DNA from: Paraphysomonas bandaiensis | Lineage: Eukaryota > Protista > Chrysophyceae | Reading direction: 5' to 3' | DNA length: 64,000 nt | NCBI GenBank assembly: GCA_965644295.1 | Contig: CBFFRP010000016.1 | Span: 62,001-126,000, forward strand | Translations under genes and position numbers: made by a program | Notes under the pieces: generated by a model | Seen by the model: the letters and a program-made list of their open reading frames with translations, nothing else | Told to the model about the DNA's origin: nothing | The model's database searches: none | Shown: positions 1 through 64,000 of the stretch, piece after piece | How positions within the stretch are numbered: the stretch's first letter is position 1 | Layout: each line of letters opens with the position of its first letter

Positions 1-689
1 GCATATGTGCCAGGAGACAATCTGAATGCACTTGGTCATACCGATGTAAAGCAAGCCTCTGCCTGGCGGGAATTAAGAGTAAAGCACCACCTCTTCAGTC
101 GGCCGTCAGTAACACTTCAGATAACCGGTCTATAAAGCCATCCACTCCTCCACCCCCTTTACATTACAAAATGTTATATATGTACTGCTTCATATATATA
201 ATATACAATTACATTGGCACGACCTCGAACTGTCGCCCAATAAATTACATACAGTGAACAGAGAGGTTCCAGTTTCACAGCTTCTTCCTTCATTTCCTAA
301 GAGCCATGACATCGAAAGGTCCTCGTTGCATTATGAGGCTGGCCGCGTTTCCTTGTTGGCTTGATGGAGCTCGACATGTGCTTCACATCAATGTCCCCTG
401 AGGACATACTTCACCATCGATATTGGATATGCTCTTGATTTTCTAGGGACCTCCCTTATAGCATATATACACTATATGGTTTCTAAAATACAGTGATTAG
501 CACTCACAAGATTGTAAGATATATATGCAGAGTATATAATATAGCTTTCACATACCTCACAAGTGATGTACGACAGGAGAGAGTGTGGCCATCACGAAAC
601 AAATAATTCTTCTAATCGAATATTGCACGTATCATCTTAACATTGCGTATTAATATACAGTAATACATTTACATAATATACATACACAA

Positions 690-945
690 TTACCCTCAAC
701 AAAGTCAAACTCACACATTTTCGTGGTGCTCTGGAGGATAAGTACCGGAAATATTTCTTCGGTAAACTAACGTGAGCCGCATATATAGTCAACAAATAAC
801 GTTCTGCCCACTCATAGCCAAATGCTTGTGTGGTGGTACAAGGGACACAAATTAGTGTCACTTGTGTAGACGTCTTTCGGCCTTGTGACGAATAAACAGG
901 CATCCGGGGTATTGGGCTACCTGTTGAAGTCAAGCATATCAACAG
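690..945. repeat. Dispersed repeat family A, copy 1 (truncated by family B)
   Basis: Shares blocks taccctcaacaa, gtgagccgcatatatagtc, cactcatagccaaatgcttgtgtgg, gcatccgggg and tcaagcatatcaaca with copies at 28.7 kb and 39.9 kb. Confidence 0.85.
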
Positions 946-1300
946 TTTCATTGACCCCTCTTCTTTCCCATAACACTCACCAGGAACCCATCGCTATGCA
1001 CTTATAAGCTATACAGATATACTGTATACATACACTGTGTTAAGTAGATATGTATATATGAATTAATTGTTATGCTTGAATATTTGTTTCGATACTCTGC
1101 AAGTCATTAATATGTTGTGTGGTGTGAGTTGGTATCTTAGACAATCACGATGTGTAATCAATGGATACAAGAACAACTAGGTTTAATACCAATATTGACT
1201 AGGTTGAGTCATTTATTACTTTGACTATGTATTTACACCAAAACAAGTGTGACTAGGTAAGTCCACCAATTTGACTAGATTGAATAATATTTCCCATTAT
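942..1300. repeat. Dispersed repeat family B, copy 1
   Basis: Reverse complement matches 43630-43897 (ggggtcaatgaaactgt; ctcacaccacacaacatattaatg; aatgggaaatattattcaa) and 46712-46862. Confidence 0.85.
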
Positions 1301-1397
1301 AAGAGTCTCACTGTAATATATACCTGACTACGTCACTGAAAGGTGAACAAGTTAATAGTTTTGCGTAATTTTTACAAATGTAAGATGCACATGATGT

Positions 1398-4300
1398 TTA
1401 CAGTATATAACCGCCACCACAATCCACCACAAACTGTGCGCGTTGATCGTTTGTAGCAAAGGCTTGTAGGAATGCACGACCACTGTGGTACAAGTCTCTG
1501 TCGTTGGTTTTCGATTGCAAGAGGCACTCCACTATCATTGACACGCCATCCATCTCAGCTGCGGGGAGGATTTAAAAAACAAATATTAGTGACACACAAA
1601 GGTAGTACAAAAGAAAAACGTACCCAGAGCATCTTTTCTCTTTTCTTCGTTATCGACAGATTCACAATGGTCGTCGCGTTCAAGCAGAAGTCTCAGCCCA
1701 CCAACATAAGAACACTTGCCATCGTTATAATTGTGTGTGATTTCCACGCGTATCACTCCACTAGCCTTCTCAAATCCGCTGCTAACAACTGACCTGTCTG
1801 TGGCATTCGCTATAATTTTCTACGTGGATCACGTTACCTTCACTATGATTAGGATAAAACAAAACAACTCACCTGATATGAGTCTGATATTTCTTCACAA
1901 CTAACCACTGAAGTCCATCCTCCCACTCTTTCCATAGGGGCAAATCGCTTTACTTCAAAGAATTGACAACCACCTGAACAAGGATCCGATGTGCCGTCGT
2001 CGAACTTGTATTTTACCACAATACTGTCCGGTGAGGCGCTGCCATAATCCCGCAGCAAAATGGACAGCTCTCTCCACCTGAACGTTGAACACATGAGATA
2101 TACATATATACAAGTGTCACACCAAATGCCAACTTAATAGATCTGGGACAGCAAAATTACTTACTTCTGTTCGGCGTCAACCTTAATATCAATCCAATGC
2201 GGAGAATTCTCACTGGGCTGCCTGTCTTCAGATTGCCAAAACGATGTATATATATCATTTCCGGAAAGTTTGCGGAAATCAACCACACCCGACGACGTCA
2301 TGCAGGTGGGGTAATGGTACGCGCCATCTTTAGATATAGTCGCGGTTAGCATACCGAGAGAGGCCGCGAGAACATTCGGCTGACTGAGAAAGGCGGAGAT
2401 ACACTGCATACACATGGTTTGGATACCTAAATTGTATATGGCTTCTTTGAAATCAACGTGAGTGTCGGACAGTAGGCGGAGTAAAGTAAGACACTGCACA
2501 ACGAGTCGAGCCGATGACTTTGTCTCTATAGAGGTTTTCAAAATCTCAGTCAAAGTAACATGTCCATCTGATTGCACAACCAAATCAGCAACACGTGGCC
2601 CGTCGCCCATTTCTATCATTGATGCCAAGATAGATAACACAGGGATTAATATTAGTCTGTCATGGACTTCTCCATACGACTTGATTAGGTCAATAAGTAC
2701 AAGATGACCATCGCATGATATTATTGACTGCACAAATGAAAGTGCGTTGTAATAACAGGCCCCGTGTCGGTGACTTATACGGTCTCGACCCACTCGTTCT
2801 TCGTGATCCCCATCGTCGTATGTGATGTCAAAAGTCATGCCATCATCTCGTACACGTGATATTCTTCCTGGGAATGCTTGGTTGCCTCTCCGGCGCCACT
2901 GAGCATCGATCACATCGCCCACAGCAAAGTTCTCTGTATCCTGTGATGTGCACAACAACGCAAGAAGGCTGCAAGCAGTCTCCACTATATCTTCAGATGC
3001 GGTATCCATCCCATCCAAGGTGTGGATTTCACCCACCCGCTTGGCATAGAATGCAACACACTTACACAACACCTTCGCAGGGTCATGTGATGCCATACAC
3101 TCGAACTTTGAGGCAATGTCATCATCAGAAATAATGTACTGAAGTGCCTCCAATGATGCCCGTGCCACTTCTATATTTGACGTGTGTTTATCGAGTATGT
3201 TTAGGAGTACAGCACATGTATTACACGCCACAAGTCGCTTTTTGCGCACTGTCTTATGTATATCCGATGACGGCCCAAGCGTAGAAGGAACATGAGTTCC
3301 AACTTTACATATTTCCTCCCCATGACGTAAACTTACCCAGCGCTCCTCCCTACTCCCTCTCTTATCGTACTCTATTAGTAACCTGTCAGCGCCATCCATT
3401 TGGGTTACAACTCCACGAAACCACCTTCGTTTCACTTCTGATCCCTCGTGGTGTAAACAGAGTATCTCAACTGGGTCATCCAAGCGCAAATTATCTCGCC
3501 AGTATCCAGTCTCCGAATGAATGATCTGGAGTCGATCAGACATGCGAGGAATCCACTCATCATATTTAGCCCCCCATCCCATGTAGTGCACGAACACCTC
3601 GCCCTTTTCGTTCACATTGCGGATAACAGACTCATACCACTGGTGACTCTTGTCTTTGGCATCAACTTTGTCTCCTACAACAAGATCATTTCGCCAAGTA
3701 CTCGATGGAGTCTTTTTTTGTTGATACCGTCTTCTACCCCCAATTAATATCTCAATACATCGACAAACAGTACTCGAGTCATTGCTGTGTGACCGCAATA
3801 CCTGTACTACTGTTTCGAAGTCACGGGCTGAGTTAGCAAACTCCAAAATTGCAGATAGAAGTGTTGGCACTGAGTCTGGTGATCTTCGTTCGATTCGCAG
3901 CATCATATCCATAACTAGCTCAAGAATAAATTTCACAGATGCACTGGGCTGCACCTCATTTAGCTGTCTCGCTAAAGTAACGAGAACAGATTCAATATTT
4001 CTGGAAAGCAGTAAGTTGAGAGACTCAGAAAACATTAACAAATATGATATCGCATCTATCGCTAACGCTATGGCTCCCGCAGACTGGCGATACCGCAGAA
4101 CAGGAACGAGTATGTCAAATAACTCCTCCATAGTGGATCTGTCCAGCAAACAACTATTGACCAAGCGAGCAATATCTGTATCGTGAATATTACTGTCCTC
4201 ATTTCGTGGAGCCCGACATGCACTGACTTCATTCACACTTTCGTAATTTAAATCCGATTTATAGCTCATTACACACTCATTTTGTCTTGAAGAATGATCG

Positions 4301-7300
4301 ACCTTTGCATCTTCTTTATAATTCATCTGTGATTTATCTTGCTGAACTTTGAAGTCACACTCCATATCTGATCTGGAACTTCCCTCATATCTGGAGTAGG
4401 CATTCGCCTGGGATGAACTCAGTCCCATCCACAACAATTCGCGTAGGAATCTCAGGGTACATAAGACAGGTAGGCCACAAGGAGAATATGTCCGCAGTGC
4501 ATGGACCATCTGCAAAAATGGAAATACTATATCTTCAACTGGCTTTCGACATATCTCTAATAATATACCACTACTACACAAGACTGACAAAAGTTTCCCG
4601 CAATCAATGACATCTGTCGCATCCAACAGATGGTCATCTCCTTCGCTGCAAATGCTTCTCATAAGAAATGCGATATCGTCAATACGTAGACACAGAGACC
4701 GAGCGGAATCTATGTTGTAACTAGCAAGGGCACATACAGACCGCAAACACCTCCGAAAAAGTTCACTATGCCCACGACGAATAGAATCTCTCCAAAGTTC
4801 CGACACCAAATGGCCATAGTTGTCTGACGTCCAGAGTGTACTCCGTATCCTTTCCGCTGCAGTGAGCGTTTCGTTAACATGCAAGTGGGGAGCGCATTGG
4901 TTGTCAGACTCTTGATTAGATGACTCGGACACCACAATTCCATCATTACTAGACGACTGATCTCTTCCTCGGACTATTTCCAAGTCATATTGACCCTCGG
5001 CCCCCCATCTGTAAGTATTACGACCACCACCATCCCATTCTACACTCACCCAGAGATCACTCCCGGCTCCATCCACAACTGTGCCAAGGTTACCTGCATA
5101 ACCATCTTGGTTGTGCCATTGCCAGTTGCGGCCCCGCCTCACCCTGTCTCCTGTCTTGATTGTCTGTCCGTGTGAAGAAAGAAGCATTTGAGTCGCTACC
5201 GATTGCGAGGTCGGGTGTGTGGCCATTTCTACCACATATATATCAACGAACTGCCAGTTATCACGACGGTAAGTAGCTCCAACGTTCTTCTCCAGATGAA
5301 TCCATATATACCCATTACGTACACCTATTACTGTTCCTACACCTATCTCAGGATAACGATGCGATTTCACAGTTTGGCCATGCAGCAGGCCGAACGGACT
5401 ACATGCTTCATACGACGCATCAAACGTGGCGTCGCTTCCATTAGCCATTTTGTAAAGAAAAACAGATGGTCCTGGTGGGGGAATTTGGGTAGGCACAGAT
5501 GACATCAATGCATTCCCTGGACCATCGCCTCTGAGTCTTGAGTTAAGCAACTCGCTATTGTGTCGAATGTTTCGCCAAGACTCTTCAATCCTGTCTGCAT
5601 TCAGCCCAACGTTCTGAGGGAGATGTAGCATTCGCATTTGTTCCTCCTGTACTAGCGTTCGTATGGCAGCGATAGTGGCTGCCGTAGCTGCCGACAACCC
5701 AGATGACGAGAGAGAGGCCAGATTTCCTCCGGGGTTACCTGATCTCCCCACAGAGGATCCAACTGACGCTAGAGAGAGTGCCATACGACTATACCTCCCC
5801 GCAATTAGATTGGCAACGTCAGACACAGCTAAACGAGAGACTGGGCTTCGCACTGACATCTCCTCCTCGTTTTCGTCTTCTGTACCACTTCCCGTTGTAT
5901 GAGTAGTTTCCTCCTCTGTTGCAATGGATATCGCTCGTTTCAGTGATTTCTGCACAGCTATTGATGACAGACCACATTCAAGCATCTGGGATACTGCAGA
6001 GAGAGCGGAGCAAGGGATAGTGAGTCCAATACAACCTGGATTTCCTGGATGGCCCCACAACCACGGACCATAGCCACTGAAGACGTTGCTATTGCACTGC
6101 ATTTCGTGTCCACTGATTAGGCTCTCCATCGCACGAGTGCTTCCATCTAACAGGGCAAAAAACAACGACTCCTGCCAAGTAGCTGCCTTGTAGTTGGTTT
6201 CATACTTCATGCGTGGACGAAGAGCATCGAGAAAAATAATGGGGCTACTGTCGCGCTCTTCGCTTGTCAAAGGTGAGACGGGTAGACCCATCAGCTTAAT
6301 CCTCGCAATTCTAGCGCTGTAACCAGGTCGAAACGTGCTCAATATTTCCACGCGAATCATAATTTCATTTACCATTTTGATTCCTGACCAGTCAATTTCA
6401 TTTCTGCTAAGCACTACCTGCCACTCGGGCAGACAATCCAGCGTTACTTCTTTCACAGTTACCAAGTCAGAATCAGTCGCACCAACCTTGACACGAATGA
6501 AATTGGGCGAGTGGGAGTCATTTTCCATATGCTGAAGGAAAAGAAGCTCCATCCACGCCGACTCACGCGGGCACATTACATCAATCCAGTGTGGACATAC
6601 ACACCCATCGCTAGCCCAGTATTCCTCCGGATTATCACTCAGTAATCTGGAGGCGTCTCCTGAGGAAACTGCGATCACTGGCGTCAGTTCTTCAGCCCTG
6701 ACTGCGGTGCTAACACAAGAAGATTTTGGCAAACCGAAAGACCGCTCATTCCCGCCACCCCCATTGATCTGTTTGTGCCAAATATGGGCAGAAGATTGAG
6801 TTCGAAAATCAAAGCACACCGAGGTTAGCGATGGCATTGTAAATCGGGTGCCCCCTTGGCACAGTCCTAGTAGAGCAGCCCCTAGTACCGTTGGGAGATA
6901 ATCCTCTTCAAACCGAAACGATATCTCAGGTACCAAACCTATTCTCGACGAGATGCAGTGGGCAATCACACAGTGCCACTTATACGACTCTACAAGTTTC
7001 TGGACCACATCTAAATACTTGTTTTCGTCCATCAAAGTCAAAGTAAGTGCATCAGGAGTTTCTCCCCATTCATCTAACAGCTCCCCTCCGCCAGATGGAT
7101 AATCAAGTATTTTCATGGCAGGTGCTCCACCAGCTCTACGTAGTAACTCACCAATTAATACAGCAATCCTTTCGCTCAGTTCGTGGCGTTGCGCGAGCAC
7201 CTCCACTTGGGACTCATCAATACATATAATACTGTATGCAAGTGCACCGAGTCGATAAACGATGCCGGACGAGAACAGCATCCAGGTGGCTGCCCGGCGG

Positions 7301-10300
7301 CTCATGTGGGCACGATTACTGTGAACAGAACAGTTCAACACACACTTCACAAACTCAATGACATTAAAAGCGGTACGCATATCATGATGTGAAATGTTAG
7401 AAAGAGTTGCAGGAACACACTGCGACAAAACATGCCCCAGGCCGGAATTCAGAAGAACAGAAGGTGGAAACAACGCCCTATCACAGACCACAAGAGACAA
7501 AGCTAATGATGAAAGTTTAAAACGAATCATCGACATATCTGAGTTCATGATTTCGTTCGACGCAAATTTATTTGCAACCGAGAACAGCTGCACGAGGCTC
7601 ACACGAACATCATGCGCTAACGGACACTTTATACACCATGATGATGATACGGCCCCACATGGGGAGGTAGAGTCATGTATACAGTGGCAAGTATCAAACT
7701 CAACTGCGATGCAACGTGAAATGTCGTCATTACAATGGTCATGAATAGAGGAACCATTTCCAAGCGAAGATACTACCTGCTGCGCCTCTGATAACATCCT
7801 CGACAAAATGGAAAACTCCATACTACTTTTGCATACTACAGCGGCAGCATTAACCAGTGTAAAAACTAAGGAGAAGATATCTTCAGAGCTGTACGACTTC
7901 ATGAATTTTTCCCCTCCTAAATACGACACTACCCTAGTATTATCTGCATGTTGCTCAGTCATGAGATTCTCACATTCGTCGTTGGAGTAGCTGACATTAC
8001 TTAGATGACTAAAACATTCATACAACCACTTCCAGTTGACGGTATCTGAAGTATCGCAGGTACTATGCTCCAGATGAAGGGTATCTCCAGGGTGGCTCAA
8101 TGAAAGATACGCACTGATACCAACGTCTTCTGTGAGTAAACCCAAAAAACATTCCGCGACAAAAACCAATGAGTTGTTATGAAAAACGCGTACATTCCCG
8201 CTTCCTTCTTGTACCAAGTGAATTTCTACACAGTCTCCACTCTTCAGTGGAGGGCATGAAGCACTTCGAGAAATTCCAGTAGCACAGGTTAAATCTATAC
8301 TACCTCCAGAGGAGTATACCAAAGAAAAAATTGACATAGCTGATATTATAGTTGAGCTATCACAATAAGTCGACGGAATTTCGTCACTAGAACATAATCC
8401 AATTGAAACTGGGCCGGCAATGGACATCATGCGCATGCAATACGTATGCAATCCCGAATAAGTTGGTGTAGATGTGGCGTACGCGTGGAGTGGAATTCCA
8501 TCGTTAACAGGATGTGTGGTACTGAAAATCACCTGGTTACTACCATGCGAAGTACGCAGATATCGGTCATCAAAGTATTGCCAAATCGTCGGCAACAGCG
8601 TTGTTGTACAGTCATCTGAAGACGGCGTTTCAGGGGCTCTTTCGTCTAGACAAGCTACATGTACAACGGCCGATTTATTAGTACCCGCAATGTCAGCTCC
8701 TAGGACATTTGTATGTTGGTCCTTCTCAAAAGGGGGATACACCAACAGTATTGCCAAATCCTCCTCACTACTGTCACCGGTAGTGTTGTGTTCACTTGAA
8801 TGTGTGTCAATTACAGGAGTAGGCCGTCTACGCCCTGAGCCAGAGGTTAAGTGAGAAGACACACGTGGAGGTGATTCAGATAGATGCCCTGGGGTTGTGC
8901 CCAACATAGGATGCTCCGAAGCTACCGCTGCAATAACAGACGATAGAAACCGCTCTGCGCTGTCGACCTGTGGCTCAATCGCTCGAGTTACAGATCTTGT
9001 CACTGTTTCTGAAGCTGATTGGGAAGAGTCGGTCATGGCATCCCTTTCCTCTCCTTCTGTAGAATTTTTCTCCTCATACCTATCGGCAAGCGATTGTTGG
9101 TCTGAACCATCACCATACAGACGATCTACCAAAGTTCGTACTGCACAATGTTTTCCGCTCTCCCCCGTTTTATTATCATTTTCAGTACCTGGGTCGGGAA
9201 ACAACATCACTGGCGTATTATGTCCGTTCATAGATAAAACTGAGTTAAATCCACCCATATCCACCCGATAATGCTTCGTATCCTCAAGGGACAAGGATAA
9301 GGGCCAATATTCTTCCACCACAGCTCCCTCCCAAGAGTCATTCGTACAACCCTTTGAATGACACAGTGTCTGGACACCAGAACGCAGTATCGTTCCTGTT
9401 CGTACATCCACCTTCATGAATGGTATCGGGGGTAACGATGCTTCAGCATAATACTTTCCGAATGGCAAACAGTTACCTCCCATAGACCAGTCATAAAACT
9501 TTTGAGTGTCTGCATTGCGTACGATCACTATCTGTATTGGACAGCTTACGTCAATGTCATGTGAATTCACGGTAATCGATACAGACAAATCATTTGGAGA
9601 ATCTGGAGCTATGATTCGCGGCCTTTCGTAAGATGGACACGTAGAGTAAGGTCGAGCGAGCAAAGAAACTTTTATAATACTGGGGTAGGGTTGAGGGGGA
9701 GCCTTTGAGCTTCTTCGTATCATCGCAAAGTGCTTATCTACCCGCACCTCAACCCCAGTTTTTTCCAACGAACGAAGCGCCAGTGGCTCCATATTTGGAC
9801 AGATATAGTCACAACATTGGGTTGTAGTGCTTAGCTTCCACCGATATTCTAACATGGACTTCAGTTCTCGCAGTTCCTCTTGACCAAGTTGAGTTTTTAG
9901 AGGAAAATCATTTTCAGTTGCACCTACTGACTTAGCTGGACTACTGCACCCAAACACCATTCCAGCCACAGCCTCACACGTCGCAAATAATATATCACAA
10001 GATATTTCCTGGTATTGTTCACCTCTGATACGCCAGGTTTTCAAGATATCAAGGCAATACGATGAACATTGCTCCAGAAGTATGAACCGCTGAAACTCTG
10101 GAGCCCGCACCGAGAGCTTCGCAAGGAGTACAACGCATTTGAGTACTGTCCTTTTTTCAATATCGCAATTCCCGTCTTCACTTGACAGCCTGACAGAATG
10201 TGGGGCACTTACATACGTCGGTTGCAAATAGTGACGTTTTAGGCAAGAACATATGCCATTAATAACACCAGCAGATATGAGATGCTCAACGTGCCGCAAT

Positions 10301-12014
10301 CGCTCCTCCTCCGTAAAAGATGGATAAGTTATGAGCCGTATGCATAAATCGAATATGACTACCACCACACTGTCCATATCGATTCGCTCACACAGCAACG
10401 CAAAGAGAACGCACAATCGATCTTCATTCCTCTCTGATCGAGCTGTAAAGTGTGAAGTTGGCATTGAAGCACCAAAATCAGGTGGAGCCAAGGTAGTTTG
10501 ACTGTTGTGGTCCTGTCCATCGGGGGCTAGCACAGATACGGCAGAATTCGAACTCATTACGAATCTCTTCAAGTGAGTGTCATCCATGCTTTCTAGAAGA
10601 CGCATCAACAGCTGCAGACCATCTTTATCTACTGTGGCGTTGATTTTGTAGTCAAGAATTTTCATGAGATCGACGTGAATGTCGGCTGTCAACATGGAGC
10701 TCGTGGCAATAGCTGAAGAGCTCGAATCGACTTCGCAACAGAGAGCAGAGAGTACAGATAACAACTCAACAAAAGTAGCCGAATTGACATCCAAGATATT
10801 GAATATCTTGCACAGTGTAGCCACGTGGCCTTCACTTATAATCTTGCCCTTGCTTTCATCATTCTCGTGTATCCAAGAAGAAATTGCAGTGATGACAGCA
10901 TGTACAACTTCTGGAGTCTGGGGAAAGTTTTGCAACCAGCGCATGACACTTCTCAGCTCGCGTATGCCACTCTTCTGTGCTGCCTGTAATAGTGAAAACT
11001 ATAAGTACAATACTAGACCACATCACGCTATGATAACACCACCAATGTCGGTTCAAATTTTATGCCACGTTATACAATTAGCAAACCTGGATATCATCGA
11101 CAGCACGTCTCAGTAAGACATGAGGATAGAGTCGTTCTATAGTGTCTCGGAGTACTACATTAACAGCAAACTCCGTCCATTGTACTGATGCTTTGCATAT
11201 TGGGCACGTCCGGTTTCCTGATCGTACAGACTCCTCGAGAGCAGTGCGCGAAAAATTATGCCCACACTACAGAATCATTAGCACGTACATGCATACCACA
11301 ACGAACGATAATTACCTGAAGTGTTACAGGCTCCACAAGTATCTCGCGAGTGATTGGACACGTGTATGACAACAGTAGATGATCGGAGCTGCCTTTCTCA
11401 GAAGGTGTCACGACAGGTGAGAAATCTGAGAGAAGTCTGTATCTATCTAGTGTTTCCAAGACACATTCCACCTCTGAAATGTACCCCCTTACCAATAACT
11501 CTCTTACCCACTTACATGCCGAGGAAGGTAAGATGTGCACAGCACAAAGAGTCCCCATGAGGGAGAGAATTTCATACACCCGCATCTGGGTGGCATTTGG
11601 GTTGTCAACACAACATTGAAGAAGAGCCCATGTTGATTCAGGGTCCAGTCCGCGCAGCATGTGAGAGGTCACCCTGCTCTCTTCAGAATGTGAAACTTTA
11701 TTCGTTACACTTGATTTATGAGGAGGAGAAGGGAAATGCCTTTCACACTCGAGAAGTCTCTTGACTGCCGCTGCAGGCGATGTACTGCTGTTAATGTAAT
11801 CCATTACCTGCATCTCTGAAAACCCAAGAGCAACAAGTGATTCTTTAATCGAGATATCAGGACTGGTTGACTTGGTTTCACTGAATTCATCGTTATTGCT
11901 ATCGTACTTTTTCTGAGTCATTAAGTATTTAATTGCCTCACGATCTTTCTTTCTCATAGCCTCCTGTATATTGCCATCATAGGGCAGAGGAGTACTTCTA
12001 TTCGCAGTGCTCAT
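1398..12014 (-). CDS. Giant (~3,400 aa) multidomain U-box E3 ubiquitin ligase-like protein: UBA-like, U-box, ARM-like repeats, SPRY, DOC/APC10 x2, MIB/HERC2, Tudor-knot x2, Tudor
   Basis: In-frame GT-AG splicing of exons ~12014-11316, 11266-11087, 10983-2165, ~2077-1873, 1819-1624, ~1558-1398. Motifs: ESLVALGFSE..AVKRLL (UBA); TCPITREILVEPVTLQ|CGHNFSRTALE..TCPICK (U-box); EYWASDG..PHWIDV and FWQSED..PHWIDI (DOC); GDRVRRGRNWQWHNQDG..YRWGAEGQYDL (MIB/HERC2); VFVHYMGWGAKYDEWI (Tudor-knot); FDITYDDGDHE (Tudor). Confidence 0.85.
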
Positions 12015-12647
12015 TTCAGTGATGCTTTAATCCTACTTCAATTAATACACACGTGTAGTTTGTAAATAGTCAGAGATGTGAGTTGTTACGGGGTCACTAT
12101 TGCTTCAGCTCAACGAGAGGGTACACGTCAAACTCCCACATCATTACGCTATAAAAACCGTGTATGTTCCAATAGATAACATCTTACACTCACACTGTGC
12201 AGGTATTAGATCCACTATCGACTATAATGACTTCTAATTGTATGAAGATTCCTGTTGGATTGATCGTATACACAACATCTGCTTCTGTTCGCATACATAT
12301 ACATACATCTCATACGTTATTGACAGTGTGTACATGTATGTATGATGTGGACTGTGCTGTAGTTTACTGTCATTTTCTGTGTGTGTTCGAACTGACATGA
12401 CCAACAGCAGATCGAACTTTCTAGTCAATCGAACAACCTGATAATATTTTCAGTTTCAGTAAGCCGTTTAAGATACTGTGTGTCTCAAAACTATTTTTAT
12501 CTGGAAGTTGTCGTATGTGTAGGTATATAGAGAGAGCTGTAGCATCTAGCTGTACTTGTTTTTTCTGGTTGTTGCGTATAATCAGTCAGTGCCATTACTT
12601 TCACCAGACCCAGTACCATAAATATAGAAACCATACCTGCATCCGCC

Positions 12648-13498
12648 ATGGCATCTCAAGTAGTTAAATTTAAATGGTAACGTTGTGATTTTTTAATCAA
12701 TGCATGTAATGCTATTAATTAGGGAGAAGCTGTTGAACAGATTTTCTGATCCAACAGTTTTGAAGGCCATTAATGCTATTCGCAGTAGAGGAAATGAATT
12801 CAATGTATAGCGTTATAAATATTTTTTCCTTATTAATATATTTTCTATTAGGCTGTTATTGCAAAGGAGAGCAAGCCCTTGCCTCCTCTTGACTTTGCTG
12901 GATACAAGGAGAAGTTGAAATTCACGGGTGAAGGCGTCGATGTCTTGGAGGTACTATTACTTCTGCTATGATGCACCTACTTAATTATCTATTCTAGCCT
13001 ATGCTCAAATCCATTAAGATCCCCCAGTATACTTCGGATGTTCCGGAGTTTGAGGTGAAAAAGAGGGAAGAACTGGTACTGTTAGCTTATAGTTTAGTCC
13101 TGTATTGACTGATGCATTTGTAGCTTAAAGTACTCAGTGATGCAACTGATGCCACCAAGAGTGATCTTCAGGAGCTGTACAAGCAACGCGAGGACTTTGA
13201 GACGAATATCCGCACTAACAAGAACTCCACCCTTGCAGATATTCGCCAGCGCTTCCCTGACATTGCTCGCTCCAACGAGGATGAAATTAACCAGCGCCTG
13301 TGGTTTTACAACAAGGAAGAGACTAGATCACACCTGGAGGAGGCCAGAGAAGACAACGAAGATGCACACTGCAAGAATGACGGCTCTAAGTATGCTGGTG
13401 ATTACGGATACAAGCTCTCAACTGGTAGAATCCCAGCCGTTGTGGGCGAGGACAGCTACGTCGCCAAAAACACTAAGCACTATGTTGGGTTTGAGTAA
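12648..13498 (+). CDS. ATP5PD: Mitochondrial ATP synthase subunit d-like, 5 exons, with C-terminal extension
   Basis: Spliced product MASQVVKFKWEKLLNRF..PLPPLDFAGYKEKLK..VDVLE..KSIKIPQY..TLADIRQRFPDIARSNEDEINQRLW fits the subunit d pattern; not present as a single ORF in the track. Confidence 0.7.
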
Positions 13499-14265
13499 GA
13501 TTGGCGCGGTGGGTGCAAAGTAGGGTGCCTATTCATTGGAAACTCTCTTGTTGCCAATGGTTTGTTTTAATAATAATTGAGAAGTATACCTGTATTTCAA
13601 TGTATCTGATGTGAATTCGACTTACACTTTCCGACATTACTATTGTAACTCAACGGTTTCTACATATGTGAGTTATATATCGGTATTTTACTCTGTATAG
13701 CATCGTGGAGGTGAATGACGCGCCATAAATATATTACAATTTGAAACGATAATATACAGTTTACGTCTGTGCTTAAGCTCATAAACAATAAACATGATTA
13801 CAGCATAAAGTAATAAGAGACACGATACTAGTATCAATCTTTATAGGACAGAGTAGAATGGTAAGGTTGACTGTAATGTTTTGCAACGTGTTATTGAGAA
13901 AATAATATAAAAATAATTAACATCACGAAATACCATTGCGTCTACATTTTACACCAGAATGTCATAGTTGAAGGTTGAAGTATATAGTATATGATGTATA
14001 CATTTTCAATGATTATGTTCGAAATCATTATACTGCAAAGTAACTTAAATAATACGCATATTAGATTATCATATTGGAAGCGCAAATAGTTTTAAATAAA
14101 GTATTACGACTTCAAATTTATATTATCATATAACCTTTAACATTTCGCTAACATTAACCAAAAAATATTGTCTTGGCGATGCTGTCAGAGTTACTCTCAC
14201 AAATAAAAGTAGCCAGGGTTGGTATAATATCGACAATTACTCTTTCTTTGTTTCTCATCACATGT

Positions 14266-14751
14266 TTAAACCTTAGAATGTTCAAGCAAAACACGTTGGG
14301 GGGTCGAGTGCTCAGTATCATTCTGAGCGAAAACTTTAAGTCTAAGGTGGTAGAGGATGTATATAGTCGATAACTGGATAAATACTGACACCAAAGAGAT
14401 TAGTTGCGTATAATCTCTCGTTTTAGTCAGGATGTATGCTATCTGAAAGATATAAAGTAGAACTAAAACAAAAAGATTCGTGATCGCACAGACTATAGGA
14501 GTCATCTGAACATTCTCCTTGTTACGAGTCATCACGTACAACAACAATGTGTATATCGCAAATAGTACGACAATAACAGATTGATACACTATAAATTCTG
14601 TGCCGTTATGTTTCAATGCTTGCACCAACTGATATATCGCATAAGCTGTGAGAAGAGCGTATATCTTAATAGCACGGCCCAAGTATTTGATTAGTTCACC
14701 CACGCTCTTCTCATTTATATTGCTTATAAGTTTCAATCTACGCCAGCACAT
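14266..14751 (-). CDS. Small multi-pass membrane protein (about 4 TM), unknown function
   Basis: 161-aa ORF from ATG 14751 with several hydrophobic segments; divergent from QPRT. Confidence 0.55.
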   Translation of the reverse strand: MCWRRLKLISNINEKSVGELIKYLGRAIKIYALLTAYAIYQLVQALKHNGTEFIVYQSVIVVLFAIYTLLLYVMTRNKENVQMTPIVCAITNLFVLVLLYIFQIAYILTKTRDYTQLISLVSVFIQLSTIYILYHLRLKVFAQNDTEHSTPQRVLLEHSKV

Positions 14752-15059
14752 CACCACTCTCTAGCACTGTATCTATATTGCTAAATGGTTGTCTAAAGTG
14801 ATGAACGCATCCATCCATATAGCTATGCATACTGGATAGAGCTACTGGTGGAGGTACACCGGTACAGTACAGGGACTATAGTGCGCACTGCATGTCAAGA
14901 AAAGAAAATACGTACCATATACAAAGGTATTCTATGTCAATTCAATACAGCAGAGTACAGCACGAATACCCCATCGATCCTACACAGAGATCTCGTCGGC
15001 TCTCCCAGTCAGTCACATCCCTCAGCCCGCAGCAGTGTATCATATACGCTACCATCACT

Positions 15060-16428
15060 ATGAATTTCGCCCATCTTCTCTCACCAAACAATCTGGAAGA
15101 TCTTGCTCGTCGTTGGCTATCAGAGGATCAGCCGGGGTTTGATGTGGGTGGATATGTAGTGGGAGATGATCTTAAAGAGGCCCACATATACTTCAAGTCA
15201 TCAGGAGTGCTCTGTGGGGTTCCATTCGCAGAGGGTACGTGAATGAAGATGATATCGATGAGCTAATATGAGGACAGCCATATGTAGGGTTCAGGGGTGT
15301 GATGTTGAGTGGCATTTCAAGGTCACTGTCAGTATGTGTGATTCGGATACGAGTTCTAATAGACCTTAATTAGGAAGGTGTCGAGTTTTCGGATTCTGAA
15401 TTGATTCAGGACTCAGGATTGCGGAGGAAACATATTGCTACTGTACGCGGGAGATGCTGCGATGTTCTGCGTGTTGAGAGAACAGTCCTAAATGTGCTTT
15501 CAAGAGCGTCAGGTGTGGCGACCCAGGCCAGGGCTGCGGTAGCAATTGCCAAGAAAGAGGAATGGCATGGTACCATTGCTGGTACACGCAAGACGACTCC
15601 AGGGTTTCGTTCAGTGGAAAAGTATGCCCTTATTGTCGGTGGAGCATCCACACATAGGTACACAACGTTTGCTATCCTATTGACGACGTATATTTCCGAT
15701 TAACCCACTCCTTTAGACAAGACTTATCACAGATGGTAATGTTGAAAGATAATCATATTTGGGCGATGGGAAGTATTACTGGGGCAGTTCAGCGTGCTAA
15801 GGAAGCTGCTGGATTTTCGATGAAGATTGAGGTAGACCATGTACATAGGTGGCATGTATCTGATGTAGAATAGTTTTTACTTGTTCTATAGCTTGCAAGT
15901 TACATTAAACGACTTTCTGAAATGGTGGTGTCATAAATGTGCAGGTTGAATGTCAGAGTGAGGATGAAGCTCTTGAGGCTGCTGTGGCAGGGGCAGATAT
16001 TGTAATGCTTGACAATTTCTCCCCATGTGATGTTGGTCTTGTAGCATCCAATGTCAAGACCAAGTTTCCACATATACTAATAGAAGCAAGTGGGGTACGT
16101 TATTTTATGCTGCATATCGATTGTATTATTCAAGCACTTTATGTAATGCTAGGGATTTATGTGCGTATCTTCTTTTATGTTTATCTGGATGTTATAGACA
16201 GACACAAGAGATACTTTATTGTGGTAATTTTTGTGATTTATATATAGGGAATTACCACCGAAGTAATGGCGAATTTTATGCACCCATCTGTAGACATTAT
16301 CAGTAGAGGCTCTCTTACTCAAGGTAAGTATCTGATGTAATTCTCATAGCTCCTAGTTTCTCACCCCAGTAAATATCCACTGAACAGGATATCCTTGTGT
16401 GGACATATCTATGAAGTTAAATCGTTGA
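15060..16428 (+). CDS. QPRT: Nicotinate-nucleotide pyrophosphorylase (quinolinate phosphoribosyltransferase), ~7 exons
   Basis: Motifs [56 protein letters not shown]|[19 protein letters not shown]. Confidence 0.95.
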
Positions 16429-17446
16429 TCAAAACCTTTTATTAAAAGGTGTTGCACGCCGAAAAAACAACATTGTTATTGAGTATAGAGTATAGTAACT
16501 TTTGACTCAGCACACTCAGCTCGTGTTTTATTTTATTATCTAGCTCAATTTCAGCATGGTGCTCGTTTACCTACGTGACGTAGATTGTTGTTTCTAGCGT
16601 AACTAAAACTGCTCATTTCTTCACGCATCTCTATGTTGATTTACCAACTATACGTCACACGTAGTTTTTAGCTCTGTTAATGTTCCGTTATGTAAATACA
16701 TTCCACCGGCATATAATACTGCACTAAAATTAGACCATAGAGAGGAATGTATAATGTATAATTTATAATTTATTGCGTTTTGTGTTACGTTACTATTTCT
16801 TATATATGGCGGAAGTAATCATAGTAAATATACGTAAGCATATAACAAATGCTTGTTACTCAAGTAAATTATTTCTACAAGCAAGTATTAAATATACCAT
16901 TTATCCATATATTTTGTTGAATTCTATGTCTTATGATATATATTGTGCGATTGAAGTGAGTTAACAGTTTGACTGGTTGTCTGGCGAGTATATGATAAAT
17001 AAATATTATGTTTGTATTGACATTGATACCATCACATTTCTTTCTTAAAAGCATTAAATATAATTTTAATTTAATGTACCACTTGATTAATTTTGGTGGT
17101 ACGTTCAACCTTAATTTACTTTACTTTCAACAAAAACATAATACGTAAATCTTAAGTTTATTATACTTATTTTCAAAGCGATGATAAGAAACAACAGTTT
17201 CTCAGCAGACATTATTGAGAAGGTGTGCATGTAAAGTTATTCTCATATATTGCTGCCTATTTCAAAGAAAAGCCCCGTACAAAGTGCTACTTATTAAGGT
17301 TTCATAGCTTGCTCTTTGAAGTAAAAGGAAAATGATATTATTACAAAAAAAGTGATGTTAAACATTCTCAGCACATAAACCACTGAGAATATAAAAGAAT
17401 AGAAGCACATAAACTAAATCGGGTGCCATAATATAATAAAGCTCCC

Positions 17447-18573
17447 TTATTCATCCGGCGGTAACATGTTAATTGCACTGTTGTACTTCTTGTGTGCCTC
17501 CTCCAGGTTTGCGGAAGACATGTTGAGGTCTCGTAGAAGACCGTCACTCATGCCATAAATGAAACCGTGGACAGTCAGCGGCTGACCTCTGTCCCATGCA
17601 TCCCGAACAATGGTGCTCTGGCACAAGTTCATCACTACAGACAACAGAAACGGTCCGTTAGTCAGGTTCTACACAAGTAGTCGACTGTACTTCGGCAGAT
17701 ATGACATGCACATTTCACGTACCTTGTTCAATGACGTTGAGCTGGCAAAGGTGGTTCCCACGCACTTTACCAATTTCGTATTTCTCCAGTCGGGACTTAT
17801 GCTTCTGTTGAACATCGTCCACATGCCTCAGCCAATTGTCAACTAAGCCAAGGCGCATTCCTGCCACAACATGGGTGTAAGAGAAACCATACTCAGTTCA
17901 ATTGTACTACATGCGGGCACCTTTCATAGTGGCGAATACACCACCACAGCCATAATGCCCACATACGATGATATGCTTGACCTTTAGGCAGTCGACAGCA
18001 AATTGGGTAACAGCGATGCAGTTGAAATCCGTGTGTCCCACTGATCAAGCCATAGAAAAGTAAGTGGCTGAATGATAACCATAAAACTCAACACTTACCG
18101 ACGTTAGCAACATTCCGATGTACGAATACCTCTCCTGGTTCAAGGCCAGTAATCACACTACATATAATAGGTAAATGAATATCAAAACATACACATACTC
18201 CATACATAAACACTTACTTGGCAGGAACACGGCTATCTGCGCACCCAATCCAGAGGTACTCAGGCGATTGCTGAATACTGAGTTGCTCAAAGAACTCTGG
18301 ATCCCGTGATTTCTTCCTTTCGGCCCATTCAGCATTATTGACGAACAAATTCCGAATGCTTAATGCATGGTCATCGATCACCGCATAGGGATCACTGTAT
18401 CTGCTGACACCCCGAGGCCTATTTTCTGGCTTTCCAATATTTGGAAGTAGTTCTCCACTATGACTTTTATTGTTCTCTTCAGTTGGTTTAGTTTCCTCTG
18501 AGACGAATGCTTCTGTACTAATGCTTCTCACAGCAAGCACAAACTCACTGATCTCTTTTTCAGAGTTACTCAT
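17447..18573 (-). CDS. Beta-class carbonic anhydrase, copy 1 (5 exons)
   Basis: Zn-ligand motifs [10 protein letters not shown] and VCGHYGCGG, plus [12 protein letters not shown]; spliced via four GT-AG introns. Confidence 0.93.
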
Positions 18574-20262
18574 ATCTTCGTCGCTGTAGTTAACACTTGA
18601 TGAAATTGTGATGGAATATTGCAATGATTGAAGTACTATACTGGACTAGTCACACATCTGTATAAGCATCTGGAAGTGTTAAAGAAGCAACAAGAGTTTG
18701 TTAACAAGTGGTGAGAAGATAATATCAAAACATGTGTATATATCCATCTGTCTGCATGTTGGACGGATTACATATTCCCGTATTAACGATATGTTACCAG
18801 GTCAGCTGTGATTTAGACGGATTGCATACGGCCGTTTTGTCCCATTTGGCACATGGAACCTGGATGTGTGTCCTACATCATACTTCTCTATACGATCGTA
18901 GATGTGTACTCTGCTGTATACATATAGTCGTGTACAGCAGCTGTGTACTGTATTTTCGAATAACAATATCCACATATGACCCAGCTGTCGTCACCACATC
19001 CACGCTAGAAAGCCATTCCACGTTAGTGTAAACACGGGTCGTGCCTCCTATACTAGAGTCAACATTCCTGTATCTTATCTCTGCAGTGAGCATAAGATAT
19101 TACTAAGGTATCGTCATCAACGAGAGTAACAAAAGAAATATGAGTCATACGGGGGACGAGGTGAATACATTTGTCAGTGCTGTGCGTGGTATTAGTAATG
19201 AGAGTGAGGGAGGACCTGCAACAATCAGTCAGGCTGTAAATGATCGTGATGTACCTTCTGTGAATGAGCTCAAAGCAGTTACATCCACACCTCAAACATT
19301 TCGCCCGTTCGGTATAAGCAGATACAATGATCCCTCTGCAGTGATCGATGACCATGCATTAAGCATTCGGAATTTGTTCGTCAATAATGCTGAATGGGCC
19401 GAAAGGAAGAAATCACAGGATCCAGAGTTCTTTGAGCAACTCAGTATTCAGCAATCCCCTGAGTACCTCTGGATTGGGTGCGCAGATAGCCGTGTTCCTG
19501 CCAAGTAAGTGTTTATGTATGGAGTATGTGTATGTTTTGATATTCATTTACCTATTATATGTAGTGTGATTACTGGCCTTGAACCAGGAGAGGTATTCGT
19601 ACATCGAAATGTTGCTAACGTCGGTAAGTGTTGAGTTTTATGGTTATCATTCAGCCACTTACTTTTCTATGGCTTGATCAGTGGGACACACGGATTTCAA
19701 CTGCATCGCTGTTACCCAATTTGCTGTCGACTGCCTAAAGGTCAAGCATATCATCGTATGTGGGCATTATGGCTGTGGTGGTGTATTCGCCACTATGAAA
19801 GGTGCCCGCATGTAGTACAATTGAAATGAGTATGGTTTCTCTTACACTCATGTTGTGGCAGGAATGCGCCTTGGCTTAGTTGACAATTGGCTGAGGCATG
19901 TGGACGATGTTCAACAGAAGCATAAGTCCCGACTGGAGAAATACGAAATTGGTAAAGTGCGTGGGAACCACCTTTGCGAGCTCAACGTCATTGAACAAGG
20001 TACGTGAAATGTGTATGTCATATCTGCCGAAGTACAGTCGACTACTTGTGTAGAACCTGACTAACGGACCGTTTCTGTTGTCTGTAGTGATGAACTTGTG
20101 CCAGAGCACCATTGTTCGGGATGCATGGGACAGAGGTCAGCCGCTGACTGTCCACGGTCTCATTTATGGCATGAGTGACGGTCTTCTACGAGATCTCAAC
20201 ATGTCTTCCGCAAACCTGGAGGAGGCACACAAGAAGTACAACAGTGCAATTAACATGTTACC
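17460..20262. repeat. Large inverted repeat: arms 17460-18381 and 19341-20262 (922 bp each), spacer ~960 bp
   Basis: Arms are reverse complements with about ten mismatches by eye, introns included. Confidence 0.95.
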
Positions 20263-20275
20263 ACCTGAGAATTAA
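19140..20275 (+). CDS. Beta-class carbonic anhydrase, copy 2 (5 exons)
   Basis: Same motifs and intron positions as copy 1; [10 protein letters not shown] helix present. Confidence 0.93.
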
Positions 20276-20790
20276 AAAATATTACTTTGAATTTAATCGT
20301 ACCTCTTGCGAAAATTTTTGTTATCAGTTTACTGTTGCTGGCATTTTTGCCTGATTTAATTTTATCCAATTTGTTGAGTTTGCGTTCGGCTTACAGTTTA
20401 GTGCAGTAACTACATTAAACAAAATCATAGTTTTGCTGAAGTGCGTTTCGTCAGGACTTGAATAACTTTGCCTCATGGTTGTAGATTGTTGACTAGCTAT
20501 TAATGTTACGTGTATATCAAGCAATACTTTGTGAAGGATATTAAGTCTTCTGAGATCAAGTTGTGATATACATCTAGAAGTATCTTGTATATATACAAGT
20601 ATTTACCGGTTAACCGGGCGCTTGAACCGAGTGTAAACATAAATCTTAACGCCAATCTTATTGTCACTTGATTTCGGCCTCAAGAACTCAAGGGTAAAGA
20701 TAAAGCAGAAAAGTGAATAATATACGTCAAGAATTTAGATATCATTTACTTACAACACTGCTTCAACTTATGAATGAAAACTACATGATA

Positions 20791-21552
20791 TTACACACTT
20801 TTATCTGCAGTGTTATCATATTTTCTGTAATATTCACCACTATCAATGTCACGCTGTAGTGCACGGAGACTACTATAGAAATGAATATTCGGGCAGGCCT
20901 GAGGGCGAACAGATCGGACAAGCTCCAAAGCATCATCAAGACGAACATGCCTATATACCATTAAATACGCGCAACATATAGTAGCGCTGCGTGATACACC
21001 CTTGTAACAATGCACCAGTACGCGGGACGTATCAGACGAAAGAGAGTCATGAATAAAACCCAGACACTCTTCCAACACGCTAAACACATTCTGATCACAA
21101 TTGTCTTTCATCGACACGCGCTTATACCGAAATTCGTGCTGATACGGGAGTGCACATGTGTCGGCCAAGCAAAGGATATGGGTTATCTGATACTCTTTCA
21201 GAGCCTGAATATTATACGCAGAACCCACTGATCCAATCGCAATGTTTGATCCAGGTATCATGCATGGAGCCCCTATAATACATATATATGTCAGCAGGTG
21301 CTTCCCTACCTACACAATACAACCATCTACTCTCTTCATCTTTATTGCATAAAGTGCTCCAATGATTCTACGAGACTTGAGTATGGCAGAATCACTTCCA
21401 GTTTCAGAAGAATCATTTCTGTCATCTATCTTATCATCTAACTTACCATCTGACTCATTATCTAACACGTTATTTGACTTGTTTTGCATTGTGAAGAGCT
21501 TCGATTCGTCTGTACTATCACAGACACCAGAGTCGCAGTCATGTTCTGACAT
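20791..21552 (-). CDS. Dual-specificity protein phosphatase (2 exons)
   Basis: Catalytic VLVHCYKGVSRSATICCAYLM, ITHIL, VRSVRPQACPN; acidic N-terminal exon joined across an intron at ~21272-21323. Confidence 0.92.
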
Positions 21553-21986
21553 GATTGACAAATATATGCAGAGATCTAATGGTTATTCGAGCACCACATC
21601 ACTGCCATTGCACCTGACTATATATATGTTACAGTATGGCTGTGGATGGATATATTTACAATCTTATATGAGGAATTCTTGTCCTGCATGATGGATGATG
21701 GCATATACATCCTCTCATTTCTTGATAAAACAGGGACTATTGGGATTTTATGAGGTAAAATTCGAATATATTCTGCGAATCTAGGAAATATACGTAGAAA
21801 AACTCTATGTTGCGAAACTCGAGTTTTGGCCTTGTATTGAGCCTGAGTGTATGCTGTATATATATGCATACAGAGTCTGTATATACTTCGCGGTGTGGTC
21901 TCGTAGCAGGGCTGCTTTGCTTATTCACTTATATATCTCACTCCATCACTCTGATAATAACATTAGTTTTAAATAATAGTGAAGCG

Positions 21987-22664
21987 ATGAATCTAGAAGG
22001 CAATAACGTACTGATGTTTGCAGCAAGCATACTAGCTGGGACCTTTGCATTTAAAATATGCCGATATCTAGAGCCCTCCAAACCAGAGGACACTGATCCT
22101 ACCTCGAGATCGAGTTCATCCTCTGACAGCAGCGATGATGAAGATGATGATGGATTTCGATTTCCTCCATCATATTCCATTAAGGATAACTATTCAATGC
22201 TTGATGGGAAGTTTAAAATGGTAAGGATGAGTTTATGTGTGTATGAAACATAGTGACGGTGGTGTAGGTGTTGTGCGTTAACTCGAGTCTCCATATGGGT
22301 AAAGGAAAAATAGCAGCTCAATGTGGACACGCTACCCTGGGTGCATATAGGTTGGCTTCCCGGTATGCCAAATCGGCAGTGAAGTGGTGGTATACACTTG
22401 GGCAAGCGAAAATTGCTGTAAAAGTACCGAACGATGAAGCCCTACACGAGCTTGAACGAAAGGTGACATTACAGTCGCACTTATATATATTCCATACGCA
22501 TGCTAATATGTGTTCCACAGGCAATGGATGCTGGGTTAGTGGTGTGTATGATACAGGACGCCGGCCACACTCAAGTTGCCCCAGGTTCACATACAGTTCT
22601 CGCAATAGGGCCTGCCCCTACTCAAGCCATCGATAGTATTACGGGTGACTTCAAGTTGTTGTAA
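21987..22664 (+). CDS. PTRH2: Peptidyl-tRNA hydrolase 2 (3 exons) with N-terminal membrane anchor
   Basis: KM|[54 protein letters not shown]. Confidence 0.93.
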
Positions 22665-23659
22665 AGGGGTTGCCGTGTGGTGTGTAATAAATTTATTATT
22701 TGAAATATTTATTGCTCGGTAGTTCGCGTCTGCCTCCTCTGAAAACTTCTTTTGTATCTATACAAGGAAACAGTATAATCCTATTAACTATTAGTTAATA
22801 CTGTTGATTATTGATGCAAATATAAACGTAATGCAATATTATTGATGGAAATACAAGAGCGTTTCTGAATGTGTGGATTATTGATAATTGTTATGTTTTT
22901 AAAGAGACTATTAGGTACCATGAAATAGGACCCACGTACCACGTATAGAGGTCTTGCCTCCTATAGGTGGTCCTCTTTAATATTTCCTAATCATATCGGC
23001 AGTTAGCATCTTATTTTTCGGGAGTAAATTGAAGCAAATATACTCTATGTTACTGCAATATAACTACAGATGGAATACAGATAATTGTTGTCTCAATATT
23101 TGAGGCATCTTTGAACAAAAATATACAGAGGATGCCGATACGATCAAGTTCCTAATAGGTACCATGTACTATACTTAATAATGAGTCTGTAGGTATTCCT
23201 ATAGGAAGCTACCTAGAGGAACTAATCCTGTGCGAGGTCCACCGATATAAAAAATGAAGAAACGAAGTACGTACTTTGTACATTTCTCAAATTTGGGTCA
23301 GAATATTCACCCAGTTCTTAATACGGTCTTACTTTGAAAACTAATCGACATCTTTGGTCAAGTACAAGCGTATTACAACTCATTAAAAGATTATGACCGT
23401 GAGCTTGGGGACAAAATATGACGAGGAGCGGTGCAATGCTTTTGTACTTCGTCCTATATTTTTTATTGCACTTAAATTAAAATAACAAAAGACAGGTGTA
23501 GATTGATATAAGCACTTGTAAGGTACTACTGTAGAGATCACAACATACTAGATATTTTCAAGTGATTTCTGAGATTAATCATCCTCCGTGTTCACACCAT
23601 GGAGCTCACATTCCTTACTTCTAATAAATCAACGGACGTAAAATAACTTTTCGTACATC

Positions 23660-24075
23660 TAAAGTAGAAAAACTAGCGGTTGCATAGCTTCCACCAAGAG
23701 ACAATTGGAAGGCGGAACCATCCCTATATACCCGTCGCTTAGAGAATTCCATGAATACCTTGTGGCAGCCCCATATATAACCGCTACTCTTTTATCATTC
23801 TTCTGCAGACCAATATTAATACCCATTGTTTCCTTCGCTGATGATATCTTATATGTATTATATATGAAAATGTTCAAGGCAATCCTGTTTAGCAGCCCTT
23901 CTCTGCAAGAAAATATGTACCCTTTCTTGCTAGTACAGCCTTGCCTTCTCGTGACGGTAGTTGGCCACTCTGCTTGATGTATGCAACCTTCGAGATTTCC
24001 CTTATATATACTCGGTTAAGGGTTCAATCTCTTCTCCGTGAACTTATTCTTAAGAGCACTTCAATGTCCAATAGC
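23660..24075 (-). pseudogene. Possible frameshifted coding remnant, unidentified
   Basis: Short protein-like stretches in successive frames (ALKNKFTEKKIEPLTEYI / EISKVAYIKQSG / REGLLNRIALNIF) broken by stops; no family recognised. Confidence 0.25.
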
Positions 24076-24560
24076 GTGTGTCTATGAGTAATATGAGGGT
24101 CATGGTGTGTGTTATCGATTTTAAGAAGCACATGAGTCAGCTATCGGTAGTACTGTTGATTAACTCATCACCGTTGTCTGTTTCCATGTCGGTGGGCTAG
24201 CCCATCAAGCCCATGCAAAAATATTTGATGTTTCCTGCGTATAGCCTGCAGATACTCCCAGTCAACAGAACCATCTTGATTTTCAGTGTATATTCATCTC
24301 CCTAATAAGCACAGTGGTTGCTGTTTGTCTTGCAGGTGAGCGATAGATCAGTCTTTCTTTGTTGCTGGATATTACATCAATATTCTCGATATCTAGGTAT
24401 AAAAATCGTGATATTCTCGATATCTAGGTATATAAAATCTATATTATGGTCACTATAATGTCTATTGAAATCTCGTGATATGACATGTGAGATATCTAGA
24501 TATCAGGAACCAGAGAGAGGCTGCATCATACCTTTGAAAACAACTTAGACGAAACATCAA

Positions 24561-26051
24561 ATGCCAGACTCTACGTTACTGACATTACAGGAACAGTATG
24601 GATTATCGGCTGGAAGTTTCTTGTATGACTATCGAAATAAAAGGGGTTTGCGTCCTCCACAAATAATTACACGTGAGTCCATGAAACCCTACTTAACTCC
24701 AATGAATTCCAATGACAGCGAGTCAGTGATAATTGAGAGAAGAAATAAAATAACAGAAGAATTGGCAATGGCAAAGGAACTGTATGAAACTCATCCCGAT
24801 AGACATAAGGCAGTTCCAAATGGAAATATGAGATCTCGAATATTTCAATGGGAAGTGTTACTAAAGGATGTAGAACGTGCTATATCAAAATTAAATGATG
24901 AAGTAACTTCTGGTTCTGGCAAGCGCAAACTGAGCATTGATGAAGTTCAGTCGAAACGATCGCGCGAAGACTCATGCGAGAATTCAACTGAGCAAGGTGA
25001 GGAAACTGTTCCCACTCCGAGATCGAATTCATCCTCTGACAGTAGTGGTGATAAAGATGAGGATACTTTACTGACATTACAGAAACAGTATGGATTATCG
25101 GCTGGAAGTTTCTTGTATGACTATCGAAATAAAAGGGGTTTGCGTCCTACACAAATAATTACACGTGTGTCCATGAAACCCTACTTAACTCCAATGAATT
25201 CCAATGACAGCGAGTCAGTGATAATTGAGAGAAGAAATAAAATAACAGAAGAATTGGCAATGGCAAAGGAACTGTATGAAACTCATCCCGATAGACATAA
25301 GGCAGTTCCAAATGGAAATATGAGATCTCGAATATTTCAATGGGAAGTGTTACTAAAGGATGTAGAACGTGCTATATCAAAATTAAATGATGAAGTAACT
25401 TCTGGTTCTGGCAAGCGCAAACTGAGCATTGATGAAGTTCAGTCGAAACGATCGCGCGAAGACTCATGCGAGAATTCAACTGAGCAAGGTGAGGAAACTG
25501 TTCCCACTCCGAGATCGAATTCATCCTCTGACAGTAGTGGTGATAAAGATGAGGATACTTTACTGACATTACAGAAACAGTATGGATTATCGGCTGGAAG
25601 TTTCTTGTATGACTATCGAAATAAAAGGGGTTTGCGTCCTACACAAATAATTACACGTGTGTCCATGAAACCCTACTTAACTCCAATGAATTCCAATGAC
25701 AGCGAGTCAGTGATAATTGAGAGAAGAAATAAAATAACAGAAGAATTGGCAATGGCAAAGGAACTGTATGAAACTCATCCCGATAGACATAAGGCAGTTC
25801 CAAATGGAAATATGAGATCTCGAATATTTCAATGGGAAGTGTTACTAAAGGATGTAGAACGTGCTATATCAAAATTAAATGATGAAGTAACTTCTGGTTC
25901 TGGCAAGCGCAAACTGAGCATTGATGAAGTTCAGTCGAAACGATCGCGCGAAGTCTCATGCGAGAATTCAACTGAGCAAGGTGAGGAAACTGTTCCCACT
26001 TCGAGATCGAATTCATCCTCTGACAGTAGTGGTGATAAAGATGGGGTGTAG
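24561..26051 (+). CDS. 496-aa intronless protein made of three near-identical 164-aa units; unknown function
   Basis: Open across all three units; each has a helical core, basic KRK..KRSR motif and Ser/acidic linker. Confidence 0.6.
   Translation: MPDSTLLTLQEQYGLSAGSFLYDYRNKRGLRPPQIITRESMKPYLTPMNSNDSESVIIERRNKITEELAMAKELYETHPDRHKAVPNGNMRSRIFQWEVLLKDVERAISKLNDEVTSGSGKRKLSIDEVQSKRSREDSCENSTEQGEETVPTPRSNSSSDSSGDKDEDTLLTLQKQYGLSAGSFLYDYRNKRGLRPTQIITRVSMKPYLTPMNSNDSESVIIERRNKITEELAMAKELYETHPDRHKAVPNGNMRSRIFQWEVLLKDVERAISKLNDEVTSGSGKRKLSIDEVQSKRSREDSCENSTEQGEETVPTPRSNSSSDSSGDKDEDTLLTLQKQYGLSAGSFLYDYRNKRGLRPTQIITRVSMKPYLTPMNSNDSESVIIERRNKITEELAMAKELYETHPDRHKAVPNGNMRSRIFQWEVLLKDVERAISKLNDEVTSGSGKRKLSIDEVQSKRSREVSCENSTEQGEETVPTSRSNSSSDSSGDKDGV
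24570..26045 (+). repeat. Tandem repeat, 3 x 492 bp
   Basis: gatactttactgacattac recurs at 25062 and 25554 (period 492); only a few substitutions between units. Confidence 0.97.
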
Positions 26052-26516
26052 GAATGCGATTATGATATACATAAGTCTTAAGTTTTTTATAAATGTATGG
26101 TAGTTCACTTTCCATGAGGTCTTGAATAACTGCGTTTCTTATAGTTTTCATTATAGAGTTCCTTCTTATTTACATTTAGACCATTCTAGGGTGTGAGTTG
26201 TATTAATGTAAAAAGCACGATGTATTCTGAATACTCCACTTATATTGAAAGAAAAACTATTAAATCCAATGAGAACGAAATCAGAATCTAAATTGGGAGT
26301 ATGTTACCAATACTTACTGAAGTAGTATTAGCTCAAAGGTTCAAAGTACACGAATATTAGGGTTAGGGTATTATGTACTCTTGTAGCTATTTATAAGTGG
26401 CAACGCCCCTCTGGTACTACCGAGCACTATAAACTTCTGTTGCAATCACACAGGGAGTTTTTAACTGAGTCACGTATATATTATATGTTAATAATGCTAA
26501 GTGCTAACTACAAATA

Positions 26517-27262
26517 TTATTTATCATCTGACGGCTTCGTCCTTTTTCTTGGCCTCATTTTCTCATTGCTGGAGCTTTTTTTCTTTCGATTCTGTACTTT
26601 CTTGGGAGCTTTCTTTGTGCTTTCTTCATTGTCCATTATGATTGTAGTTTTCTCTGATCTCGCCCTTCTGTGATTATCTTCGACGTCGTCATCATCTAAT
26701 TTGTCGCCCAAAAGATCAGACAGGTCATCTACTGCTTTTGTATTCCCATTCACTTCAAAAGAATTATCGGAAACACTCTATATTACATATTATTTCTAGT
26801 AGAGTAGCACGTCAATTTTACACACCTCAGTATCGCTGTCACTATCAATTTCCTCTTCTTCTTGTTGTGCGACAAACTTCTCATACTCCTCCTTCCGTTT
26901 CTGATACTTCTTCCCATTTACATGACGTAAAATTTCTTCCGGGCGCTTGTTAAGTGTCTGCTCAGTGAGTTGGCACCAGACCTTGTTGGTGGCAGTTTTG
27001 TGAGGTATGATGTACTGTGACACCGATTCCAAGTTAAATTCCTCCCTGTATACAGTGCCTTTAGAGTCAGTTCAATACGTATAATATTCTCTTACCATTC
27101 TTTTGCTGCTTTATACTTCTTACTCCCCAAGTATTCCTTTATGACACTTACGGATGGGGGCATCTCGTGGCCAGTCAGCTTGCAGCATATTTTATTAGAG
27201 GCCGTTAAATGCAAAACCGACTTGTTAGCTGCAAGTAAACTTGCAACGGATTCAGATGACAT
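26517..27262 (-). CDS. SURF2: Surfeit locus protein 2-like (3 exons)
   Basis: Two motifs [22 protein letters not shown] and [29 protein letters not shown], then acidic and basic tail. Confidence 0.85.
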
Positions 27263-28699
27263 GATTGCAGTGAGTAGCTCTGTGTGTATGCTCTCTCTCA
27301 ATGTAGTGTTTATTGTTCTTATATTCACTTCGAGTTGTGCAGATGTCCAGCAGCAGCGTGTGCAGTTAGTGTGGTATATGAGCCATATTTACTGTACCTA
27401 TCCCAGCCGTTCATACCATAGGTACGAAAACCACCATATTTCCAACAGTAGATATATAGAAACTGTAGATTTTTTGGTTTACTGAAGAGTATAACACTGC
27501 TGTATATCTATCATATCTATCACAGGTAACAGAGAATAGCTTTAATAGGTGCATGCCATGAACAGATAGACGTGTACTTCTCCCTAGAATACACTTCAAT
27601 AGCACCCCGTATGTCTTGATCATGGAGACAACTTACAGCTTAACGGACAGTGCATTGTCTGGCATGTCAGTCAATCATTACTGTTATAACAGTGACAGCG
27701 TGATCACAAGCAATAACAGCTGATATGGTGACGATTAGTCCATAGAAATAGATGGAGGTAACGGGCTGAGTATTCATGTTTTTGGCCTGCTGTTGTTTGT
27801 AGGTTCCAAAGCTACTTTGGTATATGATAATTGTAGAAATATACCAACCAATCTCATGAGCATATGCACTCTATGAGACGTAAGCAAGTCTTAATTGGTG
27901 AGAGGTACTGTGATACTGGTGAAACATAAGGCTGTGGTGACATTAAAGACATGTATTCACAATGGTGTGTAATATGACAGTAATTCATGGATTTGTTGAT
28001 CGAAGAAGAGATGCAGAAGTATCGGATGACTGGCTTGCAAAATTTTAGAATGTGCTATTGTCTATAATGTTTCACTTGTTGTAGTCAATAAAATATATAT
28101 CTGTGTAATTGAAGAACATTAAAACTTCAAGTGGAAGTATTTCTTTTTACACATGATGAGATAAGTATTTCTAATAATCTCTATTATGAATGAAAGTCAG
28201 AGGATTGTTGTCGAGAGCTTATTCAATGCAAATATTTGTCGTCTAGTAGAAAATATTCTTAGAAATGTTCACCAGCTTACACCATATGTTCGAAGGCTTG
28301 GAACTTTCATGCAGGTACATGTATTGCAATAGGAATTGATTTGCACACATCTTTATCGAAGCATATTTAGTGTACCAAGCACAAGATGCGACTAGGTGTA
28401 AAGGACCCAGGGATAGGAAACAATATATATTCGTTTGAATAACTGGAACATTTTTCTCATATACTCTAAAATAATTGCATCGATACAGTAATATATTGAA
28501 TCTTAAAAAAATTTAGTACTGAGATTTTAGCGGCAGGATAACGCTGGTTTATCTTTTCATATCTGCCTTCTAACTGGCGATTACGACGACTCCGCTCCTT
28601 CTAATTTTGACGCTTACATCCTTACATCATACCCCGACGAGAAATAGCTACAGTATAAAACAGTACTAAGAATAATCTGGGGGATAAATAACTGAGATA

Positions 28700-29085
28700 T
28701 TTCTCCTGGAAGCTAAGGTGAGCCGCATATATAGTCCGCAGATATTGTTCTGTTCACTCATAGCCAAATGCTTGTGTGGTATGTGGTGATACAAGGGACA
28801 CTAATAAGTGTGTCGTGCGTAGACGTCTTTGATCTTTGGGCCTTGATGAATAAACAGACATCCGGGAATGGACCCACCTCAAGGGCATCCGGGGTGTTGG
28901 GCTGCCTGCTGAAGCCAAGCATCCGGGCTGTTCACCTTAAGGACAGAGTGGGAGAGTGGTTGCACGGTGATGCTTGCGGTGACGAAACAAGCAGCTTTCG
29001 TAGCGCAAAATAATAGGATATCAGAGTTAAGCGCTAATTAGTTAAATTGTTTTGCTGCACTAGTTCTGAGTCTTACAATCCTATA
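28700..29085. repeat. Dispersed repeat family A, copy 2
   Basis: Contains the 5' blocks and the 3' block cgtagcgc..taggatatcagagttaagc..tagttaaattg..tagttctga. Confidence 0.85.
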
Positions 29086-29332
29086 GCTAATAGTCAGATA
29101 TTCACTATTCACTACTAGTACTAAGAATGCGATGTATTCCTTCTACCACAATGACGTCACAGCTTAACCGTGACTTTCCATGTCATAGAATGAACATATA
29201 TTTTGCAATTGAGTTTAATAGAAGTAGTTCACTTTGGTAGTAGCCATATGCGAAAAGTTATGTAGACTACACCGTCATCAGTACATTATTGATGAAATAC
29301 GGCACAACCATCCCATCGTAATATTACGGCGC

Positions 29333-30942
29333 TTAATTTTCGGGTGAAGTGTTATTTCCTTTTGGTGGTGTGCGCTTTTCAACCGTTTCCTCAATTACCC
29401 ACTTAAGGTAATCGGTACTCCCTCCTTTCACATCCACAGAAATAACTTCAGGAACATCATAAGAGTGTACCTCTTTTATAGCCGCAGTCGTCTCATCTAC
29501 TAGTTCTGAACTCGTCTGGAAATAGACCACGTGGATTAAATAGGGTAGAAGGTGTACACACTGTTACCTTTATGACCATCATTGCCTCGTCTCCTTCCTC
29601 CACTTGACCTTCCCACTCATACACGGACACGACTCTGGGCACAATATTTACACAAGCGGCAAGTTTCCTCTTAAGAAGATGCTTGGCTACAACTTTCGCT
29701 TCTTCAATGGACGGTGCGGTGCTCAATAGCACAGATACCTTGGGAGAGGACTCATCAGGTACATTAACACGTGAAGGCGAATTAAAAGCAGCCCATCTAG
29801 ATTCCTAGATGAGCATTAAATTACCATTGACAGGACATGAGAGTGTGTGTGCAACCTGTGTGTTCGGGTTGTAGTAATAAGGGTAACCATCTGGGGATAC
29901 GTACAGGTCCCATTCACTGTCCGTTGTCACTGAAGGTTCACTCAACCGAACAAACTGTGAGCAAAAGAGTGAGATATGAAGTCAACTTCTCGTTAGGATT
30001 ACACCTGTTCCGCTCCAGGGTATTCAGGAAGATGTAAGTTGTACTTCTTAACCAACGCAGGAGGAACAAACCTACGTTATAGAATTAGCTAGAATATTAA
30101 AGTACATGATAGCATTATACCTCCCGCCGAGGTAGTGAACTCCTGTGTATGCCCGCATGCACTCCTTTGGAGCGGTCAGAGATATTACCGCTAGTTCAAT
30201 TCACAACACCACATTAAACGTCAAAGAAGACAACAAAGACGCACCTACCTGCAGGTGTAAAGCCAGTGTTGTGTATGTCACCATCGTCAACACTCCATCC
30301 CGATGGTACATCCACTGAAAGCACAGGAACTGGGCTGGACGCCATGGCAGTAATTAGTTCACCGTACGGAGGTTTGGCTGGTCCTTTGAATGAGAAACCA
30401 AAGAGAGCATCCACCACTGCATCGTACTGACTCAGAGAAGGAATCTCATTAATCACAGGAATGCCAAGATCCTTGCATTGAACCACAAGATTCTCAAAAA
30501 TAGGTGCCTTTCCCTGCTTCATGTATAAGATAGTAGGCTCCATTCCGAAGTGGTACAAATGACGTGCCGCCACTAGGCCGTCTCCGCCATTATTCCCGGG
30601 ACCGCATACTATCAGCACTCTTTTCTTTTTCCCCGTATTTTTAACTATGAAATCACGAGTTGCTGCAGCGACACTCAAGCCAGCCAACTCCATCAGCTGA
30701 TCGATGCTGAATCCAGGGGAAGACATGAGCTGGACATCAATGTCCTTTGCTTGAGAGGCATCGAGATACGACAGAGTTGAGTCTGGAGATGCTGATGCCA
30801 TGAACGACATGCGAGGTATGAAGATGCTCATGAATGCACCTAAACGCAGTTTCGAGTTTGTCTTCTTAGTGAACCCCTGCGAGGATATCGCTGTAACAGC
30901 TGCGAGGGCTGTGATGGTTAGATTACGGTAAGATCTGAACAT
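29333..30942 (-). CDS. NAXE: Fusion protein: NAD(P)H-hydrate epimerase (YjeF_N/NAXE) - WW domain - CutA1, with N-terminal targeting-like leader; 6 exons
   Basis: Exons 30942-30249, 30190-30121, 30071-30005, 29954-29856, 29804-29568, 29515-29333, all GT-AG and phase-compatible. NAXE: QLMELAGLSVA, CGPGNNGGDGLVAARHL, DALFGFSF, SVDVPSGW, ISLTAPK, HYLGGRFVP. WW: EWDLYVSPDGYPYYYNPNTQ|ESRW. CutA: LAACVNIVP..SVYEWEGQVEE, HSYDVPEVI, YLKW. Confidence 0.85.
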
Positions 30943-31104
30943 TGTCAGTGCTAGCAATGAGCGGTAAATTAATGGAATAAAACTACTAGAGATTGATGCA
31001 CTATAAGCTACAAAACTTCATGTGCTGCTGTGTTCTTCACATTCCATTCTGCTGCTAGTGAAAGAATGCATCTAGATACAACATACGGCGTACTACTGCT
31101 CTAC

Positions 31105-31190
31105 GTATGTGTGTATGTATGTATGTATGTATGTATGTACGTATGTATGTATGTATGTATGTATGTATGTATGTATGTATGTATGTATGT
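31105..31190. repeat. (TATG)n microsatellite in the spacer between divergent genes
   Basis: About 20 units of gtat. Confidence 0.95.
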
Positions 31191-31403
31191 TTGTATTGTA
31201 CAGGAGTACAAGATGTAGAGTACACATCGGATACGACAATAAATGGTTGCAATGCCGAAACTAATCTGTACGGAAGTGAAGTGAGAAGACCACTTCGAGT
31301 GTTATGCTCCGCATCTTTGTCGCAGGGTCGGACAAGGATTGCTGAGTGTAGAGTAAACATGCGTTAGGATTTCTGGCTTCTTCTCGTAGTGATTGTTTGT
31401 TTG

Positions 31404-34400
31404 ATGTATTATATTATCATACTCTGCGCTTTACTCTGCAGCACTGTGTCTGGTTATAATGTGACGTCTGCTGATCGTGTGGTGTGGAGTTCTAATAGTT
31501 TTGGATGTGTGATTCATTCTCCCGGACTGTCTCCATCCTTCTATGTGTTGTCGTCTGCATACAACTGTACGACAGCAGCATGTTGGAGAATGGAATGTGT
31601 ACATTCGAACTGCTCTGGTCAAATAAGGGACATTGAGTTATTTTCGGATGGGTCACGGGGCAATCGTAGTGTTATGTTCACAGAGTTTTTATCCGGAATG
31701 CGTTTTGGTCTCCCATCGATTTCACCCTCGATGATTCACATTTCAGTGGGTGAGCGTGTTGTCTCTGTTTCCCAAGTTCATCAAATTCTAACTGGAAAGA
31801 GTACACTCCCGAGTGTTTATTGTCATCCTTCTTTTGACTCTATATCTACTCGTTTACCACTCAACGCTAACAATTCTTTGTTACGCACCCTTCGGTTACC
31901 CAATGAGACGATCTGTGAAGACTGTCCATGCGTGCACTTCAGTGGTGAAGACAACAAGTGTTCTTTACGTCTAGTGTGCACAGAGGAAGTAAAGAGTAAT
32001 AATCGAGAAAACACCATGTTTTCATGTTGTCCTGGCCTTGTTAGTGAAGATACTCATTCAGTTGCTTCCCATTCGGCTCCTATTACTGCTACATTCAGCC
32101 CCGATGGCCTCTCGTTCTCAGTACATTTTGTATCTCAATATTTGATTCCAATGAGTTGGTTGGTATCAGATATTTCACATGAGTCCACAAAAAAATGGGG
32201 GCTTTCAACCGCACCCCCGTATGCTAATTGTCAAACTATTTTCTCTCCTGCTACGTATTCTCGGTTACTCCCTCCTAACTACCGTGTGACCAATACCTAC
32301 CCAGTGTGCAAGTGGATGGATGACACAGGAAATAGCGACGCCGTCGTTCTAATGGTGTATTTGCCAAATAATGCACTCATACGAGCAAGTGAATGGTTAG
32401 GATTCTCATTCAATGTGAATTTATCGACCACTGAAACTCGAGGAGGCGCTGTTAGCGAAGCTGTATTGGAACGAGAGTTGCTGAGTCGGTGGGTGGACAT
32501 AAAAAATAGATATGATTCGATTGCAGCTGCTGACCATGAGTCTATCATTTATGCCAGTAACCGCAGTAAATTAGTTGACAGCACTAAAGTTGGAAATATA
32601 TCGTGGGTCATCAGTCTCTCTAGCTCTAGTAGAGCTCCAACGCGGGCGCCAACTGAACCCCCCAGTATTCGTCCTTCCACTGACCCCTCGTTATCTCCAT
32701 CCTACGTTCCATCTGAAACAAGTCCTAGCCTTTCACCAACACATGTTCTGCATAATGTATCAGCGTACCCGTTTTCTGAAGTCAATAGTTCTGAACATAT
32801 TGACGGAAATAGGACGTCTAATCGGCCCACAGCAGCAGTGCTGAATATGTCATCCACTGCTCAGGGTGCAGTTAATACCACTACCCTTGATATTACAGTT
32901 AATGATTACAATAGCAGCACACATAACAATGGTTCTTTCTTCTTTCTTTTACCTTATTACTCGTTGTCAGTTAATTACTCGACCGTTTTGCTTCCGCCGC
33001 CCTCCGGATGGGTCGAGCCAACACTCCTCCTTTTAGCACCGTCTGAGATTTATTCGCCTTGTTTGTCGTGGCCATGTAGTCAGGCCACCCCTGGAAATGA
33101 GTTGGTACTTGATGCGTCAGCATCATATGGAGGTGGTATTGTCGGATTGTCATTTTCATGGTTTGTCTCGTCTGTGTCATGTACCCAAGTGTCCACCAAA
33201 TGCCTCTACTCCACCGCTGTACTGGATAGTAATATGGCTGCAATTGAGAGTTATATACTGAGAAATTTCGGTGATAGTGACAGCATATTACGAATACCAT
33301 CGCGATTACTTCTCTCAAATACTCTCATCAGTTTACATATTTCACTGTCCAGCGAGCCGAGCAGAACATACGAGTCGACGTATGCAGACGTTGATGTCGT
33401 CATCACTGATCATGTATCGCCTACCGTGACAATTGATGCTTGTTATTTTCATTCAAACTCTAGTAAGATGCATAGAGACCCTCCTAATTTTGTTTTGAAC
33501 GGGCAGAAGACTCCAATTCAACGAAGTATTTTGTGGGATATGAATACCCTTGATCCTCTCCAACCCATCATTGACTTTCCTTTCAACTCCCTTCCGTTAT
33601 CCCATGATGTTCAGTTTTTTTGGGCTGTGTATGATTTCGTTGAGATAAATGCCTCAATGTATGAGAAGAATTCAGCGGCAAATAGTTCCAGTTCAGATGT
33701 AGAGAAATCAGCAACTTATGAAGTTTCACTGACAACAGAAAATAGAAGTGTGAATGGTCGACTGGTTTTCAGTAGTCGAAGTCGATTGTTGTCTATACCA
33801 CCAGGGCTTCTTGAGTGTGGCAGTGTGCTTGAGTGTTCTCCTCGTAATCAGAGTAGATACATTGTCACTTTGGCTGTTGATATGCATAGTCCAAGGGACG
33901 TAAATCGTGCTGGCGAAACACCTGTTGTAGTTGCATGGCTGAATGTTTTGCCCCTTCGCGTTGCACCTCGTATTATAGGAGGTAGCCGATGCGTTCATTC
34001 TGACACTGCTGTTGTTCTTCAAAATGCTCAAATTAGTGGTATTGATGAGAGTAGGGTTTCATATGAATGGTCATGCTGGGTTGTCGATACACGAAATGCG
34101 GAGATTATGGAGGGTACGCAGTCAGGCCCGATTAATTTTCAAACTCAGTGCAGTACTGGGAACGAATTTTCTTCCATATCGAACGAAATAACATCAGCTG
34201 ATATATCTCGCACAGCCAGCTGTACCCCGAGCCTCCGAATTGGGTGCGGCGGCCATAATATTACAACACGACGTCGAAAAAGAGTTCAGTCTACGAGCGA
34301 CTTCTTAATCTTAGAGCCATATAGCTTAGCTGAAGGTGTGCAGTATAAAATATGCCTTGGTTTGCGATTGGGGAGCAGTTCTAGTAACCATCACTGTGTG

Positions 34401-37400
34401 GGAGTGTATGTATATATTCCTGATTTTAGTGATAGTATTGAGTTACACTCCAATGCTAGTTTGCGAGAGAAATCTATTTTCCTAGGTCCCGCTGGCCCAC
34501 CTTCAATGAATGTTGACAGCCGCTTGAAAAGCTTTGCGCCATTTTTGATTCATGCTCCTTTTATTTTCGATATACGAAGGGGACGTCGGCCAACTGGTGG
34601 ACATGCTGCTGAAATAAATAGCGAACATCCAGTGAGAGTGCTGGCCCTTATGCAGTCTGTGAACACCTCGTCGCCTGGAATGTATCGATTACCTATTTGC
34701 AGCACAATGTCAACCACGAACACTCCGAGTACGCAGTGGGGCATTTCTCAGATCCTGCCTAAAGTTCATGCTTTACATAAAAATGCACCTGCGAATGCGG
34801 TGGTGTATCTTCAGTCAACCCATTCAGGTCAGCTGTCGATTGCGAGAAATAGTTTCAGCGGTGGACTATCATTTGTATTATCTGTTACTGGTAAATGCCA
34901 TAGCAATGATATGCATGGTTTCGTTGAGCGGGGTTATGCTGAAATTAATGTTGTTGTCCGAACAGAACCCTGGGATGGAAGCTTAAATGTATTTCCTTCA
35001 ACTGGGACGGCATTTGAAACAATGTTTTCTGTGCGACAAAGTGACTGGCTGGTCTCAAGCTACGATTCCGACTTACCATTGCAATTTTCCTTTCACTACT
35101 CTTCGTCGCATATTTTGAATAAAATCAATCCTGACGCTGTATTAGAGAACTTTACTGCTTACTATCACCATGCTTCGAATGAACGTGGAGAACTGATAAT
35201 GCACCCCAATTCGATTTGTTTCCGAGACTGGATGCGAACGCCACACGCAACTCTGCGAGCTCCTCACTTACGACCCTCAGCTGTGGATATATCAAACCCA
35301 TACAATGGGTACGACAATCTCTGGAACGCATCTCTCTTCTCAAACTCATGTTCTATTATTGTTGTGTCTGGCTATGTCAGAACATACGCCGGTGGAATCG
35401 CTGTACGACATGCTGATATTAGTGTATGTCCCCCACCGATTGTGTCCACATCTGTAAATGCTATCACCGAAGCCAAGGTGTACTCCAAGAATCTATCTAC
35501 TATGGCAGCCCTGAAAGTTGTTCATGATTATACTGATAATATATCGACAACTGTACTGTCGAACTACATACGATCCCAGGACACATTGCAGTCGGTCTCA
35601 ATGCTGCATTCACTAGCCTCTTTTATGAACACTTATTTACCCAAATCTCCGTGGGGTGTATTCAAGTCCTCATGCAGAAGACGCGAAATGAGAACCACTA
35701 TGATCGCACAGCTGGAGGTGGTAGCATCTTGGCAACTCACACGATCGAACGTCACCATCGAAAAAACAAACTTGGAATTCAATACGGTGGATTTCACATA
35801 CATGCGACTTGTTCCTTTTGTATTCTCACAAGCATGCATAGAACTTGGTCTCTTCCCCCATGATATGAATGAAGTCGGAAAAAAAAGGCTACTGCGCTTA
35901 GTCTATGCCATAGTTAAGATGCGTTTGGCGGATGCACAACCAACGACAACTAGCCTAGGGTATTCTCGGGAGGAGAATTGTGTGAGTCTGTTTTATAGTC
36001 GGTATGCGTCGTCGGTATCCTATCTCCTAGCTACTCTCGACCATTCTGCCCCTCTGATAGTGAAGACTTATAACGATAGCACGAAATCGCCTATGAGAGA
36101 AATGCGAAGTAATGGATATGATATCAAGGGGTATATTCATGAACTTCCTGGAGCGAACCTCAGTCATGATACTCTGTACAAGCAATCGTTGTTGGGGTTG
36201 AGACAGATTTTGGTGGGTTGTTCGCTATTGGGTGACACGGTGGGAAGTGGGGTTGATCAGACTTTATATTCTCTTCCCTTACCACAGCCACAACTCCGCA
36301 CAAATACTCCAACTTTGAGTCCTACTTCACACACTAGTGGACCGTTTAACAATATGACACTGAATAGGCCTGACGATTCTCTACGGTACAATCAAAATAT
36401 TACAAGAAATTTTTCCAATAGCTCTTTTTTTGTTAACTTTACTTTAAACGAGCTCGTGAATTCTACTGCAGATGATTTTAGCTTATCGCCTACTCCTTCT
36501 CAGACGCCGTCGGTATATACGTCTTTGCAATCACAGGAGTTCGTTGAGTTTCTTTACGAGGGAGGAAGTCAAATTGCAGCTCTGAGACAGCCAGCATTCA
36601 TTGATATATCTCAGGCATCTGTTGTTGTGGGTGAAAACCAGAATTCTGGTGGTCCAGATGATATTGAATATCGTCCACCTGGATTTAGTGCGGAGAGCAG
36701 TATAGATCCTTCTACCCACTCGTTTTTACAACTTCCTTGTGAATCTTCGAATTCAGCTGATTGCTATTCCTCGTCATCGCTAATTACACGCTCGCGAAAA
36801 AGTCTTCATGCATTGTCACTGCATGAAGTGTTTGAATTGACAGCTTCTTCTGAAGGATATATCGATATATCTTTGTTTAATATCGCTCAGCGAGATGTCA
36901 GCGGACAGGAACTGTCAGCGTCTGACACATTTACTAGTAGGAGTACCTCTTCATCATGGGGAGAAAGAAACGAAGAGTACTTGGGCAGGTCGTGGATACC
37001 TCATTCTGGTGACGATCGCGGTGTATCGGATGCTGTCATTGTTGAGTTTAAGACCTATGGCGACGACGTCGAACCTCTCTATAATCTATCACGACCAGTT
37101 GAGGTTGGAGTCAAAGTTTCTCGTCCAGACGTGCTCTGGAAGCTAGTGGTGATAGAAGATGAAGATTTATTCGATGGCGTGTCGAAACAATACAGGCCAC
37201 CTTATCTACGCTCTTCTGGCGCAAGTGTTGTAAATATTACTCGCGACAACGAATATTTAGAGGGATATTTGTCTTTTTCTCCTCGATGGGTTAGGTGCGA
37301 AATGTTCGACTCTGATAGTATGACTTGGGTGAAGCCTTCTTGGCTGGATGGATGGTGGTCACCTGACGTTGTTTCTTTCACAAGTCGGAAGGAGCTTGAG

Positions 37401-38465
37401 AGTGCTGCGGAGCAACACATGATGAGCTTTGGAAGCATGAATTCCGGAAGAAGATTAGATGAAAATGTCCGACAGAATGGTGAGAGTGTATATCTCGCCC
37501 TGAACAGCAGTGTTGATATGCTTCCGACGTCCCTTAGTTGTTTCGTGAATTCGCTGCCGGTGTCGTCGTACCAGCCATGGGATAATGGGACTGCTTTCTG
37601 GCTCCAATGGCGTGTTGTAGTTCAGTCATCTGACCCCTGTGGGGGATGCAGCGATCACGGTGTGTGTGTGTTGTTTCGTACTGCGCCCGTGTGTCTGTGT
37701 CAAAATAACTATCGTGGTCGTTTCTGCGATGAGTATGTTAGCACAAATAAGACTTCTAGTGACACCGAGAAGTGGCTTCTGTCGCGGTCTATTTCGTCAG
37801 GAGGCTTACGCGGCATTGGCTTGCTATCCGCTATACTCCTTGTTTGTTGTATTATATGCGGTGTGGGAAATAAGCTCTTTTATGCCCACCAGCAGGCGAT
37901 TCTATTCAACCCGCAGTATGACTTTGTTAGTCAGGATGATTCGGCTTTTACTTATCAGGGGGAAAACGTCCAGCCAGGGAGGGATATGTACAGTGCGGGT
38001 TGTGACGGCTGTATGTGCGTAGTATGCCAATGTACTCATTCTCAGAGTGGCCGACATGTAGACAGTAAGGAAGAAGACAGCGAGGGTTCAATGCGGTCTG
38101 TGTCGTTTCCTTCGGGTACGGGTGGACGGTCTTTGCTCTTCGACTCATTGAAGTACGCATTCCACGGAAGGGTAATGTACGACATCGCGTCGGATGACTG
38201 TGGAGACATAACTTCGCTCGGGGAATATACCAATGATAATGCGTCTCATATGTACGATGAATGGACCTTAGGAGTACCCATTCAGAACATTGAATCGAGG
38301 GAATTTTTCAATAGCCCATTTTCAAATGAACAGCAGCACAATGATGCAGATTTAAATTATAGCGATGCATGTGCACAAGACATTGAAGATTATGAACCGC
38401 GAGAGAGACGAGAAAATATTCCCGGCCTCAGATATCGTAGTAAAATATATGAGCGATGTTCATAA
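31404..38465 (+). CDS. Large intronless type I membrane protein: signal peptide, mucin-like PT/PS repeats, REJ (polycystin-1-like) module, degenerate GAIN/GPS region, EGF, single TM
   Basis: MYYIIILCALLCSTVSG signal; LVLDASASY, YEWSCW, PWDGSLNVFPSTGTAFETMF..W..PLQFSF (REJ-like); CSDHGVC..CLCQNNYRGRFC (EGF); IGLLSAILLVCCIICGV (TM). Confidence 0.8.
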   Translation: MYYIIILCALLCSTVSGYNVTSADRVVWSSNSFGCVIHSPGLSPSFYVLSSAYNCTTAACWRMECVHSNCSGQIRDIELFSDGSRGNRSVMFTEFLSGMRFGLPSISPSMIHISVGERVVSVSQVHQILTGKSTLPSVYCHPSFDSISTRLPLNANNSLLRTLRLPNETICEDCPCVHFSGEDNKCSLRLVCTEEVKSNNRENTMFSCCPGLVSEDTHSVASHSAPITATFSPDGLSFSVHFVSQYLIPMSWLVSDISHESTKKWGLSTAPPYANCQTIFSPATYSRLLPPNYRVTNTYPVCKWMDDTGNSDAVVLMVYLPNNALIRASEWLGFSFNVNLSTTETRGGAVSEAVLERELLSRWVDIKNRYDSIAAADHESIIYASNRSKLVDSTKVGNISWVISLSSSSRAPTRAPTEPPSIRPSTDPSLSPSYVPSETSPSLSPTHVLHNVSAYPFSEVNSSEHIDGNRTSNRPTAAVLNMSSTAQGAVNTTTLDITVNDYNSSTHNNGSFFFLLPYYSLSVNYSTVLLPPPSGWVEPTLLLLAPSEIYSPCLSWPCSQATPGNELVLDASASYGGGIVGLSFSWFVSSVSCTQVSTKCLYSTAVLDSNMAAIESYILRNFGDSDSILRIPSRLLLSNTLISLHISLSSEPSRTYESTYADVDVVITDHVSPTVTIDACYFHSNSSKMHRDPPNFVLNGQKTPIQRSILWDMNTLDPLQPIIDFPFNSLPLSHDVQFFWAVYDFVEINASMYEKNSAANSSSSDVEKSATYEVSLTTENRSVNGRLVFSSRSRLLSIPPGLLECGSVLECSPRNQSRYIVTLAVDMHSPRDVNRAGETPVVVAWLNVLPLRVAPRIIGGSRCVHSDTAVVLQNAQISGIDESRVSYEWSCWVVDTRNAEIMEGTQSGPINFQTQCSTGNEFSSISNEITSADISRTASCTPSLRIGCGGHNITTRRRKRVQSTSDFLILEPYSLAEGVQYKICLGLRLGSSSSNHHCVGVYVYIPDFSDSIELHSNASLREKSIFLGPAGPPSMNVDSRLKSFAPFLIHAPFIFDIRRGRRPTGGHAAEINSEHPVRVLALMQSVNTSSPGMYRLPICSTMSTTNTPSTQWGISQILPKVHALHKNAPANAVVYLQSTHSGQLSIARNSFSGGLSFVLSVTGKCHSNDMHGFVERGYAEINVVVRTEPWDGSLNVFPSTGTAFETMFSVRQSDWLVSSYDSDLPLQFSFHYSSSHILNKINPDAVLENFTAYYHHASNERGELIMHPNSICFRDWMRTPHATLRAPHLRPSAVDISNPYNGYDNLWNASLFSNSCSIIVVSGYVRTYAGGIAVRHADISVCPPPIVSTSVNAITEAKVYSKNLSTMAALKVVHDYTDNISTTVLSNYIRSQDTLQSVSMLHSLASFMNTYLPKSPWGVFKSSCRRREMRTTMIAQLEVVASWQLTRSNVTIEKTNLEFNTVDFTYMRLVPFVFSQACIELGLFPHDMNEVGKKRLLRLVYAIVKMRLADAQPTTTSLGYSREENCVSLFYSRYASSVSYLLATLDHSAPLIVKTYNDSTKSPMREMRSNGYDIKGYIHELPGANLSHDTLYKQSLLGLRQILVGCSLLGDTVGSGVDQTLYSLPLPQPQLRTNTPTLSPTSHTSGPFNNMTLNRPDDSLRYNQNITRNFSNSSFFVNFTLNELVNSTADDFSLSPTPSQTPSVYTSLQSQEFVEFLYEGGSQIAALRQPAFIDISQASVVVGENQNSGGPDDIEYRPPGFSAESSIDPSTHSFLQLPCESSNSADCYSSSSLITRSRKSLHALSLHEVFELTASSEGYIDISLFNIAQRDVSGQELSASDTFTSRSTSSSWGERNEEYLGRSWIPHSGDDRGVSDAVIVEFKTYGDDVEPLYNLSRPVEVGVKVSRPDVLWKLVVIEDEDLFDGVSKQYRPPYLRSSGASVVNITRDNEYLEGYLSFSPRWVRCEMFDSDSMTWVKPSWLDGWWSPDVVSFTSRKELESAAEQHMMSFGSMNSGRRLDENVRQNGESVYLALNSSVDMLPTSLSCFVNSLPVSSYQPWDNGTAFWLQWRVVVQSSDPCGGCSDHGVCVLFRTAPVCLCQNNYRGRFCDEYVSTNKTSSDTEKWLLSRSISSGGLRGIGLLSAILLVCCIICGVGNKLFYAHQQAILFNPQYDFVSQDDSAFTYQGENVQPGRDMYSAGCDGCMCVVCQCTHSQSGRHVDSKEEDSEGSMRSVSFPSGTGGRSLLFDSLKYAFHGRVMYDIASDDCGDITSLGEYTNDNASHMYDEWTLGVPIQNIESREFFNSPFSNEQQHNDADLNYSDACAQDIEDYEPRERRENIPGLRYRSKIYERCS

Positions 38466-39924
38466 TTGGAATTTTTGCTGTATGTTTATATTTTGTGTGT
38501 TTATATTTATTGCTGCTACGAGTATAGAAATATGTGGTGACTAGTGTTAGATTCAGTTTGCAGTCGCATGGTAAAGGCCCTTAATGCCATATTGCTGGGT
38601 AATAAGGAAGCGACTACATATTTTCATCGGATATGCAACAAGATTGGAATGGAATTAAATATTTAGCTTGACAATGATGCGGCTGTATTGTCCGTGTGTA
38701 GGTCGCTTCATAGAATCACACTGTGATGATATCCTGTGTCGGAACCATTGATTCACAGCTGCTGTTCTTTTGATCTAGTCCGAGTAGATGACTGAGTAGT
38801 AAGATTATGATGAATCCCATGTGATGGTAATTCCCTTAGATGTATTATGTGACACTCGGATGACTTAATGGACTCTATCCTAGTATGATCTTAATGGGTT
38901 ATGTCCCTAAGAGGATATACCCTCCAGTGAACATGTTATTGATCCTGTTGCTAAAATGGGTCCTAGTCGCTAGTAGCCTCCTACAACTCCATAGGTCTCC
39001 CCTGTCGTCTGTAGTTATAACGTGAATGACTATATATCTAATATCTACCTCGCTAGGCTGAAAGCAACTTCTCATAGTTTAAGTATGATGTCCGATACTT
39101 ACAACTGCTGCACTGTTACTTACGCATAGCGAAGTTAAACTTCCGAACGGAAAGCCTTCTTTCAGGATATTTAGCGCACGGGCGGCGATTTGCAAAATAT
39201 CGAAAAGTAATTCTGCTATAAAACATGGTATCTCAGAAGCTGGCATGATTCATCAACAGCACTGTGGCTTGTCTGGACCCCACATTCCTCATAATCAGAT
39301 GGTTGTTTTATTCAGCCCGTTCAAGATGATGCTCATCAGACCCCACTCTACTTCCATATGCTCAATAAGGCACTGTTAAAAACCTCGTCGTCCTGATAGC
39401 CCTTAACTTAAATCGTCGCGTTGCTTGTGTTGCAGGTTCTGATTGTAATCCGAATGATCTCTCTTCTAATTGTTATGGATGCGGATAACAACCATGACAT
39501 CTGTATGCTAAGGATCAGCTTCCTATACATAGTCCCAATGATGACGACCTTTAGAAAATTTTTATTGATATGATTGCTGACTCTACAACATACCGTAGAG
39601 ATTTTTCCTCTGGCAGATTGACTTGTGCCGACCGAATAATGTATAGAAAACAGATATTGCTCTACCCACTCATAGCCACAACATGCTCTCTAATTGTGTT
39701 TTATTAAGTCAACAAGAATTAATAATTGGCACACACTGAATAAATTATAAGGAAAAACAATCAGATAGTAGGTTAGTACGGATATTCTACTCGATTAGGG
39801 TTATCTCGAACGCATGTATTGAATACATATGCTGCAAAGTGCTGTAGCAGCAGAGAGAGTCAAGTCTAAATTGCTACCTTACATTGAAGACAAGTCTATG
39901 TACATTGAAGACAAGACTATCAGT

Positions 39925-40390
39925 ATACCCTCAACAATATCGGACTCGCACCTTTTCGTGGTGTTCTGGGGGAAAACTAACGAAACTAACGTGAGCCGCA
40001 TATATAGTCAGCAGATAATTTTCTGTCCACTCATAGCCAATGCTTGTGTGGTGCAAGGGACACTAATAGAAGTGTCACTTGTGTTTGGGGCCCTGACGAA
40101 TAGACAGGCATCCGGGAATGGGCCCACCTCAAGACTCAAGACCATCCGGGGGTAGTGGGCTGCCTGCTGAAGTCAAGCTCCAGGCTGTTCACCTAAAGGA
40201 CTTCAAAATCCTGAAGTCTGCAGATGTCAAGCATATCAACATTCTGCTTGCTCACTGCGTTTGCCTTGAGTGATATAGAGATAGTGGCTGCACAAAAAGG
40301 TTTTTAGCGTTAAATAGTAGGATATCAGAGTTAAGCACGAGCTAGTTAAATTGCAATGCTAAATTAGTTCTGACTCTTAAACGCCTATTG
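39925..40390. repeat. Dispersed repeat family A, copy 3 (most complete)
   Basis: All conserved blocks of copies 1 and 2 present in the same order. Confidence 0.85.
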
Positions 40391-40696
40391 ATATAATAAA
40401 GCATTTTGTACTGTCAGTACAGACAGTGATACTGAGACACTCCAGATCCCCAGGGTTATTACATTATTTTTCTAATCGTATTTTCTCTAGATGATGAGCA
40501 ATAGTTGTATAGTTATAATCTACTGGTAGATGCAATGTAGAGTCTAAAATATACAATGATACATCGCCATCATTATACTTTCATATCATTGCTATAGTGC
40601 AGGTTTCAAATCGACTTCCCCGTGATAGTGAATGTTAATTAACATTATTGGTAAAGAAATAAAGCAGTTAGTATTGATCTTGCAAATTCACAAGTA

Positions 40697-41297
40697 CTAT
40701 TGACCAGAACTACCTACACTAAATCGACTCAATATACTTCCAACAGTACTTCCTGTTGGCGGAATGTCTTTTGCTGCAGTACTTCGAGCGGCAACAATAT
40801 TGCGTGCTCTTTCCATAGCCCGCTGTGCTGTCCTCTCTCGCTTCAAGCGCTGTCTAGTAGCTGGATTGTCGCAATTACTCCCACCAAACAACTTCTTCGA
40901 GTATTCTTCAGTTACAGAAGAAGTACTCTCCGATGTCCGTATAAGTCCTTTAGGGAGGCCCATACTAGCCGCAATCTCATCTGCTGATGAATAGAGCAGT
41001 CGAGAGGGACACGCCTCTCTCGTCACTGATCGATGACCCTGCACTGCAAGCTTAAAGGCATCTATCTCTGCTTGATCTATGTCTTCAGAGGGGTGCTGAT
41101 CGTGTGCTCTGTCTCTCTGTAGCGGGTGTTATCGTTATATGTATGGATGTATGTATGTGTGTGGGTCGCACCGTATGAGACTTGTGTTTCTTTGATCTCT
41201 TCTTCTTCTTCTTGTGTCTGCTGCTTCTGTCTGATGAATGCTCAGATTCAGAGTGCTTTCTTTTCTTTTTTCCCTCTCTATGATGATCATGCGTCAT
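40697..41297 (-). CDS. Small basic Lys/His/Ser-rich, probably nuclear protein (2 exons), unknown function
   Basis: MTHDHHREGKKKRKHSES..HKKKKKRSKK exon can splice via ctacag into the frame continuing to ORF 40697-41044. Confidence 0.6.
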
Positions 41298-41884
41298 GAG
41301 TGTGTGTGTATGCGGTATGGCTTCCAACACTCGCAGATATGAAGGAAGAGACATGCAGGACTTGCAGGTACACAGAGAGGCCATGGATCTCACACACCTG
41401 CACTATACACGGTATACGGTATACTAGACTGGTATACGGTGTAGCTGATGCAGAGGGAATACCGTTTTTAGAAGGATAAAAAGTACCTATACTGGTATAC
41501 TATACACTGGTATACATACGTCTACGGATCAGCGGTACAGTAGGTATGAACACCTATGCAATACTGTACCGATAGAGCTATGTACCTATACAACGCTGTA
41601 TGTACAGACGTACATATATACATAAAGACTACAGCGGTATACACAAAAAACAGCACAGTATGCCGACATATCTTTAGCGGTCGTAACTCCTTCAGTTTAT
41701 TCCTAAGCATGTCTTCATTGTTGAGGTATTGAGAGCGAGGCAGGCAGGAGTGCAAGTAGATGCATGTTATTAACCGCACATTTCACCCCTTGCGCTTTAC
41801 ACTTCAATATAAGGTAAAGTTGCAGTTGTCACTGTACGAAGGTTCTCTCTGTGAATTAGACAGGCAGTTTATGTGTTGAGTGGT

Positions 41885-43488
41885 ATGGATAACTGGGTTG
41901 TTGTGCTTCAAGTGGTTGCTGCGATTATATTCGCTTATGTTCGCTACAGACTGTCTGTTGCCGAGCGAAAACGCATTGCAATGAATGTTCCTAGTGTTAC
42001 AGGAGGAGTTCCATTCTTCGGTCAAGTGTTCAAGATGCTCAAGGGGAGTCCGTGGGACATCATGAACAAGTGGGCACAAGAATTTGGTCATCGATTCACG
42101 TTTCATTTGTTTGGATCGGATGCGTTTGTCGTATCAGATCCTGACATTCTGAAAGTGATACTGCAAACAAAGGTGCACATATTTAGGAAAGATCTGGAAT
42201 GGGTATACAGACCGTTCCTTGTTATTCTCGGGAATGGGCTTGTCACAGCTCACGGCGAAAGCTGGCGGCGTCAGCGAACACTTCTCTCCAGTGCCCTTCG
42301 TATTGATATTTTGGACGACATCCCAGCAATGGCTGTACGAGCTGTACAGCGTCTGTGTGTTAAGTTGGACAAGTGCTGTGCTGATGGAACCACAATAGAG
42401 ATGGCAGAAGAATTCCGACACTTGACTCTGCAAGTTATCGCTGAAGCTATTCTGTCCCTTAGTCCAGAGGAAAGTGACGAAACGTTTGCTCATATGTACC
42501 TTCCTATTGTAGAGGAGGGAAATCTTCGCACATGGCACCCGGAACGGATGTATCTACCTACCCCTGCATACTTCAAGCATCAAGCTGATGTCAAGAAACT
42601 CAATGACTATGTTGTGGGACTTATCACGAAGCGCTGGGATTTGAGACGGGAAGAGAAAGCGAGCAGGAAAAAAACTACTCGCAGACAGGATATATTGGAT
42701 AAAGTATTAAATGCGATTTCTGAGGATGACTGGAATGCGGCCACGATCGCGCAGGTGAGAGACGAAGTCAAGACATTCATATTAGCCGGACACGAGGTAA
42801 GCACTCACGCATACGTATTAATTACTTGTACGTTTCTGCTGTTGATAGCTTGACTGACAATAGATGTTTCTAATACTTGTGCGTTTAGACTTCCGCCAGT
42901 ATGCTTGCTTGGACTCTCTACGAACTCAGTATGAACCCCAAACTTCTTGCCACCTTACGAGAGGAGACTGAACAAGTATATGGCGCACCCGTTGCCCCGG
43001 GGGCAGACTTAAGTACATGCATGCCTAAGAAGCGCGAAAGCCTATCGCGACTTGAGTATGCTGATTGTTGTCTTCGGGAGAGTCTGAGAAAGTACTCTGT
43101 GGTTCCTAGTGTCGTGCGGGTGCCCTCGGAGGACGTTGAGATCAATGACCACGTGATTCCGAAAGGGACAAGTGTAATAATCAACATTATGGCTGCGCAC
43201 CACAACGAAGAGAATTGGAAGAATCCGAGTGAATATAACCCGACTAGATTCTTAAAAGGAGAGAGCAGCATCAAACCCTATACTTTTCTACCTTTCGTGG
43301 ATGGTCCACGCAACTGTCTCGGACAGTTTCTCTCACTTCTTGAATCTAAAGTAGTTCTATCAATGCTTGTACATCATTATGATTTCGAGGTCACGAACTT
43401 AAATGATGCAGGGCTAACACATCCTTTCATGGTTCCGATTATTCCCAAAACTGGACATATTATGAAAGTAAGTAGACGGAATGGATAG
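41885..43488 (+). CDS. Cytochrome P450 (2 exons), N-terminal membrane anchor
   Basis: I-helix TFILAGHE|TSA, ExxR (ESLR), YNPTRF, heme motif PFVDGPRNCLG. Confidence 0.96.
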
Positions 43489-43629
43489 TAGCTGTGGAGC
43501 AGCGCTTGTGATAGGTTTTCGATGAATCAGTTTGCTTGTTACGTAATTTTTGAATAAGCAAAACTTACTCGATATGTTTTTTTATGTTTTTGTCTTTATG
43601 CATGATGCATCTTTTGCATCAAGGACTAC

Positions 43630-43897
43630 AAAATGGGAAATATTATTCAACCTAGCCATTCTTATGTACATTGACTACACACTGTGACTGTTTAAAAAAA
43701 ACAGCTCACACCACACAACATATTAATGGCTTACAGAGATCAGAACAAACATTCAAACATAACAATTAACTGTATGCACATATCTACTTAACACAGTGTA
43801 CGTGTATGTCTATCTAGCCTATCTATATAGCTTATAACTATATAGCGATGGGTCCCTTTTGAGTATTATGTGGAAGAGGAGGGGTCAATGAAACTGT
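43630..43897. repeat. Dispersed repeat family B, copy 2 (inverted relative to copy 1)
   Basis: Reverse-complement match to 942-1300 with an internal deletion. Confidence 0.85.
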
Positions 43898-44951
43898 CAA
43901 TATAACTCACTCTATGATCTGCAGGGCACCTCTAGATCTTCAGATGTAATGATTGATAATGTATAAATATATATTTGACATGACTAATAAGTCATTCAAA
44001 GATAGAATAAACAGATTAAATATCGATTAAACATTAGTCAACCTTAGATAAACAAAACAGCGAGGTGCATTGAATACTATCATTTTATCAGTCACTAATA
44101 ACTTATTACTTGTTATTATTACCCAAAGCACATACGTCGTAGACATCTCTCCTGTACGAAATGCTTGCCAGTTGTAATGCACTCTTCCCAGAAGTTATCA
44201 GAATTTGGAATTGAGACGCTGGAGCTTAGAACGAGATCCGCGTGCTTTGGATGCGGCTCATACAGCACGCACTGTATAGTGCAGTCTCTCCACTAGAAAC
44301 ATACACGGTTGTTCATATTTCTTAGCTTCCATGTCGTTGTTGCCAAATCATTTTACTGTCATACAACCCTCATCAATGACGTTAACTACCACACCTCTAA
44401 TAAGCCACGTTTTGAAGATAGAATCATCAGTATGCATGCATTGACAGGGTTGTTGGTGTCTACATGCATGTATATATGTCCCATTGAACGGTTAGAGTGG
44501 GCCAATCAGATGACAGGAAGTGAACTTAGAATTCTAGAAGTGGGATAGTCTGTTACGTATGTGATGGTATACCAGTGTATACCACTGTATACACGCGCTG
44601 CCTCGCTTGTTCCCCAAAACGTATTATCACTAATACCGCTGTATTGTTGTGGAATACATTGGTATGGAGAGTATACAGTGAGTATAGCGTAGGTATACCG
44701 TGGGTGGGGAGGGAGTATACGGTCCCCTACAGCGGTATATTATGGTCGCCCAGTGAGGTCGAACTTCTGTGTGTGTGTGTTCCCCTGCAGAGGACTCACA
44801 TCAGTGTGTGGTCGCATGTGCGTATGCAGCTCTATGCTTGTATCTGCCATGAGCTGTTCCCATCTCACGTCAGAAATCGATTTACGAAAGACGGGAACAA
44901 CTCCGTTAATGATCTCAATGGCTGTTCATTATTTATATGCTCTGATACAAG

Positions 44952-46349
44952 ATGCCGACTGCTCCTCTATCATCCGGTCATGCTCATGCCACTCCTGTAC
45001 ATGCAGGTGATAAATCTGATGGAAACACCATTGAGTGTCTCTCATATCCTCCATATGATCCAGCTGATATCATCTCTGTCTCTGGCTCCTCTTATGGGAT
45101 AGACTGCAGCCCCTCAGCTAACACTGGGGCTCATAGTAAATTCGGATCACTCACAGAATCTGGTGATGATGATTACATGCAATCCAGATCTGAGACACAC
45201 ACCGACACTTGTAGCGCTCAGGTAGTGTCACCACTCTCAAAACCACAAGATGTTCCAATGGACCAGATATCTGATATGTCCGCACGTGACATTGTGCCCA
45301 CGAAACTCATTCAGGTTTATGGCAAAGCCTTTCTCGTACCTATTCACGAAAAGGACGCCGAAACTATCCGTCAGCTGGCACGCATGGGATCGAATGCCTG
45401 TGACATACATATATCTGTGGAGCACATGGCTCCCGACGAACTGGAATCTTTTCTTAATCACATCGACCCACCCGAAAAGAAAGCGAAACAGGGCACACGT
45501 GAAAATCCTGAGCCTGCATTAACACCAAAGCATGTCTATAAGACTTCTTGTGATACCTACCGTGTGCAATTGAGCAAGGGCTCTCGTCTCTTCCCGAACA
45601 AAAAGTTTAGCCGAAATGCGAGGACTGAGATTGACGCTTTGTGGCTCTGTGAATGTGCGCTTGTTCTTATAGATCAACCGGAAACGTTTCGTGACTTGCT
45701 TCGCAATGGTAATTTTCAGTACCTCTTACAGAAAGAAATTATTTCTTCGGCCGATGACTTTGCTGCTCAACTACAGCGTAGTGTTAAAGAGCTTGGAAAT
45801 CGCAAGAAGCTGAAAGCACATGAGATTGACCAGATCACTTCCACGTTGAAGTGCATTCTGCCATCTTACCCAAACTCTCAGGATAGTCATGCGTCCACTG
45901 GATATGCTACTGGAGTTGAAAGAAATCTAGCGGAACGCACTCGGAGGTCGTTCTCTGCCATCATGTGTGAGCAATGGGGAGGCGTGGGTGGTGGTGATGT
46001 AGATCGCCGAAAGAGGCGCAAATTGCCTCGGGCGACTGTGGAAGATTATCGTCAGCAAGGTACTCAGCACTTATCACCACCGATGAATTATGCTTCGCAC
46101 TACCCTCCAGTTCAACAACATCAACATCACGTGGATTATTCTCATGAACATCAGGGAGATAACATGGTATTTTCTTTACCCTTAGCTGCAATGTACCATG
46201 CACCTCAGCAACAACATGACAATATGTACTTCCAGCATATTAATCAGTCACAACATCATCAACATCACCTACAGTATCAGATGCAGCAGCAACCTCGACC
46301 TGACCCATCGTCGCACAATCCTTATGTGTATCTGCATAAAAATCCCTAG
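44952..46349 (+). CDS. Putative transcription factor: possible divergent AP2-like segment, basic NLS, Gln/His-rich tail
   Basis: 465-aa ORF; KHVYKTSCDTYRVQL..KKFSRNARTEIDALWLCECAL; RRKRRK; Q/H-rich C-terminus. Confidence 0.6.
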   Translation: MPTAPLSSGHAHATPVHAGDKSDGNTIECLSYPPYDPADIISVSGSSYGIDCSPSANTGAHSKFGSLTESGDDDYMQSRSETHTDTCSAQVVSPLSKPQDVPMDQISDMSARDIVPTKLIQVYGKAFLVPIHEKDAETIRQLARMGSNACDIHISVEHMAPDELESFLNHIDPPEKKAKQGTRENPEPALTPKHVYKTSCDTYRVQLSKGSRLFPNKKFSRNARTEIDALWLCECALVLIDQPETFRDLLRNGNFQYLLQKEIISSADDFAAQLQRSVKELGNRKKLKAHEIDQITSTLKCILPSYPNSQDSHASTGYATGVERNLAERTRRSFSAIMCEQWGGVGGGDVDRRKRRKLPRATVEDYRQQGTQHLSPPMNYASHYPPVQQHQHHVDYSHEHQGDNMVFSLPLAAMYHAPQQQHDNMYFQHINQSQHHQHHLQYQMQQQPRPDPSSHNPYVYLHKNP

Positions 46350-46711
46350 TCGACTAGTGAAGTGATGAAAAAAGTGATTCCTTCCCTCGTATCGTGGTCT
46401 GGCCTTGAAATTAAGAACAGACACCGAATACATACTTTAACCCAAAGAAAGAAGTAGCTAGCGCCATTTTGATTTATTACGTATTTTGGCTACGCATTAT
46501 GTACACTTCACATGTGTACATCATCCAAGAATGAAACATTTATTGGTTGTGTAGTAGCCATTTCGACTATATATGACGACGACTGTAGTTCAATAGCAGA
46601 AATTAAACTGTGATAACCTCTGCGTAATAGATCTGATGTAATAATTCATTTTGAAAACTCTATTCTTTTCTTTATTAAGCCCAAGTAAAATACCTAGAAA
46701 TTTATTACTGG

Positions 46712-46862
46712 TTGGGAAATATTATTCAAGCTATTTTTGTGGAATAACCTAGTCAAAGTAATAAATGACTCAACCCAGTCAATTTTGGTATTTAACTTAC
46801 TAGTCGTTGATTACACACTGTGACTGGCTAAGATACCATCTCACACCACACAATATATTACT
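46712..46862. repeat. Dispersed repeat family B, copy 3 (partial, inverted)
   Basis: tgggaaatattattcaa..cctagtcaaagtaataaatgactcaacc..ctcacaccacacaa matches the reverse complement of ~1105-1295. Confidence 0.8.
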
Positions 46863-46969
46863 GATCAATACATTAGTTTTCTGTTAGGCACATAATTATC
46901 TCCGTAAGTTGGATGTCTTCTATTATAAACTGTATGATGTTATGATAGTAGTAAGAATGGTCACACTTA

Positions 46970-47115
46970 GTGCTTGCAGAGACACACAAACAGTTCTCGT
47001 AGCGCTAAATTGTAGGATATCAGAGTTCGCGCTAGTTAGTAAATGTTAGATGCTTATCTAACTTGACAAGTTTGTTCATCCAGCTACTAATCTGGTTTTT
47101 ACTCTTGAATGCCTA
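46970..47115. repeat. Dispersed repeat family A, 3' fragment
   Basis: cgtagcgctaaattgtaggatatcagagtt..ctagttag. Confidence 0.7.
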
Positions 47116-47924
47116 TTTTGCTAGATAAATGATAAACATACGTTAACTACCTGATGTTATTGGTTATATAGGTTCCACATTATAATTCTACTAACCTTAT
47201 TACCTGTCTTCTTTACTGAATTACCTGGACGTGATACACACTACATGCTTAAATTATAAATTATGATTAATATCATTTATTCATTCGTTGTCATTCGCCA
47301 AATTCATATTATTTCAACTACCAGTCGTATTCATACGACCATAGATAGACAAGTACTTATACAGTCAATATATTCCAGTTTCACTACTACCCTATCATCT
47401 CAACAGTTCATTTAGTACTGTAAATCACTACTGTATAGAGTATTCTTCAAGTAACGATCATAATTCAAATACCTTAAAACTACAGCTTATAATTGCTCTC
47501 ACAGCAAAAACTCGGCAAGAATTCCTTGAAATGTAAAATATCGTGATATACTTGATGATATAACTTATCATGTCGCCGAAATTTCTACATTCCGAGAGCG
47601 TACCCTAGTGAACTGCTACGTAGTGTTGACAAAGCTAAGAGTAACGTATAGATTATTAATATAAATCTCAGCGTATTCTTTTTGTGTCGGCACCAAGAAA
47701 GCTATATTATATAGAATTACATATATACAAGAGTCATGCATAGTTATGAGAAATTCCACGTAATCTTAGCAAAGCTGAACACGGGTGGGGCAGCAACAGA
47801 ATCTGCGTGTGACCTATGCGGTCAGCTACGTTGGTACACGGATAGAATATATTGAACTACAACCAACTCCTACGTGCGTACTTGAAGTTTGGTAAAGCCT
47901 AACGCTAGTAGTTATCCTGTATTC

Positions 47925-48400
47925 TATGTAGCAATGAAATTCAGAATATACATGACTACACTATAGGAGTAGCTATTACAAGTATACAAAGAAACTGAAA
48001 ATATAGTAGCTGTTAAAGATCCTTTTTGTAGAATTGAATGTTGATGTTGGTGAATGACGTGGTTCCTAACTCACGGTGCTACAATATCATAATATCAATC
48101 AGTCAATATTGCACTCTTAAAAGCTTAAGTTAATAGAATCAGTGCTATATCGGTGTTATACGTGGTGCACGTGTGCACCAGTTGGCCTACAATATGGTCG
48201 CGTCCTCGGAATGGGGCACTATGTAGCAATGAAATACAGAATATACGGGACTACACTATATAGCACTATAGCAGTAGATATTAAAAGTATACAAAGAAAC
48301 TGAAAATATAGTAGCTGTTAAAGATACGATTTTTTTGAACAGAATGTTGGTGTTGGTGATTGACGTGGTTCATCAATGACAGTGCTACAACATCATAATT
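47925..48400. repeat. Diverged direct duplication (~170-180 bp units at ~47925 and ~48219)
   Basis: ctatgtagcaatgaaat..aagtatacaaagaaactgaaaatatagtagctgttaaagat..gtgctacaa occurs twice. Confidence 0.85.
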
Positions 48401-48877
48401 TTACTATATCTCTCTTAACGTAATTCAGTCAATACTGTGCTACTACAAGTATAATTTAATACAAATAAGTTTTTAATAGATCCAGACATCAAACGACGCA
48501 TGCAAGCACGCGCTATACCTCGTTATCGCACAGTGTGTGCAAATGATAATATACAGCAAATTGTTGCAAGTATAGTGCAGGGGTATCTAGCGAACTCTCC
48601 TGACAATATGTTTTACAACTATTCTTTGATATATTTAACGATTTACAACTATTCTCCTGTAGTTTCGGTAACACGCTAAAATCGCGAACGCCGGCAAATA
48701 TTTGAAAAGTACAAAATATCATATAAATGCGGCCATGTAACATATATTTTGGAATTGTGTTCCATGCTAATTAGCTAACACCACCTATACAACTTATAGT
48801 AATACTACAACATTCAGAGCAGAGTAATATGATAATATTATACAACCACCACATTCTAAGTCAAAGAGTGAAACAAA

Positions 48878-49441
48878 TTAACGCTTAGTTGTACGGCTTC
48901 TAGAGGATGCAAAGCTTTCAGGATTAGCTTTTAACCTTTCTTTTCTTTTCTGCTCCGCCACAAATGCGTCTATCCTCTCTTGTGCCTCTCGACTTCGCCT
49001 CATTTCGTCCGTTTCCTCCTGTAGAACTTTAGTTTCAGACTCAGCATAGGCTTGCATGCGTGTTTTTCTCTTTTGGGCAATAGTGCGCCTCTTATGTCTC
49101 TCCAATGCAGAAGGGCATGCCATAAAGCATACCCAGTATAATATTGGAATCTGAAATAATCCTCCTAGAATGGCGAGCCCTAAAATCTTGGGTTGACTCT
49201 GGAAAGCATCTGTCTCGGCCAAGCCAAAGAAAATAAGAAATATGCCCAACAGACAGAGAACCCATGCTACCAGCGTGAAAGCAACCCGAAATCGAACAAA
49301 CGTCTCATCTTCTTCCAGGTCCGTCATATGGGAGTCAATACGATTATAAACCACACCAACTTCAAGATCATTGACATAGTCATCATATAGAATAATATTC
49401 TCATCTTCTTTGAGCTCATCGGGTATAGGAGCAACCTGCAT
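48878..49441 (-). CDS. Two-TM membrane protein with charged, coiled-coil-like C-terminus; unknown function
   Basis: 187-aa ORF, two hydrophobic segments, K/R/E-rich tail. Confidence 0.7.
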   Translation of the reverse strand: MQVAPIPDELKEDENIILYDDYVNDLEVGVVYNRIDSHMTDLEEDETFVRFRVAFTLVAWVLCLLGIFLIFFGLAETDAFQSQPKILGLAILGGLFQIPILYWVCFMACPSALERHKRRTIAQKRKTRMQAYAESETKVLQEETDEMRRSREAQERIDAFVAEQKRKERLKANPESFASSRSRTTKR

Positions 49442-50179
49442 CCCTCCTCGTAGAGTCTACTTATAGGATTGTATCACCCGCTGGATCTCCTATCTGATGA
49501 TAGGGATATACGCTACACACATATGCCACAGTCAGTATACAACATCACTGGAGAGTACAACAAACATAAGTGATATTTCGATTAAGAGTGTTGGCCGCAA
49601 TGGTGCTCCTGGCCGTATCTGATGTTGTTAATGGATATATATGTGCAGTGGTCCTGTACATACAGGTACATGTGTGCTGTACACGACTGTTACATAGACT
49701 AGTAGGATGGCATACATACAGACAGCAGAGAGTGTACATCTCTTCTGGAACAATCGTACTATTCGACATGGACATACAGTACCATAAGTACAAGTACAGC
49801 AGTACATATAGTTCACCTGTATACGCAGTGTATTCTAGTCACACTTTACGGGCTACATAACATAACAGATACACGTACGGGCTACACACTTGTACCAGGA
49901 CAAGTGAAACCGTTACCTTGTCATCTGGGTGCTACGTACAGATCCATATATAAGCCCACCACAGCAGTTCACATACATACACAGCACATATACATACATA
50001 CATATACAGCGCATACATATATGCACACACCTCATGCATCATCTACATCTCCAGACCATAACACCTGGATACATACATACATATATCTACGACCAACGCA
50101 CTACTCTGTGATAGATAGGGCATATATTCTCTTAATTATATTTGCATATTTGGTTCACTATCATTAAATAGTTGCTAAG

Positions 50180-50590
50180 ATGGGTGAGGAAATGAAAGAA
50201 TGGTCGCACATGTGGGGCGCTAAGGTCAGTCCCAAGTCAGTTACCAGATGCGTGGAGCTGACAATATGTACCTCTAGGTCAAGCTTCGTAACGATATGTC
50301 TGATGATATGCTCAGAGACGCAATAGAAACTTCCAGGAGAATTCTGGGTGGTATCGGGAACTTTGATACGGAAGGTTTGCTGCACTCTATTTGAAAATCT
50401 GGTCTTAATGTTGGTTTATTTAGGGCTTCAATGCGCTGAGGATATAAAAAATGAATTCGATTCTCGTTGGTCTCCACACTGGCATGTTATTATTGGTAGA
50501 AATTTTGGATCCTTTATAACGCATGAAGTGAAGTGTTTTGTCTTCTTCTACTTGGAAGATAAGGCTGTGATGCTCTTCAAAGCCGGGTGA
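50180..50590 (+). CDS. Dynein light chain type 1 (LC8-family), 3 exons
   Basis: Spliced: MGEEMKEWSHMWGAK|VKLRNDMSDDMLRDAI..|GLQCAEDIKNEFDSRWSPHWHVIIGRNFGSFITHE..AVMLFKAG. Confidence 0.92.
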
Positions 50591-50837
50591 TGTATTTCGC
50601 TGACACGACCGGGATTACATGATGCTGAAAGTAGTGGGATGATTTTGATGTGTTGGAACTTGCATATAGTAGACCGAAGCACAACGAGTTTCATTGTTGT
50701 TCGTGTTGTAATCTTTAGTTTCATAAAATATTCTCAATAGTAAATAACATAAAAAATACGCGACATTGGCTGGATGAATATGCTCATGTCGTTTAGAGAA
50801 TTTTGAGGCATTTCGTTATGATCGCACATCATTGTAC

Positions 50838-52173
50838 CGGGGCTGCGTATCAATTAATTGTTAGTTATTGAAATTGCAATATTTGAAATGGGGACAGCAA
50901 ATCATAATTAGCCATTATAATATTATAATTGACTCCAGCTTCCTCAATTAGTGATAAAAAACACCACTAATTTGGCACTAGTGAGTTGATATTAAACAGC
51001 ATTTTGTGTTGAGAAAATCAATTTCTTTACGATAAAAACCGAAGATTTATGTCATTACCACATACCAATAATAGTTATCCGGCCTTGACGCATGATGTAT
51101 ATATTGTGTATTAGAAAGCAATAACATCTATTATATTTATCTCACATAAGATGTCGATGTTTCATAGTTCAGCGACATAAGCGATAAACTGGTAGCAGAA
51201 ATCACTGCTTGATTGTTCTTCGAGAAAGTAAATGACAACAACGAAGATGTTGCATTAGAGACTTGAAAATTTTGTGAGTGACATGTAGGCCTGTCGGAAA
51301 TAGGATAGGTGTTCTGAGGCTTAAAAGGGTTACGGGTAGAGTAGCTTCTTGCTATCAAACATGATGGCTGAAATACGAAAGCTTTGGTTGCTCAGCGCTG
51401 TGGAGGGTAAATACGTAGTTTAGTTATTTATCCTGGAGTAAGCAGATGTCAGGTATATCAACATTTTATGCTTGCTTTGAGTGAGAGAGCAAAAGTGCTT
51501 GCGGTGACGCACAAGTGGCTTTCGTAGCGCTAAATAGTAGGATATCAGTGTTAAGCTAGTTAGTTAAATTGTTAGTTCTGACTCATAAATTCCAATTACT
51601 AATAATAAAGCACTCACAACTAGTTTAGTGTTAATTAATTGCAATTTGACTAGATGGAGCAGAAAGTAATAATTGACTATAAATTGTTACAGAGCTTTGC
51701 ATTATACACTCTTGACTGTCTTCTTACGGGGAGTCGGACAAAGGTACACTACATTCCACATCGTGGTGTTACTGCGAGCACGAGCCTTGACAATATTATT
51801 GCTATCACAGAAACCTAGCTTTGATATACCCATCCTCACACTTCCAATTCTTAAGTACGTAGTTCTAGCAACGGAGATTAACTTATGTGCTTTGAGTAGT
51901 GAATTCCTTGTTCTTTATTCAATATATCTTATGTAATTCCAACATGATCGGAAGAACAAAAAACAACATCAAGATGAAAACTATTCATTGGCCCCACATC
52001 ATTAACTGCTAATAATAGTGTCTGTAAATACAGTATTCTTTAAGGGAGAGGTCTCTTTAACTTACGCAGATTGTAGTCAATTATAATTTCAATTTCTACT
52101 CGCTGTCTCAATTTCAATTATTGCAATTTCAATAACTGACAATTAGTTGAAAATCAATTATTACGAAGCCCTG
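50838..52173. mobile_element. Non-autonomous TIR DNA element (hAT-like ends) with ~100-bp imperfect TIRs and a family A fragment inside
   Basis: Left cggggctgcgtatcaattaattgttagttattgaaattgcaat versus right reverse complement cagggcttcgtaa..ctaattgtcagttattgaaattgcaat; no TSD recognised. Confidence 0.65.
51445..51600. repeat. Dispersed repeat family A, 3' fragment
   Basis: gcagatgtcaggtatatcaacatt..tgcttgcggtgacg..gctttcgtagcgctaaatagtaggatatcag. Confidence 0.8.
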
Positions 52174-52583
52174 TCAAGTGATGGCAATAATTCAACAACT
52201 TAGAAATACAGTTTTTACCAATAAGCAAAACTCAGCATTTCTTACCTCTCCTTAAACTAAACAAGGATTATATCTCTGCAATCAAACAACTACTGTGATG
52301 AAGTACTTCGTACTTAGGATCCATGTTCAATTTCAACTGCTATATTTGAATTAATGTAATATTATCCTCGGGTTTTGACAAGAACATGAGAAAGTATAGA
52401 TTTTTAATACATTTATGACTAATTACCGAATGTATTCGACCACGGTTCGTTAGGATTACGACAAAATTAACTTCAATTGCCAAAGACTATATTATATAAT
52501 ATAATACCAGCTACAATATAATACCAGCTCCTATCAGTAGAAGATACACAATCCATGTACATAGCATACTGGATTTGGCACTC

Positions 52584-55509
52584 CTATAGGAGATCATCAT
52601 CATCTTCCTCTTCACCTCCTACCACCTCCATATCTCCCTGGCTTTGGTACATATCCACTATCTGATCAGATGAAGTTGCCCCCTCTGGCTTCTTATCTGG
52701 CCTATCTCTAAGATACCGAGGAAATCTCAATCCGATCCCCCTCCCACTGCTGTCAACTTTTCCCATGCCACCTTTGTGAACACTGGATTTGGATAGATCA
52801 GCTGCCTGGAGCTCCCACACGACATTAGGCTCGAACCAATCATCTGGCGTCAATGGGTCTCCTACACTGTAGTTGGAAGGTTTACGGCCAGTGGATGAAA
52901 TGTGAGACTTCATTTGCTCGGTGAGGCGCTGTAGATCCTCATCTTTAAAACCAGTTCCCACTTTGCAAACACTCTGGAACTCGTCACTGTCTGGGTCATA
53001 GCACTGCGATGGATACATTTAACTATTATTATTATTTCAGCAAGCGCTAAGTATGAAATTATAACGTAGTGCGACAACACCATCCATACACCACACATAT
53101 ACACACCAGCCAGTTCATATGATTGACACTTGACACTTACCGCCATAAGATAAGCACCATATACATTCGTTCTTTTTCCCCGTCCATGGTATCCCCCAAT
53201 GACCACCAGGTCTACCGAATCACACACACCCATTCCGTCTATATAATCCTTTTTGAGTTTTAGCCAATTAAGCGATCTCTTGGAAGGCTCATAAGTAGCA
53301 TTCTGAGATAGGGTTTTGACCATCAAACCCTCACACATCGCCCCGCATGCCTCTTGCATAAAAACTTCAATGGGAGTCGTGTCTCCGTTCTCCATATGAT
53401 CACTACCACTCGCGAAGTGAAAGAAACCCTCTGAATGGGTAAAACTGGCATGTAGAAGCTCTCTGCGTCGAAGAAAGGACTCTTGTAACAAACTCTTTCC
53501 ATTTAGATATATCAGATCAAACGCTTGCAATATGACCTTGACTTTTTGGCTGTCCTCTTCTCCGTCCTCAACCTTTCTTTTACGCGTGGATAGCACCTGG
53601 AAGGGCAGCAGGCAACCCTTCTCTCTGTCATAAGCAACCACTTCTGCGTCAACCACACAGGACACAACTTCTTCTCGCTTCGCGTTCCTAATCCATCATA
53701 GGAAAGAGATTAAATCATATGCCAGTTGTACGATGGGATAACATATAAAAACGATGAAAACACCAATGAGCATTATACAGAACACAGTTGATACAAATCT
53801 GACAGACACCACTCATTTCGGCTTTATCGATTCGTAAAAAGCTCACAGCGTTACCAAGAGCAATATCTCACCTTATGACGTCCATCAGATCAGGATACTT
53901 CGGGGAATTATCTTCACTATTTCTAGAAAAAATCTTGACAGTTCCATCGGAGAGGAGGTGTACCTGTGCCCTCTCTCCATCATACTTGTACTCCATAGTA
54001 AACAACTGCCCTGAGAGTCTCTTGAGAACTTCTGCTACTTGCTTTGTAGGCTTCGCGAGCATTGGCGCAACAGGCACACCAGGAGTGAGTCGGCAGTGCT
54101 TGTGTAGATCATGAAGTGGATGGTGTAGCAACGCATCCACCAATACAGAAAGAGAGGGACATTCAGAAAAGGCACGCTTAACTGCGATAACGGCCATTTC
54201 GTTGCGGACATCGCGGGAGAGACGGCCAGATAGCTTGACAGCCTCAGGTGGGGGGCGGACGGCCACCTTTTCCAGCATTTCCACCATATCCTTCTCGACT
54301 GCACTATCGCTCTCATTATCATTTTCCTGGGACTCAGTGATATTCTCGAGCGATCTCTTTCTCTTTCCTTTTGCAACTATTACATCGTCTTCATCATCAC
54401 TGTCTACCAAACCATCATCATCTGCCTCGGATACCATAGATTTTACTCCAGTGGGGGAATCTTCCTCCACTCCAGTAAATAATGGGGAGGCAAAAGCATT
54501 GGCCAGGCCAATGAGAACAGTTTGTGCTGCTGTGCCTGAAAAGCAAAAAAAAATAAGTTGCTGCATAATGATTTCACCACATTTCTCAAGAAACATAAAA
54601 AGGAACAATATCATGACCATTCCTCACAGACGTAATACAACTTCTATATAACACGAGGTAGTACCTAGACGAAGCTTCCCTTGCAGTGCTCTGACGATGT
54701 ACTTCGCCTCATTTCCCTGGCAGGCAATCATCATTTTCTTTATGATTCCAACTTTACGATCCATTGATTTGCTACCAGTAGTTCGAGTAATAAGTCTAAG
54801 TTGTTCCAAAACGTTTCGGGCTGTGAGGGCTTTAGGCTTAGCACCAAATCCTAGGGTACTCTGACTTGATCGACTTTGACAAGCGACCGTGCCGAGATCT
54901 CCGTCATTTTTGTACGCTGCTTGCACAGCGGCCCTGTTCCTTCCGGTGGATTCTACCACGGCTTTTATCAGTAAAGCATCACCTATATATATATTACCGA
55001 TAATACTACCTTATCAGAGAGCACTTACCGATCCCCAGTTCCAAACCTTCGTAAGCGGGAAACACCTTATTCGAAGTCAAGTACACCACGCTGTCGAGAT
55101 CTTCCGGAGTAGTAACCGTAACTGCTTTATAAAGCTGACATAGAATTGACTCCTTCTCCAAGCGACTTGATGTATTTCCTATCTTATCAAAGGCTGCAGC
55201 AACCGCAGCATAAGGGACAGGCTCGCCCTTCTTCCATGTTATAATAGCCGCTAAACTAGAGGGAATATCAGACACACTGACAGCAGATGCGCTGATTGAA
55301 GGCGAATCATCAGACACAGCAGTGTCTTGTTTTGTCTGTACGGAAGATATCGTCCGAGCGGATGTGTCTGTGTCTGTGTCGGGTGATTTAACAGGCTTGG
55401 TCTCTACAGCCGCGTGTGTTGATTCATGAGGAGGGGCGTGACTCCCAGCTGTCTCTCTCTTCTTTGATAAGGAGGATTTACCATTGCCAAAAAAATTACG
55501 AATGTCCAT
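52584..55509 (-). CDS. LIG1: DNA ligase I (5 exons)
   Basis: N-terminal PIP-like MDIRNFF; PMLAKPT; adenylation motif EYKYDGERAQVH; EGLMVK; WLKLKKDY; LRFPRY. Confidence 0.97.
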
Positions 55510-55895
55510 AATCTCCACCCAATAATTATCGTGATGGAGGTGATGTATGCTTTAGTGAGCTCGGCCTATCTCCCATATATATGTATATACATGTACATGT
55601 CCATGCATAAGATCGCTCTATGTAGTGTATATGTACAGCAGTATGTGCGGTGTATGTGCGGTGTATGTATGTGTACATAGGATTGACTGGGAGTTAAATT
55701 CAAATATTCGAACTGTACGTGGTGTGTGCACTTCATACTGCTGTATATGTGCTGTATTCATGGCTGGATATGGTATACAGTGTAGTGCTGCTGCTGTATG
55801 TGGTGGGCACATTAACACGCATATCTAGAGGGGGATCATCTATCTTACACAGGCGCTCAACACCCGTCGCCTCTATTATTCTCCTTGATACTGCA

Positions 55896-56822
55896 ATGCA
55901 CAAACTTCTACACTCATGTTTAATTAAATGTTCTGGTAGCTTCATGTGGCGCCGCTTCTGTTCTTCGTCCTTAAAGGACACACTGCATCAAGAGATGATA
56001 AAGGAAACACTATGGGCTAAAAGTGAGAAGTACCAGAGCTTCTTAAAGACAGTGAGCCAAGTTCCTGAGCGTCATATTATTCAGCCTAGCTTAGAGGGTT
56101 ATATGCGAGAGCGGGGTTGTGGAGAGTTCACGCAGGATGATGCGGCCATGCGTATAATATCCACTCTTACAACTCACCCACTAACTTTAGCTTATGGCAT
56201 ACAACATATTTTCCCCTCCCCGCTTCCACGCGTGCGTATTCTTGCACTTGGTATGCGTAGTGAGTCTACATTGCCCATGATGTGGTGGCGTGAGACTTTG
56301 CTAGCTACAGAGAAAAGTAGCCAGGTAGAACTTGAAATGCTTGGTCCCGATTTAAGTGAATTGAATCATTCCAAAAGTATTGACTTGCCTAGCGGAGATG
56401 AGAATACTACCAAGATGCTTATGGTGCACTCACCTACAGAGAATAAAGTTGTATTTCATGAGCACCCTGATCATATGGACAAGCTACGTTCGAGTGACAT
56501 GTTCGTGCTGTTTAACCCGGGCTTTGGAGCGAATGCTATTATGAAAAAGCAGTGGAGAGACACCCTTTCTCTGATCTTACAAACGCGTAAGCCTATTTTA
56601 TGTACAGCTCATAGTGAAGGTGATCTTGCCCGTGATCTCGCTTTCTTGGACTTTTTAACGTCGGAGGAAGACCACGAGAATTTCGGCGAGCCATTAGAGT
56701 TCCTCATGATGCCACACACTAACCCTTTCAGATCCCATAGGCGCAGATTTGATTCCAATGAGGACGGTAATTCTAATATTGTTAGCGCAAATCACAGTAT
56801 ATATGCGTTTATACGGAAGTAG
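55896..56822 (+). CDS. MSS51 C-terminal-domain-like protein, possible mitochondrial presequence, no MYND finger
   Basis: HPLTLAY, ILALGMRSE..LP..W, LEMLGPD, VLFNPGFG, W..TL, TAHSE.D, NPFRS motif series. Confidence 0.7.
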   Translation: MHKLLHSCLIKCSGSFMWRRFCSSSLKDTLHQEMIKETLWAKSEKYQSFLKTVSQVPERHIIQPSLEGYMRERGCGEFTQDDAAMRIISTLTTHPLTLAYGIQHIFPSPLPRVRILALGMRSESTLPMMWWRETLLATEKSSQVELEMLGPDLSELNHSKSIDLPSGDENTTKMLMVHSPTENKVVFHEHPDHMDKLRSSDMFVLFNPGFGANAIMKKQWRDTLSLILQTRKPILCTAHSEGDLARDLAFLDFLTSEEDHENFGEPLEFLMMPHTNPFRSHRRRFDSNEDGNSNIVSANHSIYAFIRK

Positions 56823-57792
56823 TATTCATGGAACATATGGTTGTAAATAATATTTAAGTACTGTGTTTATGGACATTTAATGTAAATGGTTGTATACACC
56901 ATACTATATTTTCAGAATACTTTACGTGGCTAACACTGTTAGCTTGTCTTTGTCTGGAAAACAGCACTTTCTTAGACTGACAATAGCCTTGAAGCTTATC
57001 AGTGCTGCGAAAATATATTTAATGTATGTAGAATTTCGGTGTTACTCCAACCAACTAGAGTATATGTATGAATACACCCTATGCAGTTAAATAGGGGGAT
57101 ATATCTAGAAGCCCACACTAGGCAATCTTCATACGAGAGGAAGAAACACTGGAGATACGTCATTCGTTCACTGTATTATTTTGTAGTAACCATCTATCGG
57201 GTTAATATATGATACGAGCCCTTCATTGTATATGCTTATGCTTGTACATAATTATATGATTGACATGGTACAATTAATAATATTATTATCGACTCTGAAC
57301 CAAGATCTGCTGAGTAATATAACAATGATACGATGACCATACTATCGACATATTCAACAGAAACAGACACAGAGATATCAGAATCCTCATGAAGACTAGC
57401 AATGAAGAATAAAGATGAGAACAAATTCCAACAATCGTTCATGCGGAGATATGCTTTGGTTGAATCAATGTTTATTATGTTCGTGCCAGATGGGCACTAG
57501 CCCAGTGACTATACTTCTTCACGTTGGGTGCTTTCCGTCCTCTCTTAATGGGTGCGGCTTATTCTTATGTGGTTGAAGGATACTGCACACATTGTGTGCT
57601 CGAATTCCTAAAATCCCTATTTTTCGCACTTTCCAATAATTTTTAAGTATATTTTGTGAAAGGAGGGGTTTTGTCAGTGCAGAAAAGTGCTGTGCTGTAG
57701 TATCATGCAGTGTGTATGTCGACAGGGTGATATGGCACACTTATAGTTCTTAACATGCATCTTCCCTTTGTAAGCTCAATACAAGAATACTA

Positions 57793-58188
57793 ATGGGTGA
57801 TAATGCGACCAAATCATGGGAATGGCATAACAATGAAGTTGGCATTGGCTATGCTGCTCGAGGAGTTGTTCGTCAGCGCACAACTGCCTCCGCTAGTGAT
57901 AAAATAATAGATATGAGTCAACCGCGTATAGAGCCTGACAATAGTAAGGATGCAAAATCATCCAAGAAGAAAAAAGAAAAGAAGGATAAAAAAGACAAAA
58001 AAGATAGAAAGGAGAGAAAGAAACATTCGAAATCGAAAAAGTCAAAGAAGAGACACCGCGTGTCCCGCGAGAGTGATAGCGACAGTGCAGCTGAAAAGAG
58101 TTCTGTGAAGAAAATTTGTTTCAATCCATTTTTGCAGATTCTTGCTTCGAAACTGAGTGATACGACGAGAGTGTTTGAAGTAGATTAG
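57793..58188 (+). CDS. Small Lys-rich protein, unknown function
   Basis: 131-aa ORF with KKEKKDKKDKKDRKERKK tract and structured termini. Confidence 0.6.
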   Translation: MGDNATKSWEWHNNEVGIGYAARGVVRQRTTASASDKIIDMSQPRIEPDNSKDAKSSKKKKEKKDKKDKKDRKERKKHSKSKKSKKRHRVSRESDSDSAAEKSSVKKICFNPFLQILASKLSDTTRVFEVD

Positions 58189-58370
58189 ACTCGATTGAAA
58201 CATTTTAAGTGAGTATTCTCACGTTTCAGTCATTATTATTTGTGTCTATAATATGGGGATGGTGTATGTACACAAAAATAGGGTGCTACTTATTGATAAT
58301 TGATAATAGTAAATTGTATACGGTTTAGACATACACCTACTAGACTAAACGTGCTAATACTACATGCTAC

Positions 58371-59473
58371 CAGGCTTGCGTAACAATTAATTGGTTATAA
58401 AAGTGATAATTTCAATTAGTATTATTGGTAAATTATATATAGCAACTTACGATACCTAGCTGCTGATCTTAGGTGCACACCCATTATATGTTAGTATAGT
58501 AGTATGGATGTATGTGCACAGTCACGTTATTATTATATTAATCATAATTAGGGTTACAATACACTTGAACCTCAGCATGCAAGAGTAATACATCATGTCA
58601 AAGATCGTTGGCAGAAAACAAACTGAGCACCTCTCTAACGATCGTCTAGATACATAGCATATAAATTATGTGATAGCATATCCAACGGCTTCGATAGAAT
58701 CAAGTATAGTAATGTAAATGACGTTATAAGTGTATCCGTTAGGTACCACTATCAGAGGAAGAGAAGTATGTGTGTGTGCAAGAATACCTTAATACAGAGG
58801 ATCCGTAGTGTGGTGTGTGCAACGATAATGGGCTAGAAGCATTGGATAGCCATACTTACCATTCTTATTTATTCAAATGGATGGCATCGAAATGATTTAA
58901 TTCGTCAGTACCTTGGGATGAAATTTCACCGGGGTGCAGACGCGGAAATTGTTCAAAATGCAGGTTTCGAGAGAGCAGTAGTCAAAATTCAGCGCGGCAG
59001 GGAGGAAGAACTGAACCGCACTGAAAACGCACAGGTGCGACGCTTTTTGATAAATGATGTACCTGCACACGAAGGTGAACTTGAAGAGAAAGAGAAGGAG
59101 GAGGAGGAGGAAGACGATACCATTTGTTTACTTAACGACAACAGAAAGCGCCAAAAAGCACGCATCAAACTTCCAACACGATATCGTTGCATGAAGTATT
59201 TGTATAACATTACCAATGTTTGTGAGAGGTTGTTTAACAAAACTAAGATTGTTATGACTAGATTTTTGCAAGCGAATGACACCTTGAAATGTTGAATTTT
59301 CTGCGTGAAAAATGTTAATGTTTCTCTGGGGTGAGACTATAGTACAGAAAGATATTCTAAAATCTAATATTAGAATTAATTGCATTGCCAATAATTGGAT
59401 GCTTGATTAATAAATACAATTATTATTGTTGGACACCTGTCACCTGTCACCAATTAATTGTTACGCTAGCCTG
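58371..59473 (+). mobile_element. Deleted hAT-superfamily DNA transposon with 25-bp TIRs and a C-terminal transposase remnant
   Basis: Left caggcttgcgtaacaattaattggt, right reverse complement caggctagcgtaacaattaattggt (1 mismatch); flanks atgctac / atggctac resemble a decayed 8-bp TSD; ORF 58918-59295 has TNVCERLFNKTKIVMT. Confidence 0.85.
58918..59330 (+). pseudogene. hAT transposase C-terminal (dimerisation-domain) fragment
   Basis: AEIVQNAGFERAVVKIQRG..TNVCERLF matches the hATC-type T-x-x-x-ER-x-F pattern; frameshifted after VMT; catalytic region absent. Confidence 0.7.
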
Positions 59474-60109
59474 ATGGCTACAATCGAGTCATATCCCCAT
59501 ATCAAATATACAGTATTACTGCAGGCTTTAAAAGTATTTCAAACTTTCGTATATGTTACAAAAACAAAAATTTTATGGACTTGTGCTGCATATGTATAAT
59601 AAGTAAGTGAAGTATAGTAAGTTGTTACAAAGTGTGAATATAAGTAAGTGTTACTAAGTACTTAGTGAGCTTGCTAGCCTGGGGTATATTCGTCTTTTTC
59701 TAGAAGTAGCCATATTGTATCACGCTGCCTTATTTCGCTGAAAGCATCACTAAATTCCAAATTTATAAGGAGAAGAATTAAAAATTCATTAGCGTGAATC
59801 TTTTATTATTTTGAGGACACCTATACCACAATATATAGTGAGGGGTCATTTCAACCATACTGACTAGAGGTTCAGTAATATATTTCTCCTAGCATAACAT
59901 GATAAAATCTATATTGCTCTGTCTGGCACCAATGCCGTACAAAACAGAAACCGAGCATAAAAATCTAACTGAAAAAATATATACATATTCAACTGTACGA
60001 CCGAAAATGTCAATGCAGTGTTTGAAGAACACTGCTAAAGTATTTATCACCATCAGGACTACGCAGATTGTAGTCACCCCCGTTCAGCACAAAGACAAAA
60101 TGTGAGCAA

Positions 60110-60952
60110 CTATTCCTTTGACGATAAAATATCCAATGCGAACATCGCATTTTCGAAGTCAATTTCACAGTCATCTGCCAAGCATGAATTCATATCCTGT
60201 GTACTTGTGGCAGTCACATCATGTCCTTGAAACAGGTTGTCCTCTCCAAGTGATGGACAACAAGAAAACTCTATCTCACACACTGGATCCATAGTTGCAG
60301 ATTGCATCGACACACGGCGAGATGGGGCTGAGTTTGTACCCATTGGGAGCTCGAAAGACATCGTACTCATCCGTTCGTTTTGTAAATACATCGTCTGTCG
60401 TGACATTAAAGTGTCATCACCTGGGTGCACTTTAGAGGCTTTCGTGTGCCCCATTTGAAATACAATGTTTTTCTTGGGTTTTATAGAGTGAGAAATGGCC
60501 GCTCGGTCGCTTGACTCTTTACGGCGTTCGATAAATAACTCTCTTCTAAACTTAAGAACCATGCGCTTCAGTCGCAAGCCCCACTCATGCTTTCGTTGGT
60601 CGAGGTACAGCGGGCGTTGTTCCTTGACCTTTTCAAACGTATCATACTCTGACTCTCCCTCATGGCAATAAGCCCTATATAATTTCATATACCGAAGTAA
60701 AATAATTGCTGTTCTAGCGTCAAGTTCCAAACCAAGGTGACCCCATGCCCAATCCATAACCAGCACCGGGTCCATAACTTCGTTCCGACTTTCCACAAAG
60801 AGGACTTTCAATAATGCATTTTCCATTTCGCGATCACTCTTAACAGCCTCCATAACCCCTTTAATGGCTTCATATAGATCGCCGCTCTCAAGGCCCAAGT
60901 CATCATCTCTCCACTTGGCCTTAAAGATTCTCTCCCATAGACGACGCAGCAT
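60110..60952 (-). CDS. 280-aa protein of unknown function
   Basis: ATG-initiated ORF with protein-like composition; helical N-half, Ser-rich C-half. Confidence 0.65.
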   Translation of the reverse strand: MLRRLWERIFKAKWRDDDLGLESGDLYEAIKGVMEAVKSDREMENALLKVLFVESRNEVMDPVLVMDWAWGHLGLELDARTAIILLRYMKLYRAYCHEGESEYDTFEKVKEQRPLYLDQRKHEWGLRLKRMVLKFRRELFIERRKESSDRAAISHSIKPKKNIVFQMGHTKASKVHPGDDTLMSRQTMYLQNERMSTMSFELPMGTNSAPSRRVSMQSATMDPVCEIEFSCCPSLGEDNLFQGHDVTATSTQDMNSCLADDCEIDFENAMFALDILSSKE

Positions 60953-61216
60953 AATAGTGTGACAGAAATAGCACTATGAAGTCAATCTCATGCCCTCCTC
61001 ACTTGCGTATTAGTGGCAATCGACAGTCTATTGTTAGAATTCAGAGATTATCTAACTGTTGGTAATCCCGCCAGCCCATCGTACTCATTTCCATATACGT
61101 GGGCATATACACAAAAACGGAGGGACGCTGAACCGTGAGAGGAGTGCAGGAATTCTTATGTGTCCGCATCAAGAACAACCTTTCCCATGTACCTAAACAC
61201 TGTACCTACCTACAGT

Positions 61217-62584
61217 GCATACATACATACATACATACATACATACATACATACATACATACATACATACATACATACATACATACATACATACATACAT
61301 ACATACATACATACATACATACATACATACATACATACATACATACATACATACATACATACATACATACATACATACATACATACATACATACATTCAT
61401 ACATACATACATACATACATACATACATACATACCTACATACATACATACATACATACATACATACATACATACATACATACATACATACATACATACAT
61501 ACATACATACATACATACATACATACATACATACATACATACATACATACATACATACCTACATACCTACCTACATACATACATACATACATACATACAT
61601 ACATACATACATACATACATACATACATACATACATACATACATACATACATACATACATACATACATACATACATACATACATACATACATACATACAT
61701 ACATACATACATACATACATACATACATACATACATACATACATACATACATACATACATACATACATACATACATACATACATACATACATACATACAT
61801 ACATACATACATACATACATACATACATACATACATACCTACATACATACATACATACATACATACATACATACATACATACATACATACATACATACAT
61901 ACATACATACATACATACATACATACATACATACATACATACATACATACATACATACATACATACATACATACATACATACATACATACATACATACAT
62001 ACATACATACATACATACATACATACATACATACATACATACATACATACATACATACATACATACATACATACATACATACATACATACATACATACAT
62101 ACATACATACATACATACATACATACATACATACATACATACATACATACATACATACATACATACATACATACATACATACATACATACATACATACAT
62201 ACATACATACAGACATACAGACATACATACATACATACATACAGACATACATACATACAGACATACATACAGACATACATACATACATACATACATACAT
62301 ACATACATACATACATACATACATACATACATACATACATACATACATACATACATACATACATACATACATACATACATACATACATACATACATACAT
62401 ACATACATACATACATACATACATACATACATACATACATACATACCTACATACATACATACATACATACATACATACATACATACATACATACGTACAT
62501 ACATACATACATACATACATACATACATACATACCTACATACATACATACATACATACATACATACATACATACATACATACAT
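61217..62584. repeat. (CATA)n tetranucleotide satellite, ~1.37 kb
   Basis: Roughly 340 units with sporadic CCTA, CAGA and CGTA variants. Confidence 0.99.
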
Positions 62585-63929
62585 CATCAAGATATTCCAA
62601 GATATGCTATTCTCTATGTAGGTACAGTACTCTATGGTGGTACCTTACTGCTGACAATTAAGTTGGTGATACTTTACTCAAAAGCAGACAGATAGAATAG
62701 GAGGCATACGCGCATAGTCATTCATTTTTATGTTAATGAATTGGTGGTGGTTACTGTCATATTGTCATGTCTTTGGTGTGGGAATGCGCAAACAGTCAGT
62801 GAAGTTGTAGTTTGTTTAGGCGTGGTTTTCAGTGTGAAGATAGAGTACAGTGTTATGCGTAGTGACTATATGTATATTCTGTAAGGCTCATGTTAGAAGT
62901 ATGTTTACAAAGAGAGGGATATAGTTATATTAACCACGGGTAATATGGAGGAAAGAGCCCGACAGTGGATGTTACTCCTTATCCCTAGGTTAATTTGTAG
63001 TTTAATTTCATGATATCTGGATTGTATATCTAGTAGTTTGTTTGATATATGAGGAAATAGGTGTTACCTGAATAACATTAAGAAAACAAATGAAAAACCA
63101 ATGTGTATCTACAATATACAATGGTTGCTATTGTACTAGATAAGCTCATAGCAACAATAAATTTTTAAACTTCAATTATGCTAAAACAAGTGTACCCCTA
63201 CCACGGAGGTGTGCTGAGGGGATAGCAAATGCGAGGTTTTGATATACGTACATCAGTATGATGATGAATGTCCAAAATTGTGGTCACATAAGACTTCTTC
63301 TTGTTGTTGGTATCATCATCACATTTATATATAACGCGCCTACCCTCTGCTAGTGTAACTGACTCGAACACTGTGTGTATGATATGAGGCCCACAACAAG
63401 CACGACATGACCCAAACCGTGAAAGCACTGGCTTATTATATGAGTATTGTTTCGTTGTTGTGATTATAAATTATAAATATATCTCACTTGTTCACTTGCA
63501 CTGGAATATTCAGTTGAATCCAATCCAGAAAAAGAAGCACTCCTTTTTAGACAAAATGGAGATAAATAAATACTGAACACTATTATGAATATTTTTTATA
63601 TATAGGATTCTAATACTATTTCGGCCTTTGCTGGAACTTGAAAACAAAAAGAGGTGAACCAGTGATGCTGCATAATTATAGGTGGACCACGTTTACTATG
63701 GAACACACACACAAAAATGTTGTGTGTGTGTATGGAGGAGAGGTCACAAAGAATAGTGAAAATCACATGTACTTATCTATGGGTATGGAGGTGCAGTATG
63801 TCATCTATTCTTAATCTTAAACTTTGGAACTGTCAAGAACGATACGTGGAATCAAGCTACATAGCCACAAATACAAATTAGCCGATGTCATTGTTATTTT
63901 TTATTAGGACTATTCAACATAGCTACGTT

Positions 63930-64000
63930 CAGGCTTGCGTAACCATTAATGGTAATGGCCATTAATGGCCTTCCCCCATAAAATGGAAAAAAAGCAATTC
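63930..64000 (+). mobile_element. Left end of another hAT-family element running off the window
   Basis: caggcttgcgtaac matches the TIR start at 58371, followed by repeated ccattaatgg subterminal palindromes. Confidence 0.6.

What the first reader, a model, noticed from the sequence alone, without database searches (positions are those of the whole stretch)
29333..30942. Hidden tripartite fusion: NAD(P)HX epimerase - WW - CutA1
Seen: what the ORF track shows as separate fragments splices through five canonical short introns into one frame with no stop. A complete YjeF_N/NAXE epimerase runs into a WW domain (EWDLYVSPDGYPYYYNPNTQESRW, split by an intron) and then a complete CutA1 domain. CutA has no in-frame ATG at its N-terminus (the ORF-track start is GTG) and no room for its own promoter. 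Known: YjeF_N is fused to the NAD(P)HX dehydratase in bacteria (Nnr) and to pyridoxine phosphate oxidase in plants; CutA is a widespread PII-like trimer of unresolved function. I do not know of this architecture. Inference: a Rosetta-stone hint that CutA works in cofactor damage repair or sensing. A dimeric enzyme on a trimeric scaffold could form higher-order assemblies, with WW recruiting proline-rich partners.
Basis: partly seen in the sequence, partly recalled or inferred. Interest (0 to 1): 0.9.

Follow-up and report, generated by a model that had tools for sequence, protein, structure and literature searches.

The report
Fused NAD(P)HX epimerase–WW–CutA gene
A probable diatom makes one spliced mRNA that joins a cofactor-repair enzyme (NAD(P)HX epimerase), a WW adaptor and the enigmatic CutA protein into one 449-residue chain; the epimerase–CutA fusion occurs across ochrophyte algae but I found no paper on it, so it is a testable lead to CutA's function.

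Summary
Six minus-strand exons (30942-29333), joined across five GT-AG introns of 49-58 nt, give a 1350-nt open frame of 449 aa. Transcript contigs from three separate studies remove exactly these five introns, while a DNA run keeps them. A de novo MMETSP transcript ORF (P0151) matches my model at 448 of 449 residues.

All three domains pass Pfam's curated cut-offs: YjeF_N 139 bits, WW 29 bits, CutA1 116 bits. This locus is the only YjeF_N and the only CutA1 match found in the 62.6-Mb genome. The dehydratase NAXD lies on another contig.

The novelty claim holds only in part.
- YjeF_N-CutA1 without WW is common in public protein sets: at least 65 clusters. All named sources are ochrophyte algae, and some genes are single intronless ORFs.
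- These proteins are labelled only "NAD(P)H-hydrate epimerase", and no searchable paper links CutA with NAXE.
- The WW insert defines a smaller subgroup.

Likely working: a presequence-targeted, CutA-trimerised epimerase on flexible linkers. Any functional coupling between epimerase and CutA is inferred, not shown. 80 bacterial cutA neighbourhoods held no YjeF_N gene, and a docking job gave no verdict.

Verdict: a real gene, a new variant of a known kind, of moderate interest.

The parts
29031..31019 (-). Span of the spliced transcript contigs (5' UTR of at least 72-77 nt, CDS, 3' UTR of about 300 nt)
   Evidence: X1 contig 29031-31014, X4 contig 29191-31019, X5 contig 29240-30741, each with all five introns removed
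30249..30942 (-). Exon 1: start codon ATG at 30942-30940, N-terminal presequence (aa 1-50) and most of the YjeF_N/NAXE domain
   Evidence: (YjeF_N 4.8e-36 on exon 1 alone)
30793..30942 (-). N-terminal extension, aa 1-50. It has a hydrophobic stretch (LTITALAAVTAI) followed by SSQG-F and a Ser/Thr/Lys/Arg-rich stretch. I read it as a signal peptide plus transit peptide (bipartite plastid-type presequence); this is inferred.
   Evidence: hydropathy; similar signal-peptide-then-Phe N-termini in P0195, P0186, P0193, P0201; pLDDT below 50; no targeting predictor was available
30191..30248 (-). Intron 1 (58 nt, GT..AG)
   Evidence: joint 30190/30249 in X1, X4, X5; absent from DNA run X14
30121..30190 (-). 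Exon 2, holding the invariant catalytic lysine K240 (30167-30165) in the SLTAPK motif
   Evidence: K240 is invariant in 50 fusion proteins; it corresponds to E. coli YjeF K192 in 'IALKPG' (PMC5938422)
30072..30120 (-). Intron 2 (49 nt, GT..AG)
30005..30071 (-). Exon 3: C-terminal part of the NAXE fold (FVPPALVKKYNLHLPEYPGAEQ)
   Evidence: aligned to the end of mouse AIBP, 2dg2
29955..30004 (-). Intron 3 (50 nt, GT..AG)
29940..30780 (-). Complete NAD(P)HX epimerase (YjeF_N/NAXE) domain, aa 55-282, spanning exons 1-4
   Evidence: mouse AIBP 2dg2 at E 1.6e-65 over chain residues 26-259 of 265, yeast 1jzt at 1.7e-46; pLDDT above 90
29856..29954 (-). Exon 4 (99 nt, phase 0 at both ends): end of NAXE, a short linker and the first two and a half strands of the WW
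   Evidence: WW 1.5e-05 on the exon alone
29805..29855 (-). Intron 4 (51 nt, GT..AG), which splits the WW domain. Retaining it gives an in-frame stop.
   Evidence: WW-bearing relatives P0001, P0003 and P0010 encode the WW in one uninterrupted ORF, so this intron is lineage-specific
29787..29924 (-). WW domain, aa 288-316 (EWDLYVSPDGYPYYYNPNTQESRWAAF). It resembles PRP40/FBP11 WW domains. The usual terminal Pro is replaced by Phe.
   Evidence: 29.0 bits, cut-off 26.9; PRPF40A 8pxw, 5.9e-07; three strands, pLDDT about 75; W-A-x-F in six WW-bearing relatives whose text was read
29568..29804 (-). Exon 5: end of the WW, a linker and the N-terminal half of CutA1
   Evidence: CutA1 2.9e-17, profile positions 2-56
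29516..29567 (-). Intron 5 (52 nt, GT..AG, phase 0, after ...MVIK). Its position is shared with the WW-bearing relatives.
   Evidence: the ORFs of P0001, P0002, P0003, P0005 and P0019 all run on past ...IK into a codon starting GT (Val); L005 and L006 show CutA in two ORFs
29333..29515 (-). Exon 6: C-terminal half of CutA1, a 16-aa tail (VEKRTPPKGNNTSPEN) and the stop codon TAA at 29335-29333
   Evidence: CutA1 5.6e-11, profile positions 57-98
29384..29744 (-). Complete CutA1 domain, aa 331-433, with the family-invariant residues C361, S370, Y372 and E383, and near-invariant T339, W374, G376, K389, E412
   Evidence: rat 1osc 9.1e-25, human 1xk8/2zfh, rice chloroplast 2zom 2.8e-24; (pLDDT above 90)

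Best explanation
This is one nuclear gene of a probable diatom. It is transcribed and spliced into one mRNA for a 449-aa protein with four parts: an N-terminal targeting extension, a complete NAD(P)HX epimerase (NAXE/YjeF_N) domain, a WW domain and a complete CutA1 domain.

Shown here:
- the gene structure, the five splice junctions and the single open frame;
- the integrity of all three domains;
- that this locus is the organism's only detected NAXE and only detected CutA;
- that the epimerase-CutA fusion is conserved in many ochrophyte algae.

Inferred:
- The epimerase domain is catalytically competent. It keeps the GPGNNGGDG and DALFGFSF motifs and the catalytic lysine K240. It interconverts R- and S-NAD(P)HX so that the separately encoded dehydratase can regenerate NAD(P)H.
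- The CutA domain forms the homotrimer typical of its family. The result would be a trivalent epimerase in which each catalytic domain hangs from the trimer core on a flexible tether of about 50 residues.
- The clefts between CutA subunits bind a small heterocyclic ligand. Pteridines are the reported CutA ligands. This would tie the enzyme to redox-cofactor homeostasis.
- The WW domain in the tether recruits a proline-rich partner that is still unknown.
- The N-terminal extension probably sends the protein into the plastid.
For: Gene model and frame. Splicing: three RNA-derived contigs from three studies carry all five joints, and the DNA run does not. An independent transcript ORF, P0151, matches at 448 of 449 residues. 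Domains pass Pfam cut-offs and match solved structures end to end. This is the only YjeF_N and only CutA1 locus found in the genome, with Carb_kinase/NAXD elsewhere. At least 65 fusion clusters were found, and every named source is an ochrophyte. Intronless single ORFs on genomic contigs encode P0195, P0179 and P0008. In 50 fusion proteins the catalytic K240, the GxGNNGGD motif, D178 and D211-x-PSGW are invariant, as are CutA residues A360, C361, S370, W374, E383, K389, H406 and Y408. So both halves are under purifying selection. Of 68 fused CutA domains, 54 fall in one clade. The AF2 model gives two domains with pLDDT above 90, a three-stranded WW at about 75, linkers below 50 and pTM 0.60, which fits beads on a string. 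CutA is a conserved trimer with intersubunit clefts and binds pteridines (PMC12685090). The NAXE lysine is required for activity (PMC5938422).
Against: No enzyme activity, oligomeric state, ligand or localisation was measured. Functional coupling rests on a single ancient fusion lineage, which is weak evidence on its own. 80 Terriglobales cutA loci with 10 kb on each side held no YjeF_N gene. The docking job for NAXE on a CutA trimer returned no verdict. By alignment offset and my recalled E. coli numbering, one of the three cleft glutamates mutated in E. coli CutA (E59) is Gly in this protein, and the E. coli Cu(II) ligands C16 and H83 are Ser and Val. A sister clade of diatom-like NAXE proteins lacks CutA altogether, so the fusion is dispensable in some lineages. 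Contigs cannot exclude a minor CutA-only transcript.
Confidence: 0.6

Rival explanations
1. CutA is only a scaffold. It was recruited purely as a very stable trimerisation module, and its own ligand or metal chemistry has nothing to do with NAD(P)HX repair. On this reading the fusion says nothing about CutA's ancestral function.
For: CutA is a compact, very stable trimer and has been reused as a designed assembly building block; PDB titles 7l85, 8t6c and 8uf0 appear among the hits. The AF2 model shows no fixed contact between domains (pTM 0.60, disordered linkers). The complex job gave no support. There was no nnr-cutA clustering in 80 bacterial genomes.
Against: The fused copy is the only CutA in this genome, so whatever CutA normally does must be done by this protein. 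The family-invariant cleft and core residues C361, S370, Y372, E383 and E412 are retained across 50 fusions, not only the interface residues.
Confidence: 0.25
2. The fusion saves on targeting. In algae with four-membrane plastids, two small soluble plastid proteins were fused so that one bipartite presequence imports both. The domains share a compartment but are otherwise functionally unrelated.
For: The N-terminal extension has a signal-peptide-like hydrophobic core followed by Phe, as do several other fusion proteins. The solved rice CutA is titled as chloroplastic (2zom). All named fusion carriers are algae with secondary plastids.
Against: Localisation is only inferred from the look of the sequence. 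The fusion persists across many ochrophyte classes with tight conservation, and a WW adaptor was later inserted. That suggests the linker region does more than tether the two halves.
Confidence: 0.12
3. The fusion is an artefact or a read-through of two neighbouring genes. On this reading the real products are separate NAXE and CutA proteins, and the joined contig comes from a conjoined or chimeric transcript.
For: Transcript contigs cannot show starts or ends, and the laying tool itself warns that a contig across two genes shows no single transcript.
Against: The frame is continuous with no stop and no ATG for CutA. The WW domain straddles the junction region and is itself split by a spliced intron. 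Identical spliced contigs appear in three studies. The same architecture occurs as single intronless ORFs in other genomes and in at least 65 clusters.
Confidence: 0.03

Closest known systems
NAXE / AIBP / yeast Nnr1 (stand-alone eukaryotic NAD(P)HX epimerase, YjeF_N, EC 5.1.99.6)
   Same: Residues 55-282 align with mouse AIBP (2dg2) from chain residue 26 to 259 of 265 at E 1.6e-65, and with yeast YNL200C (1jzt). The GPGNNGGDG, DALFGFSF and D-x-PSGW motifs and the catalytic Lys are present. An N-terminal targeting extension is present, as in the mammalian and plant enzymes.
   Different: It carries about 165 extra C-terminal residues, made up of a WW domain and a full CutA1 domain.
Bacterial Nnr (YjeF): YjeF_N epimerase fused to the Carb_kinase dehydratase
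   Same: It uses the same logic of fusing the epimerase to another protein on its C-terminal side. The T. maritima Nnr N-domain matches at 3.1e-20.
   Different: The partner here is CutA, not the dehydratase. The dehydratase is a separate gene on contig C409.
Plant PPOX-NAXE fusion (Arabidopsis At5g49970/PDX3)
   Same: It is a lineage-wide eukaryotic fusion of NAXE to a protein of another cofactor system. That fusion was used to argue for a second, B6-related role of NAXE (PMC5938422).
   Different: The partner (CutA versus pyridox(am)ine phosphate oxidase) and the lineage (ochrophytes versus plants) differ. The CutA fusion is not mentioned in that paper (no occurrence of 'CutA').
CutA1 (E. 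coli CutA, human CUTA, rice chloroplast OsCutA1), PII-like trimers
   Same: Residues 331-433 match rat, human and rice CutA at about 1e-24 over the full domain. They keep all invariant family residues.
   Different: It is not a stand-alone protein of about 12 kDa, has no start codon of its own, and sits at the C-terminus of an enzyme. The E. coli His2Cys copper ligands appear not to be conserved; this rests on alignment offset and numbering recalled from memory.
PRP40/FBP11-type WW domains
   Same: It has the W-x4-SPDG-x2-YYYN-x2-T-x2-S-x-W pattern. The best solved matches are PRPF40A WW domains. The Pfam WW score is above the cut-off.
   Different: It is embedded in a metabolic enzyme rather than a splicing or ubiquitin factor. 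The terminal W-x-x-P is W-A-x-F here and in the six WW-bearing relatives whose text I read. The ligand is unknown.

Membership tests
NAD(P)HX epimerase (YjeF_N, PF03853) | Pfam YjeF_N match above the gathering score over the whole profile | tested here: met
   139.1 bits against a cut-off of 24.9, profile positions 2-169 of 169
NAD(P)HX epimerase (YjeF_N, PF03853) | Full-length similarity to biochemically validated, structurally solved epimerases | tested here: met
   mouse AIBP 2dg2 at 1.6e-65 (query 55-282 to chain 26-259); yeast 1jzt at 1.7e-46
NAD(P)HX epimerase (YjeF_N, PF03853) | [quoted passage not shown] | tested here: met
   K240 in SLTAPK lies 42 residues before the domain end. It is invariant in 50 fusions and aligned to the mouse and yeast Lys. 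The motif context comes from PMC5938422.
NAD(P)HX epimerase (YjeF_N, PF03853) | Epimerase activity on R/S-NAD(P)HX | not testable with these tools
   needs an enzyme assay
CutA1 (PF03091) | Pfam CutA1 match above the gathering score over the whole profile | tested here: met
   115.8 bits against a cut-off of 22.4, profile positions 2-98 of 99
CutA1 (PF03091) | Family-invariant residues (AACVN Cys, S..Y.W.G, the Glu before ..IKT) | tested here: met
   C31, S40, Y42 and E53 of the domain (C361, S370, Y372, E383) are invariant in 31 diverse CutA sequences including this one;
CutA1 (PF03091) | Homotrimer with ligand-binding clefts between subunits | not tested
   The monomer fold is predicted with pLDDT above 90. 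Trimerisation is inferred from the family's solved structures.
WW domain (PF00397) | Pfam WW match above the gathering score; two Trp 20-23 residues apart; three-stranded sheet | tested here: met
   29.0 bits against a cut-off of 26.9. W292 and W314 are 22 residues apart. Strands 293-296, 302-306 and 311-314 appear in the model.
WW domain (PF00397) | Conserved Pro two residues after the second Trp | tested here: not met
   The sequence is W-A-A-F. Phe replaces Pro here and in P0006, P0001, P0003, P0002 and P0019. It is a conserved variant rather than decay.
Bifunctional Nnr (epimerase + dehydratase) | Carb_kinase (PF01256) domain on the same polypeptide | tested here: not met
   There is no PF01256 in the protein. 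The only genomic match is on contig C409.

The most novel reading that the evidence does not exclude
The fusion is a true Rosetta stone. On this reading CutA, whose function is unresolved in all domains of life, is a binding or sensing module for damaged or reduced heterocyclic redox cofactors (pterins, and possibly NAD(P)HX itself), and it works together with NAXE. The phylum-wide ochrophyte fusion would then be the first genomic pointer to that shared role. The plant NAXE-PPOX fusion and the diatom NAXE-5-formyl-THF cyclo-ligase fusion seen here in passing would fit the same picture. It would also bear on the suspected moonlighting function of NAXE.
Probability: 0.2. Interest if true: 0.85.

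Novelty: new variant of a known kind. Interest (0 to 1): 0.55.

Why it matters
CutA is conserved from bacteria to humans and still has no agreed function. Pteridine binding was reported only in 2025 (PMC12685090). NAXE is a disease gene whose simple repair role has been questioned (PMC5938422).

In a whole algal phylum these two proteins form one polypeptide, and in this organism the fusion is the only copy of each. That gives a concrete, cheap set of experiments:
- express the fusion and its halves;
- measure the oligomeric state;
- measure epimerase kinetics with and without pterins, copper or NAD(P)HX;
- knock the gene out in a transformable ochrophyte that carries the fusion, such as Nannochloropsis.

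The result is also a caution for annotation. These proteins are labelled only as epimerases, and in intron-rich genomes they are split into fragments, so the CutA half goes unnoticed.

Tried and rejected
1. Bacterial gene neighbourhood as independent support. A single-protein scan returned 80 loci, nearly all Acidobacteriota (Terriglobales). My HMM of 114 NAXE domains found no YjeF_N within 10 kb on either side (1.45 Mb in all). This is one clade only, so it is weak negative evidence.

2. Complex prediction with a CutA-domain trimer plus one NAXE domain scored 0.00 and returned no verdict. It is evidence neither for nor against binding.

3. The idea that the WW recruits the separately encoded dehydratase. 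The visible NAXD exons in L004 contain no PPxY or PPLP motif. The NAXD gene model is incomplete, so the idea is unsupported rather than excluded.

4. The ESM Atlas look-up of P0151 returned only plain YjeF_N clusters at 0.83-0.84 and gave no information on taxa.

5. The listing of cluster members and the look-up of encoding contigs gave no organism names for the WW-bearing relatives. The taxonomic range of the tripartite form therefore stays unknown, apart from the shared intron position.

6. The search of earlier findings returned nothing relevant apart from this finding itself.

7. Species identity was not pursued. The organism is called a probable diatom only because of its many full-length silicon-transporter genes and because its homologues are ochrophyte.
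Full report
**Observation**

On the minus strand, six exons concatenate to 1350 nt. They are 30942-30249, 30190-30121, 30071-30005, 29954-29856, 29804-29568 and 29515-29333. This gives 449 codons plus TAA with no internal stop. The five intervening segments are 58, 49, 50, 51 and 52 nt and all begin with GT and end with AG.

Scanned exon by exon, Pfam finds four matches:
- YjeF_N on exon 1 (4.8e-36);
- WW on exon 4 (1.5e-05);
- the first half of CutA1 on exon 5 (2.9e-17, profile positions 2-56);
- the second half of CutA1 on exon 6 (5.6e-11, profile positions 57-98).

The halves of a profile meeting across a predicted intron is itself strong evidence for the model.

**Transcript evidence**

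Public runs holding this stretch were found and four were laid on 28900-31400.
- Three runs from three different studies each contain one contig in which exactly the five predicted segments are skipped. They are X1, X4 and X5 (a polyA marine metatranscriptome).
- These contigs cover 29031-31014, 29191-31019 and 29240-30741.
- The DNA run X14 contains a collinear, unspliced contig (28921-31098) and none of the joints.
- A de novo MMETSP transcript ORF in the protein database, P0151, is 449 aa and marked 'type:complete'. It matches my model except for D220E. That difference corresponds to the single A>T change at 30283 seen in X4.

The first ATG downstream of the contig 5' ends is the one at 30942, read directly. 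There is no in-frame ATG between the epimerase and CutA. Retaining the 51-nt intron 4 would give a stop. Contigs cannot show transcript ends, so a minor internal start cannot be excluded, but nothing points to one.

**Domains**

On the full-length protein all three domains exceed Pfam's curated cut-offs: YjeF_N 139.1 bits, CutA1 115.8 bits, and WW 29.0 bits against a cut-off of 26.9.

Against solved structures:
- residues 55-282 match mouse AIBP/NAXE almost end to end (E 1.6e-65);
- residues 331-433 match rat, human and rice-chloroplast CutA (about 1e-24);
- residues 288-316 match PRPF40A WW domains.

An AlphaFold2 model built on an alignment of 50 fusion proteins was obtained.
- The epimerase (56-283) and CutA (331-435) have pLDDT above 90.
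- The WW is three-stranded at pLDDT about 75.
- The linkers (284-290 and 317-327) are below 50, and so is the N-terminus (1-50).
- pTM is 0.60, which indicates independent domains on flexible tethers.

The catalytic lysine defined in E. coli YjeF is K192, in the motif IALKPG. [quoted passage not shown] Here it is K240, in SLTAPK, and it is invariant in all 50 fusions. The CutA residues that are invariant across 31 diverse CutA proteins (C361, S370, Y372, E383) are all present.

The WW has the PRP40/FBP11-like pattern, but W-A-x-F replaces W-x-x-P. This variant is shared by the six WW-bearing relatives whose text I read.

**Genomic context**

The window lies in a 62.6-Mb assembly.
- This locus is the only YjeF_N match and the only CutA1 match in it.
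- The dehydratase (Carb_kinase/NAXD) is on another contig.
- Many full-length silicon-transporter genes, together with ochrophyte homologues, indicate a diatom or close relative.
- A (GTAT)23 microsatellite separates the gene's 5' end from a divergent 2358-aa ORF.

**How common is the architecture?**

An exhaustive profile-free search with exon 5 found several long proteins with CutA at the C-terminus. Pfam shows that they are YjeF_N+CutA1.

A word-indexed search with one of them returned a list in which most of the best hits carry both Pfam families. My own domain mapping counts 103 proteins with both domains. Sixty-five of these have near-complete epimerase domains without WW, and three have them with WW.

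Every named source is an ochrophyte alga:
- Ochromonadaceae sp. CCMP2298 (KAJ1441529.1), Spumella, Ochromonas and Chrysophyte H1;
- Heterosigma akashiwo (A0A6S9JPG5) and Rhizochromulina marina (A0A7S2S4U9);
- Chrysoparadoxa australica and Pinguiococcus pyrenoidosus;
- Nannochloropsis oceanica (GAB5030888.1).

Their annotations mention only the epimerase. In three other genomes the fusion is a single uninterrupted ORF on a genomic contig (P0195 on a 1.4-Mb contig, P0179, P0008). The fusion therefore does not depend on any splicing model.

Two trees bear on its origin.
- On a CutA-domain tree, 54 of 68 fused domains form one clade (SH-aLRT 84).
- On the epimerase tree the fusions sit on both sides of the deepest well-supported split, and a CutA-less clade is nested among them.
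- Both fit one old fusion with later loss, but the trees are unrooted and short.

**The WW insert**

The WW insert is confined to a subgroup:
- this protein;
- P0006/P0265;
- exon-sized fragments from metagenomic eukaryote contigs (the P0001 cluster, P0002, P0003, P0010/P0280, P0019, P0047, P0099).

In those relatives the WW is not interrupted, so intron 4 is specific to this lineage. The phase-0 intron after ...IK in the middle of CutA is shared.

**Literature**

- No paper in the searchable corpus contains both CutA and NAXE in a relevant sense, or CutA1 and YjeF, or CutA and 'hydrate epimerase'.
- The 2025 study that identified pteridines as CutA ligands does not mention any fusion (PMC12685090).
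- The 2018 study arguing that NAXE moonlights lists only the dehydratase and PPOX fusions (PMC5938422).

The architecture is thus in the databases through automatic annotation but, as far as I could search, is not discussed in print.

**Mechanism**

Shown here: one gene, one mRNA, one frame, and three intact domains that are conserved over a phylum.

Inferred from family knowledge:
- The epimerase is active.
- CutA trimerises, which would give a trivalent enzyme on flexible tethers.
- The CutA clefts bind a small heterocycle.
- The WW binds a Pro-rich partner.
- The N-terminal extension is a bipartite plastid presequence. It has a hydrophobic core, then Gly-Phe, then a hydroxylated and basic stretch. 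Similar N-termini occur in several other fusions.

Whether the two halves are functionally coupled is open. The independent tests I could run gave no support.
- No YjeF_N gene lay near cutA in 80 Terriglobales genomes.
- The docking job gave no verdict.
- No WW-ligand motif was found in the visible dehydratase exons.

The rivals are scaffold-only, shared-targeting economy and read-through artefact. I rate them 0.25, 0.12 and 0.03.

**Verdict**

The fusion is a new variant of the known NAXE fusion theme (Nnr, PPOX-NAXE). The two-domain form is widespread but unremarked, and the WW-bearing form is rare.

Interest is moderate (0.55). It gives a concrete handle on two proteins with unresolved biology, but a single fusion lineage is weak functional evidence.

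Noticed in passing
P0215 (Amphora coffeaeformis), P0207, P0212, P0222, P0238, P0240, P0253, P0254, P0258, P0263 (related proteins, not in the window): A well-supported clade of diatom-like NAXE proteins lacks CutA. Instead it ends in two or three tandem copies of an unannotated motif, W-x-x-x-Y-A-A-Y-C-A-E-K-E-A. P0207 has no Pfam match there.
   Followed up: partly
P0209/P0210 (MMETSP, 635 and 633 aa) and P0307 (JGI contig, 481 aa): This is another NAXE fusion: YjeF_N followed by a complete 5-formyltetrahydrofolate cyclo-ligase (PF01812, profile positions 1-186 of 186). It is seen in two independent sources at 74% identity, and its nearest stand-alone relatives are diatom 5-FCLs. It is of interest beside CutA's reported pteridine binding.
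   Followed up: partly
window 31105-31196: A (GTAT)23 microsatellite lies in the roughly 370-nt gap between this gene's 5' end and the divergently oriented 2358-aa ORF that starts at 31389. Read contigs break there.
   Followed up: no
window about 28900-28990: This is a high-copy repeat. Summed contig depth is 53,735 in DNA run X14 against about 104 over the gene, with many loose ends running into different flanks.
   Followed up: no
window 31389-38465 (+): A single 2358-aa ORF, rich in Ser/Thr and Cys, with a C-terminal hydrophobic segment. It looks like a giant surface protein. It was not analysed.
   Followed up: no
P0265 (563 aa, MMETSP), the WW-bearing relative of P0006: Its N-terminus carries a B-box zinc finger (PF00643, 27.4 bits) ahead of the NAXE-WW-CutA body. 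This may be a chimeric transcript or a longer isoform.
   Followed up: no
P0304, P0305, P0054, P0116, P0300 (42 hits): Other CutA1 fusions exist in public data: thioredoxin-like plus TPR/HEAT plus CutA, CutA plus a chagasin-type inhibitor, Spaetzle plus CutA, and GPCR plus CutA. None was checked for artefacts.
   Followed up: no
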